Part shown: positions 1-64,000 of the stretch, one piece after another
Numbering within the stretch: position 1 is the stretch's first letter
How the letters are laid out: each line of letters opens with the position of its first letter
Assembly (NCBI GenBank): GCA_010093605.1
Contig: MU004190.1
Coordinates: 1,310,961-1,374,960 of the forward strand
Direction of reading: 5' to 3'
Source: Lophium mytilinum
Taxonomy: Eukaryota
DNA length: 64,000 nt
Notes under the pieces: generated by a model
Told to the model about the DNA's origin: nothing
Seen by the model: the letters and a program-made list of their open reading frames with translations, nothing else
Database searches by the model: none
Position numbers and translations under genes: made by a program

Positions 1-2450
1 TTAATCTATTAAGTAAGCCTTAGTAAGGCTTTCTTAGTAGTTTATAGGTATTATAATAAGTAGTAATTAGTTATAATTATTAATTCTTTCTCTTAAATAT
101 AGTATTACTAAATTCTAAGCGCTTCTTTAATTACTAGGAGTTCTTTTTTATATACTAGATAGTTTAATTTAGCTTTATTAAGCTTCTAACTATTAAATAT
201 AATAGAATACTACTTACTATCTTCTTCTTATTAGAGAAGGACTATTCTAATAGTAAAATTAGAAGCATCTATTTTAATCTAAAAGGGCTTTAACTAGTTA
301 ATAAGGGTAAGTATAGGGCGTTTAATAAGCTTTTACTTAAGGGAGTTAAAAGTAATTTAATAGCTAATATTCTATATAATAGCTTAGTACTTTTTCTTTT
401 ATATTGCGGCGTTGCTTTTCTTTAAAAGCTTATAGAGAGGTGCTAATATATAGGCGAAGTTCTTAATAAACTTTTAATAGTATATTACTAGTCTAATAAA
501 CTATTAGACCTTATAGATATTAGTAGAAATAGGCTAATACTAAATAGCGTCTAGTTTATTAGTTATTAGTTTTATAGTTCTATAAGAAACTATATAGCTA
601 TAAAACTTAATAGTTTCTTAAGTAATTAAGTACTTATTAGTTTTAGTAAATAGTTATTTCTTTCTAAGAGCTTTAAATAATAATTAGAGGTAGTTAAGAT
701 ACTCTTTTAATATTTCTAAAAATACTATAATATTATCTATATAGATAAGTATAAATTAATATAGATATAGTTATAAGGTGTTATTTATAATAGCTTAAAA
801 GGTAGTAGAAGCATTATAAAGACTAAAAGATATAACTAGAAATTTAAATTTCTCTTTAATTATGTTAAAAGTAGTCTTATAGACGTCTAATTAATAAACG
901 CGCAGCTAGTAATATCTAGAGGTTAAATTAATCTTAGTAAAGAACCTAGCCTTTCTAAATAACTATAGGTAGTTATTAATGTATAGTAGAAGGTAGGTAT
1001 TCTTCTAGGTTACTAGATTAAGTACTCTATAGTTAATATATATTTACTACTTACTATTTAGCTTTAGAATAAAAAGAACTAGAGATTTCTAGGCACTAAT
1101 AGACTCTTAAATAAGGCTCTATTCTAGTAGCTTATAGATCTATTAGGTCTATTCCTCTATTTAATAATATAAGAGGCGGTATATAGTATTATTTACTAGC
1201 TTTATATCTCTAGTATTAATTAGATAGTTATATCTGCGCTTAGGTAGTAGAATATTAGAGAGAATATTATAGAAATAAGGTTTATACTTTTTAAGAAGCT
1301 CTTAGAACTTCTCTTATATAGAAGTAGTAATATAATTAATTAGAGGTAATAAATTCTTATCTTCTAATAGCGGATTAGTGCCGGGTTATAGTACTTAATC
1401 TAGTATTAGTTTATTAGAAGCTTTTATAATATAAAGGTAAGCGGAATTAAGCTTATCTACTAAGAGCCTCTTATACTTCTAATAGGATATTATATTAATA
1501 AAACTCTAGTATTCTAGTTTAGAGAGACTAAGGTCTATAATAGGGCTTAATATATTAAGCTAATAAGCTACTAGTTTAATCTTTAGATTATAGCTAACCT
1601 ATATTTATAAGGTAATAGAATTAGTAAAGAAGTTAATAATAGCTTAGTATTACTATAGCTAGATTATACTAAGAATGTATTAATACTCTTTAAGGTCTAG
1701 AATATATATAGTTAGAGTACCTAACAGCATATAGATTTTAAATAGAATTTCTAAGGCTTTTATACTAATTATAGTTATACCTAAGGGAAGTTTAACTACT
1801 TTAGGGGCTATTATTTTAATATTTCTTAGCTAATATTAAGCATACTTTAATAATATATAGATAGAATTAGCGCTATAGTTAATTAAGAAGGTAGTTCTTT
1901 TCTAATAGTTAGATAGTTCTAAAGTTCCCTTATATTCTAAAAGATATTTACCTAGAGAGTTAAGGTAGTAGATTCTTTCTTCTATTAATTTAATAATAAT
2001 TTAGTTAGAAGGATTATTAAAGGGCGGCTAATTCTTTTCTATTATAAGTTTATAAAAAGTAGAAGTCTTATCTTTTAAATTAGTTAGTTGCTCTAAGGCT
2101 ACTAACTCTTCTAGTTTTCTAATAGCTTCTTAGCTAGCTAAGTATAGTTGCGTTTAATATAGCCCTTCTTACTATAATTATAGTACTTACGCGTATTAGT
2201 ATTCTATTAAGTAGTATCTTTACTATATCTACTATAGCCTTAACTGCGTTCTTAAGATCTAGTAGTATTTCTACCTTTAAAGGTATTAAGTTTAGTATTA
2301 TCTTTAGTATCTAGATATTTATATTTATTAGAATTAATATTAGTTTCTTAGAAGTAATTATTATCTAATTCTTTATTAGCCCTAGAGATAGTATTAAGGC
2401 GGCTTTAATAGTCTCTTATTCTCTTATACTAGAAGATCTAATACTTATTA
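1..2450 (-). mobile_element. RIP-inactivated Ty3/Gypsy LTR retrotransposon (gag zinc knuckle, protease, RT, RNase H)
   Basis: Extremely TpA-rich, CpA/TpG-poor. Minus-strand translation shows RIP-damaged motifs in Gypsy order: YYNYSKKGYIKRNY (2185-2144; CX2CX4HX4C after reversing G>A/C>T), FLINYSA (1889-1869; protease-like LIDxGA), YINYRVLN and FTKINLTSRYY*LR (RT, ~1045-900), VISFSLYNASTTF and YIDN (743-732; YxDD), IDASNFTIRIVL (~272-238; RNase H TDASDFAIGAVL). Many stops. Confidence 0.9.
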
Positions 2451-4093
2451 GTAGTAGCAACCTACGCTATCTATTTATTAAAATTAAAAGGGGCCTATAC
2501 TTAGGCGTTAATATAAAACTTAAGGCTAGGTTTTAAACCTACGCGGGCACGTTAATATACCTTAAGATTAGATAGAGCTATATTAAAAGGGTATATATAA
2601 GTAGCCCTAATAAGCTTATTAAAGAACTATTAAGTACTAGTTATCTATACTATTTTATTAAAGTAGTATTAGTATTACTCTAGCGTATCTATACTCTTAT
2701 AGTAGTAGCTAAAAGTAGTAAAGAACTAATCTAATATAGTAAACTTAGTATTACCTTAGTAGTGCTATTAAATATTTTAGTTCTATTAAATAGCTATAGT
2801 TCTAGCTATATAGCTACTAGCTAGCTAAATCTTTTAAGTTTCTAGTATCTACTAGTAAACCTATTAATAGGCGTCTACTTATATAGTAATAAAGTTATAT
2901 ATTTAAACTATCTAAATAGAGTATATATTATTATTAACTTTATTTAACTATATAGTAGAAGTTCTTATAAAAACTTTAGGTAGCGCTATTAAATAAGATT
3001 CTCTTATAGCTAATATTCTCTTAAAGGCTTATTAGAGCTCTTATATAGTTTATTCTAATAGAGGCTTATTATAGTCTAGTATTAGATAATCTAAGAAAGT
3101 ATTAGATAATAGACTCTAGAAGTTAGTAGTACCTTAAAAAGTAGGCTACTACTAGAGGTTATCTAATATATTCTTAATGCGGGTATAGTACTTAGAGACT
3201 ATAGCTTATAGCTATTCTAGTATAGTAGCCTACTACTATTATATAGAAGAAGCTAATATAGAACTAAAGAGTTCTAGTCTCTAGTAATCTATTATATACT
3301 CTATTATAGGGGCTTAAAAGCGTTAATAGCTATCTAAAGAAAGTGTAAATAATAGCCCTTAATAGGTAAGCTCTAGATTATAGGCTAGGGCACTACTATA
3401 AATAATTAGAGAACCTTAAACTAGTAGCTTAATATATTCTAGAGTAGTAGCCTACTTAGCCTGCAAGGCTAATATTAGATTAAATAAATTATAAGATATA
3501 GTACTAAACTAAGAGAGCCTTTAAAAGAGTCTTTAAAGGTTAAAAGATAATCTATTAGAATAATAATATCTATTACTAGATATAAAAGAAAGCTAAGAGT
3601 TATAGAATATTTAAGAATAAGAAAGAGTAGAAAAGAGTTAATAACTGCAAAATAATTAAAGTAATAAGTAAGGAAAGAGTACTAAGATAGTAATATTAAG
3701 TTTCTTTCTTAAATACTTTTTAATATTCTATTAGAGAGGGAGAATTCTTAAAAGGACTTCTCTACCTTCTCCTTATAATTAACTTATAAGGATTTCTAAT
3801 TACTATATAATTATTAGGCTCTATTAAGCTATAATATTATTCTTCTTACTATCCTACTATTAATCTTGCTTTAGTAGCTAATAGAATATATAGTTAGTTA
3901 CGTAGAAGTATTAAAAGGAATAGAAAAATCCTATAGTAATATTCTAGCTAAGGGCTCTTTAGACCTATACTATTTAATTTTTATAAGAATATTTATAATA
4001 GGTAGTTATATTATAATACCGGCTTAATACTAATTAAAGGCTATTATTAATAGTTATTATTAATTACTAATTAGGTTAATTTTTAGAAACTAT
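2451..4093. repeat. RIP-degenerated AT-rich repeat DNA of unresolved class (possibly a second, nested LTR element)
   Basis: Same TpA-rich composition and no ORF of 60 aa or more. I could not follow the Gypsy gag frame beyond ~2450 and recovered no diagnostic domain. Confidence 0.6.
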
Positions 4094-4164
4094 NNNNNNN
4101 NNNNNNNNNNNNNNNNNNNNNNNNNNNNNNNNNNNNNNNNNNNNNNNNNNNNNNNNNNNNNNNN
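4094..4164. other. Assembly gap (N run)
   Basis: Run of N bases. Confidence 1.
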
Positions 4165-4345
4165 GCTAGAACTATAACTAAGCTACTAGATATAATATTT
4201 CTAATTATATAATATAAGAATTTAGAGAATAATAGATATTAATTCTATATAGAAATCTAGCTAGTTTATATATATATTAGAGAGGCCTATATAGGCCTTA
4301 ATTACACTAGATCTATATAGAAAGGCGTTCCTATAGTAGATCTAT
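4165..4345. repeat. End of the AT-rich RIP block; sharp boundary to GC-balanced DNA
   Basis: TpA-rich sequence switches to normal composition at ~4345. Confidence 0.7.
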
Positions 4346-4541
4346 ACATTACGTGCATAATATCTAAATATCAACCGTATATTAAGAATTCCACACGAAG
4401 ATAGGCATCGGAGGTTTAGGAGGGGAAAAGTTCGCGTCCACGGAAGCGGTCTAGCGGTTCTCGTCAACCACGACGCGTCCACGAATTGTTGATTTCCTTC
4501 TACACCACGATCAGGATGAGCTTACTAATTCATCGTTCAGT

Positions 4542-4954
4542 ATGAGTACATTGGGATACATACATTCTTCAAGGCATGGTGAGTTTGCTCGACTACATTG
4601 GTTGGGTTAATTGAAAAATGCTTGCTAATGCCACCAAAGTGCATCTTTCCCCTCGACGATGCACCGTCCAAGGAGCCTCTTAGCGGTGCTACCTGCGAAT
4701 CGAAACCCGACGTCGTTTGGAACGGCCTTAGACTATAGCCGCTATCTTCCTGCGAGTAGTTGATATATCGCGCAGCGTCGAACAAGCTCCAGGACCTTCC
4801 TGCCGAGATACGACTCGATATATTCCGATACGCGTTTGATTACGGTACAAAGCTCCCGTCACCGTCTAGAAGGATAGATTTCGACTTTAATGGGTGTCAT
4901 GACACTATGCGAATATGCGACGAGGATTCTGGGCATCTCCAAGGACTGCCCTAA
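4542..4954 (+). pseudogene. Pseudogene of the local F-box-like family
   Basis: KLQDLPAEIRLDIFRYAFDY matches paralogs at 5497-6430 and 9885-11217. The upstream in-frame PLSGA matches the 11217 paralog but is separated from the F-box motif by TAG stops (4736, 4757). Putative ATG 4542 and intron 4579-4639 do not join this frame, and the ORF truncates at 4954. Confidence 0.65.
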
Positions 4955-5464
4955 TTGTTCAAACATCTACCAATGCCAGCAGCGCGCAAATGATCGATAT
5001 CAGAGGTCCAGGAATAAACCGGTCCCTTTGAATGCCTACGGTCTTCTCGCATCCGTTCTGATAGTTTCGTGTCGTTCCAAAATTGCCTTACCGGCTTATG
5101 TCTCCGTTACATTCCGCACCTAGAGGTCTAAAGGATGTCGCAAGCAATGGATTGCATTAATTGAAGCGTCCGACACGGAGGCACCCCTTCGCAGACCCCT
5201 CAGATGTTGAAAAATTGCATCCTGCTAAGATCACAGTAATGGAATAACAGATTCTGGCGAAGGATGTTGATGTTGCGCTTGCTTATGAAGTATTTATAAT
5301 ACCGGAATTGTAGTGTGTCGTGTTGGCCGAATGTGGCGGTAAGCATAATTGGCGGAGAGAAGTACCATGGGTCAACTTCGTGAATGATTCACTTCGAATC
5401 GAAGTTTCCTTACCGACACTCTGTCCTCTCAACCTTTTCATTCAACATTTATCTCTTTAACTGA

Positions 5465-5772
5465 GGCCTCTTGAAGAGCCCACGAGCATCTATCACATGA
5501 ATGAGACCGAACAAAAGGCCCGAGGTAAGTTAAAAAATCAGCCTCATCTGGCACTGTGGATATTTCATAATACTCACTAATGGCATGGGAAGGACACCTC
5601 AACTTGTGTTACAACCTAGCCGTCTCAAGGAGTCCACGAGCACCTATCGCGATGAATGAAACCGAGCGAAGGGCCCGAGGTGAGTTGAGAAGTCGGCCTC
5701 AGCCAGCACAGTAGATACTTCGCAACACTGGCTAATGGCTCGAGAAGGACACCTCAATCTGTGTTACATCCT
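5465..5772 (+). repeat. Imperfect tandem duplication (~155 bp period) of ATG-exon 1, intron 1 and start of exon 2
   Basis: ATGAATGAGACCGAACAAAAGGCCCGAG|gtaagt (5497) vs ATGAATGAAACCGAGCGAAGGGCCCGAG|gtgagt (5652); both followed by ...ctaat...aag|GACACCTCAA..TGTGTTACA. Confidence 0.9.
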
Positions 5773-6430
5773 GCTATGTCGTAGTGGCATGGTTTGCAAG
5801 GGTATAATCAACTTGTCCGACTCCAAGGACGGCCCATTCTCCGCAGACTTGGGCCGCAAACCTTCATGGGACGAGCACTCATGGGACGAGCCCGCACGCA
5901 TAGTCAATGCTGTTGCCCAGAAACTGCAGAAATTCCCCGCCGAACTCCGCTTGCAGATTTTCCGAGACGTGTTCCATCAACCAATGTGGGCTCTCATGAA
6001 GCACAACTCTTGCACTGAAGACTTCGTGTTCGAGCACGTAGCATTTACTCGCACATGTAAATGGACCAACCTTTATGATTGGTGCAACGAGAAGCTCGTG
6101 GGGTGCGAAATTGCGTTGGAAGTATCGGATCTCTTATGGAACACGACCGCGGCTGTGTTGGATTTGCGAGATCTTCCCGCCTTCACAAAGTGCTCACTCG
6201 CTGTGCCTAACTTCAAGCCCATGGACCGTGTTCGAAGGCTCTGCATCCATCTTACCCAACCAAAATCTTACACTTCGGAACACCTGGGCCTGCTTTTGAA
6301 CATCCCGAAACTACAGGGTGTCTGTCTCCATCTCGATTATGAACAAGATCGGGAAGAACTCGAGTCCTCTCCAGTAGTCGTCAGCTTGAGGCAACGCGGA
6401 GTGGATGTGAGGCTCTGGGTAGTGTTTTGA
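5497..6430 (+). CDS. F-box-like motif hypothetical protein
   Basis: ORF 5735-6430 with LQKFPAELRLQIF. Phase-1 introns 5525-5592 and 5680-5747 join ATG 5497 or ATG 5652 in frame. Colinear similarity to the 9885-11217 paralog. Confidence 0.65.
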
Positions 6431-7126
6431 GCCGACATTCAAAGCTAGACAAGCAATGATACGAGAGCATACTTGCGGCGGAGACTTTCTCCCGTTATAT
6501 TGACGGTGGTGCACACGATAAACACGGACGTCAACCGGAAGCATCAGGCAAAGAACAAAAAGTCACATTAGGAATTGTTTCACGCCGATCGTATTACACA
6601 AGAGGAGACCGTACACTCTACTACAAAAGCGAGGAATATCAAGGCAGCAGATTTTAAGAAATACAGCGGCTGGCGTCCTGATTTCATTTCTCCAACAGAT
6701 TGATAAGGCAGAGTTGATTGCGAGGGTGCGATCTCAAAGCGTTTTCAGAACCCAATCTGGCGTGCGGACATCTTGAAGCAATAAAATATTTTCCAAAATT
6801 TTCCTTACGCGTTCAACGCCGTACCTATCTTGCAGTGCATGCATGTCCTTCCTCTCGTACAAACTCTCAGCCCTCGGCCGAGAGAGCTTCCTCGCCTCGT
6901 TACGCCTCCCACCCCCCTCTAGCAAGGGTCCGCATATCATATACCCCGCCAAACGCGGGGCAAAAATACCGTTCCGGATCCTCGAAGCAAGACCCCCGGC
7001 GCGACCTCCACCTTCCGGAGGTACAGTACAATTTCTCCGAGTCCGATTTCCAAGCACTATAACGCCATTGCAAGTCCCTCATTTCTTTGCCTACAAGCTT
7101 TTGACAACCGCTGCTAATTATCCGTC

Positions 7127-8198
7127 ATGAAGACTGCCTTTGGAAGACTCGTCCGCTTTAAGAGCAAGGGAGGGGAGGTGCTCTATGGAGAGGCCCCGAC
7201 TGGCGATGACTTGGTTGGCAAGACGGTGGAGCTTTATGAAGGGGAGCAGCCGTGGGAGCTGAAGGCTACTGGGAAGAAGGCTGAGATTGCGGAGGTTTGC
7301 GGCCCCCTAAAGAAGTGACATGGCAACGGGCTAATTGGAATAATTGCAGGTCTTAAGCCCTCTACCAGCGGCACCTATATTCTATGGCATTGGTTTGAAC
7401 TACAAGGCGCATATTGCGGAAGCTGGCGTGCGTAGAGATGTCTCCGAAGTCTGCAATAATAATGGAAGAATTGACGCTGCGATGTAGTTTCCAACACCAG
7501 GATTCCCGACAGTCTTCACGAAACCCGCCGGTAAACACCTCCAGATTCCAGGCTTTGAGAAATGACAGACCCTAACTCGGCTTTCAATCTAGATGCCCTC
7601 GCTGGCCCATTCGAAGACATAACCATCTACAAAGACTGCCAAAAGACCATGGACTACGAGGTACCCTCTCCCCTCCCCTCTCATCCCATATACCCCAATT
7701 CTAACAACCATCCAGGGCGAACTCACCGTCATCATCGGCAAACCCGCCCTCAACCTCACCGAATCCGACGACCCCTTCGACTACATCCTCGGCTACACAA
7801 CCGGCAACGACGTCTCCTGCCGCTACTGGCAAATGCCTGAGCAATCCGGCAACCAGCACGGCTACGCCAAGTCCTTCGATCAGTTCGGGCCCATCGGCCC
7901 TGTGCTCGTCTCCCCTAGCCTTATCCAAGACCCGGCCGCACTCACACTCAAGACCTTTGTAAACGGGGAGGAGCGGCAGAGCACGTCGACGAGCGATTTG
8001 CTCTTCAATATCCCGCAGATCATCCGGCACTTGAGCAGGGGCACGACCCTGCGGCCCGGAACGGCGATTATGACGGGGACACCGTCGGGGGTAGCCGCGT
8101 TTATGAAGCCGCCGGCGTGGTTGCAGGATGGGGATGTGGTGGAGGTGAAGATTAGTGAGATTGGGAGTATTAAGAATAAGTATGTCTTTGAGAAGTAG
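7127..8198 (+). CDS. Fumarylacetoacetate hydrolase (FAH) family protein, 5 exons
   Basis: Motifs GIGLNYKAH, VFTKP, MDYEGELTVIIG, GYTTGNDVS, YAKSFDQFGPIGP, IMTGTPSGV assembled across GT-AG introns. Confidence 0.92.
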
Positions 8199-9053
8199 GG
8201 CAGGCGTTTTAGAACTGCTTAGATATAGTCGAGAGGTTTGATATAAAGATATCAACATCACAATTCTACGATATACTACCACCTACGCTTCCGATCACAA
8301 AATGCTCGTCTTACCGAACCGGGGACACCTAAAACTCCAGAGTCAACGGCATCTATTCTTCCTAGCGTGACGTCTATATTAACATTACACGATGTTGTCT
8401 CTAGAAAAGGAATAGAAGTCACGAGCTAGATGGTAAGGCTTAGCGCAGCAGACGACGTTAAGCCGATCACGTGATGCAAACGTAGATACTCCTGTTTCCT
8501 GAAGAGGAATATGCGACCCCAAGAAGATCCTCTGCATTTGAAGTGGTGGAAAGATATCTCCATCGCCCATCGCCCGTGATAGACCACTCTCCCATTTTCT
8601 GGCACCACGTGCCCTCCGGAACCCGGAGCTTAAAAAGGCCCTGCTCCTTGGTAACCCAACCACGACTCTTCCGAAGCGGCGAAAGACAGGGGGCGAGACC
8701 CCGGAAAGTGAGAGGCACAGCCTAGCGTAGTCTACCATAGCAGTGGATGCGCGTACATATATTACTAACGCTCCCTAGGTATCCGAATGAGAGTCTGAAT
8801 CCTGCTACGAGTTCCAAGGGGCCGAAGTGATACGGGTTGGAAATCCTAACCTCGGTGATTTGGGAAGGGTGATAAAAGCGCACTTATAAGTTCGGGACAT
8901 TGACGAGCGAGGGAAGGTTTACTGGTCAGTGGACAAATGAACAGAAGCGGGTATAAGAACTGATGGTAACTCCTAGACTCTACCTTACCTATTCATCGAA
9001 CTCAACTATTATACTATTCTCCAAACCAAAACGAGAAAGTCCAGACATTCAAC

Positions 9054-9744
9054 ATGGCCAAAGACTTCGACTTCGACCAGAAATCCGCGAAAGTGGTCTC
9101 GCCTACCCGCCTTGCGCACGTGGTCCTTCGAACCACTCCTGAAAAGTTCAAGGCAATGACCGACTATTACAAAACCTTTTTGGGTGGAGAAGCTAGTTAC
9201 GAGAACGAGTTCTTGAGTTTCATTACCTATGATGAGGAACATCACCGCCTCGCTATCGGCGCAATCCCTGGCACGGGACCGAAGAACCAGAGGACGTGCG
9301 GGTTGGAGGTAAGCCGTGTCCATCCTCTTGAATAGGTCTGAATAGACAGCGACGCGGAGAACAAGCGGGGCTAAAGAAACGTAGCACATCGCCTTCACCC
9401 ACTCACATCTCAACGAGCTCCTCCTCGCCTACCGCCAGCGCAAAGCCGCCGGGATCGATCCCTTCTGGTGCGTCAACCACGGGCCGACGACCTCCATCTA
9501 CTACCACGACCCGGATGGGAACATGCTCGAGACTCAAGTCGATGCCTTTGAGACGACAGAGGAAGCGACAGATTTTATGTTGAGCAAGGCGTTTCAGGAG
9601 AATCCGTTCGGCGCTGAATTTGACCCGGAGGAGCACATCGACAGGATTAAGAAGGGGGAGAGTGCGAAGAGTCTCTTAAAGCGGCCGGATGTGGGGCCCA
9701 GGGGGCCGGAGAGCTTGCCGGCTGCGATGTTGGAGGGTATTTAG
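9054..9744 (+). CDS. VOC/glyoxalase-superfamily ring-cleaving dioxygenase-like protein (biphenyl-2,3-diol dioxygenase III / trihydroxytoluene oxygenase-like)
   Basis: SPTRLAHVVLRT, YDEEHHRLAI, LE|HIAFT, WCVNHGPTTSIYYHDPDGNMLETQVD; one intron ~9309-9384. Confidence 0.88.
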
Positions 9745-9884
9745 GTCATAGGGGGGTATAAAGGAGTTTGCACTATCGCGTCTGGCGAGGTAGAATTGTG
9801 ATATCGAGCTCTTTAACATTTTGAGTGATGAAGAGGAAAATGAATGAAAGGTACCAGATCGAAGCTCATCTAGGATTCCGTGAT

Positions 9885-11217
9885 TCATTCGGATAGACCA
9901 TAGTCTTCGGATAGATCATCATCTTCTTCGGATAGATCATCGTCTCCTTCGGACGGAACTTCGTCTTCATCGGATGTATCATCCTCTCCAAGCTCCGTCC
10001 TCTCTCTTCTACGCGCCAGTAATTCCGCGAACTTCTCCGGCGCCCAGATCATCACACGATAGACCAAGGCAACCATAATCAGCTCGTAATAAGAAGCAGC
10101 ATGTCGAAAATCTTTTTTGGTCGGCTTCCTGAACATGTTGTCAATGCGTTCCGGTGTGCTGTGATAAACTGGCCCCTCGTAAGGGGGTCGTTCTAGTCTC
10201 ACTTTGCCAAGCTCTATCTTCTGTATGACTTCGGTTCTTGCAGCGAGACATTCCTCTCCATGTGTGTTCGAGTCGGACGAGTACGCCATATCGTCCTCCA
10301 TGCCCTCATCCGGTGACTCGCCAGAACCTCTCGTTAGTCTTACACGGACCCCACGCTGCTTTAAAGCAAGGACAGTAGGAGCTAGCCGCAGGATCTCGTT
10401 CTTCTGCCACGTGCTGGGGATGTAAATGCCAACTTCTCGCAACTTCGGCAAGTCCAGGAGCATCTTGAGTCTTGGCCAGGTCTTAGGGTCCATCTCAATC
10501 GTTTCACCACCCCACATATGCTGATTACGATCTATGTCCCCATGTCTAGGTACAGTGCCATCCGGCTCCCAACCTACCTGGCCAACGTCGATGATGAGGT
10601 ATCTGGCGTAGTTACCGGGCTTGAAGTTTCGTACAGACTTGTAGCCAGGGGAAGACACGAAATTTGAAAGATCTTCCAGATTAAGGTGGAACCATGTACA
10701 GGAGTAGAATGCCTCAGATGCCTCTGTCGCGACATTGAGCCCAACAAATGCCTCGTAGCACCAGTCATGCAGCGTCTTCCTCGGGTCCCAGGATAGCCAT
10801 CGAAAACCATAATCGCGCATTCCCACAGTGGTAGTAGTATGATCGTATTCTGGTGTTTTTTGCACAACCTTGAGAGGAGCGGCAATAGGATGGACGGCCA
10901 CAGGAGCTTTGGTGTTGTAGTCAAACACGTGTCCAAAAATACACAATCGAATCTCAGCAGGCAGACTCTGGAGCTTCTTGGAAAGCTGATGAATCACGCG
11001 TGCATGAGGGGTCCACGAAGTCTTTCCTGTGCCATTCTTGACAGTATGATCGGATTGGGGATCTAATGGTGAGCAGGGTTTAGAGCGCGAGGTGGTAAAC
11101 GCGCCGGAAAGTGCTTTACGGTCGTTGTTAGCTCGCCTATGCGGCTGAGTGAGGGCCTAGGGATTCGGGATCGGACTCACGTCTAAGTGTTGATGACTCA
11201 GGCTGAAGTTCGTTCAT
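9885..11217 (-). CDS. F-box-like motif hypothetical protein with acidic repetitive tail
   Basis: Exon 1 ATG 11217-11181 (MNELQPESSTLR), phase-1 intron 11180-11114 (gtgagt..gctaac..aag), then an open frame with LQSLPAEIRLCIF to stop 9885; C-terminal DDLSE-type repeats. Confidence 0.75.
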
Positions 11218-11976
11218 CTTGGTGTTCGGATGCAGGAATTGTGATGAAAGAGATGGAAGTCGGAGACGTGGGCACAAGAATCGAACCGCCTTGGCGCGCT
11301 AGCGCGCCCGTACCCCACAGGCCCAGGCCACTCGAACCGGTTGAGTGTGAAAGTCGTAATGTAGAGACGGTAGGCATCGTGTGAGTGCGAATCATTCACT
11401 CAGTCAAACGCAAGTCAGAAACTGCCCACGTCATCCCAAAGTATGCATGTAACATGCTTGTTCAATTGTTTTGATCTTTGATTTTTCATCATCATATAAA
11501 CACTTCCGAAATATGGGCAGCAGTTCCCAAGTCCCACGACCTGTCAACGATCGTCGAGAACCGTGTCATCAACGATTCTTTAGAGTCGATGGAGCATTGA
11601 AAGCTCGGAGCCGCATGCCCATCAGGATCAAAGTCTGGCACTGAAAGACCTTGTATATCCGAAAATGTTTCCCTCATAGACGTCCCTGGGGAACCCCCTT
11701 TTTAATATGTTTCAATGCATGCAAATGTATGCAGCCTCATGAGACATCTTTTTGTCGTGAATTTGCCGAGACGGAGCGGCGCTGTGCCACCTGGCGCGTC
11801 GCAGCGCTACCGAGCACATTATTATACTCGGGAGTCGAGAACACCGAAAAGTTTTAGACGAGCTTGTCGAACCTCGTTATATCGTTATTTCCGAGAAGAT
11901 GACTGCATGCGAATTGGCCTTCTTCTGTTTTACTTCTTGATCATGCATCGTGCTTGGATATGAGATTATGAGGCTT

Positions 11977-14900
11977 TCAGTCTGGTAAAGCTCCGGCAGA
12001 TTCGTGTGGAGGTTCAGGGAGATCGGGTTTCTCGACTGGAGCTGCTAGCAATTCTGCAGAGTCGAGTTCGATTATCGGGGTAATGGGAGCTGTTGAAAAT
12101 TCTAGATCCATGTCTGCAGTTGCTGCAGGTATCGACGCGACGAAATAACTCGCCGCTTTTGGTAGCGGTTTGGAGGGAACGAGGTTTCCGATTGGAGGAG
12201 CGGGAGATGTTGAGGAGAAGGGATCTCCAACTGGGCTTGCTGGAGATGGCAGATAGCTGAGACCACGCGATGATGGCTGTGTAGATGTTGGAGAAGCGAG
12301 ATTACTATCTGTAGGTGCTGGAGACACTGGTGAAACAAGATCACTCATCATGTGTACAAGGTCTGCGGCCTTGAACGGCTTCTGCATGACGCGGTCCTAG
12401 AGGGGGTTTGTCAGTATCGAAGTGTGTGTATCAGGAAACCTTAGAGCAGAAGACACTACTTACAGCACCAGCCACCATAGCAGACTCGATTTGCTCCTGG
12501 CGCACGTTCGCGGTGACAGCGATGATCGGTAGTGGGGAAGGCACAAGCCCTTTCTCTTGTCTTTTTCGGATTTCCATCGTACATTCGAGCCCGTCCATGA
12601 TAGGCATTTGCATATCCATCAGAATAACGTCGTATCGCTTGTCCGTCAGACAACCCAGAGCCTCGAGACCATGGTTGGCGACATCTACAATGCAGCCTGC
12701 TTTCTCCAACTGCTTCTTCAAAACGGTCTGGTTGATGATGTTATCCTCGACTAGCAGAACCTGCAAATGATCGCTGTGGATAGCTCCTTTAGTCCTGATG
12801 CTGGCAGGCAGAGTTTTAGCGCGGACAGACGCACGTCAAGCTTTCACATAGAAGCCAAATGTGCTACCTTCTTTCGGAGTAGAAAGGACCCCAATTTCTC
12901 CACCTTGCTTCTCGGTAAGTTCTTTTGAAATGAAGAGCCCAAGACCGGAGCCGCCGTATTTTACGTTGGTTCTCACATTAGCCTGCCGGAATCTCTCGAA
13001 AATTTTGTGGACTTCGTTCAGATCCATGCCGATTCCAGTGTCCGCGATGAGGAAAGTCACGTATACTGGCTCTCCGTCGCCCCACTCGGGGTTGGTGGTA
13101 ACGTCGTCCGAATTTTTGCCCTTCTCAGGCCAGTGCATGCCCTTAGGGAATGTTTGACGAGGGTTAGAGAATGTGGCGCCGTATCTGATCTCAATTTCTC
13201 GCTTGGTCCTGGTCTTTACAAACTTGATGGCATTGGTCATCAGATTAATGAAGATCTGAGTTACACGTGACGAGTCAAGGCTGAGATATTCGATGTCGAG
13301 ACCGGCAATAGAGCTTTCTGGCACTAGCGTAGTCTTTATGGCATGGGTTCTCAGCTCTGCTTCGAAGATGGACGCCATAGATGTGACTAGTTTGGGTAGT
13401 TTGACGATGGAGGGAGTGATCGATAAGAGCATGGAATCGAGCTTGGACAAGGTTAAGACATCGTCGATAATGCGTTTTTGGTGATTAGCGCATTGCATGA
13501 CAATGTTAGCCGCTGCTACATTTTCCGTCAACTGCCTCAAATATGGTTCGGCGATTTGATGACCGCCTAAAGCAGATTGGCATTCGTCCAACGAATTTGA
13601 AATGCTATCAGCACAATGGACAATTGCTGAGAGAGGATTCCTCATTTCGTGGGAAACAACATCGATGAAGGACTCCTGCTCTGAGCAGATAGTTAGCTTT
13701 CGAGTAGATAGTAGGCGAATGTTGTCGCACTCACGTCGCTTCGCTTCTTTCGCGTCTTCTGCTAATCTGGCTTGCCATGACTCGGCCCATTTCAACTGAC
13801 TGATGTCTGTCGTGCAAGCCATTATTGACTTTATCTCTCCGTTTTCCTTGTAGGGAAAGGCAACAATCTGGATTTGTGCAGGCTCGGGGTCGCCAACTGG
13901 TGGTTTATAGCGACGCTTTAAGCGGACATCAACGCTGAGGTAGCCTTGGCCATCCTTGGACTTTCTAAATGTTTCCGCAACCTTTGTCTTGTCTTCTTCC
14001 TATAGGGCGTCAGTCACAATATGCGCTACACGCAGCAAGTTAACGTTACCAGATAAACTTCCCAGAATGATTCTTTCGTTCTGGTTGTGGCCGCAGTGTA
14101 TCCAGAAAGGACGTAGTATTGCTCATTAGCCCAGAGAATGTCACCCTCCAGTGAGCAATGCACCATGCCGACGGATGCATGCTCCACTAGATGGCGGACC
14201 TTTAGATCATTGAATGCGAGATCGTTCTCAAGCTGCTCCTGTCGTTTCTGTAATTCTTCCGTGTTGATCGCGGCAGTTATCACGCTCGAGACCATTCCAC
14301 CTAGGTCCTTGAGAAATTGCTCACAGGCGTGGTCAAACGGCCTGCATGGGTTCGTGCCTATGACGAGAAAGCCGAAGTTTCGTGACCCGCTCAGAATAGG
14401 CAAAATTGCAACGTTCTTAGCAGGTCTCTCGAATCCACGCCAAGATATGCCTTTGAAGCGTTCGTCGTCCTCTTCATATTTGATGACGAGGGATTTCGAT
14501 CCAGCCTCCTTGAATTGGGGGATTAAGCCCTTCCCGCTGTCTATACTTTCATGGTCCACCAGAAGTTGGTGGCCTTCTGGCACCCCGATTGCACCTTGTA
14601 GTCTCAGTGTTTGCTTCCCGGGTTCGAGATCTTCTTCAGTTCGGTATAAGATAGCCATAGGTATGTCGTATCCATTCGTCTCGAGACATTCAAGGACGTG
14701 TCGAAAGACGCGGTTCGGGGTCAACTCGGTAGTAGAGGCAATCAGGTTGAGCGTGTTGGTCCGACGCTCGACGAGCTTTTGATTGGTGACCTCGAACAAG
14801 GCGTTATAAAAGCCCTCGTGTAGGCCGTTCGCGTCCCAACCGACTGGGGTGAAGTTCCCTGTAAAGAATGCTCTTCCTTCGTTAGCACGACTGTTGTGTG

Positions 14901-15442
14901 AAGAATGCGCAGTTTCAAGCTCACTCTTCCTCCCACCCGTTCCGGTGAACCATCATTGGGGCTTCAATCACATCTCCAGCAACTCCAGTCTCTTTGGCGC
15001 GCTCGAGTAGCGGGAATATGCCCTGCACGAGCTCTGGGAAACCCTCTGCAAATGTTGAACCCATCAGCCGGGGGTGGGCCTTCGCTGCGAGTGGCACAAA
15101 GTGCTCATTGTAGATGGCTACATAGTGAGGGCCCCTGAAATAGTTAGTTGAGAGCACGGCGGTACCGACAGCGGTATTGAAGTGGTACCAGTATAGGGTA
15201 GCGGGTCGGGAGTCTGCGAAGACCATGCGGCAGGCCATGCGCAACGTCGGGTGCCATCCTTCGAGGGGACCGAGACGGGATTGCGCCCAGTTCGCCGTCT
15301 TGAAGAACTGTACATGGTCGGTGTGTGGCAGATCGAGAGTCCAGTCTCGCACGGCGTTGCGAGGGCCCATGAAGGGTTGATCGTCGCTCTCTGCAGGCGG
15401 GGTCGGGGGTGGAACCCGGTCTGCTTCAGACTGTGCCTTCAT
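11977..15442 (-). CDS. Hybrid histidine kinase (PAS/GAF-like sensors, HisKA, HATPase, REC) with one in-frame TGA at 12838-12836
   Basis: H box SHEMRNPL, N box NLMTNAIKF, DTGIGM, GGSGLGLFIS; receiver LLVEDN...DVILMDMQMPIMDG...KPF. Canonical introns join all segments in frame. Confidence 0.88.
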
Positions 15443-16367
15443 CCTCCCTGGGTCATTTCGTAGCGCGTGCGTCGCGTAATGAAGCTCCTGGGTAATAGTA
15501 TTCTAGAAAGAAGAGTTGTAGACACGGTAGACAAAAGCACTGTGTCCTGAAGTGAGTGGAAACGGCATCCTCAGCCTCCACGTGACTTGTGGCTATTTCT
15601 GTGGGTTCGCCGGCACCCCGTTTGGGCCAGATGACATGCAATGAGCCGTTGATTTGACGTCTACAGATCCTCAACTTTCTGCGGGCCCGGCAGCGCTACT
15701 CAGAATCGTCGGGTCACTCTAGCCGACAGTTCCCAATGTTCTTGAGCCGAAAGGGCCGAATCTAGTCAGATTCTGACTTTTTTGATGAGTTTATATACTC
15801 TCATGACTCGGCACGCGTTTTAGAGCTGGGAGAAAAAGCAACCACGCGTGTTGGGGGAGGCGGACCAACGTCCGTCGTACTTACGTCAGGCATAGTGATC
15901 AACTAACTACTTTATATTCAGAGACCGCTTGGTGGAATCGACTAGAGCCCTACAAAAGAATACCTTTCAGTCTATTACACTCCTTTTCGTAGCTTGACGC
16001 GTTGAAGACGAAGTATCACAAGAACTCTAGGCTTTTTCAAGTTTCAAAACAGGTTTCCGTGTCTGTTACACGAAGAAAAGCAATCCACAACGCTATCACC
16101 CTCGATGTAAGATCTGAGATAGAGGAAGAGTTTTGCGCGGATGATGATCACTTCTTATATTAATGCTCAGGACGTAGAGCGGCATTCGCCTTGAACATGC
16201 ATTAGGGGAAAATCTCTTCGTGTACCAGGTGTAGAAGACAAGTATTGTAATAAGTTCAAGCATGCCACTTATTACATAAACTCTCGGTCTAGTACCTTCA
16301 ATCGTGTCGCCTGAGCCCTCCTTGACTTCTCTCTTATTCCCAAGCCCCGGGTATCAATATCGTATCT

Positions 16368-16737
16368 CTAAGTCCGATCCCGTGCTTTGAGCTTATGAGT
16401 AGCGATGATGTCCCTCAGCTCTTCAATCGTCTTCGTTTGCTTCTGAATGGTCAGATCCAATGCCTTGAGCGTCTCGTCACGGGTATCGGAGGCCCCTTTC
16501 AGTATCCGGTCCAATCGGTGCTGCTGCTCTCTGATCAGCTTCTCTTAAGCCCCTATCTCATATTTCTGCATGTCGATCTGCTCATCTTTCCTCCCAAGCT
16601 CGCGCTTGCTCGCCTTGATCTTTTGTCTTTGCCTCTTTATCTTTCGATCGCGAGTATCCAGAGCTTGCTGGAAAATGTCCATGTCTTGGCACCGACGATC
16701 TGCTTGACGATCTGCTCTCAAGCACCACTCGCGATCT
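16368..16737 (-). pseudogene. Coiled-coil ORF fragment with internal stop
   Basis: MDIFQQALDTRDRKIKRQRQKIKASKRELGRKDEQIDMQKYEIGA*EKLIREQQHRLDRIL...LTIQKQTKTIEELRDII; TAA at 16547-16545. Confidence 0.5.
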
Positions 16738-18360
16738 AAAAAATGCGAGGGTCTTTGGTTGATGGATGTTGATCGCGCGATGTAAGTTCTTGGATAGTGG
16801 TTCAGTCCTTCTTTTAGTCTTTAGCTCCGATATTTCTCAGTGGTTGAAAACGCTTACCTCTTGAGGCTGGCGCAAATACTACCACTTGCTTATCGGGGAT
16901 GGTGAGATGAAAGAATGGCGTGTGGAAGGAGAGGGCTCTGATATACGTGTATGAGAGTGCCTGATGAACAGAAGTGAGACTTCGCGGCGATAGGAGAAGC
17001 ATCGCGAAGCAAGAAAACTTTAGGCGGCTTATTTGTGCAGTGCACGTGTGTATACGGGATCAACCATTAAAACTCATCAACAAGGAGCATCTCTAAGATG
17101 GATAGAACCACTGAGAAGGCGAAGCGCAATCGAAAATCCACCCGAATATAACGAAAGATCGATTGACGTCGCTACACCATTGTGATGTGCTGCCACAGCA
17201 TTAAACTCATCACCACAGCAGTATTCTACTTTCCAGCCATGAAAAAGCAACTTTGGCATCTTTAGTATGATTGTAGGGTATACTCTACAAGACCTCCTCG
17301 ACTTTACTGGTTTGAGGGGGATATGATCGATCGATGGAGATCATGTGAATGTCACGTGTTAAATCACTGTCAAAGTGATATCACTGTATCTTCAATCGTG
17401 TTTCAAGGTCGCGTGCAGCTCCTCATTCAAGACTTACGTAATATCAAGCGATGAAACACCCCATAGCACTTGAAACGCTGCCCCAAAAAAAGTTCAAACC
17501 CATTAATCTAGGATCTATAGATGATGCGCGAGGAGCCTGATCTACTAACACACCTCGCAGGATGTCTTGGTGGTGAGCAGACAGGAATGGTTTATACTTA
17601 TAATTGCTGGGACGGAGAGAAGTCTGCTAAACGCGAGGAGCACGCTAGTCTAGTGCATGTGGCATGTGGAGATGCCTTTCGATGCGGCTTGTAGATCTCG
17701 ATAGACACGCGGCAATCGTCTTGGCAGCCACGGGCGGATCCTCCGGCCCCTGCTTACTCCTCCAAGCTGATGCTGTCACACTGTCTATGTCGAGAGTCGA
17801 GATGCGTGCGCACAGCTTACCTTCTTCAGCCAAAGTTGCGAATATCATTGATTTGAGAAGAAAGACGAGAAAGCGAGACGCCGAGATGCAGATGCGGAAC
17901 GCTCGGATGGTCGATCAAGTCCCGAATTGCACACTAGGGGATCCATCCTGCTTACCCTTTTGTGCGAGCAAGATTATTGGTGTTGGTTGTGAAATGCACA
18001 TGAAAACTTCGGTTTTCGGTGTTTACGCACGCCGATGTGCCCAGGCTGCAAGCGTCTGAGCGTAGTAGACATTTGTCCCAATGGATGGTTGAGTGAAAGA
18101 ACTGTGACGTCAACACTACACCCCTACGGCGGTCATCAATATCGGACCAAAAAGTATGGACGCCCACACGCTATGAACTTTGGCACTCTCATCAAGTAGA
18201 GCCCCGCCGCGTCGTTGATGCTGTTCCATCAATGCCGCTTCAGTAACTACTTCACCAGTTACCTATTTCCTACTGTCCCCTTCTGGTAAGGAGCTATCCC
18301 GTGTCCTTAATATTACGACGTTTTTCTAACGCAATCTAGGGACTCACGCGCGTTCGCACG

Positions 18361-21300
18361 ATGTCAAATCGCGATGAGCGTCCCACGCCTCACGTGGAGA
18401 ATCTTCCTGGAGGATGGATTGAGACTCCGGCGGATCCAAGCCGTCAACAATCGTATATTGGCTCTAGACAGTCTGCGACTACTACTTTAAGCAGCTCAGA
18501 AGCAACTGGAACGGCAACACCCCGACCTGTAAATACCGGAACATATCTTAATTACGATGGCGTCGCTAGGACGCCAACATCTGAGACGGCACCATTCACC
18601 AAGGAGACTTCGGCTGCCAATGACTCCTCCAATGCGAGCACAGCCGTGCCGTCGCCAGGAGAGGCAGAGAAACGCCACGAAGCGGGTGGCATTGCTACGT
18701 ATCACGACCAGCACTCTGCCGAATCTATCGCTACTGAGCCCAGAGTTGAGGAAAAAGCGGAGGACTTCAGCGACAATGAGGAGGGTTTCGCAGCCATCAA
18801 ACCGGCGGCATCTGCTTCCAGGCGACCTGGCCTACAGAAGACCGCGTCAGGGAGACCAATAACGGAAGACGACCTTTTCAGGACCTTGTCGAAGCGGCGC
18901 ACAAACACTTTAGGTCGCATCGATACTGCCGAGTCTGATGACGAGGAGCAGGAGGAGATCAACCGTCTAATGTCACGTATGTTTGGTCGTACTAGGCAAG
19001 AGCAATCCGAAGATGAGAAGACGCGACACGTCGGCGTCGTGTTCAAGCATCTCACCGTCAAGGGTATGGGTCTGGGTGCAGCACTTCAACCATCTGTGGG
19101 AGACTTCTTCTTGGATCTTCCCCGGTTTTTGAAGAACCTTGTCACGAAAGGTCCTCGAAAAGCGGCAAACAAACCACCAATCAGGACCATCCTTGATGAC
19201 TTCTCCGGATGCATCAAACCAGGAGAGATGTTATTAGTTCTTGGTAGGCCTGGAGCTGGATGCAGTACATTCCTCAAGATTATCGGGAACCAACGTTTCG
19301 GTTATGAAGACGTCCTGGGTGATGTTACATATGGTGGCACTGACGCAAAAGAAATGGCCAAGAAATATCGTAGCGAAGGTACGTGATTGTCGAAGACATC
19401 TCGCGACAAAAATCTCTTGAAACAACCATCAGCTAACACGTTCAGTCCTCTATAACCCGGAAGATGACTTGCACTACGCTACTCTCAAAGTCAAGGAGAC
19501 TCTTAGCTTCGCTCTTAAGACACGAACGCCCGGCAAGAACTCACGAAATGAAGGAGAGTCAAGAGCTGACTACGTCCGAGAGTTTCTACGTGTAGTTTCG
19601 AAGCTATTTTGGATAGAGCACACGCTTGGAACCAAGGTCGGGAATGAGTTTGTTCGCGGTGTATCTGGAGGAGAGAAGAAACGTGTCAGTATTGCGGAAG
19701 CTATGATCACCAAAGCTTCGGTACAGTCTTGGGATAACAGCACCCGAGGTCTTGATGCAAGCACTGCGCTGGAATATGTGCAGAGTCTGCGTTCCCTGAC
19801 CAATATGGCCCACATCTCGACCAGCGTCGCACTTTACCAGGCTGGAGAATCCTTGTGGGATCTATTTGACAAGGTCCTTCTGATTGACGAAGGACGTTGT
19901 TGTTACTTTGGGCCAACGGATCAGGCTGCCGATTACTTCAAGAAGATGGGCTTTGTGCAACCTGTAAGTGTTTTTCTGTCCTTGTTAGGCTTCCTTGGAA
20001 ACATGGTGGCAGTCTACAATTCCGTGCTGTGCTTTTGTACGCACATCCAGCACCGCTTGAGGTCCTCTCGTACACTATCAAAACTTGCAAGGCGACCACT
20101 TTTGCACACCTGGTAGCTTGCTGAGCCACCTCAGACGGTGTTGAACTGTCACTTCATCTTCAATGGCGCTTTTTATTTTGAGTTATGAGCTGATTGTATT
20201 AGGAACGCTGGACGACGAGCGACTTCCTCACTAGTGTTACCGACGAGCACGAAAGGCATATCAAGGAAGGCTGGGAAGATCGCATTCCCCGTTCTGCGGA
20301 ACAATTTGGCGATGCGTTCGTCAAAAGTGAGAGACATACGCAGAATCTAGCGGAGATCGAAGAATTCGAAGGAGAGACCGCCCGGATGGCTGAAGAACGC
20401 CACGCAGCTCAAACGAAAGCCACGAAGAAGAAGAATTACACTCTGAGCTTTTCCGCGCAAGTCATGGCTTGCACCAGACGCCAGTTCCTGGTCATGACGG
20501 GTGACAGGCAATCCCTTATTGGCAAATGGGGCGGTATCTTATTCCAAGCTTTGATTGTTGGAAGCTTGTTCTACAACCTCCCTAAGACAGTCGCCGGAGC
20601 TTTCACGCGAGGTGGTGTTATGTTCTTCATGCTTCTCTTCAATGCGCTGTTAGCTCTCGCCGAGTTGACTGCCGCATTCGAGAGCCGACCCATTCTTCTG
20701 AAGCACAAGAGTTTCTCGTTCTACAGACCTGCGGCATTTGCAATCGCGCAAACAGTCGTCGATGTGCCGCTTGTTCTCGTACAAGTTTTCATTTTCGACG
20801 TCGTGGTTTACTTCATGGCCAACCTCCAACGAACAGCATCGCAATTTTTCATCAGCTTATTGCTATTATTCATTTTGACGATGACGATGTACGCATTCTT
20901 CAGGGCCATTGGAGCATTGGTAGGGTCTCTTGATGCTGCTACGCGGATTACCGGTGTCGCTATCCAAGCACTGGTGGTGTACACAGGCTACTTGATACCT
21001 CCGCAAAAGATGCATCCATGGTTCTCCTGGCTTCGCTGGATCAACCCCGTCCAATACGGCTTCGAAGCGCTAATGGCCAATGAGTTCTACAACCTCGAGC
21101 TCGAGTGCGTCCCTCCATACATTGTTCCGATGGTCCCAAATGCCGACGTTCGATACCAGTCATGTGCTCTCCAAGGTAGCACTCCCGGAAGTTTGACCGT
21201 CAACGGTGCCGACTACATCCAAGTCGCATATCGCTACTCGCGATCGCACTTGTGGCGCAATTTTGGCTTCATTTGTGCCTTCTTCATCTTCTTCGTAGTT

Positions 21301-23649
21301 CTTACTGCGGTCGGAATGGAGATTCAGAAGCCCAATAAAGGTGGCGGCGCAGTGACAATATACAAGAGAGGACAGGTGCCGAAGTCTGTGGAGAAGGCTA
21401 TGGAGGACAATGCCCAGCCAAGAGATGAGGAGACTGGGAAGACCGAGACTGCTGGCGCGGGTGCTCCCAAGGACGAGCCGACTAGCGAGAGTGATAATGA
21501 AGCAGCGAAAGGCGTTGCCAGGAACGAGACAATCTTCACCTGGCAGAACGTTAACTACACGATTCCTGTCGATAAGGGCGAACGAAAACTGCTCAATGAA
21601 GTGCAAGGATACGTCAAGCCCGGCAAGCTCACTGCTTTGATGGGAGCGTCAGGAGCGGGTAAGACGACTTTGCTCAACACTCTCGCACAGAGGATCCGAT
21701 TCGGTGTCGTCACGGGGGACTTCTTGGTCGATGGCCGGCCGCTCCCATCCTCGTTCCAGCGGTCTACTGGTTTCGCTGAGCAAATGGACGTTCACGAATC
21801 TACTGCGACGGTCCGAGAAGCCCTTCGATTCTCCGCAAGGCTGCGGCAACCCAAGGAAACGCCCCTGGAAGAGAAATACGACTACGTAGAGCGAATCATC
21901 GATCTACTTGAAATGCGTGAAATCGCTGGCGCTGCTATCGGCAAGCCCGGTTCTGGCTTAAACCAAGAGCAACGCAAGCGGGTCACCATCGGCGTTGAGC
22001 TGGCTAGTAAACCCGAACTACTCATGTTCCTCGACGAACCTACCTCTGGATTAGACTCCGGAGCGGCCTTCAACATTGTGAGGTTCCTCCGCAAGCTCGC
22101 GGATGCCGGCCAAGCTATACTCTGCACGATTCATCAGCCATCCTCCGTCCTCTTTGAGCATTTCGACCAACTGCTACTACTGAAGAATGGTGGTAGCACT
22201 GCTTATTTCGGCGAGCTCGGCCACGACAGCCGCACACTACTGGACTATCTCGAGAGAAACGGCGCGAAGAAGTGTCCTCCGAAGACGAATCCGGCGGAGT
22301 ACATGCTCGAAGCAATCGGCGCTGGTAACCCAGATTACAAAGGACAAGATTGGGGCGAAGTGTGGGCCAAATCTCCTGAAAATGAAAAACTATCGCAAGA
22401 AGTGCAGGAGATCATAAGCAGCCGCCGCAGTGAGTCCGCGAAGCACAACACTGGCGACGACAGGGAGTATGCGATGCCATGGGCGACTCAAATGTCCGCC
22501 GTCATTCATCGGAGCTTTGTGGCTATGTGGAGGGATCCGGCATATATTGTGTAAGTTTTCGCTCCTACCTAGAGATATCGTCGCTAACTTCTGTAGTGGA
22601 ATGTTCATGCTCCATATCTTCACTGGTCTCTTCAACACGTTCACGTTCTGGCATCTGGGAAATAGCCAGATCGACATGCAGTCCAGGCTCTTCTCTGTTT
22701 TCATGACACTGACTATCTGTCCTCCACTTATCCAGCAACTACAACCGCGTTATCTCAGCATGCGGTCGATATACTCGTCACGAGAGGGCAACTCGAAGAT
22801 ATACTCTTGGAGTGCCTTCGTATGGGGAACCATATTGAGCGAGATCCCCTATCGGATTCTAGCCGGCACCATCTATTGGTGCTGTTGGTATTGGGCTACG
22901 TGGTTCCCGAGAGATACCTACACTTCGGCCAGCATCTGGCTCTATGTCATTGCGTTCGAACTGTTCTACCTTGGGCTCGGTCAGGCAATTGCTTCGTTCG
23001 CTCCCAACGAGCTGCTGGCCTCGCTGCTGGTACCGCTATTCTTCACATTCAGTAAGTGCCACACAACAACCTCAGCATTCCAGCCACTAACATGTTCCAG
23101 TCGTCAGTTTCTGCGGTGTCGTGGTTCCATATGCAGCCCTCCCATACTTCTGGAGATCCTGGATGTATTGGCTCACACCCTTCAAATACCTGCTAGAAGG
23201 CATGTTGGCATTAATAACTAATGGCGTTCCCATTCGCTGCGACGCCTCTGAACTCGCGCTCTTCCCTGCACCACCGGGCCAAGACTGCCAAACGTATGCT
23301 GGCTCCTTTGCAGCGCAAACGGGTGGTTACGTGCAGACTCAGCCAAACGGAGACTGCGGGTTCTGCCAGTACTCCAACGGGACGGCTTTTGCGGCGAGCT
23401 TCAACATCGAGCCAAAGTATATCTGGCGGGACTTTGGCATCTTCTGTGAGTCCATACATTAAGATGGCGTAATTGAAAATGAGACTAATACTCCCAGGGG
23501 CCTACATCTTCTTCAACTTCGCCGTCGTCTTCGTCTGCTCGTACCTCTATCTCGGCGGACTCCAAAAGATCAAGGACGTCGTCAGTCCAACAGCTCGGAG
23601 GAACAGGCGCGAGATGCAGAAGCGGCAGCGCACAAGCGAAAAGGCGTAG
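18361..23649 (+). CDS. Full-size PDR/ABCG multidrug ABC transporter
   Basis: NBD1 GRPGAGCSTFL, VSGGEKKRVSIAE, WDNSTRGLD; NBD2 GASGAGKTTLL, LNQEQRKRVTIGVEL, FLDEPTSGLD; two TMDs; several GT-AG introns. Probable 5'UTR intron at ~18286-18339. Confidence 0.96.
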
Positions 23650-24832
23650 GTGTGGGGACTGGGGATTGTTCCGCCGGCCGCGGACGCAACTTGCAGGGGT
23701 TGGTTTCAGGAGCTTCCTCGCTCGGAAGGGCCGTGTCAGAATTGTACATACATGACTTGTTGGATGCGCAAGCGGTGTAGGATACGTTGAGAGTGGCGTG
23801 TGTAGAGCGGTAAACAGAGAGCTGCATATAGCTCGACTAATTCTAGACGTGACTTTAATAGCTCGTTTGTGAGACTAACACGTGTGTTCGGCGGTGGTTT
23901 GAAGGATGATGCATGCGCACGAATCAAGATCGGCATGGTAGGGAGCGGGCTTGGCGGAGATGGCGGGGAATGACGATAGCAGCTCACGATAGTGGCCCTG
24001 GCTCCCTGGCGTTGGGAGGCAAAAGCGTCTCGGACGTGCAGGCAATCTAGACGCGCTCTTTTCACGCCGGGGCGCAGCAGCACTCGGACAGATGGCATTC
24101 GGGTGCGCCGCCCCGTTAATTGGCCCTTTCACCTCCATCCCGGCTGCGAGAGACTCTCCAGCCTGGCCGTCCCGAGATGCCCCATTCCCCAGATGCTGCT
24201 TCCGTCGTCTCTCTACGAGGGTGGTGGATGGGCGTCCAACTCGGCTAGCGGCCCTGCCGTTTGCAGCAAACTCGTGAGAGCTGGCGGGCAGAATAGCGGA
24301 AAGCGTCACGGGCCTGGGTAAAGGGCACAGTACATTGGCACGCCTCGAGAATGCGGGGAGCTCTAATTCCAACAAAGCGCCTCAACTGCCAGACCGGCGA
24401 ACGTGACGTCTCCCGTTGGCTTGCAGCTTCCAGCGCTGCCGCTCTGCTGCCCCGCGTGCGCTCATGCGGCCACCACTCACAGCGGTGTCATTATGTCAAC
24501 GGCAGAGGCTTCGAGCTGCAACATCCCATGGGGTCATCTCTCCTCACCCGCTCATGCCCAGCGCGCACCGCCTGCTCCAAGCCCTCGCCCGTCCACTTGA
24601 ACGCATAAATACAGCCGAAGCGGCCATTACAGCGAGCCAGCGTCGTCCCGGCTTCTCCCCGTCACCGCTCGGAAGATTCAGGAAGCCTTTCCACGGCTCC
24701 CATCCTCGGCACGACCCTCACCACGCCGCCGCGCCCAATCAGCACCACGCAATAGCTCTAGGAGCTGCTCTGCCTAGCTTGTTCCGAGCCAGGACGCTGT
24801 CGACGCTGAGGCTTGTTCCGACAAACGACGAT

Positions 24833-27090
24833 ATGGCTGGAGCTCTTAAAGGGACGGGCTCCCCGCCCATTGTTCGAACTGCATCACCAGCTCCCTTGGC
24901 CCAAGACTTCGTCCGTCAACAGGTTGCCAAACAACAACGCACCAATTTCCACTCTACCTCCCTCAAAACAGCTCCCTTCACCACCATGGTTTCCGCCAGT
25001 GTCAACAAGACCAATCTGCACCCTGCCGGCGTCCAGTGAGTCCAATACCTGCCCACTGCTCTCGTCGAGCTCCAGCTAACCTTCCTCTTCCTTTCAGGCC
25101 GCAGCGGGAGCATACCGAGATCGAAGAAGAGCTCCATGACAAGGCCCACATCGACTACGACCGTGTCGCCATTGTACGCTAGCCCCACCCTTATCACTCC
25201 CTGCTCGAACGGCAGCTAACATCCCTCCCAGGTCGCGAACCCCTCCGTCGCCGCCCTCTATGAAGACGCCCTAGTCTACGAGACCGGCTCCGCCATCACA
25301 TCCTCCGGCGCATTGTCGGCATATTCCGGTGCGAAGACTGGCCGGTCACCCTCAGACAAGCGCATCGTGAAGGAAGAGAGCTCAGAAAATGAGATCTGGT
25401 GGGGCCCGGTCAACAAGCCGATGACGCCCGATGTAAGCTTCCCTCTCTTTCCCTTTCTACTCTCATGGCGGTTGGTCGTGTGCCAGATAGATGGTCCGAC
25501 GTCATACTGGCATCGACCATAACCGAGGATGGTCGTCGGATCGGGATGTCCATGCCATGTGCTGCATGTGGTGTGGCGTTCCCCCGCATTGATTTTCCTG
25601 CATGGGTGCTTTGCTTTTTCCGCCCTATCGCCGCTCACGTGATTCCTCGCGAACATGTACTGATTGCTGTTCCAGGTCTGGAGAATCAACCGAGAACGTG
25701 CCATCGACTACCTAAACACCAGGAATCGCATCTACGTCGTCGATGGCTTTGCCGGCTGGGACGAGCGGTACAGGATCCGGGTCCGAGTTGTCTGCGCCCG
25801 CGCTTATCATGCTCTCTTCATGCGCAACATGCTCATCCGGCCGACGAAGGCTGAGCTCGAGGGCTTCCACCCGGATTACACCATCTACAACGGCGGTGCG
25901 TTCCCGGCTAACAGGTACACCTCTGGTATGACCTCTGCGACCTCAGTTGCCATCAACTTCAAGGACCAAGAGATGGTCATCCTCGGAACTGAGTACGCTG
26001 GTGAGATGAAGAAGGGTGTTTTCACCGTTCTCTTCTACGAGATGCCGGTTAAGCACAACGTCCTTACCCTTCACTCCTCCGCCAACGAGGGCCAGGACGG
26101 CGACGTCACTGTCTTCTTCGGTCTCTCCGGTACTGGCAAGACTACCCTCTCTGCCGACCCCAAGCGTGCCCTCATCGGTGATGACGAGCACTGCTGGAGC
26201 GACAAGGGCGTGTTCAACATCGAGGGAGGCTGCTACGCCAAGACGATTGGTCTGTCCGCAGAGAAGGAGCCCGATATTTTCGGCGCCATCAAGTTCGGCT
26301 CGATCCTGGAGAACGTTGTCTTTGACCCGGAGACCCGTGTTGTTGACTACGACGATGATACTCTGACAGAGAACACTCGTTGCGCCTACCCGATTGAGTA
26401 CATCGAGAACACCAAGATTCCCTGCATCAGCTCAGGCCACCCGAAGAACATCATCCTCTTGACCTGCGACGCTCGCGGTGTGCTTCCTCCCATCTCGAAA
26501 CTAAGCACCGAGCAGACCATGTACCACTTCATCTCTGGATACACCTCCAAGATGGCCGGCACCGAGCAGGGCGTAACAGAACCCACCGCAACCTTCTCGT
26601 CGTGCTTCGCCCAACCCTTCCTGGCCCTACACCCCATGCGCTACGCAAAGATGTTGGCGGAGAAGATCGCCGAGCACGGCTCGAACGCCTGGCTCCTCAA
26701 CACCGGCTGGGTCGGAGCCGGTGCCACCACCGGTGGCAAGCGCTGCCCGCTCAAGTACACTCGTGCCATCCTCGACGCCATCCACTCAGGCGAGCTCGCA
26801 AAGGCCGAGTACGAGACCTACGAGACCTTCAACCTATCCGTGCCAAAGACCTGCCCTAACGTCCCCGACGAGCTGCTCAACCCCGCGAAAGCGTGGAGCG
26901 GCACCACCGACTTCAAGGGCGAGGTCAAGAAGCTGGGCACGCTGTTCATGGAGAACTTCAAGAAGTACGAGGATCAAGCTACGACCGAGGTCATCAAGGC
27001 CGGTCCACATGTGTGTTGCTGCCAAAAAGACTAGATTTGGTCTAAAGCGAAAAAAAGAAGAGGGTTCTAACATTTTTTCAGACCGAGTAA
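24833..27090 (+). CDS. PCK1: Phosphoenolpyruvate carboxykinase (ATP)
   Basis: [22 protein letters not shown]-loop [35 protein letters not shown]. Start uncertain (ATG 24833 or 24986). Stop at 27090 if the last intron is spliced, 27034 if retained. Confidence 0.97.
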
Positions 27091-27575
27091 GCGAGACGTG
27101 GAACGAAACGTGTTCCTTATCTATCCTTTCTGTCCCTTCATACTCTGTGTATATTTGTCGCCGTTTCTTTTAGCGAGTTTTCTGCTTGTGAGAATGGATT
27201 GAGTGATGCGGAGGACCTTGGATCAGGTCCGGGTATTTCTTTAACCTCTTCTTTTCTTTTCTGGGGACCTAGGACGGGTTTCTTGTGTTGGCATTGGGAT
27301 GGGCTGTACCGTAGATTGACCGCGCAAAGCGGGTTTGTTTAAATGGGCTGCATGAATGAACAGATTGAACTACCCTTTTCTCCATTTGTCAATGTGATGA
27401 GTACTATGAAAATCTTATGAGTTGGACTCGCAGTCGCTACATACCCTCGAGCTGTGTTGACAAGTTTTATATGGGCTTGAGACAGAAAGATGAGATGAAT
27501 GAAACAATTCAGCCTCTGCCTACCCCACACAAACTCACCCTGCCACCGCGCCGTATTGATGGTGTTCAGTGATTC

Positions 27576-30500
27576 ATGGATCTCGCGGCGGAGAACCCCT
27601 TCCCGCCAAGCCCGGCGAATACCCCAGCTTCCGTCCGAGCTTCAAATAATGTTGAACTCACCTCCACAAAGAGATGCCAAACATCATGCCCTGCTCAACA
27701 ACAGCCCACCCAATCCACTATGAATGGAGCTAGAGAGACACGACCGGACGGCGATGTCGATGTCCTCCTACCGCAAAATGACCGGCTCCAGCTCCCAACA
27801 CCTGCACTTTCGCCGGTAATACCAGCAAACGGCCACCGCCAGCACCGGGAAGGAGAACGGGAACGGGATACCGAAGATAGTTCTGTGACTTCAGACGATT
27901 CCCACAGCAGGTCTCAAAGCGTCCAGGATGAAGCTGTGCCACTGGATGGCTTGAGAGACTCAAGACTGGGACCCCGGATCCATAGGCAGGGTAGGCGGCG
28001 TAAGAGCAGTGTGGGGAGTGTGGGATCGCCTACTTCGGATAACAATGACAGGGAGAGGGTGCTGAAGCTCTCGCCGGCACAGATACAGGAGCTTACTTCT
28101 TCGCCGACTTCGCTCCCGATTCGAGTGGCTTCGCCTGTACCGGAGGAGGATGCGCCATTGCTGAGTCGGTCGCCTCGTATGGGCGGCAGTGAGAAGTCTC
28201 TTGAAGACAGGGCGGGGTTGAGGATATTTGAGGAAGAGTTGGGGCATAATGAAGACGTCGGAGGAAGCAGTGAGAGTCGAGGGGCTAGTGTCTCGAAGGC
28301 ATCGTCGACTCTTGGAACGCTTGAAGAAGAGACCGGGCATAATGGCGATATGAGCGTCAGTAGCGATAGCCATAGGCCGAGCGTCTCGAAGACACCGGCG
28401 ACGAAGCAGGGAGCAGAAGCAGTAGCGGTCAAATCACCAAACGGCGAAGCTAGGATCGGACGCCCGAGTTTGTCCGCGAGGGCAATATCGACGCCGACCG
28501 TTCTACGGAGGAAACATTCAAGCCAACGGAATTCGGAGCAGCGATCAGGGCGGACGATCCCATCGCCTTTGATACTGGATGAGAAGGGCAATGGACCGCT
28601 TGGGTCTGGGAATCTCAAGACTTCTGCGGTCCCTGATAGTGTTCCGTCACCCATGCCGCCGTCGATGCCTCTCCCGCCATTATCGATACCCACGTACTTG
28701 CAACTAGAACTCTCTTCTGATAGACCCTCGCCACTGTATATCTACCGTCCTTCGAACAGCGATTTCCCGTACGAGTCTTCAGCGATAAAATTTGAGCGTA
28801 TACTTAATTTCCTCTATCTTCCTCCGCAGCTTGAGCAGATCCTTGGCTTTGGCGCATTGGCGTGTTTCGATGCCTGGCTGTATGTATTTACGATTCTGCC
28901 TCTGAGGTTCCTAAAAGCGGTTTGGGTTCTCATTAAGTGGTGGGCGGCTTTATTCGTAAAGGAAATTCGCGATCTAGCGAGCTTTGTGTATTGGGGGACT
29001 GGGCGAGTTTGGCGGAGAAGAAAGCTGCAAAAGCCAGAACCTGCAGCGGCAGGCAATCCGGCGGATGAAGGTCGTAGGTCACGGAGGCCATCGGTATCGA
29101 ACCCCCTGTCTCCAAACTCTGGGACGCCAAGAGAGAATGGGAACATCTCATACAATACCTTCCCCGAGCCGAGGAAATATACTCGCAGTTCGGCATACAG
29201 GCACCGCAGAACAAAGTCTACGCCATCAGCGCTTATGCCAAGTCACAAGGCTGATCTTTTGAAAGGCCTCTTGGTGATTGCGAGTTGTGCGATTTTGATG
29301 CGGTTTGATGCTAGCAAGATGTATCATGGTATTCGCGGGCAAGCTGCGATCAAGCTTTATGTCATCTACAACGTCCTCGAGGTATGAATTGTCCGATCTT
29401 TCTCATCTCTTCGCTCACATTGACAGGTCTGTGACCGCCTATTCTCCGCGCTTGGCCAAGACGTCCTCGAATGTTTGTTCTCCAAAGAGACGCTTGACCG
29501 AAACGCTGACGGTCGGAGCAAAGTTATTAGACCTTTCTATATGTTCATCCTTGCCTTAGCATACAACGTCATCCACGCCACCGCGTTGTTCTACCAGGTC
29601 ATCACGCTCAACGTCGCCGTCAACTCATATTCGAACGCGCTCTTGACGCTACTCATGTCGAATCAGTTCGTCGAGATCAAGGGAACCGTCTTCAAGAAGT
29701 TCGAAAAGGAGAATCTCTTCCAGCTTACGTGCGCAGATGTGGTTGAGCGTTTCCAGCTCTGGCTTATGCTGATGATTATTGCCATGCGCAATATCGTCGA
29801 GGTCGGCGGCTTGAGTATTAGCCTCGGAGATTCAGGATCTTCTAGCAGCGTAGGTAGCAACTCAACCGGCGCACCGACTAGGAGTACAAGTATTATTCCG
29901 CTCAGCTTTACTATTTTTCCGAAGTGGACTGGCCAAGTCTTCGGGCCATTCCTTCTAGTCTTGGGGAGTGAAATGTTGGTTGATTGGGTAAAGCATTCGT
30001 ACATCACCAAGTTCAACAACGTCAAGCCTGCGGTTTACGGCCGTTTCTTAGACGTTCTAGCTAAGGACTACTACTCCAACGTACGTCCATTATCCCTCAA
30101 CCCTCGTCCACAACACTAACAACCCGCAAGGCCTTCGCAGACCAAAACCTAACCAAACGCCTCGGCCTCCCCGTCCTCCCCCTCTCATGCCTCTTCATCC
30201 GCGCCCTCGTGCAAACCTACCACATGTTCCTCGCCACCCATATGCCGCCGCCTCTCCCATCCGCCGCAACCTCCCTCTCCACCGACTCCTCCTCGCCCAC
30301 CTCGCCCGCCACCACCGCCGCTCTCGCCCACATCGACCACATCTTCCGCCGCGCCCTCGGCCGCTCCTCCTTCGGCGCCGGTGGCGCCGCCGACGCCTCC
30401 ACCTCGTTCAACTGGTGGTCTGTCGACGACCTCATCGCGTTCGCGACTATGCTCGTCGTCTTCCTCGTCTGCTACCTCGTGCTGCTCGCGCTGAAGCTGG

Positions 30501-30790
30501 TGCTGGGGATGTGTCTACTGAGTTTTGCGCGCGGCAGGTATAAGGATATGAAAGAGCGGGAGCGGATGGGGGTGGATACGAAGGGGAAGCGTGTTGGGGG
30601 GTGGGGGGTTGTGGAGGTGGAGGAGGAGAAGAGGCGGTGGATTTACGCGGATGATCCCGAGGGGTTGAAGGCGTTGAGGGAGAGGGATGCGAAGGGGCGG
30701 GAGAGGGAGGCGAGGGAGAGGGAGAAGGGGGGTGGGGATGGGCTTGGGGGGGTTAGTCGGTATGCGATGGTTGCGAAGAGGATTTGGTAG
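27576..30790 (+). CDS. TAPT1/EMP65 (DUF747) ER membrane protein
   Basis: DASKMYHGIRGQAAIKLYVIYNVLE, NVAVNSYSNALLTLLMSNQFVEIKGTVFKKFEKENLFQL, DWVKHSYITKFN; two introns. Confidence 0.92.
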
Positions 30791-31394
30791 GTAGCGGGGT
30801 TTGCGGTGGAGTGGTGAAGTAAGTAGGTAGGTGGGTAGTGGAATGCATTCTTCTAAGGATAATGATGGTTGCGGTTGGGACAGTCTTTCAAACTGCCTGA
30901 GCTGTATTTTTGTTCCTTGGTGAGAGCAATCACCCGCCCAGTGCAGTCCACGCAGTTTCTGGAATGACGAGCTGAAGGTAAGTAAGATAGGCAAGAAGCA
31001 AGCCTACCATCCTATCCCTATCTATCACACCAAAAGATAACAGCCCAGGAGCAAAGCACTACCCTCTCCCGAGGGCGTAGCCACCCAGGCGGGATTGCTC
31101 TTTCTCTCTCCGCAACTCTTCAATCCGTCAATCCCTCTCTGGCCAAGAATCCCGACTCCTTAACACAAACTGCTGTGCCCGAGCGAGATCCGTCAAACGA
31201 TGCCACACCCGCCACCCACCTCGCCTCGGAACGACTGCGTAGCCTCCAGCCGCAGCTTTACACTCGATACAACCGACCAACCGCTCTCCTCTACCGGGTT
31301 TCTTGTGTCCCCAAAGCTTTTCGAATCCGTACAGCGGTGCACTGTGAAAGCCGCATGCCGTCTAACGCAAAAAAGAAGAAAAGAAAAAAAAAGA

Positions 31395-31520
31395 AGCAAA
31401 AGGAGAAGTCTGCGCGACTCGAACCCTCGCCAGTGGTTGGCACCAACCGTTCTAGACAAATGTTACCCTGACCAGCAGGGCTTCACTTCCTATCGGGTTA
31501 CCACTGAGCTGATGGTGTGG
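31395..31520 (-). ncRNA. Putative Pol III-type, tRNA-related non-coding RNA (not a canonical tRNA)
   Basis: Minus strand: A-box-like AGCTCAGTGGTA (31510-31499), B box GGTTCGAGTC (31425-31416), T-runs at 31401-31398 and 31392-31384, TATA-like CATATACAAAA upstream. Internal hairpins present, but cloverleaf stems do not pair. Confidence 0.55.
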
Positions 31521-32634
31521 ATCCTTCTAATAATTAGGTGCTGGAAACGTTTTGTATATGAACCCTAAGAAGTGGGGTTTGCGGGGTTGGGGGGTTTGTT
31601 GGGGGGAGGGTTGCTAGGCAGCCACGGCTGGTTTGGTTGAGGTGGGTTTGGTATTTTTGTTTCATTACTGGAGTTGGGGTTTGTTGTTGTTATGGCTCTC
31701 CGCCTCAACAGACCTGGAGTCGGCTCGCGCACGCGGGAGCCGACTCACTGAAGCTAGGTCCGTCTCTTCTGCCGCTTCGTCGTAGGTGCCGGTCCTTGCC
31801 TTTGACAGCGATTCATGTTTATGGGGCACGCTCTCTATTTTCGAATTTTGTTCGCGCTGAAACGCGAAACGCGACGATGTATCTCACTTCTCGCTGTGCT
31901 GCCATCGGAGATGTATCCGCCCACTACAAGCTACTCTTGCATGAACCTCTAGCTCTTCATATTCTCGAAACCGATCAGTTCCCCGCAACCCGCAACGAAT
32001 AGAATCTCGAGTAGTGGGAAAAACCAACTGACAATACCGCTGCTTTGACGCAGGGCGCGCGTAGCGCTAGAAGAGATACCTAGTGCAACAAAGGATAATA
32101 TGTTTGTGGATTCATGATAGCACGTATTTGCTTGCGTGGGGAAATGATAGAAGGGGGAGAAGGGGTGGTGGATAGTTCAGCGGTATCTAAGAGACGGTGT
32201 AGTGGAAGAGCGGATCAATGGAGATCGTACGTGAAGATGAAAGAGATCATTGTTGGTTCGGAGGAGGGGGTTTGATGGGGTGGGTGTTGAGTAAAGCTGC
32301 GTCGGGAACTAACCAGTATCCAACAGAGAAGGTTAGAAGAAACGGTGTTTGCTCTGCGCTAGAAGCTGCTACTACCCGCACGCATGCGCCGGAGAAAGAG
32401 TGTTAGTGTGTTATATTACCCTCTTATCCACCGGGATATGCTTATCTGCTCTTCAACTCTTCATCATCTCCGCCTGTCCAAGCTTGAGCATCCATCCCAT
32501 CTCTACGACCCAGTCGGTCAGCACCTACATACCTCCGCTTCCTCTATCACTCAAACTCACCCCAAGCAGAACCGCCCGAAACTCAAAAACTCAAACCAAT
32601 AACTAAGCCTCCACACCCTACCGCGCGCTTCACA

Positions 32635-32976
32635 ATGGCCATCCCGCTCCCATCACCCGTCATCAACTCATCCAACGCCGTCGCAACTGCAGAAGCAGAG
32701 GCGCTCGGGGATCTCATGGCCAGGATCGACACTATTGGCGAAATTTTCGTAGCTGCTCGACAGCGGCTCCTGCCTACGGACGGGACGGTCGTGCCGCGTG
32801 AAATGGTGGAGGAGGAAATGCCGGTGCTGTTGGAGAGGGCGAGGGAGCTGGTGGCTTTGGTGGAAGAGGTGGCACCGCTGTTGGGGGATGGGGATGAGCA
32901 TGAGGAAGTGGACGGGGATGAGGAAGAGGATGACGAAGAGGATGGGGATGAGGTGGGAGAGGTTACCTTGGTCTGA
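32635..32976 (+). CDS. Small acidic hypothetical protein (113 aa)
   Basis: ATG in cacaATGG context; helical body and D/E-rich tail; no recognised domain. Confidence 0.55.
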   Translation: MAIPLPSPVINSSNAVATAEAEALGDLMARIDTIGEIFVAARQRLLPTDGTVVPREMVEEEMPVLLERARELVALVEEVAPLLGDGDEHEEVDGDEEEDDEEDGDEVGEVTLV

Positions 32977-33404
32977 GGAGGTTGGAGGAAATGGGGGTGG
33001 ATGGTGGTGAGCATCGAAGGCGAATGGGCGATATGAGGGGAGGCGTAGTGCTAGGAAATGTTTGTGCGTTTTGAAGCCTGCATGAGATGAGGTTTATGGC
33101 TTCAAAGGGACATTTTTTAGGACGACGAACGCAATCGAGAGGTCTTGTTTTCTCATGCTAATAGACGTCTTACCTCCTCGTATCAATCACTGCTTTTCAG
33201 GAACGGACCAAACCAAGACACGTGCCTAGACGCTGCTAGCCGTGTAGACCGGTTCGAACACCGGACTCGCAAAAGCTATCATCTTCCAATTCACTGATTC
33301 AGCATATTTAAACCACTGCTCGCTCAAGCCCCTGCTCGCTGACCCACGCACGCTGAAAGCTGGCACACACACCCTTTCATCAAACATACCCTTCGATCAT
33401 CATA

Positions 33405-34207
33405 ATGAAAGGCTTTTTCCAAAAAGCAAAAGACCAGGTTGCCTCCTTGCTGCAAAAAGACCCAAAAGTTCCACCGCCTGTTCCAGCAACGAGGCCATCT
33501 ATCTTCGGAGATGGGACCCAGAAAGACCTGAAAATTCCACCACCGAAGTCGATTCACACTCTGCCATCCACCAACGTAAGTATGTTTTCTCTGACAGCTG
33601 TACCCAAGAGCTAATGCCGAGAAATTAGCAGATGGACCCGCCCTCTCCCTCGGAGGACGCCGACGACACCATCGAAGTCAACCGAGATAGTCTAGAGATG
33701 TTCGGCGAGTTGGCCGCCGGGGAGTGGCTGAGCGAATCTCCCGACGGCGACAATGGTTCCCGCCAAGAGCAGGTGGAGGCTATATTGAGTGAAGCACTCG
33801 AGCGCATTCAACAGCGAATCCCCGACGGCACCATGTTCTCGGTACCCGATCTCGTACAGGAAATCCGAGATGCTATGGGAGAGATAGAGAGCGACCGAGA
33901 AGACGAGGAACACATCCGCGATCTAGAGCAGCAGCTCGAAGCTTCGAAGCAACGCTACAGGTATCTTAAGTTCATGCATGACTGGGATGAGGAGGATATT
34001 CCGAAGGCCAAGGAAGCGGTGGTGAAAGCGAAGAAGGACTACGACGCTGCTCAGGAACTGTTCTTGGAGGAGGAGCGCAAAGAACCCCATGGGGAGAAGA
34101 CTCTTGCCGCCAAGAAGGAGTGTTACGCTGCTTATGACCGATGGATGGAGGGACGCGAGAAGGTTGCGAAGCTTGAAGAGGAGCTCGAGGAGGCTCGGAA
34201 GTGGTAG
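33405..34207 (+). CDS. Hypothetical coiled-coil protein, 2 exons
   Basis: Exon 33405-33575, intron gtaagt..gctaat..ag, then E/K-rich ORF 33632-34207. Confidence 0.65.
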
Positions 34208-34788
34208 GCTATGCTGCTTCTTAAGTACGCAATTTGTAACGTGGCTGTGAAGTGGTACATAAGCTACTAGGCGTCACCGTGGGTTTTGGCTAGAAGGCAC
34301 AGCTACTCGGAGCAGCGAGGTTAAACGGGTCGGTGGATCTGGTCTTGAGGGAAGATGGTACTTCTTGTTTGAGCACAGTTTTGCTAGTGGCGGCACCCCG
34401 AACTCAATGCAATTGAGATAGTGGTGGGTCCGCGAGAGCGCGGAGAGAAGTAATAGTAAAACTCCTACCTACCAGCTGACTCTACTCTAACAAAATGCAA
34501 CTCACCTTATGAATATACAGTTTCTAGATGATCTCGCAGCTACGAGGTCTTGTGGTCTTCCGAAACTCACATCCGGCATCCTTCAAACGTATATCTACTT
34601 GCTCTCGGGTTTGACAAGTGAAGCAGCAGACAAACTTGAGAGTCACAAGGTGCTGTCCGTGTGCTTAGATACTACAAACCTGTAGTAAAATGCGTATATC
34701 TACCTTCTAGTCCCCGAACGTGGAGACGCTCTTCTTGTCACCAATATCTTCACCAGAGCTTTCTATCCGACTATCGAAGAGGAGAAAC

Positions 34789-35142
34789 ATGGCTCCAAAG
34801 ATCGACAACGAACAACGGAACCAGGAACTGAGGCAGCAACAGAATTCAGACCTTATCGAGATCGCACTAGACAAAATAAAGAGTGCTCGAAAACAGATCG
34901 CTGATGAGTACGAGATCATTCGGGGAGCATCAGGTTCCATGGAGACTTACCTCGGTTGGCGAATTCATGAAATGAAAAGCACTGTTCAGGCCGAGGCTCA
35001 GGCCGTTATTTCTGTGGCAGAGGCAATGGCAAAGGAGCACGATGAAGATGGAATACCTGACTTTGTGGAGACCATGGCGCAATTGAGGGACTTGGCGGGG
35101 AAGCTGAAGTACGTGAGCACATCTAGGGTTGCTCTGGGTTGA
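34789..35142 (+). CDS. Small helical hypothetical protein
   Basis: aaacATGG start; open charged helical ORF; no domain recognised. Confidence 0.5.
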   Translation: MAPKIDNEQRNQELRQQQNSDLIEIALDKIKSARKQIADEYEIIRGASGSMETYLGWRIHEMKSTVQAEAQAVISVAEAMAKEHDEDGIPDFVETMAQLRDLAGKLKYVSTSRVALG

Positions 35143-35520
35143 GGGATCTATACTGTTCTTCTTGGTAGACGGGTGTGAGGGGAAATGGGCTACGGAATGG
35201 AGTGCTGGGGTTTCATCGCGTTTCTTTTGTGACTAGTAGCGAGTAGGTGTTCTGAGAATCACAAGGTACTGTGAACAGAAAAAATGCGATGCTCTTGCGC
35301 ATGCGAGGAGATGATGATCAGTATGCTCGTGCGCGACGCCTTTACTCATCGGGCGACCCCTTTTAACGCCTCAATTGACTTGAGATAACGATAACACACG
35401 ACGCTCAATAGTTGAAACCCTCTACTCTATACAAGATCAATCTTCTACGGTTCACAATCACCAGAGATCTCCTTGAAATACAGCTCTTACACCGTGCTCA
35501 TCCTTCTTCGCAAGTTCCCG

Positions 35521-35934
35521 ATGTCGACAAGTCGATATAACCTGCGGCCCCGCTCGGCACCAGTTGAGAAAACACAGGAACTCCCAGAGAAGGTGAGCAT
35601 ACTATCAGCTCCTACACTCGATGCCAGCTAAGGCGCGTAGCTTCCGCCATTCATGGGCGAAGAGTCGGAGGAAGAATGGCAGCAGAGAGTTGCATGGTAC
35701 AATCGAGAAATCGCACTCAACAAGAAAATCATGGCGGCGAATCGACGAGAACTGAAACGAATCATTACGAACTTCATTTATACTGAATCTAGCTACAAGA
35801 CCGCTGCTGAGAAGGATCGAGCCGTTCGGCATCTGATGAGTCTCGTCGGTAGCAAGCAATCTTCTCGTAAGGGCAAGACAAGTGCAAGAGGCGCTAAGAA
35901 GAAGATCGCGCGTCGGAAAAGCTCGATGGGCTAG
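35521..35934 (+). CDS. Small basic hypothetical protein, 2 exons
   Basis: MSTSRYNLRPRSAPVEKTQELPEK, intron 35593-35640 (gtgagc..gctaag..tag), then LPPFMGEE... in frame; K/R-rich C-terminus. Confidence 0.55.
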
Positions 35935-35945
35935 TTGTTCGGGTG

Positions 35946-36941
35946 CTATGCGTGCACCGTTGAGCCTAGGTCGTCCGTATTCGCATGATCGGAGTGTGAA
36001 ACTTCGAAGGGAACTGCCGGTCCACTCCATTCACGCGTACCCACTGGCTCCATTCCCTCCGCTCTCGGCCATGCAGGTGGCAAAGGGTGTGCCAATAGCA
36101 TCTTCCCAAAATCGAACTCTGTATCAGAATCCACTCTCTTCTCAGTCCCCGCTAGAATCGTATTGAAAGCACCAACTTTCAGCTCGCCTATCAGAAAGCC
36201 CATCTCTTTCACTCTTTCCTTCTGCCATTCCTCCTCTGGCGCCTTGATAATGATGACCGGGTCCGGCGTATCCTCCACTTCATGCACGCTTCCAACCGTA
36301 AATCTCGCCTCTTTCTCTGTGCCCTCATTCTTCGCATCCAAAATTGCCTCCCAGGTCTTCGCCAGCGCCGCAACCTTCTCCCCTGGAACCATGATCGTTA
36401 AGCTCTTCACACCGTGCGCTCCGCTCGGATGTCTCGCGCTCGCCTCTCTCAACGGCACCCGCAAATCCCTCGGCGTAACATCATGGCAGAAGAAAGGCAC
36501 CAACCCCCTCTTCGACCCCGTGCCCGCGGGAAACGTAACCTCCCACTCAACACGCGTTCCATCCGGCCTATTCCGTGCGCCATGCTGCGGCTGTTGGTAA
36601 ACGACCGGCAACCCACCCTCTGCGTTTGACTTCGTCAGTCTTTCAGCTACATTGTCTATGCAAAGCCCGGCGGCGCCTTCTGTCGTGAAGGCAAGGTCCG
36701 CAATACCGGTCTGCTTGTCACCCCACCAGTGACCTTCACGCAGGGTAACGTCGTCGTCTATGAATGCGATGAGCTCGATATAGCAGCCGTCAGGTAGCAG
36801 GATGAGCTTGTTTTCGGTCTTGTTGTCCCCGTGACGGCCGCCGGGGGAGACGGTGAATTGGGTCGTGAGCCAGGTAGGGACGGATTGGACTGAGGCGTAG
36901 GGGACGAATATGACTATGTGGTCAAGGTGGGGTGGAGGCAT
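35946..36941 (-). CDS. Glyoxalase-like domain protein (Glyoxalase_3 type)
   Basis: LDHIVI, GGRHGDNKTENKLILLPDGCYIELIAF, HWWG, PFFCHDVTPRDLRVP, HPSGAHGV; single exon. Confidence 0.88.
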   Translation of the reverse strand: MPPPHLDHIVIFVPYASVQSVPTWLTTQFTVSPGGRHGDNKTENKLILLPDGCYIELIAFIDDDVTLREGHWWGDKQTGIADLAFTTEGAAGLCIDNVAERLTKSNAEGGLPVVYQQPQHGARNRPDGTRVEWEVTFPAGTGSKRGLVPFFCHDVTPRDLRVPLREASARHPSGAHGVKSLTIMVPGEKVAALAKTWEAILDAKNEGTEKEARFTVGSVHEVEDTPDPVIIIKAPEEEWQKERVKEMGFLIGELKVGAFNTILAGTEKRVDSDTEFDFGKMLLAHPLPPAWPRAEGMEPVGTREWSGPAVPFEVSHSDHANTDDLGSTVHA

Positions 36942-37623
36942 GATTGATTCTTTGGTGCTGAGATGAGTCTGAAATTGGAGTATTAGAAGTTTTACGAGGG
37001 TTGATAAAGTATTACAAAGATTGAGAGATGCGCTTGCGGAAGATTATGTGACTCAGAGCTTGCGAATATAGGCGGAATGCGCTCTCTCGATGCGAAAGTT
37101 CTACTAACCCTGAGATGCACAGGCTACACAGTGATATGGCAACTCCTTCCAGTTGGTATTGGGAGGCTTTGATGTTTGGGCAGTAAGTAGAAAAGTTTCA
37201 AAGTGGGATACGAAGTCGGACTTAAGTGGAGTATTCTATCTTACTCCGTAATACAAAGCAAAGCTGACCAAAATACTAACAGTACCCGCAAGATACAAGA
37301 CTGAGAACATCTAGTCTCTTCGAAATCTATTCGGTCTCCTCACAAAATACGTGCAACGGGACCTATGTGGACTAATCCGATGATTAGTCATGTGACATAC
37401 AGACACTAAGCCCCTTCGTCACTAACGTATTCGGCTAACCTTCCGCGTGCCTTCACTATAGATCTGCATATAACTCCAGAAGCTGCGGGGCTTACTCAAC
37501 ATGCCATGAATGCTAGAGTCCGAATTCTCACAGTGTTGCACTTAGCTATCAGTCTCATCTCTTCACGAAGTCACGACCATCGTATTCTACAAAATACCAT
37601 CTTAAGCAAAAGCTGTTATCAAC

Positions 37624-38771
37624 ATGGCGCAAAATGGGGAGCCTTCTCGGGACGCTCTGGTCAATCGGCAGCTACCTGAGATGCAGCTATCTGATGGTTC
37701 ATCTTCGTCTATGACAGCCCCGCCCCCACCAGCGCCACCGTACCTGACTACGGAAGGCCGAGCGGTGTATAGATTTAACGTCGAAGGAAATGCGATTAGT
37801 ACGTAAACGAACTTTGCGTTTTCAGAGTTCCGGGTATCCTATGAACAAACTTACTTACTATCAATCTAGTCACTGGAGGCGCGGGAACATTAGCCCTAGA
37901 GGGGGCTCGAGCGCTCCTTGAGCACGGTTTGTCGGGCCTCGCGCTATTCGATCTCAACCCTCAGCAGGCGGCTGAGCCAATCGCGGCATTGAAGACCGAC
38001 TTCCCGGACGCTAAGATCATCACCAAAACGGTCGATGTTAGAGATGCGGAGAGTATCGGTACTGCTGTGAAAGAGACAGCGAGGCAGTTGGGGAGTGTCG
38101 ATGTCCTGTGCTGTTTCGCAGGCGTTGTGGGCTGCACCCATGCTCTCGATATGAGTGTCGAAGAGTGGAAGCGAACTATGGACATCAATTCCACCGGGTC
38201 TTTCCTATGTGCCCAGGCTGTTGCGAGGTGAGACTACCCCTTGCGTATCTGAGTGCAAAGTGCTCACCTTTCGACCAGGCAAATGGTGGATCAGAAGAGC
38301 GGAGGGGCTATAGTCTTCATTGCCTGTGAGCCGCGTTACTTCGCTTCATATAAAAGTCGTCTCTTACCTAAGTGCTAACATACTATTAGCCATGTCCGGC
38401 CACCGTGTAAACTTTCCGCAGCCCCAAGCTGCCTACAACGTCTCCAAAGCATCCCTATTGCATCTCAAGAACTGTCTCGCGGCGGAATGGTCTCGGTACG
38501 GCATCCGCGTGAACTCCATATCCCCAGGATACATGGACACCATTCTCAACGAAGGGGCCGGCCTCGAGCGAGCTAGAACCGTTTGGGCGAATCGCAACCC
38601 GATGGGCAGAATGGGCGTGCCTCAGGAACTGACGGGACCGCTGGTACTCCTCTGTTCTGCGGCGGGAAGTTACATCAATGCCGCGGATATCATAGTCGAC
38701 GGTAAGCTTGCGTACCTAATCATGAGAATCAGAGTTAATCAAGTTATTAAGGTGGTGCTATTGTCTTCTAG
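37624..38771 (+). CDS. Short-chain dehydrogenase (D-arabinitol dehydrogenase / sorbose reductase-like)
   Basis: ITGGAGTLA, CFAGV, PQAAYNVSKA (YxxxK), IRVNSISPGYMDT; four introns. Confidence 0.9.
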
Positions 38772-39131
38772 ATAGATGAGGTGCTGAAGCACCATAAACA
38801 GCGGCAAGTAGGTGGGCTGTTAACGTGTGAAGTTTCCTGCCTCAAGCGCGCTCAGGGACTTATCAAAGCTTCCGGATAGTGCCGATATACTTCCCACGGT
38901 AGTGAGCAAAGCGCTCAGACTTTTGGCAAGGAAATACAACTGGAAATTGGTTGAAAACACACGTAGACACCAATGCTAATAGATATGTCGTCAAACTCCA
39001 ACATATAGCGACGAATCGCTCAATGAACAAGGAAGCGCTGAATGAATGTACGCGAGTATCATTAAAAAAATAAGGCGCTCCCGTGCGCTCGTAGCCCAAA
39101 CCATCAAAACCCAAGGAATAAACTCCTACTC

Positions 39132-39518
39132 TTAATCTCGATTCGTCGCATCTCTTCGCTCATTCGCAGCTCCACTCCGGAAACGTTCTCCGTCTTGAGG
39201 TTCATACGGCGGAGGTTCGTACGGCGGCGGCGGCGGCGGCTCCGCCATTTCACTGGTCGACTCCGCACGCCGGCTTACACTACTAGCTTGCTGCAACTGT
39301 GATTTTCGTCGGCGCTCCATGGTGTATTTGGTGCCCTGAATGGTGTAGTCGACTTCTGGGAAGATGTAGGCCAGGAGGTTGACGGGCGCAGAAAGAATTC
39401 GTTTGGCGGCGCTTTTGGATGACTCGGCCGGGACGTTGGAGCTGGAACCAGTTGTGGGTATGTGGTTTTTGGGCACTGTCTCGTTGGTGGACTCCAGGGG
39501 TAGCTTTTCAGTAGACAT
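39132..39518 (-). CDS. Small hypothetical protein with two PPxY motifs
   Basis: 128-aa ORF, agcaATG start, EPPPPPPYEPPPY. Confidence 0.5.
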   Translation of the reverse strand: MSTEKLPLESTNETVPKNHIPTTGSSSNVPAESSKSAAKRILSAPVNLLAYIFPEVDYTIQGTKYTMERRRKSQLQQASSVSRRAESTSEMAEPPPPPPYEPPPYEPQDGERFRSGAANERRDATNRD

Positions 39519-40418
39519 TGCTTAGATCGAAAGTCGTAAGGAAAGTTATCGAATCGGCAGCGAGAGAAGTAGCTCGATGTGAGTTGGAGCTTGAGAAAGT
39601 AGAGAGGTTGATATGATGATAGTGTTCGAATTTGCTCTCTATAGATAACCCTTGTATCACGAGTGTGTATACTGTGCTAAGTGTGCGGTTGGATACTGAA
39701 AAGGCGGACTTTTACATTTGAAGGAGAACCTGAGGCGTAGCAAAAAGGAATAAGGCGGACTCGAAGAAGTACCAGGGTATATCAGAAGGAGGATCGGTTC
39801 TTGGATTACAACCTCGTATCGGAAAATGGAGTGAGTGAAGAGTGGACCGATGTGGTGATATACTGCGGGCGGGAATAGGACTGTGCCTGGGCGCAGCAGC
39901 CTTGAGTGGCGGTCATCAACTTTCAAGGCAGCTTCGTCTCACTCAGGCTGAAACGTGTGACGTAAGCAATGATTCGAGGAGGTTAGTCTCAAAGTTCCGT
40001 ACAACCCCTGGGCTATAGGAGGTGGTTGAAGAGGGAAGGTGCAGAGGCACTGGCGGCAGGCGGGCGGGGTAGGATATCTCCTGTCCAAGTTGCGTACTTC
40101 TCAGCATGGGTGCGCAGCTATGAGAATAATCTTCACTTCTCTTACGACCATCCATCAACATCATCACTCGGCATGTCTGAGGATTTTAATGTGATGACAT
40201 ATCGGCATGAGGCTATGTAGATATCTACAACTTCAAAGAAAAACATGCGAGAACTTCTGGAACGATTGATAGATCAAGGGAGTAAGAAAAGACACTTAAA
40301 CGGCGGCGAAAGAGAAAGTGAATGGACGGAGAGATCTCGATGGTCCTCAAGCTTGGGAAGGAAGCACCTCTTAGTAAGTCTTCGAACACGCTCAACATTC
40401 ATAGATATAGGAGCTCTT

Positions 40419-41988
40419 CTATCTCCCGCTACCCTCAATTCGCAATGGTACCGGTTTTCGGCGTATTGGCTGTATAACGGGGTCGAAAGGTATTGATCGG
40501 TTGCGCGATTGTAAAGATGGCATAGGTGTAGTCCGAATTATGTCTTCCACCTCGGAGGCCTGGGCGGAATGTGATATGATTTCCGCCTCTTCTTTGTCAA
40601 CGGTCTGTTCAGAGATGTCTTCAGGGAAGAAAAGACTCTCTTCGTCCTCCGCCTGCCGAGCTCCTCCGCCGATAGGAGCTTCTGGATCTAACCAAGAACC
40701 AGGTTTCAACGGTGTCATCGCGCTCTGGGGCGCAGAACATGGGCTGTTATCGAGACCTTCGTGGTCGCCTTCGGGCTCTGGATGGCAGGGTTGCCTCGAG
40801 GATTTTATTTTGGTGATGACATCCAGAATCTTCGACCCTTCTTCCGGCTTTAAGTGCAGGCACTTGACCATCGCAGCAAGTGCATCCAATTCCAAGTCTT
40901 TATGTTTCGTGGAATCTAGCTCGACTGCTATCATATGAGTGAGCGAGAGGCATGCTAGGAAAATGGGCCAGAGGTAACTAACCTGCTTTCCTTCTGTTAA
41001 CTTGCTCCTCTTCGACGTAGTCGTCCTTCGATCTCGGCTGGACTGAATGCTGCCAAAAAAGCCTCTCAGACATGGTCAAATTTTCTTGTGCGTCTGCCGT
41101 GCCATTGCCGAACGCATTACCTATTTCGTCTGTTTTCACGGTCCTTGCAGAGAATTCTTCTTTCTCTTCTGACATTTGGCCTGGTATGGTTGTATTCTCG
41201 GGCTTACTCGGCGCATTATACATGGTTTGAGGGCCGGATTTCGGTAAGGTACTATTACCTAGATCCTGCGTAGGACCATGAAGTGCAAGGTTGGTAGGTA
41301 ATGCATAGCCGGCATTGGTTGCTATAGTCAGGGTCAGTAGAGAACGACAAAGTATATAATGGGATATAACTGACTGATAATGGTTCGGTCGCTAATATTT
41401 GCCGGAGAAACGGACCGAGATTGGGTTGTAGTATGGACTACAAGGCTATGATCTTCTACCTGCTGAGATAGCTGCGTTGTAAACGCGAGGGATGATGTTA
41501 GGAACTCGTATAGAAATGTGTATGGCGAGAGATCACTCACTGAAATCCAGGTCGTCGACGGTTCCGTCACAGCTAGGTGAAGTGCTTGAGTGACCCTCCA
41601 AGCACATCTTGTTTGGACTAGAACGCATCTCAAGCTCTGCGTAGGTTGCTAGCCAGCCTCGTACTATATTTTCCGACTGCTTCTCGTGCAACCTACACAC
41701 CATTACCTCGGCCAAATCGCGAAGTAACTGTTCGAAATTCTCATGATCCGGATCCAGCTCTTGAAGCCTTAGTAGAATTGGCTTAATGTCTCTTCTGACT
41801 ATATTTCGCTTGATCGCCTTCTTGCATCGCCTCTTACCGCTGTCGATATTGGCTGGGCAGGTGACAGCCTTGCGATTTGGATCATTTTTGTTGACAGCAG
41901 CCTCATTGAATATAGAGATTGTCGCAAAGATGCTCCACCTAGTCGGAGCGCTGGAGGTAGTAGACGCCGTCATTTGTAAGTCGTCCAT
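40419..41988 (-). CDS. Hypothetical multi-exon protein with N-terminal C-x9-C...C-x2-H putative zinc-binding motif; possible frameshift
   Basis: TCPANIDSGKRRCKKAI...LAEVMVCRLHEKQS...W. Exons 2-4 join in frame through gtcagt/gttagt introns, but the exon 1-2 phase only fits after a frame change. Confidence 0.5.
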
Positions 41989-42273
41989 CGTGCCAGAGAC
42001 ATATTGATTCGGATTGGACAATGGGGCTATGTAAACCTAGCACGAAGGCGAAAGAAAGATGGAATGTCTGCAAGACTTATATAAGAGATTGGGGCTAGAG
42101 AGAGCGATATAAAAGCAGCTGAGTTGAAAGAGAAGTAGCCTGGGAACTGGCTTTATATACATCACGGGACCTCCTCTAGACCGATGAGTTAGGGGGGATG
42201 TAACTTGATCTCCTGAACACATAACAGTTACACATACTCCAGGAACTCGGTGCTTTCCTTTGTCTTCTAATTA

Positions 42274-42387
42274 CACTCTCCCCCCCTGTACGGACTGGAC
42301 ACGACCGTGCGTAGAGCAGGGGATTTAACATACAAAAACCCTTGTTTTGCGCACGGTCGTGTCCAGTCCGTACAGGGGGGAAGAGTG
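42274..42387. mobile_element. Near-perfect foldback element, MITE-like (114 bp, TA flanks)
   Basis: TA|CACTCTCCCCCCCTGTACGGACTGGACACGACCGTGCG ... CGCACGGTCGTGTCCAGTCCGTACAGGGGGGAAGAGTG|TA. Confidence 0.75.
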
Positions 42388-42524
42388 TATAAGCTGAAAC
42401 AGTTTCCGCTGCGAGCTCCCGCCCAAGATTGAGGTCATAAGGTCATAGCGTTGCGGGACAACCCGAGCTATGGTCAAGTCAGCTAAGATTTAGCATTTGC
42501 TGGCAGGGGTTCCGTTTGTTGTTA

Positions 42525-42761
42525 CACAGTGGGTGAAGTCCGTGATGTCAGTCAAGGCAACAAGGCAGAAACTACTTATCGACCGAAATCCATCAAAGAG
42601 CGGTCGAAATTATCAGGAAAATGTAGTGGATGCAACGAAAGCAGGCTCCTAGAGCACATCTAGCTACTTTTTCTAGAGTATTTGACGTTGGTCGCTGTGT
42701 TGTGGAGGTGGACTCTTGGTGCCTTGTTGCCTGACCGACATCACGGACTTCGCCCACTGTG
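42525..42761. mobile_element. Second MITE-like element (~237 bp, ~43-bp imperfect TIRs beginning CACAGTGGG)
   Basis: 42525-42567 CACAGTGGGTGAAGTCCGTGATGTCAGTCAAGGCAACAAGGCA is the near reverse complement of 42720-42761; no clean TSD. Confidence 0.6.
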
Positions 42762-43537
42762 GTTGCGCTATTCAAAGTTGTATTTGCTGTTCAATGATCC
42801 TGGTTTCATGAACCCCTGCTTCGTGGTACCTCACGCTCGAGAGCTCGAGATACGCTTGAAGCTTCCATACACTCGAAATGCACGGTCCGACATTACAGGA
42901 GTCTCTGCAATGACACCATTTGACGTCCCGCCGGATGGCTGGGCGACAGCCGTGACAAGCTCCCCTGCTCATTACAACAAGCCCTGGCAGCCACGACGAG
43001 TCCCAAAGATCTGGAGCACCGTTCACCCCCCAACAAGTCAATGACGCCGATTGTTTACATCGCCAATAGCTCCACAAACATACTATTGGGCAAGGCGAGT
43101 TACGTCCTGCTGTCGAATCTGCGATGCGAAGTGTGATTACTGAGCTATGCGTGAAGATGTTGGTGGGAGGCGAATATCGTGAGAAATCCAGACACCGGAT
43201 TTTTGTTCTACCGCCGTCCACCTCAATGCGGCAACTTTTAGGCGCCAAGAGTAGCTCAAAACCGTGGAAGACAGAGCGACATGAGTTTGACGAAATTCTC
43301 ACCTCCACCCACCTTTTCGCACGTAAGTCAGCAACCACAACTCGTGTAACGGAAAGGAAACCAGATCTGGAATCGCCAGAGCAACTAGAATAGATGAGGA
43401 AGTTCTGGAATTATTTTCCTACCGGCCCATGAAGATTGTGGGGGGGTCAAATCTGACTGCCGCAAGAATACGCCGCCAAACCTGTGTGCGAACTCCAAAC
43501 AAACACGAAATACTACCCAATGGACCTACAAACCTCA

Positions 43538-44590
43538 TCACGACCGCTCCGGCAGCTCCACCTCCCCAATAACCGACTTCAGAATCTCCGGCACAATCTC
43601 ACTCGCATCGCCTTGAAAGAACCAATCCCCATCATACATGCCCCCGGCCGGAATGTCCGCAGGATCCATATTGACCACCGCGACCTTCGCTCCCCTCTCC
43701 CTCGCGTCGTCGACGTAGCCGGCCGCCGGATACACGCGAGCGCTTGTTCCAATCACCATTATTAGGTCGATCTGCTGCGAATCGTCCATCCAAGTCTCGA
43801 TCTCCTTGAGCGTGTCCTTTGGCAGCATCTCTCCAAACCATACAACGCCGGGCCTGAGTAGACCCTTCTTACACTTCGGACACCGTGGGAGATCGCGGAG
43901 GGACAGCTCGGGAAGGGTAACACGCTCGTCCGAGATATCAAGTTCACGGGCACGAAGGGCTTCGGTGGTGGTAGGGTCCGACTCGTCCGTAGGGAGGGCA
44001 AGGGCAGGCACAATGGGGTCGGTGAAGTTGTTCGTTTCTGTGTATTCACAGAAGAAATCGTTACATTTCACGTTGAAGAGGGAGCCGTGGACGAGTTTGA
44101 GGCTTGAAGGGGAGTGGGAGGCTCTTTGCGAAAGACCTGCATTCGAGCAGTCAGCCCCGCTCTCTTACCGACCGTAGAATGAATGCATGGTGTATGGAGG
44201 AGTGTACGTAGGTGTATAGGCAGGAAGCTAGGGTGATGGGGAGGCAGTACCGTCCACGTTCTGGCTCACAGTCAAAAAGTCTTTTCGTCGTGCCAGCTCT
44301 GCCAACGCGTAATGTGCCCGATTCGGATGTGCCTTTAGTGACATATGCCGTCTATAGGAGTAGAACTGCCACACCAATGCCGGATCCCGCTGGAATGCCC
44401 CCGGGGTGGCGAGCTCGGTGGCTTCGTGGGTTCGCCATAGTCCCCCAGCACCGCGAAAGGTAGGTAGACCAGAGGAGGCTGAGAGTCCAGCGCCAACAAG
44501 AGCTACTATACGCTTTGAAGAGTTCAGGTGTCTCTGGAAGGACTCGAGATCGGCCGGGGGTACGAGGGTAGGTCTGGCCGTGGATGCCAT
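43538..44590 (-). CDS. Class III sirtuin (SIRT5/CobB-like NAD-dependent deacylase)
   Basis: GAGLSASSGLPTFRGAGGLWR, WQFYSYRR, SQNVDG, VHGSLF, CxxxxC...CPKC, LRPGVVWFGE, IGTSARVYPAAG; one intron. In-frame upstream ATGs at 44608 and 44656. Confidence 0.93.
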
Positions 44591-44925
44591 TCTGGTGGTG
44601 GCGGGCATCCAGATAGCTTTACGGGGGAAGAAGTAGCAGAAAGACGGGCTGGGCATCAGTTGAGGCGGGGTCAGCGGTGCATTTTCAGGGCGGACTGACA
44701 ACCTGAGGGAAGTACAGATACGACTCGAGGCTGCGGGGAAATACAGGCAGGCAGCATTGTGGGAGGAGCATGCAGGAGTGGAGTGGCACCATAGAAAGGC
44801 ACGACGTCAACTCCACTCCCTTGCTAGCCCGGGCCCTCTATCGATAGCAATACTCTCCGACGTGACTGGAAATTTTGCCCGAGAACGGGCACGACATGTA
44901 CATCTTCACCCCCCGATGACCAGCA

Positions 44926-46796
44926 ATGCTCCCGGCTCTACGCCCATTGCTATCCGCTACGCGAGGGCGAGCATGTGCTGCTCCAATACCGTGTCTGAGG
45001 AGAGGATTGGTTGTGTCCGCGGCGGATCTCCAATTCGGCCAGCCCGTGTATGAGACGCACCCGCATCTATTACAAGCGGGGGAGAGTAAGGAATTATTGA
45101 AGCTGCTACTACTTGTATTGGACACTTTGCTTATATATATACAGTAACCCCAGGCATTACGGCCCTTGAGTATGCCCACCGACGCACGAAGCTTGCCAGA
45201 TCCCTACCCCTCAACTCCATCGCCATACTCGCTGCGTCAGACCTCAAATACCGCTCTGGCTCTGTTTTCTACAAATACCACCAAGACCCCGACTTCCTAT
45301 ACTTGACCGGTATGCATTGGAGAAACCATTGTCGAAGACAAAGCTAAGTGGGGGTAGGGTTCAATGAACCGGACGCATTGGCAATCATAGGTAGAGACAA
45401 GTCTATCAGCCTACAGGAACAACAACTCAATTCAAGACAGAAAAGCAAGGAGCCGGAGATGAAGACTACAGTTTCCACCTCTACGTCCGCCCAAAAGATG
45501 CCAAAGCGGAGCTCTGGGACGGGCCACGATCTGGCATCCAAGCCGCTGAAGATGTCTTCAATGCCGACGAAGTACTCATCCTCCCCCCAATCCAGAACTT
45601 CATACACTTACGCCTCTTAGACCGAAAGCGTGCACCGCCTCGCCGAAATCCTCCCCCGAATCCTCCAAAGATCCAGCGAAATCTACACCGACCTGCCCAG
45701 CAGCGTGCACCCCAAAACCCCCTTCACGAAATTCATAAGCGGCTTCGACCCCTACCACACCCAAGGCCTGGCCCAGCTCTTCCGCGATGCCCCAAAGACG
45801 CCCATCAAGCCCCTCCGCCCCCTCATGAACAACCTCCGCGTAACCAAAAGCGACGCAGAGGTCCGCAACATGCGCAAAGCGGGCCAAGTCTCCGGCCGCG
45901 CCATCACCGCCGCCATGCGCCAATCATTCTCCGGCGAGAAAGACCTCGACTCCTTCCTCGACTACAAATTCAAAGGCGAGGGCTGCGACGGCCCCGCCTA
46001 CGTGCCCGTGATCGCGGGCGGCGAAGTATAGACCCTCACTATTCTATACGCCGCGCGAACTAACAACCCCAGAACGCCCTCACGATCCACTACGTGCGCA
46101 ACGAAGCCCTCTTCTCCGGCACCGAGCTCGTCCTCGTCGACGCCGGCGCCGAGTACGGCGGCTACATCACCGACATCACGCGCACGTGGCCGACTCGCGG
46201 GAAATTCAGCTCCCCGCAGCGCGACCTCTACGAGATGATCCTGCGCGTGCAGCGCACCTGCGTCTCGCTGTGCCGCGCCGACGCGAACATGACGCTGGAT
46301 AAGCTGCACCGCACCGCCTCCAACGGGCTGAAAGACGGGTTGGGGCAGCTGGGGTTCGACATGTCCGGCGATGTGCGTGACCTTTTCTTTGGCGTGACGA
46401 GTGTACTGTGGAGTATCTGCGTGAAGTTTGAGTGTTGGAAGCGTTACTGACGGTTGGTGTTAGGCGATTGATACGCTGTTCCCGCACCATGTTGGGCATT
46501 TTATCGGGTTGGATGTGCATGATGCGCCGGGGCATCCGAGGACGAACCCCCTGGAGCCGAATCAGTGTATAACCATCGAGCCGTAGGGCCATCCCAAACT
46601 CTCCTCTCTCTCTGAGATCCGCACTAACTCTGGCAACAGCGGCATCTACGTCCCGAACTCCCCCCGCTGGCCCGCCCACTTCCGCGGCATCGGCATCCGC
46701 ATCGAAGACAGCATCTGCGTGCAAGCCGAGAACCCCTTCGTGCTGTCAACCGAAGCAGTCAAAGAAGTCGTCGACATCGAAGCTCTTCGAGACTAG
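44926..46796 (+). CDS. ICP55: Mitochondrial intermediate cleaving peptidase 55 (Xaa-Pro aminopeptidase, M24B)
   Basis: Basic presequence, [71 protein letters not shown]. Confidence 0.9.
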
Positions 46797-47723
46797 AGCC
46801 CTCAAAACTGAACCAGCACAGAGCCTACATAGGAACGTAGTGTAGTTGTATATGTGTGTATATCATGAGTTTGGATTAAATTATTTCGATCTGGTTCGGA
46901 CGTATACTAGAGCGGACTGGTAGCGGACTGGACTGTACATACAAATATCGGTATCATGTTACAAAAAGCCACGCATCATGCTCCCCCCCCACCCGCCGCA
47001 CTCTCCTTCGGTTCACACCCCTCCCTCCCCCCTGTCCTTCTGTGTCGCTGTAGCGAAGCTTCGCTGGCTGCAGTTTACTTCTCCCTTTCCTCGCGTAAAT
47101 GAATATTGAAACCCCCTCCCAGAATAATAAGAAAAAGCAATAGGCGCAAAAATGCTGTGTATGCATATCTCATGTACACGATCCGTGCGAGGACCAACCA
47201 CTTCCATTCTGCATCCAACCCCACTACCTTACGCGTAGGTATCGTTTTGTGCCCGGACCTCCATATTCAAGACGTCTCTCTTCCACCCCCAACCCATCAT
47301 CTATGCGCGTCCCCCACAACAGCAGCTAGCGGCCGGATAACCACCTCTATCCAAAAAGCCTACCGCAAAAAAGAGGAGAGAAAGACAGAGCCGCCCAAAT
47401 GCTCTCAAGAACTCCATACACCCTCCCAAATAGGAAACTCGTCAAATACGATAGGGCTGGGAGATTCACAACCCTCGCTGGTATAGAACCCGGATTGCCA
47501 AGACGCCAACGGGAGGAAAATCCAATCGACCGAGACAGAACGAACAAGCGAGCGTTATTATGGCGTGGGGCGTGTGGCGGGCGTTTTGGTTCTCCATCTC
47601 CTCTCTCTTTCTATCCAATTTCTCTCGATATCCGACAACCTCTTGCAACCAGTCACTGGCTCCCCTGGTGCGGATATCGACCTCGCTGGGGATATCCAGC
47701 TCTCTGCACCACCGGCCAGACGC

Positions 47724-49772
47724 TCACGTATTACTGATGATGACTCTCGCGCCCTCCTTGCCCAGTACGCCCCTTTCCTTGGCCTTCGGGCTCCGGTCTC
47801 GTCCCTTTTTCCGGCTTAAAAAGCCGAGCATCCCCGACGGCTTGTCCATTTGCGCGTTCTTGTCTGCGAGCATGGCGCTGCTTTGGTTCGCCATTTCGCT
47901 CCATGAGCCGGTCTCGTTGAGCACAACCTGTACGCCGCCGCCCATGCTGGTGCTGCGTGTGCTGCCACGCTGGCGGTTCATGGGCCGCGAGAAGGACGGG
48001 GGAATGGTGCCGTCGTCGGTAGGGAAGTAGTCTGCAGTTTCGCCACGCTGGGAGGACGGGGAACCCGCGGGAGTCGGGGTCTGCGGACCAAGGGGATTGT
48101 GGAGGCGGGGCGGGCTGCCGTTGGGAGAGTGGGTAGTCGAGCGGTGGTTCGTGTTGGAGCGGGAGACAGCTGGGCGTAAATTGTCGCTGACGGCGGTTTT
48201 GGGCTGCGAGGTGGGGCGGGGCCAGTCGTTTGGCGACGAGGTCGAAGTGGGAGTGTGATTGCTGTTGTTGCTTAGATTGGTGGCTGTGGGATCTTCGACC
48301 ACTGCGACTATGCCGGGTGCGGCTGCCGGGCGTTGCTCCGCTACGGTGGTGTAGTTAAAAGGCTCAAATAAGGTTTCAATCATCTTGTGCAGCTCTTCGG
48401 CCCGAATCTCCTGGTCCGTTGCGTCGTCTTTCAGCTGCTCACGTGGTTTCTGCCGCCTCGCTCTCGCTTCAAGGGGCGCTTCTTCCAGGAGAAGCTCCTC
48501 CAGATCGTACGTTGCGTCAAAGTTGGTCTTTTCGCTCGAGGGTATGAAGATAGGCTCAATCTCTTTTCGCTCCAGTGCCTCGAAATCGAGTGGCCTGAAG
48601 AATGGGTTGTCAGAAAAAGTGTCGAAGCCGATAGCGCCAATTCTCTGCTTGCGGTCTTTCTCCAGGAGCGAGCTGATCGCATGTAGACAGGGCATGGTGA
48701 CCGGGGGGCTTGTCACGGGGAACGTGGGCTCTCCCTTCTTTATCTTTTCGGAGAGCCCTTCGTGGTTATTGGCTTCGAACGGCCGCTGGAAAATATTAGC
48801 GGTGTGATGTCATGGGCTCCTGCATGTCTTACTTTGTTGTAAATGCATTCGTAGAAGAGTACACCTAGCGACCACCAGTCAACTTCGCATGAGTAGCCTT
48901 TACCCTCGTATACCTCAGGTGCGAGATATGCTAGGGTTCCCGACTTGCTTGTTAGAGCCTTGTGGGGTGTGAAATCGGAAGCAACATTCTGTGGTGATTA
49001 TTTAGTTATGTCAGACCCTCAGTCGTCGAGTGACTTACAAAATCAGCCAAATGTACGTGTCCGTCAGAGTCAAGCAGGACGTTATCTGGCTTGATGTCCC
49101 TATGAACGATACCCTGCTGGTGTATATAACGCACGGCACAGCCCAGTTGTGCTATCCAGAAGCGTACAGCTTCTTCAGTAAATGTTTTCCTCGAGATGTG
49201 AAATCGCAGGTCGCCGCCATTCATTAAATCCACCACAATGTACCTGGGGCTGTCAGCAGGCATAGGCGAGGGTGGTCAAAAGTGCATCAACATACAGATA
49301 CTCAATGTCCTGGAAGCTGAAACGCAAATTGCAAAGGAATGGGTGGTTGAGATGTTCCAGCATCCGCCGCTCTCTTATTATATTTCGCACGCTCTCAGAT
49401 CGTACCACTGTTACACGGCATCAGCATGACAGCCTGGCCGGCGGGTCCTCAGCGTGACTAGCAGCCGAGTCCCGGGGGTGTGTCCAATGTTACTGACCTT
49501 CATCCTTCCGAATGTACTTGAGGGCGAATGTGAGGCCCGAGTGCTTCTCCTCGACGATGCGCACCTTGCCGAATGCTCCTTTGCCGACGACTCTGAGCAG
49601 GCGGAAGTGATTGAGGTTCACTGCAGGACTTTGACGTAAGCCAGTGTGCAATTGCTGGAGCTAAGGCGGGAGGCTCGAGGGAGCAGGGCGGTCGAGTGCA
49701 GCTCTGGGTGTACGGGGCAGACATACCTTCTTCGCCCGGCGCTCCTAGGGGCTTCCCGCTCGAGTTACCCAT
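47724..49772 (-). CDS. AGC-group Ser/Thr kinase, YANK/STK32 type
   Basis: MGNSSGK (possible myristoylation), [51 protein letters not shown]. Confidence 0.92.
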
Positions 49773-52700
49773 TATTTGGCGGCGATTGTGAGGGCGGCCG
49801 TTGGAGGTGCGGTTCGATTCATGCAGCCTCGAGGTGACGGGACTGCGGGGAGCGGAGGAGGAGCGAGCAGCGAGTGGAGGTGAAGGGCAGAACGGGTGGT
49901 GAAGACGAGTCAAGAAGTGGAGGAGGTCTTGGGGCTCTAGATGGGAAGGCGTGGAGTAGGGTAGGTATTGAGGTAGGGTTCCGTGTTCGTGGCAGTGGGT
50001 GGCAGTAGGTGAAACGGCTGGGATGCTGGGCAGTCAGACGGTGTTTTCTGGGACTTAGGAGAGAGCACTGAACAACGATAACAGGCGCGGAGAGCGTTAG
50101 CGGCCCTTGAGCCAGCAACCTCGTGGCCGGAGCTTGTACGCAGCTTGGGCCATGACTCGCCACGCAAAAGCTACGTCCTGACTCTCGTCCACGGCAGCCC
50201 CAAGCGCCTGGCCGCAACGGGTGCAAAGCAGCCCCTGGCCTTCCTGAGCAGGCGGAGCAGGCTTCACGAGACGGGGGCCCTGAAACTTTGGCTAGCCCGC
50301 ACGATGCGAGCAGTGGCGCCGCCGGAAGCACCGACTCTGATATCTCTTCCAAAGTTTCAGTGCAGATATCTATATCCAGCTGCGTGTCTCGACGTGGTGC
50401 CACGCTGCCTCATCGCCGTCCGACGTGTGCCAGAGACCAATGCGATCGCCCGCGTCCCCTACATGTGCGCCTCCTCCACGTGGCGGCGAGAGGAGTGGGG
50501 CATCTGGCCCCCAATGCTTCTGGAAGGCCAGCAGAAGACGACGGCGACGGTGAGGGCTAAGCTTTGCTCGAGCTCGACGCTTTCCCTATTCCTCGTCTGA
50601 TTGAAAACATCCGAATCTCACCTCTCAGCTTCACCGTATTTCGTTGCTTGCACGCTGCCTCACAGCATGGGCTGGCTTCCAGAGCCTCACAGCACGGCCT
50701 CTTATCCCGCGCATTCAACGGTCCCAGTACCGCGTCCTGCGTGTCTGGGACAGGCCAAGACCGGGCGCTGGGCAGAAGGAAACCTCGATACGGGTGCCAA
50801 TGCCAGTCCAATCTATTGCGCTCTACGGCGCTGTCATTTCCATGTGGACAAAAGCACAATTCCACGCCTCATGCCCGTCATCTCTAGCGTCTGGCAACTC
50901 CTCTCCGCACTCGGGTCTGCGCACATCTCCTGCCTGCCGCAGGAAAGGGTCAGACAAAAGCAACCTCCATACATTTAACCGACCCGGTACGTGCACGGGC
51001 GAGGGCCTCGTTAGTTGGTCTTGCAGATGGAGCATGTGCAGCAGTAGCACCGGCCAGAATAGTCAGCATGCTCAAAAGTCCGTGGGAACCCCCCGACAGT
51101 CGTCCCGGTCATTAAACTGCACTTCGCAGAGCTGTGACTGGCCTTCTGCATTACCACTTTACGGACCCCTCGCCCATCGGCATCAGCAGCTGCCGTTCTT
51201 CTGACATAACACGTCTTCTAGGCCTCCAGCGTCTCACACATTGACGTCTACCTGCAGCAAAGAGCCTCATCGGACACCGGCACCACGGGAGCATCCTGTT
51301 GCCTCAGGAGTCGATCCCACACCCGAGATGCAACGGACCGAGCGATTCCTTGGGCGTTGTCTTACGGCGTTGTTGGATTTGTCTTCAAAGATCCTTCGGC
51401 TCATGTTTCCCACGCCTAGCACCCACGCCAGGTACGACAGGCACGCGCGCGCCCTGCCTGCATGAAGCAGGTCTGGACCGCTCTATAGCCACATGGAACT
51501 CTGCAAAAGCAATCCCTTTGCATGACGTTCGCCCCGGCGCCTCTCCAACGCCCAGTTGTCAAATCTTCAGCCTTTCCCGCGCCTCACCATCAACCGTAAC
51601 TCATGTCCACACATCTCCTCGCCGTAATGTCACGGTCATGACAGCCCGCTGCTGTGTACCACACCCTGGACGGGGCTTATTCATTCCACTAGGCCGACTG
51701 TGCTCGCAAGCTCGCATGAACTTGTTCGGCAGAGTGTTGTCTTGCCTCTGCAAAACACCTAGACGACACTTCCCAGCGCCTAGGATCCAGGTCCATGTCC
51801 GCGTTGTTGCAAAAGACATTACCAGGTAGGAAATGATGCACTCGTCGTACCACTGGCTCGGGAATCCCGCGCAGATTGTCAACCGCTTGTGGCTTTTAGT
51901 ACTACCATCGAGCGACATGAATCTTCCAAAAATATGTGAATGTGTGCTTTTCTCCCCACCCAAAAGCACGAGACTCTCTTCTACTCAAGCCCTTCGAATC
52001 TACCCATCCGCGAGCACGGTGGCCTACTGCTAGTCTTGATCCGATCCCTGCCACACCCCGTACAGCAGCCCCCATTCAAAGCACATGGGCTTTTCCCTGC
52101 CTGCATTAACATCTTACACCTTCTTGCATCTCGCTACACAATAAGAAGGCGTCATGATGAGGCCTTTTCCGTCCCTTGTATTCCCGGCGTGAAGCTACAG
52201 TAGCTTTGGTAACACAACACCCTCAGAAGCAGAGCATGCATACGCGAGGCTGGCGGCATGGATGGCCTGGCCATTCTAGCTGCAAGTCGCTGTCATGGTA
52301 ATCTATCCAGCACGGGTAGTTGTTGGCTTCTTCCTCCCATGATTTGTCTCACTCTCGTTCTTTGGTGTTACAAAACAGTTCTTCTGTTCGTCTCACACTC
52401 TCAGATGTGAGAGGATCCCTTTATATCTTCCTATCATTGATTGAAGTTATCCTGACTATCTACGTATCCAGTAGAATATAATCATCGCATGTGTAATTCC
52501 AACCCTTTCATACTTTCGGCCATTCGCCTCTAAACAGCAATATATCCCTTCCTGCAACCGATCGACAGGATGCAGTCGTCTTTGAGCTTCTGAAGGGTCC
52601 ACTAGCCCGGGGAAGTCGCGCTCCGATCTCCGTCCTGGATCATCCGGATCTCGACATCTGATCGCGCGGGGTCCGCTCTCTGGACCGGTCCGTCCTGCAA

Positions 52701-53731
52701 CAGCTGTCAATGTGATAGCCGGAGATAGCTCCTGGATCTCGCTTCGACGAATTGACTATACTAGTTCATCTCTGTTTACGGTCATAGCCTGGACTCGGAG
52801 CATTCAACGCCTAGTATCAACTCCCTTCAGAACATGGGAAGTCTTGCTACTGGCTGCTTGGCACCATGCACCTCTAGCCAGCGCTCAGGTTACCACGCCC
52901 AGACACTTCCGGGGACGCACCTCGCCCACCTAGGCAGCTCCGATTACCAACCACATACCTGGACACAGCACGCAGCGACCACGCGCCCACCCACACCTTC
53001 ACGTCTTCAAGCCTGTCATGCACGCCTTACCGCTACCAAGCCTTTCCCATTTCTCAGGGAGCCTTCTCCACATCGCGCCCGCCGTACCCTCGTTTCTTTC
53101 CGGCTCGTTCTGCAGCCTACGCCTGTAGTATTCCGTTTCGTCTAAGCCCGCCATACACAAATATGTTAACGTTTACGCGCACTTTCTCTCGCTTTCCCCA
53201 GAGCTGTAAGACGCCCATACCCGCATCACGTATATCCACTCGCCCACCAAATCGTGTGACACCTTCCCTCTCCCTGTTCTCGGGGCATAGGTACCCTTCT
53301 CGGGGTGCACAAGCCCAGCCTCGCGTGGCTTGTCTGACACACGCTTACCATCTTATGCTGTGCCATGTCTCGACGGTCGGCGTACGAATTGGGCCCGAAA
53401 TCGGACTACCTAACCAGCGGGGTAGGTCTGAAAACATAGGGGCTTCGGGTACACAAAAGTTTCAACGACCCGTCAGCTGTTTCTATCATCGATAGTCTTT
53501 TCGCCCCTTTCTCAAGAGAAGTCGCTGGCCGATTCAATTGATATAGGGTAGGGCGACTTAAAGCAGAACCCATTCCCTACAGATAGGCGGTGGTACTGCA
53601 AGGTATGTCTTGAATATGATTGCGAACGAGGTTACAAGGTGATAGTATTCGAGCACGTGACTATACTTGGAAATGAATTGTTGATTACTAAGCTCCTTTG
53701 TAAGCTACTATTGATGAATGTCGATTGAAAC

Positions 53732-55421
53732 ATGTCCCCAAAGATTCCAACTAGACATGAACGAGTGTTGAAAATCAGCATGCCCAATCCTTCATTTCTT
53801 TTCGTTCAAGTCCAGGACACCGGAAAGGTTTCCCCGCGCAAAGATGTTCGGACCGCTATCCAGAAACATGTCATGCGAGATATTGGAGCTGCGAGACGGG
53901 GTAAACCCCGTCGCAAGGTCATGAGTGAACAGACCGCAGAGACCGCAGGTCAAGATCAGGTTCCCGTCTCAATATGGGCTATGTTAGCTCCTGCACTGGT
54001 TTCCGGTGGCGCTCGGACGAATCCTTTTGCTAGCTATCCGATACCCATGAACCCAGACACGTTCTTCCTGATCGACTACTGTGAGTTTACTGTTCTTCAA
54101 AAAGGCACAGAAATCTTACTAGATTGACGGCGATGTAGTATACACCTCCCCAGCACCCCGTCTCCGCCCATTCAGAGACACATGGCTTCCCCTCAGCCTG
54201 TCCGACCCAGCACTCTTCTACGAGATTCTCTCGCACGTCTCTCTTGACGTCGCCGCTGTGGATCCTGGGTGTTCAGACCGCCGTCGAAACCGCGCGCTGA
54301 AACTGCACGTCCTCGCGCTTCAGGATGTGAATAGGAGGCTGGAAGATCCGAGTAAAGGGTTGAGTGAGGGGGTCATTGGGACCGTTCTTGCTTTCGCATG
54401 CTTCAGTGTGAGTATTTCATCCGATCCACCGGGTGACTCATGCGCAAGATCTAATGGACGAAGCACTTAGCCAAAGATTGGAAGAGCTACGAGGCGCACA
54501 TGGAGGGCTTACAGACTATCATCCGGCTGAAGGGGGGAATGCATAAGCTGGATCACAACCGCATGCTGAGGCTACTGCTCTCAGGGTACGTATCTAACCT
54601 TCCCCCCAGTTCCCAACCCCCTCTCCTGTATTGCTATAAAACTACACACGCGTATACCTCCCTATCTACACGCTACGCAACGAGACACCACCCGCTAACA
54701 GCCCCACCCCAGCATCGACATCTCCGCCTCCTGCTTCTCCAACACGCCCCCCAAATTCCCCCTCCCCCTCCACGCCCTCTCCACCCTCCGCGCCGAGCAC
54801 CTCGAACTCCCCTGGTGGCTCCCCCCCGGCGCCACCGATGCCTCAAACATGTGGACCCTCGTCTTCCCCTCCGACACCCCCCTCGCCGATATTTTCAGAG
54901 ACCTAGCCACCGCCGTCATGACCCTTAAGCTAGAAACCACCCGCAGCGGGCGGCCGTTGTGGCTCGATACTCAGTTCGTGCGCGACTACCTCGACCCGCT
55001 CACGCACCGGCTGCTCGAGACGAGTATCGGGGTCGAGGCGGTGAATAGCGGGAGTTTTAGGGGGGAGTGCTCGCGGCTTGCGGCGGTGATTCTGTTGGGG
55101 AAGATTAGACGGGCGGCGAGGGGGGGGAGGGGCGTGTTTATGGGGATTGAGACGGAGAAGTTGAGGGTGCTGCTTGTGAGGTATGGGAGCGAGTGGACGG
55201 TGTTTAAGCCGATGTTGTTATGGGTGCTTGTGCTCGGGGCGCTGGAGGTGGAGGGGGAGGAGAGGGGGTGGTTTTGTGCGATAATTAGGAAGACGGCGGG
55301 GGAGATTGGGTTGAGGGGGTGGGATGAGGTGGTGGTGACGGTGTCTAATCTGCTTTGGGTGGAGGAGGTGCTGGGAGGGGAGGGGGAGGGGTTGAGGGGT
55401 GGTGTTGGGATGGAGGGATGA
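53732..55421 (+). CDS. Fungal-specific transcription-factor-domain protein without an evident Zn2Cys6 cluster
   Basis: VRTAIQKHVMRDIG, GGARTNPFASYPIPM, WLPLSLSDPALFY, ALQDVNRRL, HMEGLQTIIRLKGG, MLLWVLVLGALE; three introns. Confidence 0.75.
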
Positions 55422-55539
55422 GGGGGTGGGAGGTGGTAGGTGAGTTGTTTGAACGGACTTCAGCTTGTTGCTGAATATGATGGGTCATTCATGTTCAATC
55501 TGGTTTGCTTGAACTACTACATGGGCCGCTCTCTGCACA

Positions 55540-55735
55540 ATTACTCACATTACTCACATTACTCACATTACTTACATTACTCCCATTACTCCCATTACTC
55601 CCATTACTCCCATTACTCCCATTACTCCCATTACTCCTATTGCTCCTATTACTTACATTACTCACATTACTCCCATTACTAGCCTTATTGACATTACTAG
55701 CCTTACTGACATTACAAGCCTTATTGACATTACCA
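55540..55735. repeat. 9-bp minisatellite (ATTACTCAC/ATTACTCCC) grading into degenerate 18-bp units
   Basis: About 15 near-identical 9-mers to ~55680, then ATTACTAGCCTTAYTGAC-type units. Confidence 0.92.
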
Positions 55736-56078
55736 TAGTGTCGACATACGCGAAGGTCAATCTTTTGGCCGTATCTTCCGCAAGGAACCATCATGTCCGT
55801 CGCGTGGTCTTCGATTTCGGGCCAGTTTTGTTTGGCTTCTTTGAAGTCTGATCACGAACTGTCTTGTTCTTTGTCTGCTTGTCGACCTTCGCTTCTTTTG
55901 GTGTCTTCGTCGCTTTCTTGCCTGTCGCATTTCGTCTACTCCCTTCGAGGTATCCTTCTTCGCCTTCCCTCGCCGTTCCTTCGGTGCTTCGTGCCTCTTA
56001 GTCATTATGGTAGGCCTCCGGTTCCCCAGTCTGATCTACGTTGTCGTCTCCTGCCTTTTTCCCGATTTTCCGTCTCTT

Positions 56079-57265
56079 CTATGGTTCTCGATATTCCTTT
56101 GCAGCATCATCGTACCCAGACCCCTTGTCATCCCCCTTCTTTCCGCTCTTCTTCTTTTTGACCTCCATCTCCACAATCCCCTCACAATCTCCATCCCCAG
56201 ATTCTCGCACCCGGGCCTCCTCCACCCTAGCCCTTTCCCTTTCCTCCGCCCTCTCCCCAAACTCCCTCTGCCTCACCGATCTCCCATGCCCATAATCCGT
56301 CAGCTCCCGCATAAGCGTCCCTTGCCGCTCCACCTCCTCCCACCTCCCCGCAGCCACCGCCCCCTCCACCAAAATCGCCACTACCCCCGTCCAGCTCTGC
56401 GGCACCACCAACGGCCTCAACCCCCGCGAAATCTCCCCCTTTTCCTCCTCCGTCGGCGCCCTCGCATCAACCCACCTCCCGCGGCACCCACGTGACAAGC
56501 GCCAGCGCCACAGGCATCGCGAACGCCTCCCCAAACAGCCGCGCGACGCTCTTGGACCCCGCAAAAACCTCCTCCTGCGCCAGCTCCCCATCGCGCAGCT
56601 CGCGCAGCGCAGCCTTCTCGAGGTCCGCGACGGCAACGGCTTTGTACCCCTCGCCGCTAATAAGGCCATGAGCGAGGTACTCATGGTCGCCTCTCCCGAT
56701 GAGCTGCGGCGCGTGCCAGACCTCCACGCCGTTGCCGAGGGCCTGGGTGTCGAAGACAGCGAGATGCGGGTGGCGGCCGCGGGGGCCGTACTCGCCGTCG
56801 GCGAAGCGCAGCGCGACGGCGAAGGAAGCCGCCCAGGAGCTGAGTTCGGTCTCCGGGAGCGAGGCGCCGCGGTAGTGGGATGCGGCCATGGCGTGTAGCT
56901 CGGTGTGGGTCAGGTCGTATGCGTTCGCGTGGCCGCGGCCGCGGTTGAAGGCGGGCGGGGAGACGCGGGAGATGCTGTTTAGACCTGCTTCGCCGCCGCC
57001 GGATGCGGAGTGTCAGCCGCGGAAGAGGTAGCGGGGGACGTGGTATTATCGAAAGTCTGGAGGTTGGGGGTCAGTTTGGGCTTGTTGGTGGGTCAGAGTA
57101 GGGGGGTTGTTACTTTCGAGCCTGTTTTTGTTGGCTTTGTCTATCTTGAGTTATGCGCAGACTTCGGATTTTTCGAGCAGATGGTATTGTTGGTTCGAGA
57201 GCGGAATTGCAGATTAAGAGGTGATGTCGTAGTGCCAGCGGGCTTATATTGTATAGTTGAGACAT
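56079..57265 (-). pseudogene. Disrupted gene of an uncharacterised fungal family (PRYLFRG..SGG..LN / LSSWAAS / HEYLAHG)
   Basis: In-frame TGA at 57015-57013 (PRYLFRG*HSASGGG), frameshift near 56480, further stops downstream of 56079. Confidence 0.65.
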
Positions 57266-57443
57266 AGTAGAATGTTTTGGATGAAGAAAGGTCATCTAGC
57301 TTATTCCAACGTAGGGAGTAGAAAGCTCTAGAGTAAGAACATGATAGGTAGCGGCTTAGTCAATACAGAACGATAGACCCCATTCAACAGAAACCGATCG
57401 ATTTCCACACCCACCAGACCCCTCGTATCTCAAGCGAACCCCC

Positions 57444-58509
57444 TCAAAGCCCCTGGATCCCCTGAATCCCCGTCCACTCCACATCCCCCCTCTCCGCCAA
57501 AATCCTCCTCACCGAGTCCTCGAACCGCTCCGGCTCAAAGTTGAACACCCCATTATCCCACGGCTTCGGCACCCCCACCGTCCCCGGCTCCCCCAGCGAC
57601 TTCTTCAGCAAAAACGCCAACTCCCCATCCACATCTCCTCTCTCCCTACACGCCTCCGCCCTCTCCACCGCATCCTGCTGTGAGTAGTACGTACACGCAT
57701 ACTTCACCCCCTGCACCTTCTCCAGCGTCGCAACAACCTCCTTCCACGCATACACCCCCTCAGGGACGCGGAAGACACGCTCCCTCCCCGCAGCCTTCGG
57801 AAGAAGCGTCGACTGCAAGATATACCGCGCGGCACTGCACAGACGTCAGTCCCTACCCACACACACACACTTGACGAGGAAAGAACCACAACCAACTCAC
57901 TCCGCCGCCGCCACCCACTCCGCCCTCTTCTCCGAACTCCCATACAGCACAAACGTATGCTTCTCCGTATCAACACCAAACAGCGGCATCAGCGCAAACT
58001 CGACAAACGCGCCCGTGATAACGAGAGTGTAGTTGAAACCCGGGGTTTTCTGCACCGCGGCGCGGAGGTGCGCGACCGTGCGCTGTTTCTCGCGGAAGTA
58101 GGGGTTGGTGAGGTAGGCGCCTTGGTGGCAGTCGCCGCCGTACTCAGAGGGGTAGAATTCCGTGACGCCGGCGGCGATGGCGGCGTCGATGATGGCGGGT
58201 TGGGCGGCCATGACGTGGTTGCCAAGGAGGGAGATGACGGTGTCGAAGCCTAGAGGGGGAGTGTTGGGAGGGGTGTGGAGGAGAGGGTGGGGGAGGGGGG
58301 GAGGTACCTTTGAAGGAAGAGGCGTCCGTGTAAGAGCCGATGATGAGTTCGAAGCCTTTGGTTTCCATGTCTGTGAATTTGTGGCGTTTGGACTCGGTGG
58401 TGAGGATGGCGAGGCGGGTGAAGCTGGAGCGGTTGTGGAGGAATTCGTTTGAGACGTGGACGCCTAGCCATCCGCTTGCGCCAATTAGGAGGACGGAGGG
58501 GGATGCCAT
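57444..58509 (-). CDS. NmrA-like / isoflavone reductase-family oxidoreductase
   Basis: VLLIGASGWLG, FDTVISLLG, IIDAAIAAGVTEFYPSEYG, YFREK, YTLVITGAF; two introns. Confidence 0.88.
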
Positions 58510-59552
58510 GGTGTGGACGCCGGTTGTACAATAGCTGACTGATTTGAGAGTAGATGAAGAAGTGACAATGGGTCAATGCGATGGAAGAGAGGTTGTTCGG
58601 TGCAGAATGCGGGCTTAAGTACTCCTCAGAACAAGGTCCAAGAAGCTCCATCCATGACACGTAATGCCGCGTTATTAGAAATCCAAATAACTGCTGAATG
58701 TGTTATTAGAGCATGTGGCACAAGGAAAGGTATGAATCTGGAAAACTAAGATGAAATAGGCAGTGGGTGTTAGCCTGAGCCAATCAGACCGTGGCCTGTT
58801 CAAAGTACGTACCATGCTACCTGCACAGACACCCACTTCCTATCTTAGCCTAGTATACCTTAGCGCAGATGTCATGTCCGGTCGAAACCCCAACTTTATA
58901 GCGAGTGCACCGCGATCGAACATACCTGCTACCGTTTGCAGTTTAATGTTGATATGCCGAAGTAGACTTGCAATCATTACCCATCACTGACCAGCAACCG
59001 TTGTGAGTGAGACTGTTCGGTCAGTCCCGCGAAGACAAAGAAATTGTAGCGTAGAGAGTAAAGAATTCGGTGTTTATTCATGACTCGGTCGCCTTGAAGT
59101 CTACTGGCCGCTTGCTGAAAACCAATTCCCAGCCTAGTTCGAAGCTGGCACCGCATTGCCTCGTGTATGAACCCGCCACGACCGTATTTCTGACTGGAAA
59201 ATACCGAAGGGGACGGAGAAGTAGAAAATGAAAGAACAAAGCAATGAGATCCAACCACGCGACCCGTTACACTCAAATCCAAGTCAAGTTGCCTCCTCAA
59301 GCCTGACGACCAGGCACGGATCAATGTCCCGAGAAAGTAGAAACATGAAACTCCTATGCAAACGCCTAGAGCCCCGTGGGCTGAGCCGAAGAAACACAAA
59401 TCGTGCGTTGTCGCTATTCATGACGAAGAATATGGTCATGTGGCTATAGACGTACTCGAGTCGAAATCGAGACGCACTGAAGCCGGTGCCCTCCTAAGAT
59501 GCTGGGGATATATGTAGAAAGAACGCCAAAGTGGAAAGGGCACGATGGGAGG

Positions 59553-60623
59553 CTAGATCTCCTCCATGTTGCCTGCGGGCTCCTCGTCTTCGCCTGACGC
59601 ATAGCTGCCGACAGAGCTCATCTCATCGTCAAGGTCGCTTTCTTCGTCCGCTTCGTCGGCGGCGTCTTTGGAGGCATATTTGGCGACGTATTCTGTGAAT
59701 ATATTAGAATGTTGTTGGAACAGAAGTGGAAAAGACTGCCACGAGAAGTCCATGTTCTGTGATTTCAGGGGCACGAAGTGGCGACTCACCCTTCACCTTT
59801 GCATCATAACTCTTCGGCTCCCGCATCAGCAACGCTGCAGCCTCGCCGTTCAAAGGATCGGTGGGGTTTGGGTAGCGGAGAAGTTGAGGTAGGAAGACTT
59901 CGAAGATGTTGATCATGTCATACATTGGTGACCAGGTCTGGTTGATGACATCCAGGCATACGGAGCCAGATCTTCATGAGAGTTAGTCGCAGTCTTGGGG
60001 TTCCAGGACAGGGGTCATACAACTCGTCGATGTTGGGGTGGAATATGCGATTCACGAAGCCAATACTGGGGCTCTTGTAGGGATATTGGTCGGGGAGTTC
60101 GACGTGGATCTTCCATAGACCGCCGGCGAAGGGTGCTGTGTTAGTGTTAGTGAGTGAGAATCTACGGTTATATTGGGGACTACCCACTCTCTTCAGGGCC
60201 CTTGAATCGGACGTAGAACTCTTGCCTGTAGTACGTTAGGGCTATGTTGAAGCCGAGTAGTGTAGTTGGTAGAAAGATAGTGTAACGAACACTGCGCCGG
60301 GTTAGCTACCATCCGCGGAGCCAGTATCGGGCAACTTCAACATACTATTGTCATTGACCAGAGTTACTTCGTAGTCGCTCATCAACCTGTTCAAGTCTCA
60401 GCCTGGTGTTCAGATATATCGGGACTGGTAGGAGCTTTAGGGGGCGTAGTAAACGTACATCCTATTCTTGTTAGCGGAGTTCATCATCAGTGGAATGTAG
60501 TGACTTACTTCATGACCTGAACGCGCCGCAAGAAAGCTCGTTAGTCTTTGCCCTTCGCATAGCTCCAGGTCATGTCTGGAAGGCACTTACGTCCGTCTCG
60601 ATACGTCTCTTTGGGCTGCTCAT
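59553..60623 (-). CDS. UBC8: Ubiquitin-conjugating enzyme E2, Ubc8/UBE2H type
   Basis: Spliced [47 protein letters not shown]...[27 protein letters not shown]...acidic tail; requires micro-exons (see findings). Confidence 0.95.
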
Positions 60624-61591
60624 CTTGTCGGGCGTTGCCTGTCCACTTATTCTCCGGTGGACCTTGTATGGGAAAAGAAGCTAGTGGCAGCGTTCCTGTT
60701 TGTTCCCAAGCTTCAGAAAGTTGGTTAGCACTCAGAGGAAGTTCAGCGTCTCGCAGGCAAGCTCGGCGGGTGCTGCGGCCGGGATATATGCAGATAGTTT
60801 GCCAGCGAAGTAGCGGGGCGCTTTGTTGGCGGGGTGTAGGCGTATGGAATGAGGCTATAGAGAAGTGAGGGGCAGACAGAGCGGGATCAGCGAGAGGCGG
60901 CAGATGAGGCTGTTGGCGGGTGAAAGCGGATTTATGGGACGTTCTCTCGCGGCAATGAAGGTAGTAGAGGAAGGTTATGGAGGATGATGCTGGCAGCTGC
61001 AGAGTCACGCAAGCAGGAGGTCCCCGTGACGCCGAGCCGCCACTCTTCCAAGTCTGGGCCTGAGACCCCGCGATAGATCACGTGGAAACGTATTTGCGGA
61101 TAGATATGGGTTAGCATTGCTATAAACATGTACGATCGGAACAGAAAGCCGGCTGTTATCTGGCAAGTTTTGGTGTTGAGTTTTACCAATAGGGTGGCCT
61201 GCAGGGAGCTCAACTCCACCTTGGAACTTCTGCCATGAGGGGTGCAACACCACACGCAAATCCTAGTCTCCCCTTCTCCCCAAACATTCCAGCACTCCGC
61301 AAACGACGACCTCGGGGATGTCGAACAAAGAGGGGCGCGCGGAGTCTGGGCGCAGGCTGACTCCATTCTCCGACAAGCACCGGACCGAGGCCTGGCAAAG
61401 CTGAACAAAACACCCACGGATCCCGCCTTCGTTCTCTCCTCTGCGCTGCAGAAAACATCACGAACCTCACCCTTTAAAACAAGCCTCCGCACGTCCGCCA
61501 TGGCCCGGAATTTTGCTTCTCTCGCCTCCTCGACTTCACTGAAGAAGTCTCATCCACCCCCCATCGCCGCAAATACCCAACGCATATCGCC

Positions 61592-62684
61592 ATGTCGCGT
61601 GCCTTGACTCGTCTTGTCCCAACTTCCTCATTTCCGTGTCTGACGTCTCCGCCACGATGGAGGCCCTCGCTGCCGGTCGCAATATCGCACACCCTGCTGT
61701 CGCCAGTCGCCCAGACTAGACATAGCTCACACTCGCCGATGGGTGCTGCTCCAGCCCAAGTCCGCAAGTCCGTCACCATCAACACCCTGCAGTCGCTATA
61801 CCGCAAAAACGAGCCCATCACCATGATCACCGCTCACGACTTTCCAAGCGGCCACGTCGCCGACCACGCTGGCATGGACATGATACTCGTTGGCGACAGT
61901 CTCGCCATGGTTGCGCTGGGTATGGAGGACACGAGCGAAGTGCTGCTGGATGAAATGCTGCTTCATTGTCGCTCTGTCGCACGAGCTACCAAGTCGGCCT
62001 TCACCGTATGTTGCCCTTCCGTCACTTCTTCATCCAAGAGCAACCCTAACACCCTCTTAGGTCGGTGATCTACCTATGGGCTCCTACGAGGTCTCCCCCG
62101 AGCAAGCCCTCACCTCCGCTATTCGCGTCATAAAAGAAGGCCGAGTGAAGTCTGTCAAGTTAGAGGGCGGGGCGGAAATGGCTCCTACCATCGCCGCTAT
62201 CACTCGCGCCGGCATACCCGTCCTCGCCCACATAGGCCTCACCCCTCAACGCCAAAACGCCCTCGGTGGCTTCCGTGTACAAGGCAAATCAACCGCCTCG
62301 GCCCTTTCCCTCCTTCAAGATGCGCTCGCGGTACAAGCTGCCGGCGCATTCGCCGTAGTCCTCGAGGCAGTGCCGGCTGAGGTTGCTGCCATCGTCACCA
62401 GTGAGCTCAGCATCCCTACCATTGGCATCGGCGCTGGAAATGGCTGCTCCGGCCAGGTGCTCGTACAGGTCGACATGTCCGGGTACTTCCCACCAGGACG
62501 TTTCCTCCCCAAGTTCGTGAAACAGTATGGCAATGTGTGGGCAGAGAGCATGCAAGCTATTCAAACCTATGGCAAGGAGGTCAAGAGTCGGGAATATCCG
62601 GCGAAAGAGCATACATATCCTATGCCGAAGGCCGAATTGGCCGAGTTTGAAAAGATTATCTTGGAGAAGAGGGAGAAGGTTTGA
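61592..62684 (+). CDS. ECM31: 3-methyl-2-oxobutanoate (ketopantoate) hydroxymethyltransferase, PanB family, with mitochondrial-type presequence
   Basis: ITMITAHDF, ILVGDSLAMVALG, VGDLPMGSY, VKLEGG, AHIGLTPQ, PTIGIGAG, GQVLV; one intron. Confidence 0.95.
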
Positions 62685-62875
62685 AGATCTTGGGTTGCAA
62701 AAGGCAGCAGATTTAAAAAGGCGTAGAGGTTCTGGATACCCTGTTTTTGCATATTGAGCGGGCGGATGCCCTGATTGGTCATAGCATTTGCAATGCATTA
62801 GAGCACAAAATATACAGGAGATGGAATAAAAGTCTACATCTGGTTCGTAACCTGTGAGCGCTTTGTTGCATCGTG

Positions 62876-63040
62876 ATGACACTGTCTGAGGTGGCCTAGT
62901 GAGACGTCCCTGGCGCTATCTCTGCCTTCTGACCACCGCTCCAAATCGCACTGTGGCTGAATCTGTCTTGACCTAGAGTTTTTAAACCATGCTCACTTTT
63001 GCTCAATTCATGACACCGTCTGAGGTGGCCCAGCGAGGCA
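62876..63040 (+). repeat. Pair of ~30-bp direct repeats
   Basis: ATGACACTGTCTGAGGTGGCCTAGTGAG (62876) vs ATGACACCGTCTGAGGTGGCCCAGCGAG (63010). Confidence 0.7.
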
Positions 63041-63454
63041 ACCCTAACAACATCTATATCCTCGAACCACCACTCTGATTCACACCGCACCCGAATCTCG
63101 TTTTCCTCGACCTCCCACATCAGCTCCATACCCAGAACTTTGAATGACATCAGTTCAAGCCCCCTGGGCTCCCTCCCCTCCAAAAATCACACAACATAGT
63201 TACAAGTTATAACGAAATAAACCGTGGGAGCGATCAATCCCGCAATGAACGTGTGCAAGTAGCCACAAAATAAATCACCTTACGTGCACATAACGGCTCC
63301 TTTTTACGTCAAAGATTGCGAGAAAGAAGATCTTAATGTTGAAACAATGGATGAGAGCCTGTTCACCCACCCCTATGCAATGCCCATACCGCTAAATGCC
63401 CTTAGACTCATACCCCCCAAACGCCAAACCCACCCCGCCCTTCCCCAATCCCCC

Positions 63455-64000
63455 CTAACCAAACGCCGGCGTAATCGAATACCCAACCACCAACTCGTCA
63501 TTCGTCTTAAAACACTACTCCCACATTAGCCCCATCCTCCCCTACACCACTTCCTACTCGGCCGACTCACCCGCCACAAATTCCCCACACTCTCATCCGG
63601 CGCCGGCGCAAACACGCTATTCACATAGCAATGCAAGCCCTCATGAGGCTTCAATTTTAGTTTCGCCCGTAGTGACGAGATGATGACTTCGAAGTTGTTG
63701 GAGGACTTCATCCAGAAACGCCGCTGCTGCAGGGAGGGGGCGGAGCCGACGGGGACGACGCGGATGAGGACTGGGGGGTGTTAGGGGGAGCTTGACTGTG
63801 TGGCTGGTGCGGAGGGATGAAAGGGATTTATGGTGAGGATGTGTGAGGATGTTGGCGTAGGTGTAGCCGATTTATTTTCTTGTGGATAATGCCAATATGT
63901 GAAATGAAAGACACGAATGGAGATAGAGAAGAGAGAATGAGTTAATGAAGAAAAGCGAACGTACCTTTCGCAACCCCCAACTCGCCCGCCCCCTCCAACG
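63455..64000 (-). CDS. ATG12: Ubiquitin-like autophagy protein Atg12 (5' end outside window)
   Basis: VLIRVVPVGSAPSL, CYVNSVFAPAPDESVGNLWR|CFKTNDELVVGYSITPAFG* with C-terminal FG. Confidence 0.92.

Follow-up and report, generated by a model that had tools for sequence, protein, structure and literature searches.

The 64,000-nucleotide stretch of Lophium mytilinum DNA analysed here (the window) carries, on the minus strand from 60623 to 59553, a gene for a ubiquitin-conjugating enzyme (E2) of the UBC8/UBE2H type. Assembled from the DNA, this gene has nine exons, with lengths of 33, 8, 3, 41, 1, 38, 115, 182 and 140 nt, and eight introns of 47–97 nt. Each of the eight begins with GT, ends with AG and has a CTRAY-like branch motif close to its 3' end. 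With the single T of exon 5 included, the model gives a 561-nt reading frame that encodes 186 amino acids and contains the string ..NDNMQEF... Two neighbours were recognised by eye from their translations. The divergent neighbour on the plus strand (61478–62684) has PanB-like motifs and resembles a ketopantoate hydroxymethyltransferase. Downstream of the E2 gene, on the minus strand (57444–58572), lie reading frames that resemble an NmrA/isoflavone-reductase-like protein.

The translation of the E2 gene contains an HPN motif (in ..FHPNIDE..), a catalytic Cys (in ..SVCLDVIN..) and an acidic tail. The Pfam domain UQ_con (PF00179) is detected with an E value of 9.6e-41 on P0021, a database protein that is 98.9% identical to the E2 model, and it also matches exon 7 and exon 8 of the model when each is searched alone (E values of 1.6e-12 and 2.5e-14, respectively). 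The nearest database proteins carry the names ‘ubiquitin-conjugating enzyme E2 8’, ‘E2 H’ or ‘Ubc8’, and the closest named protein, from the Dothideomycete Cenococcum geophilum, shares 93.6% identity with the model, which marks the source of the window as a Dothideomycete-like fungus of the Pezizomycotina. With its UBC core, HPN motif, Cys, acidic C-terminal extension and named relatives, the predicted protein can be assigned to the UBC8/UBE2H class. Members of this class (UBC8/UBE2H, also Gid3) work with the GID/CTLH ubiquitin ligase in yeast and human, and yeast Ubc8/Gid3 has a role in glucose-regulated degradation.

All features of the gene lie on the minus strand and are given here in the direction of transcription. 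Exon 1 (60591..60623, 33 nt) runs from the start codon to ..ETD and is followed by intron 1 (60517..60590, 74 nt, GTAAGT..ACTAAC..CAG). Two micro-exons come next, both of which are conserved at related loci: exon 2, of 8 nt (GTCATGAA, 60509..60516), and exon 3, of 3 nt (GAT, 60459..60461), separated by intron 2 (60462..60508, 47 nt). Beyond intron 3 (60387..60458, 72 nt), exon 4 (60346..60386, 41 nt) ends in ..GAC AAT A, where the final A is the first base of a Met codon. The middle base of this codon is exon 5, the single T at 60291..60291, which is set between intron 4 (intron a, 60292..60345, 54 nt) and intron 5 (intron b, 60226..60290, 65 nt). The third base comes from exon 6 (60188..60225, 38 nt), which starts G CAA GAG. 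After intron 6 (60136..60187, 52 nt), exon 7 (60021..60135, 115 nt) encodes the UQ_con core with the HPN motif, and after intron 7 (59972..60020, 49 nt), exon 8 (59790..59971, 182 nt) encodes the catalytic Cys. Intron 8 (59693..59789, 97 nt) precedes the coding part of exon 9 (59553..59692, 140 nt including the stop), which encodes the acidic C-terminal tail.

The DNA around the T at 60291 reads GTATGT..GCTAAC..CAG | T | GTTCGT..CCTAAC..CAG. Two introns thus stand one base apart here, and both are complete: neither shares its donor, branch motif or acceptor with the other. The initial annotation of this DNA had recognised the same arrangement, and the coordinates it gave for the end of exon 4, intron a, the T, intron b and the start of exon 6 all proved exact when they were re-read from the DNA. 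It had also proposed that inclusion of the T restores the expected string DNMQEF, as it does in the 186-amino-acid translation, and that skipping the T shifts the frame ahead of the catalytic Cys. The latter holds as well: in the translation of the T-less splice form, the frame is lost after ..VNDN and a stop is reached before both the HPN motif and the catalytic Cys.

Transcript evidence came from four of six candidate sequencing runs (X1–X4), which were compared with the window as assembled contigs. Such contigs make the major form readable; rare isoforms, strand and read-level amounts are outside their reach. Run X1 contains a 3149-nt contig, at a depth of 514, that aligns to the window in six pieces (59400–59692, 59790–59971, 60021–60135, 60188–60225, 60346–60393 and 60589–60750). 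The internal borders of these pieces all coincide with predicted GT–AG splice sites, and all eight introns are absent from the contig. The library type of the run is unrecorded, and the contig is regarded as a spliced transcript because its internal borders fall on predicted splice sites. Introns 6, 7 and 8 correspond to the joints 60135/60188, 59971/60021 and 59692/59790, the second of which is also present in run X4, and exon 1 is covered without a break by the piece 60589–60750. The contig differs from the window at two positions only, both within the piece 60346–60393. Between 60750 and the last base of exon 4 it counts 212 letters, an exact match to the leader and exon 1 followed by 8, 3 and 41 nt. 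The two letters that the aligner left between pieces and the two mismatches in 60346–60393 are the 8-nt and 3-nt micro-exons, misaligned. The X1 contig also extends about 2 kb past 60750, roughly to the end of the PanB-like neighbour, and it seems to merge two head-to-head transcripts, those of the E2 gene and of this neighbour.

At the junction between exons 4 and 6, the X1 contig has exactly one letter between 60225 and 60346, an A on the plus strand and hence a T on the gene strand. The same 120-nt skip and the same single letter are found in run X2, from a relative, so that intron a is skipped, and the T retained, in both contigs. In run X3 the alignment breaks off at 60225, and the unaligned letters that follow are those predicted by ..AAT GAC AAT AT. 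Over 60241–60395, run X4 has an unspliced piece, which has no bearing on the T junction; the same holds for parts of the stretch that the contigs of X2–X4 leave uncovered. Neither a splicing intermediate nor a lariat was seen in this material.

The observed junction can be set against every way of cutting the DNA. An exhaustive script found no contiguous deletion across exon 4, the intervening sequence and exon 6 that produces it, which excludes the removal of any single intron, and likewise of any nested intron pair (stwintron), since a stwintron is removed as one contiguous block. There are 32 T's within the 120 nt that separate exons 4 and 6. Only one of them, the T at 60291, leaves GT..AG on both sides; the other 31 have no known boundary pair on both sides.

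Particular alternatives fail for reasons of their own. A [D1,2] stwintron lacks a GT after the base that succeeds the first donor G, and a [A2,3] stwintron would yield ..AATA|CAAGAG, two letters short of the RNA. An in-frame option that joins the donor GTATGT to an acceptor ..ATAG at 60242 needs 16 letters between the flanking exons, where the RNA contig has one.

The arrangement was next compared with related loci. Metagenome contigs were scanned with the exon 8 peptide, and the best 80 of 387 confirmed matches were taken, a choice that biases the sample towards close relatives. At each locus, the region between ..NDN and [Q/S]EF.. was read after the flanking peptides had been located. Six of these best 80 loci are cut off upstream, eight are complete cDNA-like contigs and 66 are informative genomic loci. 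The cDNA-like contigs among these best 80 matches all read ATG (8/8). Among the genomic loci in the same best 80 of 387, 54 of the 66 have this codon split as A|GT..AG|T|GT..AG|G, one (L041) has intron a only (A|intron|TG), and 11 have an uninterrupted ATG with other introns kept, four of these on contigs of 10–229 kb. In 53 of the 54 two-intron loci the T can be placed in one way only; L030 offers two AG-T-GT sites, either of which gives an identical mRNA. The parser required AG-T-GT, and the fair figure for this core is accordingly 54 of the 55 split loci, not an invariance of those columns.

Two of the cDNA contigs can be paired with a genomic locus. The cDNA L022 matches the genomic locus L039 at 97–100% over exons 4 and 6 and over exon 1 together with the 5' UTR. 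The cDNA L075 matches L078 at 91–100% in exons 4 to 8, and its matches to exons 4 and 6 stand one letter apart.

These results bear on what the initial annotation had proposed for this site. Its central claim, a one-nucleotide exon by which three exons each contribute one base (A|T|G) to a Met codon, finds support in the X1 contig, in the enumeration of deletions and T's and in 54 of the 66 genomic loci. Its view that the stwintron readings do not work agrees with the finding that no contiguous deletion gives the RNA junction. Of the two comparisons it had suggested, that with cDNA gave a junction with the T, the competing form from the GTTGAA donor being absent from the assembled transcript, and that with orthologues gave an internal AG-T-GT core in 54 of 55 split loci, as scored by a parser that required this core.

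The introns themselves have diverged widely. The 53 loci represent 44 distinct sequences, or 45 together with the window. Among the distinct two-intron sequences, intron a measures 46–87 nt and intron b 50–95 nt, with a median of 58 for both. Outside the splice signals the introns are unalignable: clustering of the 45 sequences at 70% identity leaves 36 groups, and no shuffled pair exceeds 64%.

The neighbouring micro-exons share in this conservation, the 8-nt and 3-nt exons being present in most of the related loci (among the best 80 of 387). At several related loci intron 2 is missing, and the two are fused into an 11-nt exon. In one lineage, represented by L076, intron 1 starts with GC (GCAAGT) and is likely a GC–AG intron.

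The loci that depart from the two-intron structure bear on its loss. Locus L041 is the sole case seen of the loss of one partner, and no locus has lost the upstream intron alone (both among the best 80 of 387 matches). Loci L044 and L052, which have a protein tail similar to that of L041, keep both introns. Among the loci with an intron-free ATG, the neighbouring introns that remain follow at least three patterns, which suggests several independent losses of introns in blocks. Such block losses would be expected from recombination with a cDNA copy.

The sequence of the mature RNA, the signals in the DNA and the conserved arrangement were each observed directly. On this basis, the T at 60291 is very probably a constitutive one-nucleotide internal exon of the Pezizomycotina UBC8/UBE2H-type E2 gene, flanked by two short U2-type introns that are removed separately. 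The two introns, of 54 and 65 nt, would interrupt a single Met codon in phases 1 and 2, and two separate splicing reactions, one for intron a and one for intron b, would leave an mRNA that reads A-T-G. Each intron would be recognised as a unit (intron definition), as is usual for short introns in fungi, so that the length of the exon between introns a and b would not be limiting. The YAG acceptor of intron a probably overlaps the U1 contact region of donor b. Because of this overlap, the two reactions are probably sequential, and intron a is most likely removed first, since it is transcribed first and is complete about 65 nt earlier.

A single error path would be open to such a system, namely the pairing of donor a with the branch point and acceptor of intron b, by which the T would be left out. 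This loss is probably suppressed by a strong branch motif, almost invariant, that lies near acceptor a, together with weaker signals in intron b. A CTRAY branch motif is present in 42 of 45 sequences for intron a vs 25 of 45 for intron b, and a pyrimidine stands at donor position +3 in 6 of 45 vs 21 of 45, the 45 being distinct sequences that are not phylogenetically independent. The asymmetry of branch motifs and donors is in keeping with selection that favours the proximal 3' splice site as the dominant one. Across these 45 intron pairs, the signals of the downstream intron b are unusually weak and those of the upstream intron a are near consensus.

The same error path could also be used as a regulated switch. 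Under certain conditions donor a would be joined to acceptor b, the T would be skipped, and the frameshifted mRNA would be degraded or yield a truncated product, so that the amount of E2 would be lowered. Skipping is physically plausible, as the 120 nt form a canonical GT..CTAAC..AG intron, its product stops early, and yeast Ubc8/Gid3 takes part in glucose-regulated degradation. However, the RNA-derived sequences seen all include the T; no T-less sequence is present among the X1–X3 contigs and the eight cDNA contigs, with the qualification that contigs drop rare variants. From this it may be inferred that T-skipping is absent. Furthermore, an uninterrupted ATG has replaced the whole arrangement in several lineages, which argues that the arrangement is dispensable, and the strong branch motif of intron a resembles the outcome of selection against skipping. 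A splicing switch for this E2 thus finds no support in these sequences and is unlikely.

A second alternative does without a micro-exon. Four bases into intron a lies another GT (GTTGAA, 60341); one long intron from this weak donor to the final CAG at 60226 would stay in frame and read ..DNSMQEF.., with an extra Ser. Equivalent proteins do exist in the databases, as one extra residue (NDN-S-x-QEF) is found in 5 of 65 named genome-annotation proteins, for example in Pseudocercospora fijiensis and Cenococcum geophilum; these 65 are one representative per 90% cluster, so that aberrant models are over-represented and the count is not a per-genome error rate. Against this, the X1 contig has one letter and not four between exons 4 and 6, and hence lacks the DNSMQEF form, and X2 and X3 agree with it. 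The eight cDNA contigs (8/8) and the transcript-type proteins read NDNM[QS]EF. Moreover, a locus whose tail is 100% identical to that of the Cenococcum protein carries the AG-T-GT core, which indicates that the extra residue in the Cenococcum annotation is an artefact of the GTNNGT donor, and NDN-S-x-QEF models in general are explained by a gene finder that takes the second GT of such a donor. As the main product, the form from the GTTGAA donor is contradicted, and the reading is very improbable. An artefact, whether a one-base assembly error or RNA editing or slippage at a site with only one intron, has nothing in its favour beyond the rarity of one-nucleotide exons and can be set aside as scarcely credible, as A|intron|T|intron|G recurs in 54 independent assemblies whose intron sequences are unrelated, and introns a and b both carry branch motifs of their own.

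The taxonomic breadth of the one-nucleotide exon can be estimated from the proteins encoded at the metagenome loci. Since the last exon encodes an acidic tail that is specific to lineages, tails were compared with those of named proteins; the taxon labels that follow reflect the identity of this 46-amino-acid C-terminal tail and not the placement of a genome. Tails that are 100% identical link L024 to Cenococcum geophilum, the L006 group to Pyrenophora teres, the L009 group to Pyrenochaeta sp., and L037 and L039 to a Mollisiaceae species (Leotiomycetes). Among Pezizomycetes, Trichophaea hybrida and Wilcoxina mikolae have tails 96% identical to that of L055. P0122, a transcript-type protein of a Pezizomycetes-like group, reads NDNMSEF; its tail equals that of L061 and L066. 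Weaker tail matches, of 76–89%, point to Sordariomycetes and Lecanoromycetes. Judged by tail identity, the carriers thus appear to include Dothideomycetes, Leotiomycetes and Pezizomycetes.

Pezizomycetes and other classes have the two introns in the same phases of the same codon, and the simplest explanation is that the arrangement arose once, before these groups diverged, and was later lost in places. Pezizomycotina probably inherited the whole 5' architecture of 33|8|3|41|1|38 nt from their common ancestor, and it was probably lost as a block in some lineages. A bolder and broader proposition, for which the chances are about even, is that the 1-nt, 8-nt and 3-nt exons are all ancestral to crown Pezizomycotina and have been kept since before the Pezizomycetes split, that the signal asymmetry may fix the order of splicing and prevent loss of the T, and that most public filamentous-ascomycete models of this E2 are wrong. 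If the ancestry in crown Pezizomycotina is true, the UBC8 T exon would be the most widespread and the oldest single-nucleotide exon known.

The UBC8 exon can be compared with several known systems. Recursive splicing uses ratchet points (AG|GT, also called ‘zero-nucleotide exons’) in long introns of Drosophila and vertebrates. As in UBC8, an acceptor there abuts a donor, and after the first ligation the 5' splice site lies at the end of the new exon. However, nothing is retained at a ratchet point and the introns are very long, whereas one base is retained in UBC8 and the introns are about 60 nt.

Stwintrons of Pezizomycotina, including the [D1,2] and [A2,3] types, are removed as one block with nothing retained (Fekete et al. 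2017, PMC5587772). They share with the UBC8 arrangement two short U2 introns in contact, consecutive reactions and evolution by the loss of one partner. They differ in that one intron of a stwintron lies inside the other and splits one of its splice signals, while the UBC8 introns are un-nested, have independent signals and leave one base behind.

Among true one-nucleotide exons is that of Arabidopsis thaliana APC11, a constitutive 1-nt internal exon (Guo and Liu 2015, PMC4674806). This exon resembles the one described here in that it stands between two GT–AG introns, is required for the reading frame and was missed by annotation. APC11 encodes a RING subunit of the APC/C in a plant, and its single base is A, whereas UBC8 is a fungal gene with a base T between introns of 54 and 65 nt. 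The APC11 exon was tested with reporter constructs, and the UBC8 exon is known from sequence only. The UBC8 layout is kept across several fungal classes.

The initial annotation had named APC11 as the known case, and as a sole example this is out of date (PMC12940212, PMC12230235). The Fusarium CYP621A P450 genes contain a one-nucleotide exon with an AGGGT core and SRA read support, which its authors present as the second example overall and the first in fungi (Nelson and Syed 2026, PMC12940212). It has much in common with UBC8: both belong to Pezizomycotina, the exon supplies the central base of a codon within a conserved motif, the core is AG-N-GT, transcripts support it and gene finders do not see it. 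The CYP621A exon is a G, reported for 20–24 orthologues within Fusarium and its near kin; the gene is rarely expressed and its function is unknown. UBC8 differs in its AGTGT core, in being a housekeeping E2, in having carriers in Dothideomycetes, Leotiomycetes and Pezizomycetes, and in the 3-nt and 8-nt exons just upstream. A long-read annotation of Coprinopsis cinerea lists ‘1 nt, 13 exons in 13 genes’ (PMC12230235), and this count suggests that one-nucleotide exons arise repeatedly in genomes with short, closely spaced introns. This species is a Basidiomycete, and the figure is a genome-wide count, given in the passages concerned without gene names or conservation; a UBC8 orthologue could be among the 13 genes.

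A literature search whose scope ended short of subscription journals and supplements found no description of a micro-exon in UBC8, and a word search of a further stwintron paper (PMC5639578) found no mention of micro-exons or one-nucleotide exons. The exon thus appears to be previously undescribed for this gene. It joins a very small class, within which it is distinguished by the depth of its conservation, by its neighbouring micro-exons and by its systematic mis-annotation. One-nucleotide exons mark the lower limit of what the spliceosome can handle, and only a handful have been documented. The UBC8 exon is transcript-backed, lies in a highly expressed housekeeping gene and recurs in many fungi that are culturable and genetically tractable. 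It therefore offers a natural system for studying how introns that stand one base apart are recognised, in which order they are removed and how the T is protected from being skipped.

The expectation that gene finders would miss a one-nucleotide exon was also well founded. Only 4 of the 65 named annotations, a sample selected as described above, have the correct junction NDNM[QS]EF, and the other 61 of the sample examined have a wrong junction or a broken N-terminus. Both the annotation pipelines and the orthology sets for Pezizomycotina carry a systematic error in UBC8, which a simple AG-N-GT rescue rule would fix. Besides the five models with an extra residue, three of the 65 continue in a shifted frame (NDNSK..), and the remaining wrong models lack an exon or read into an intron.
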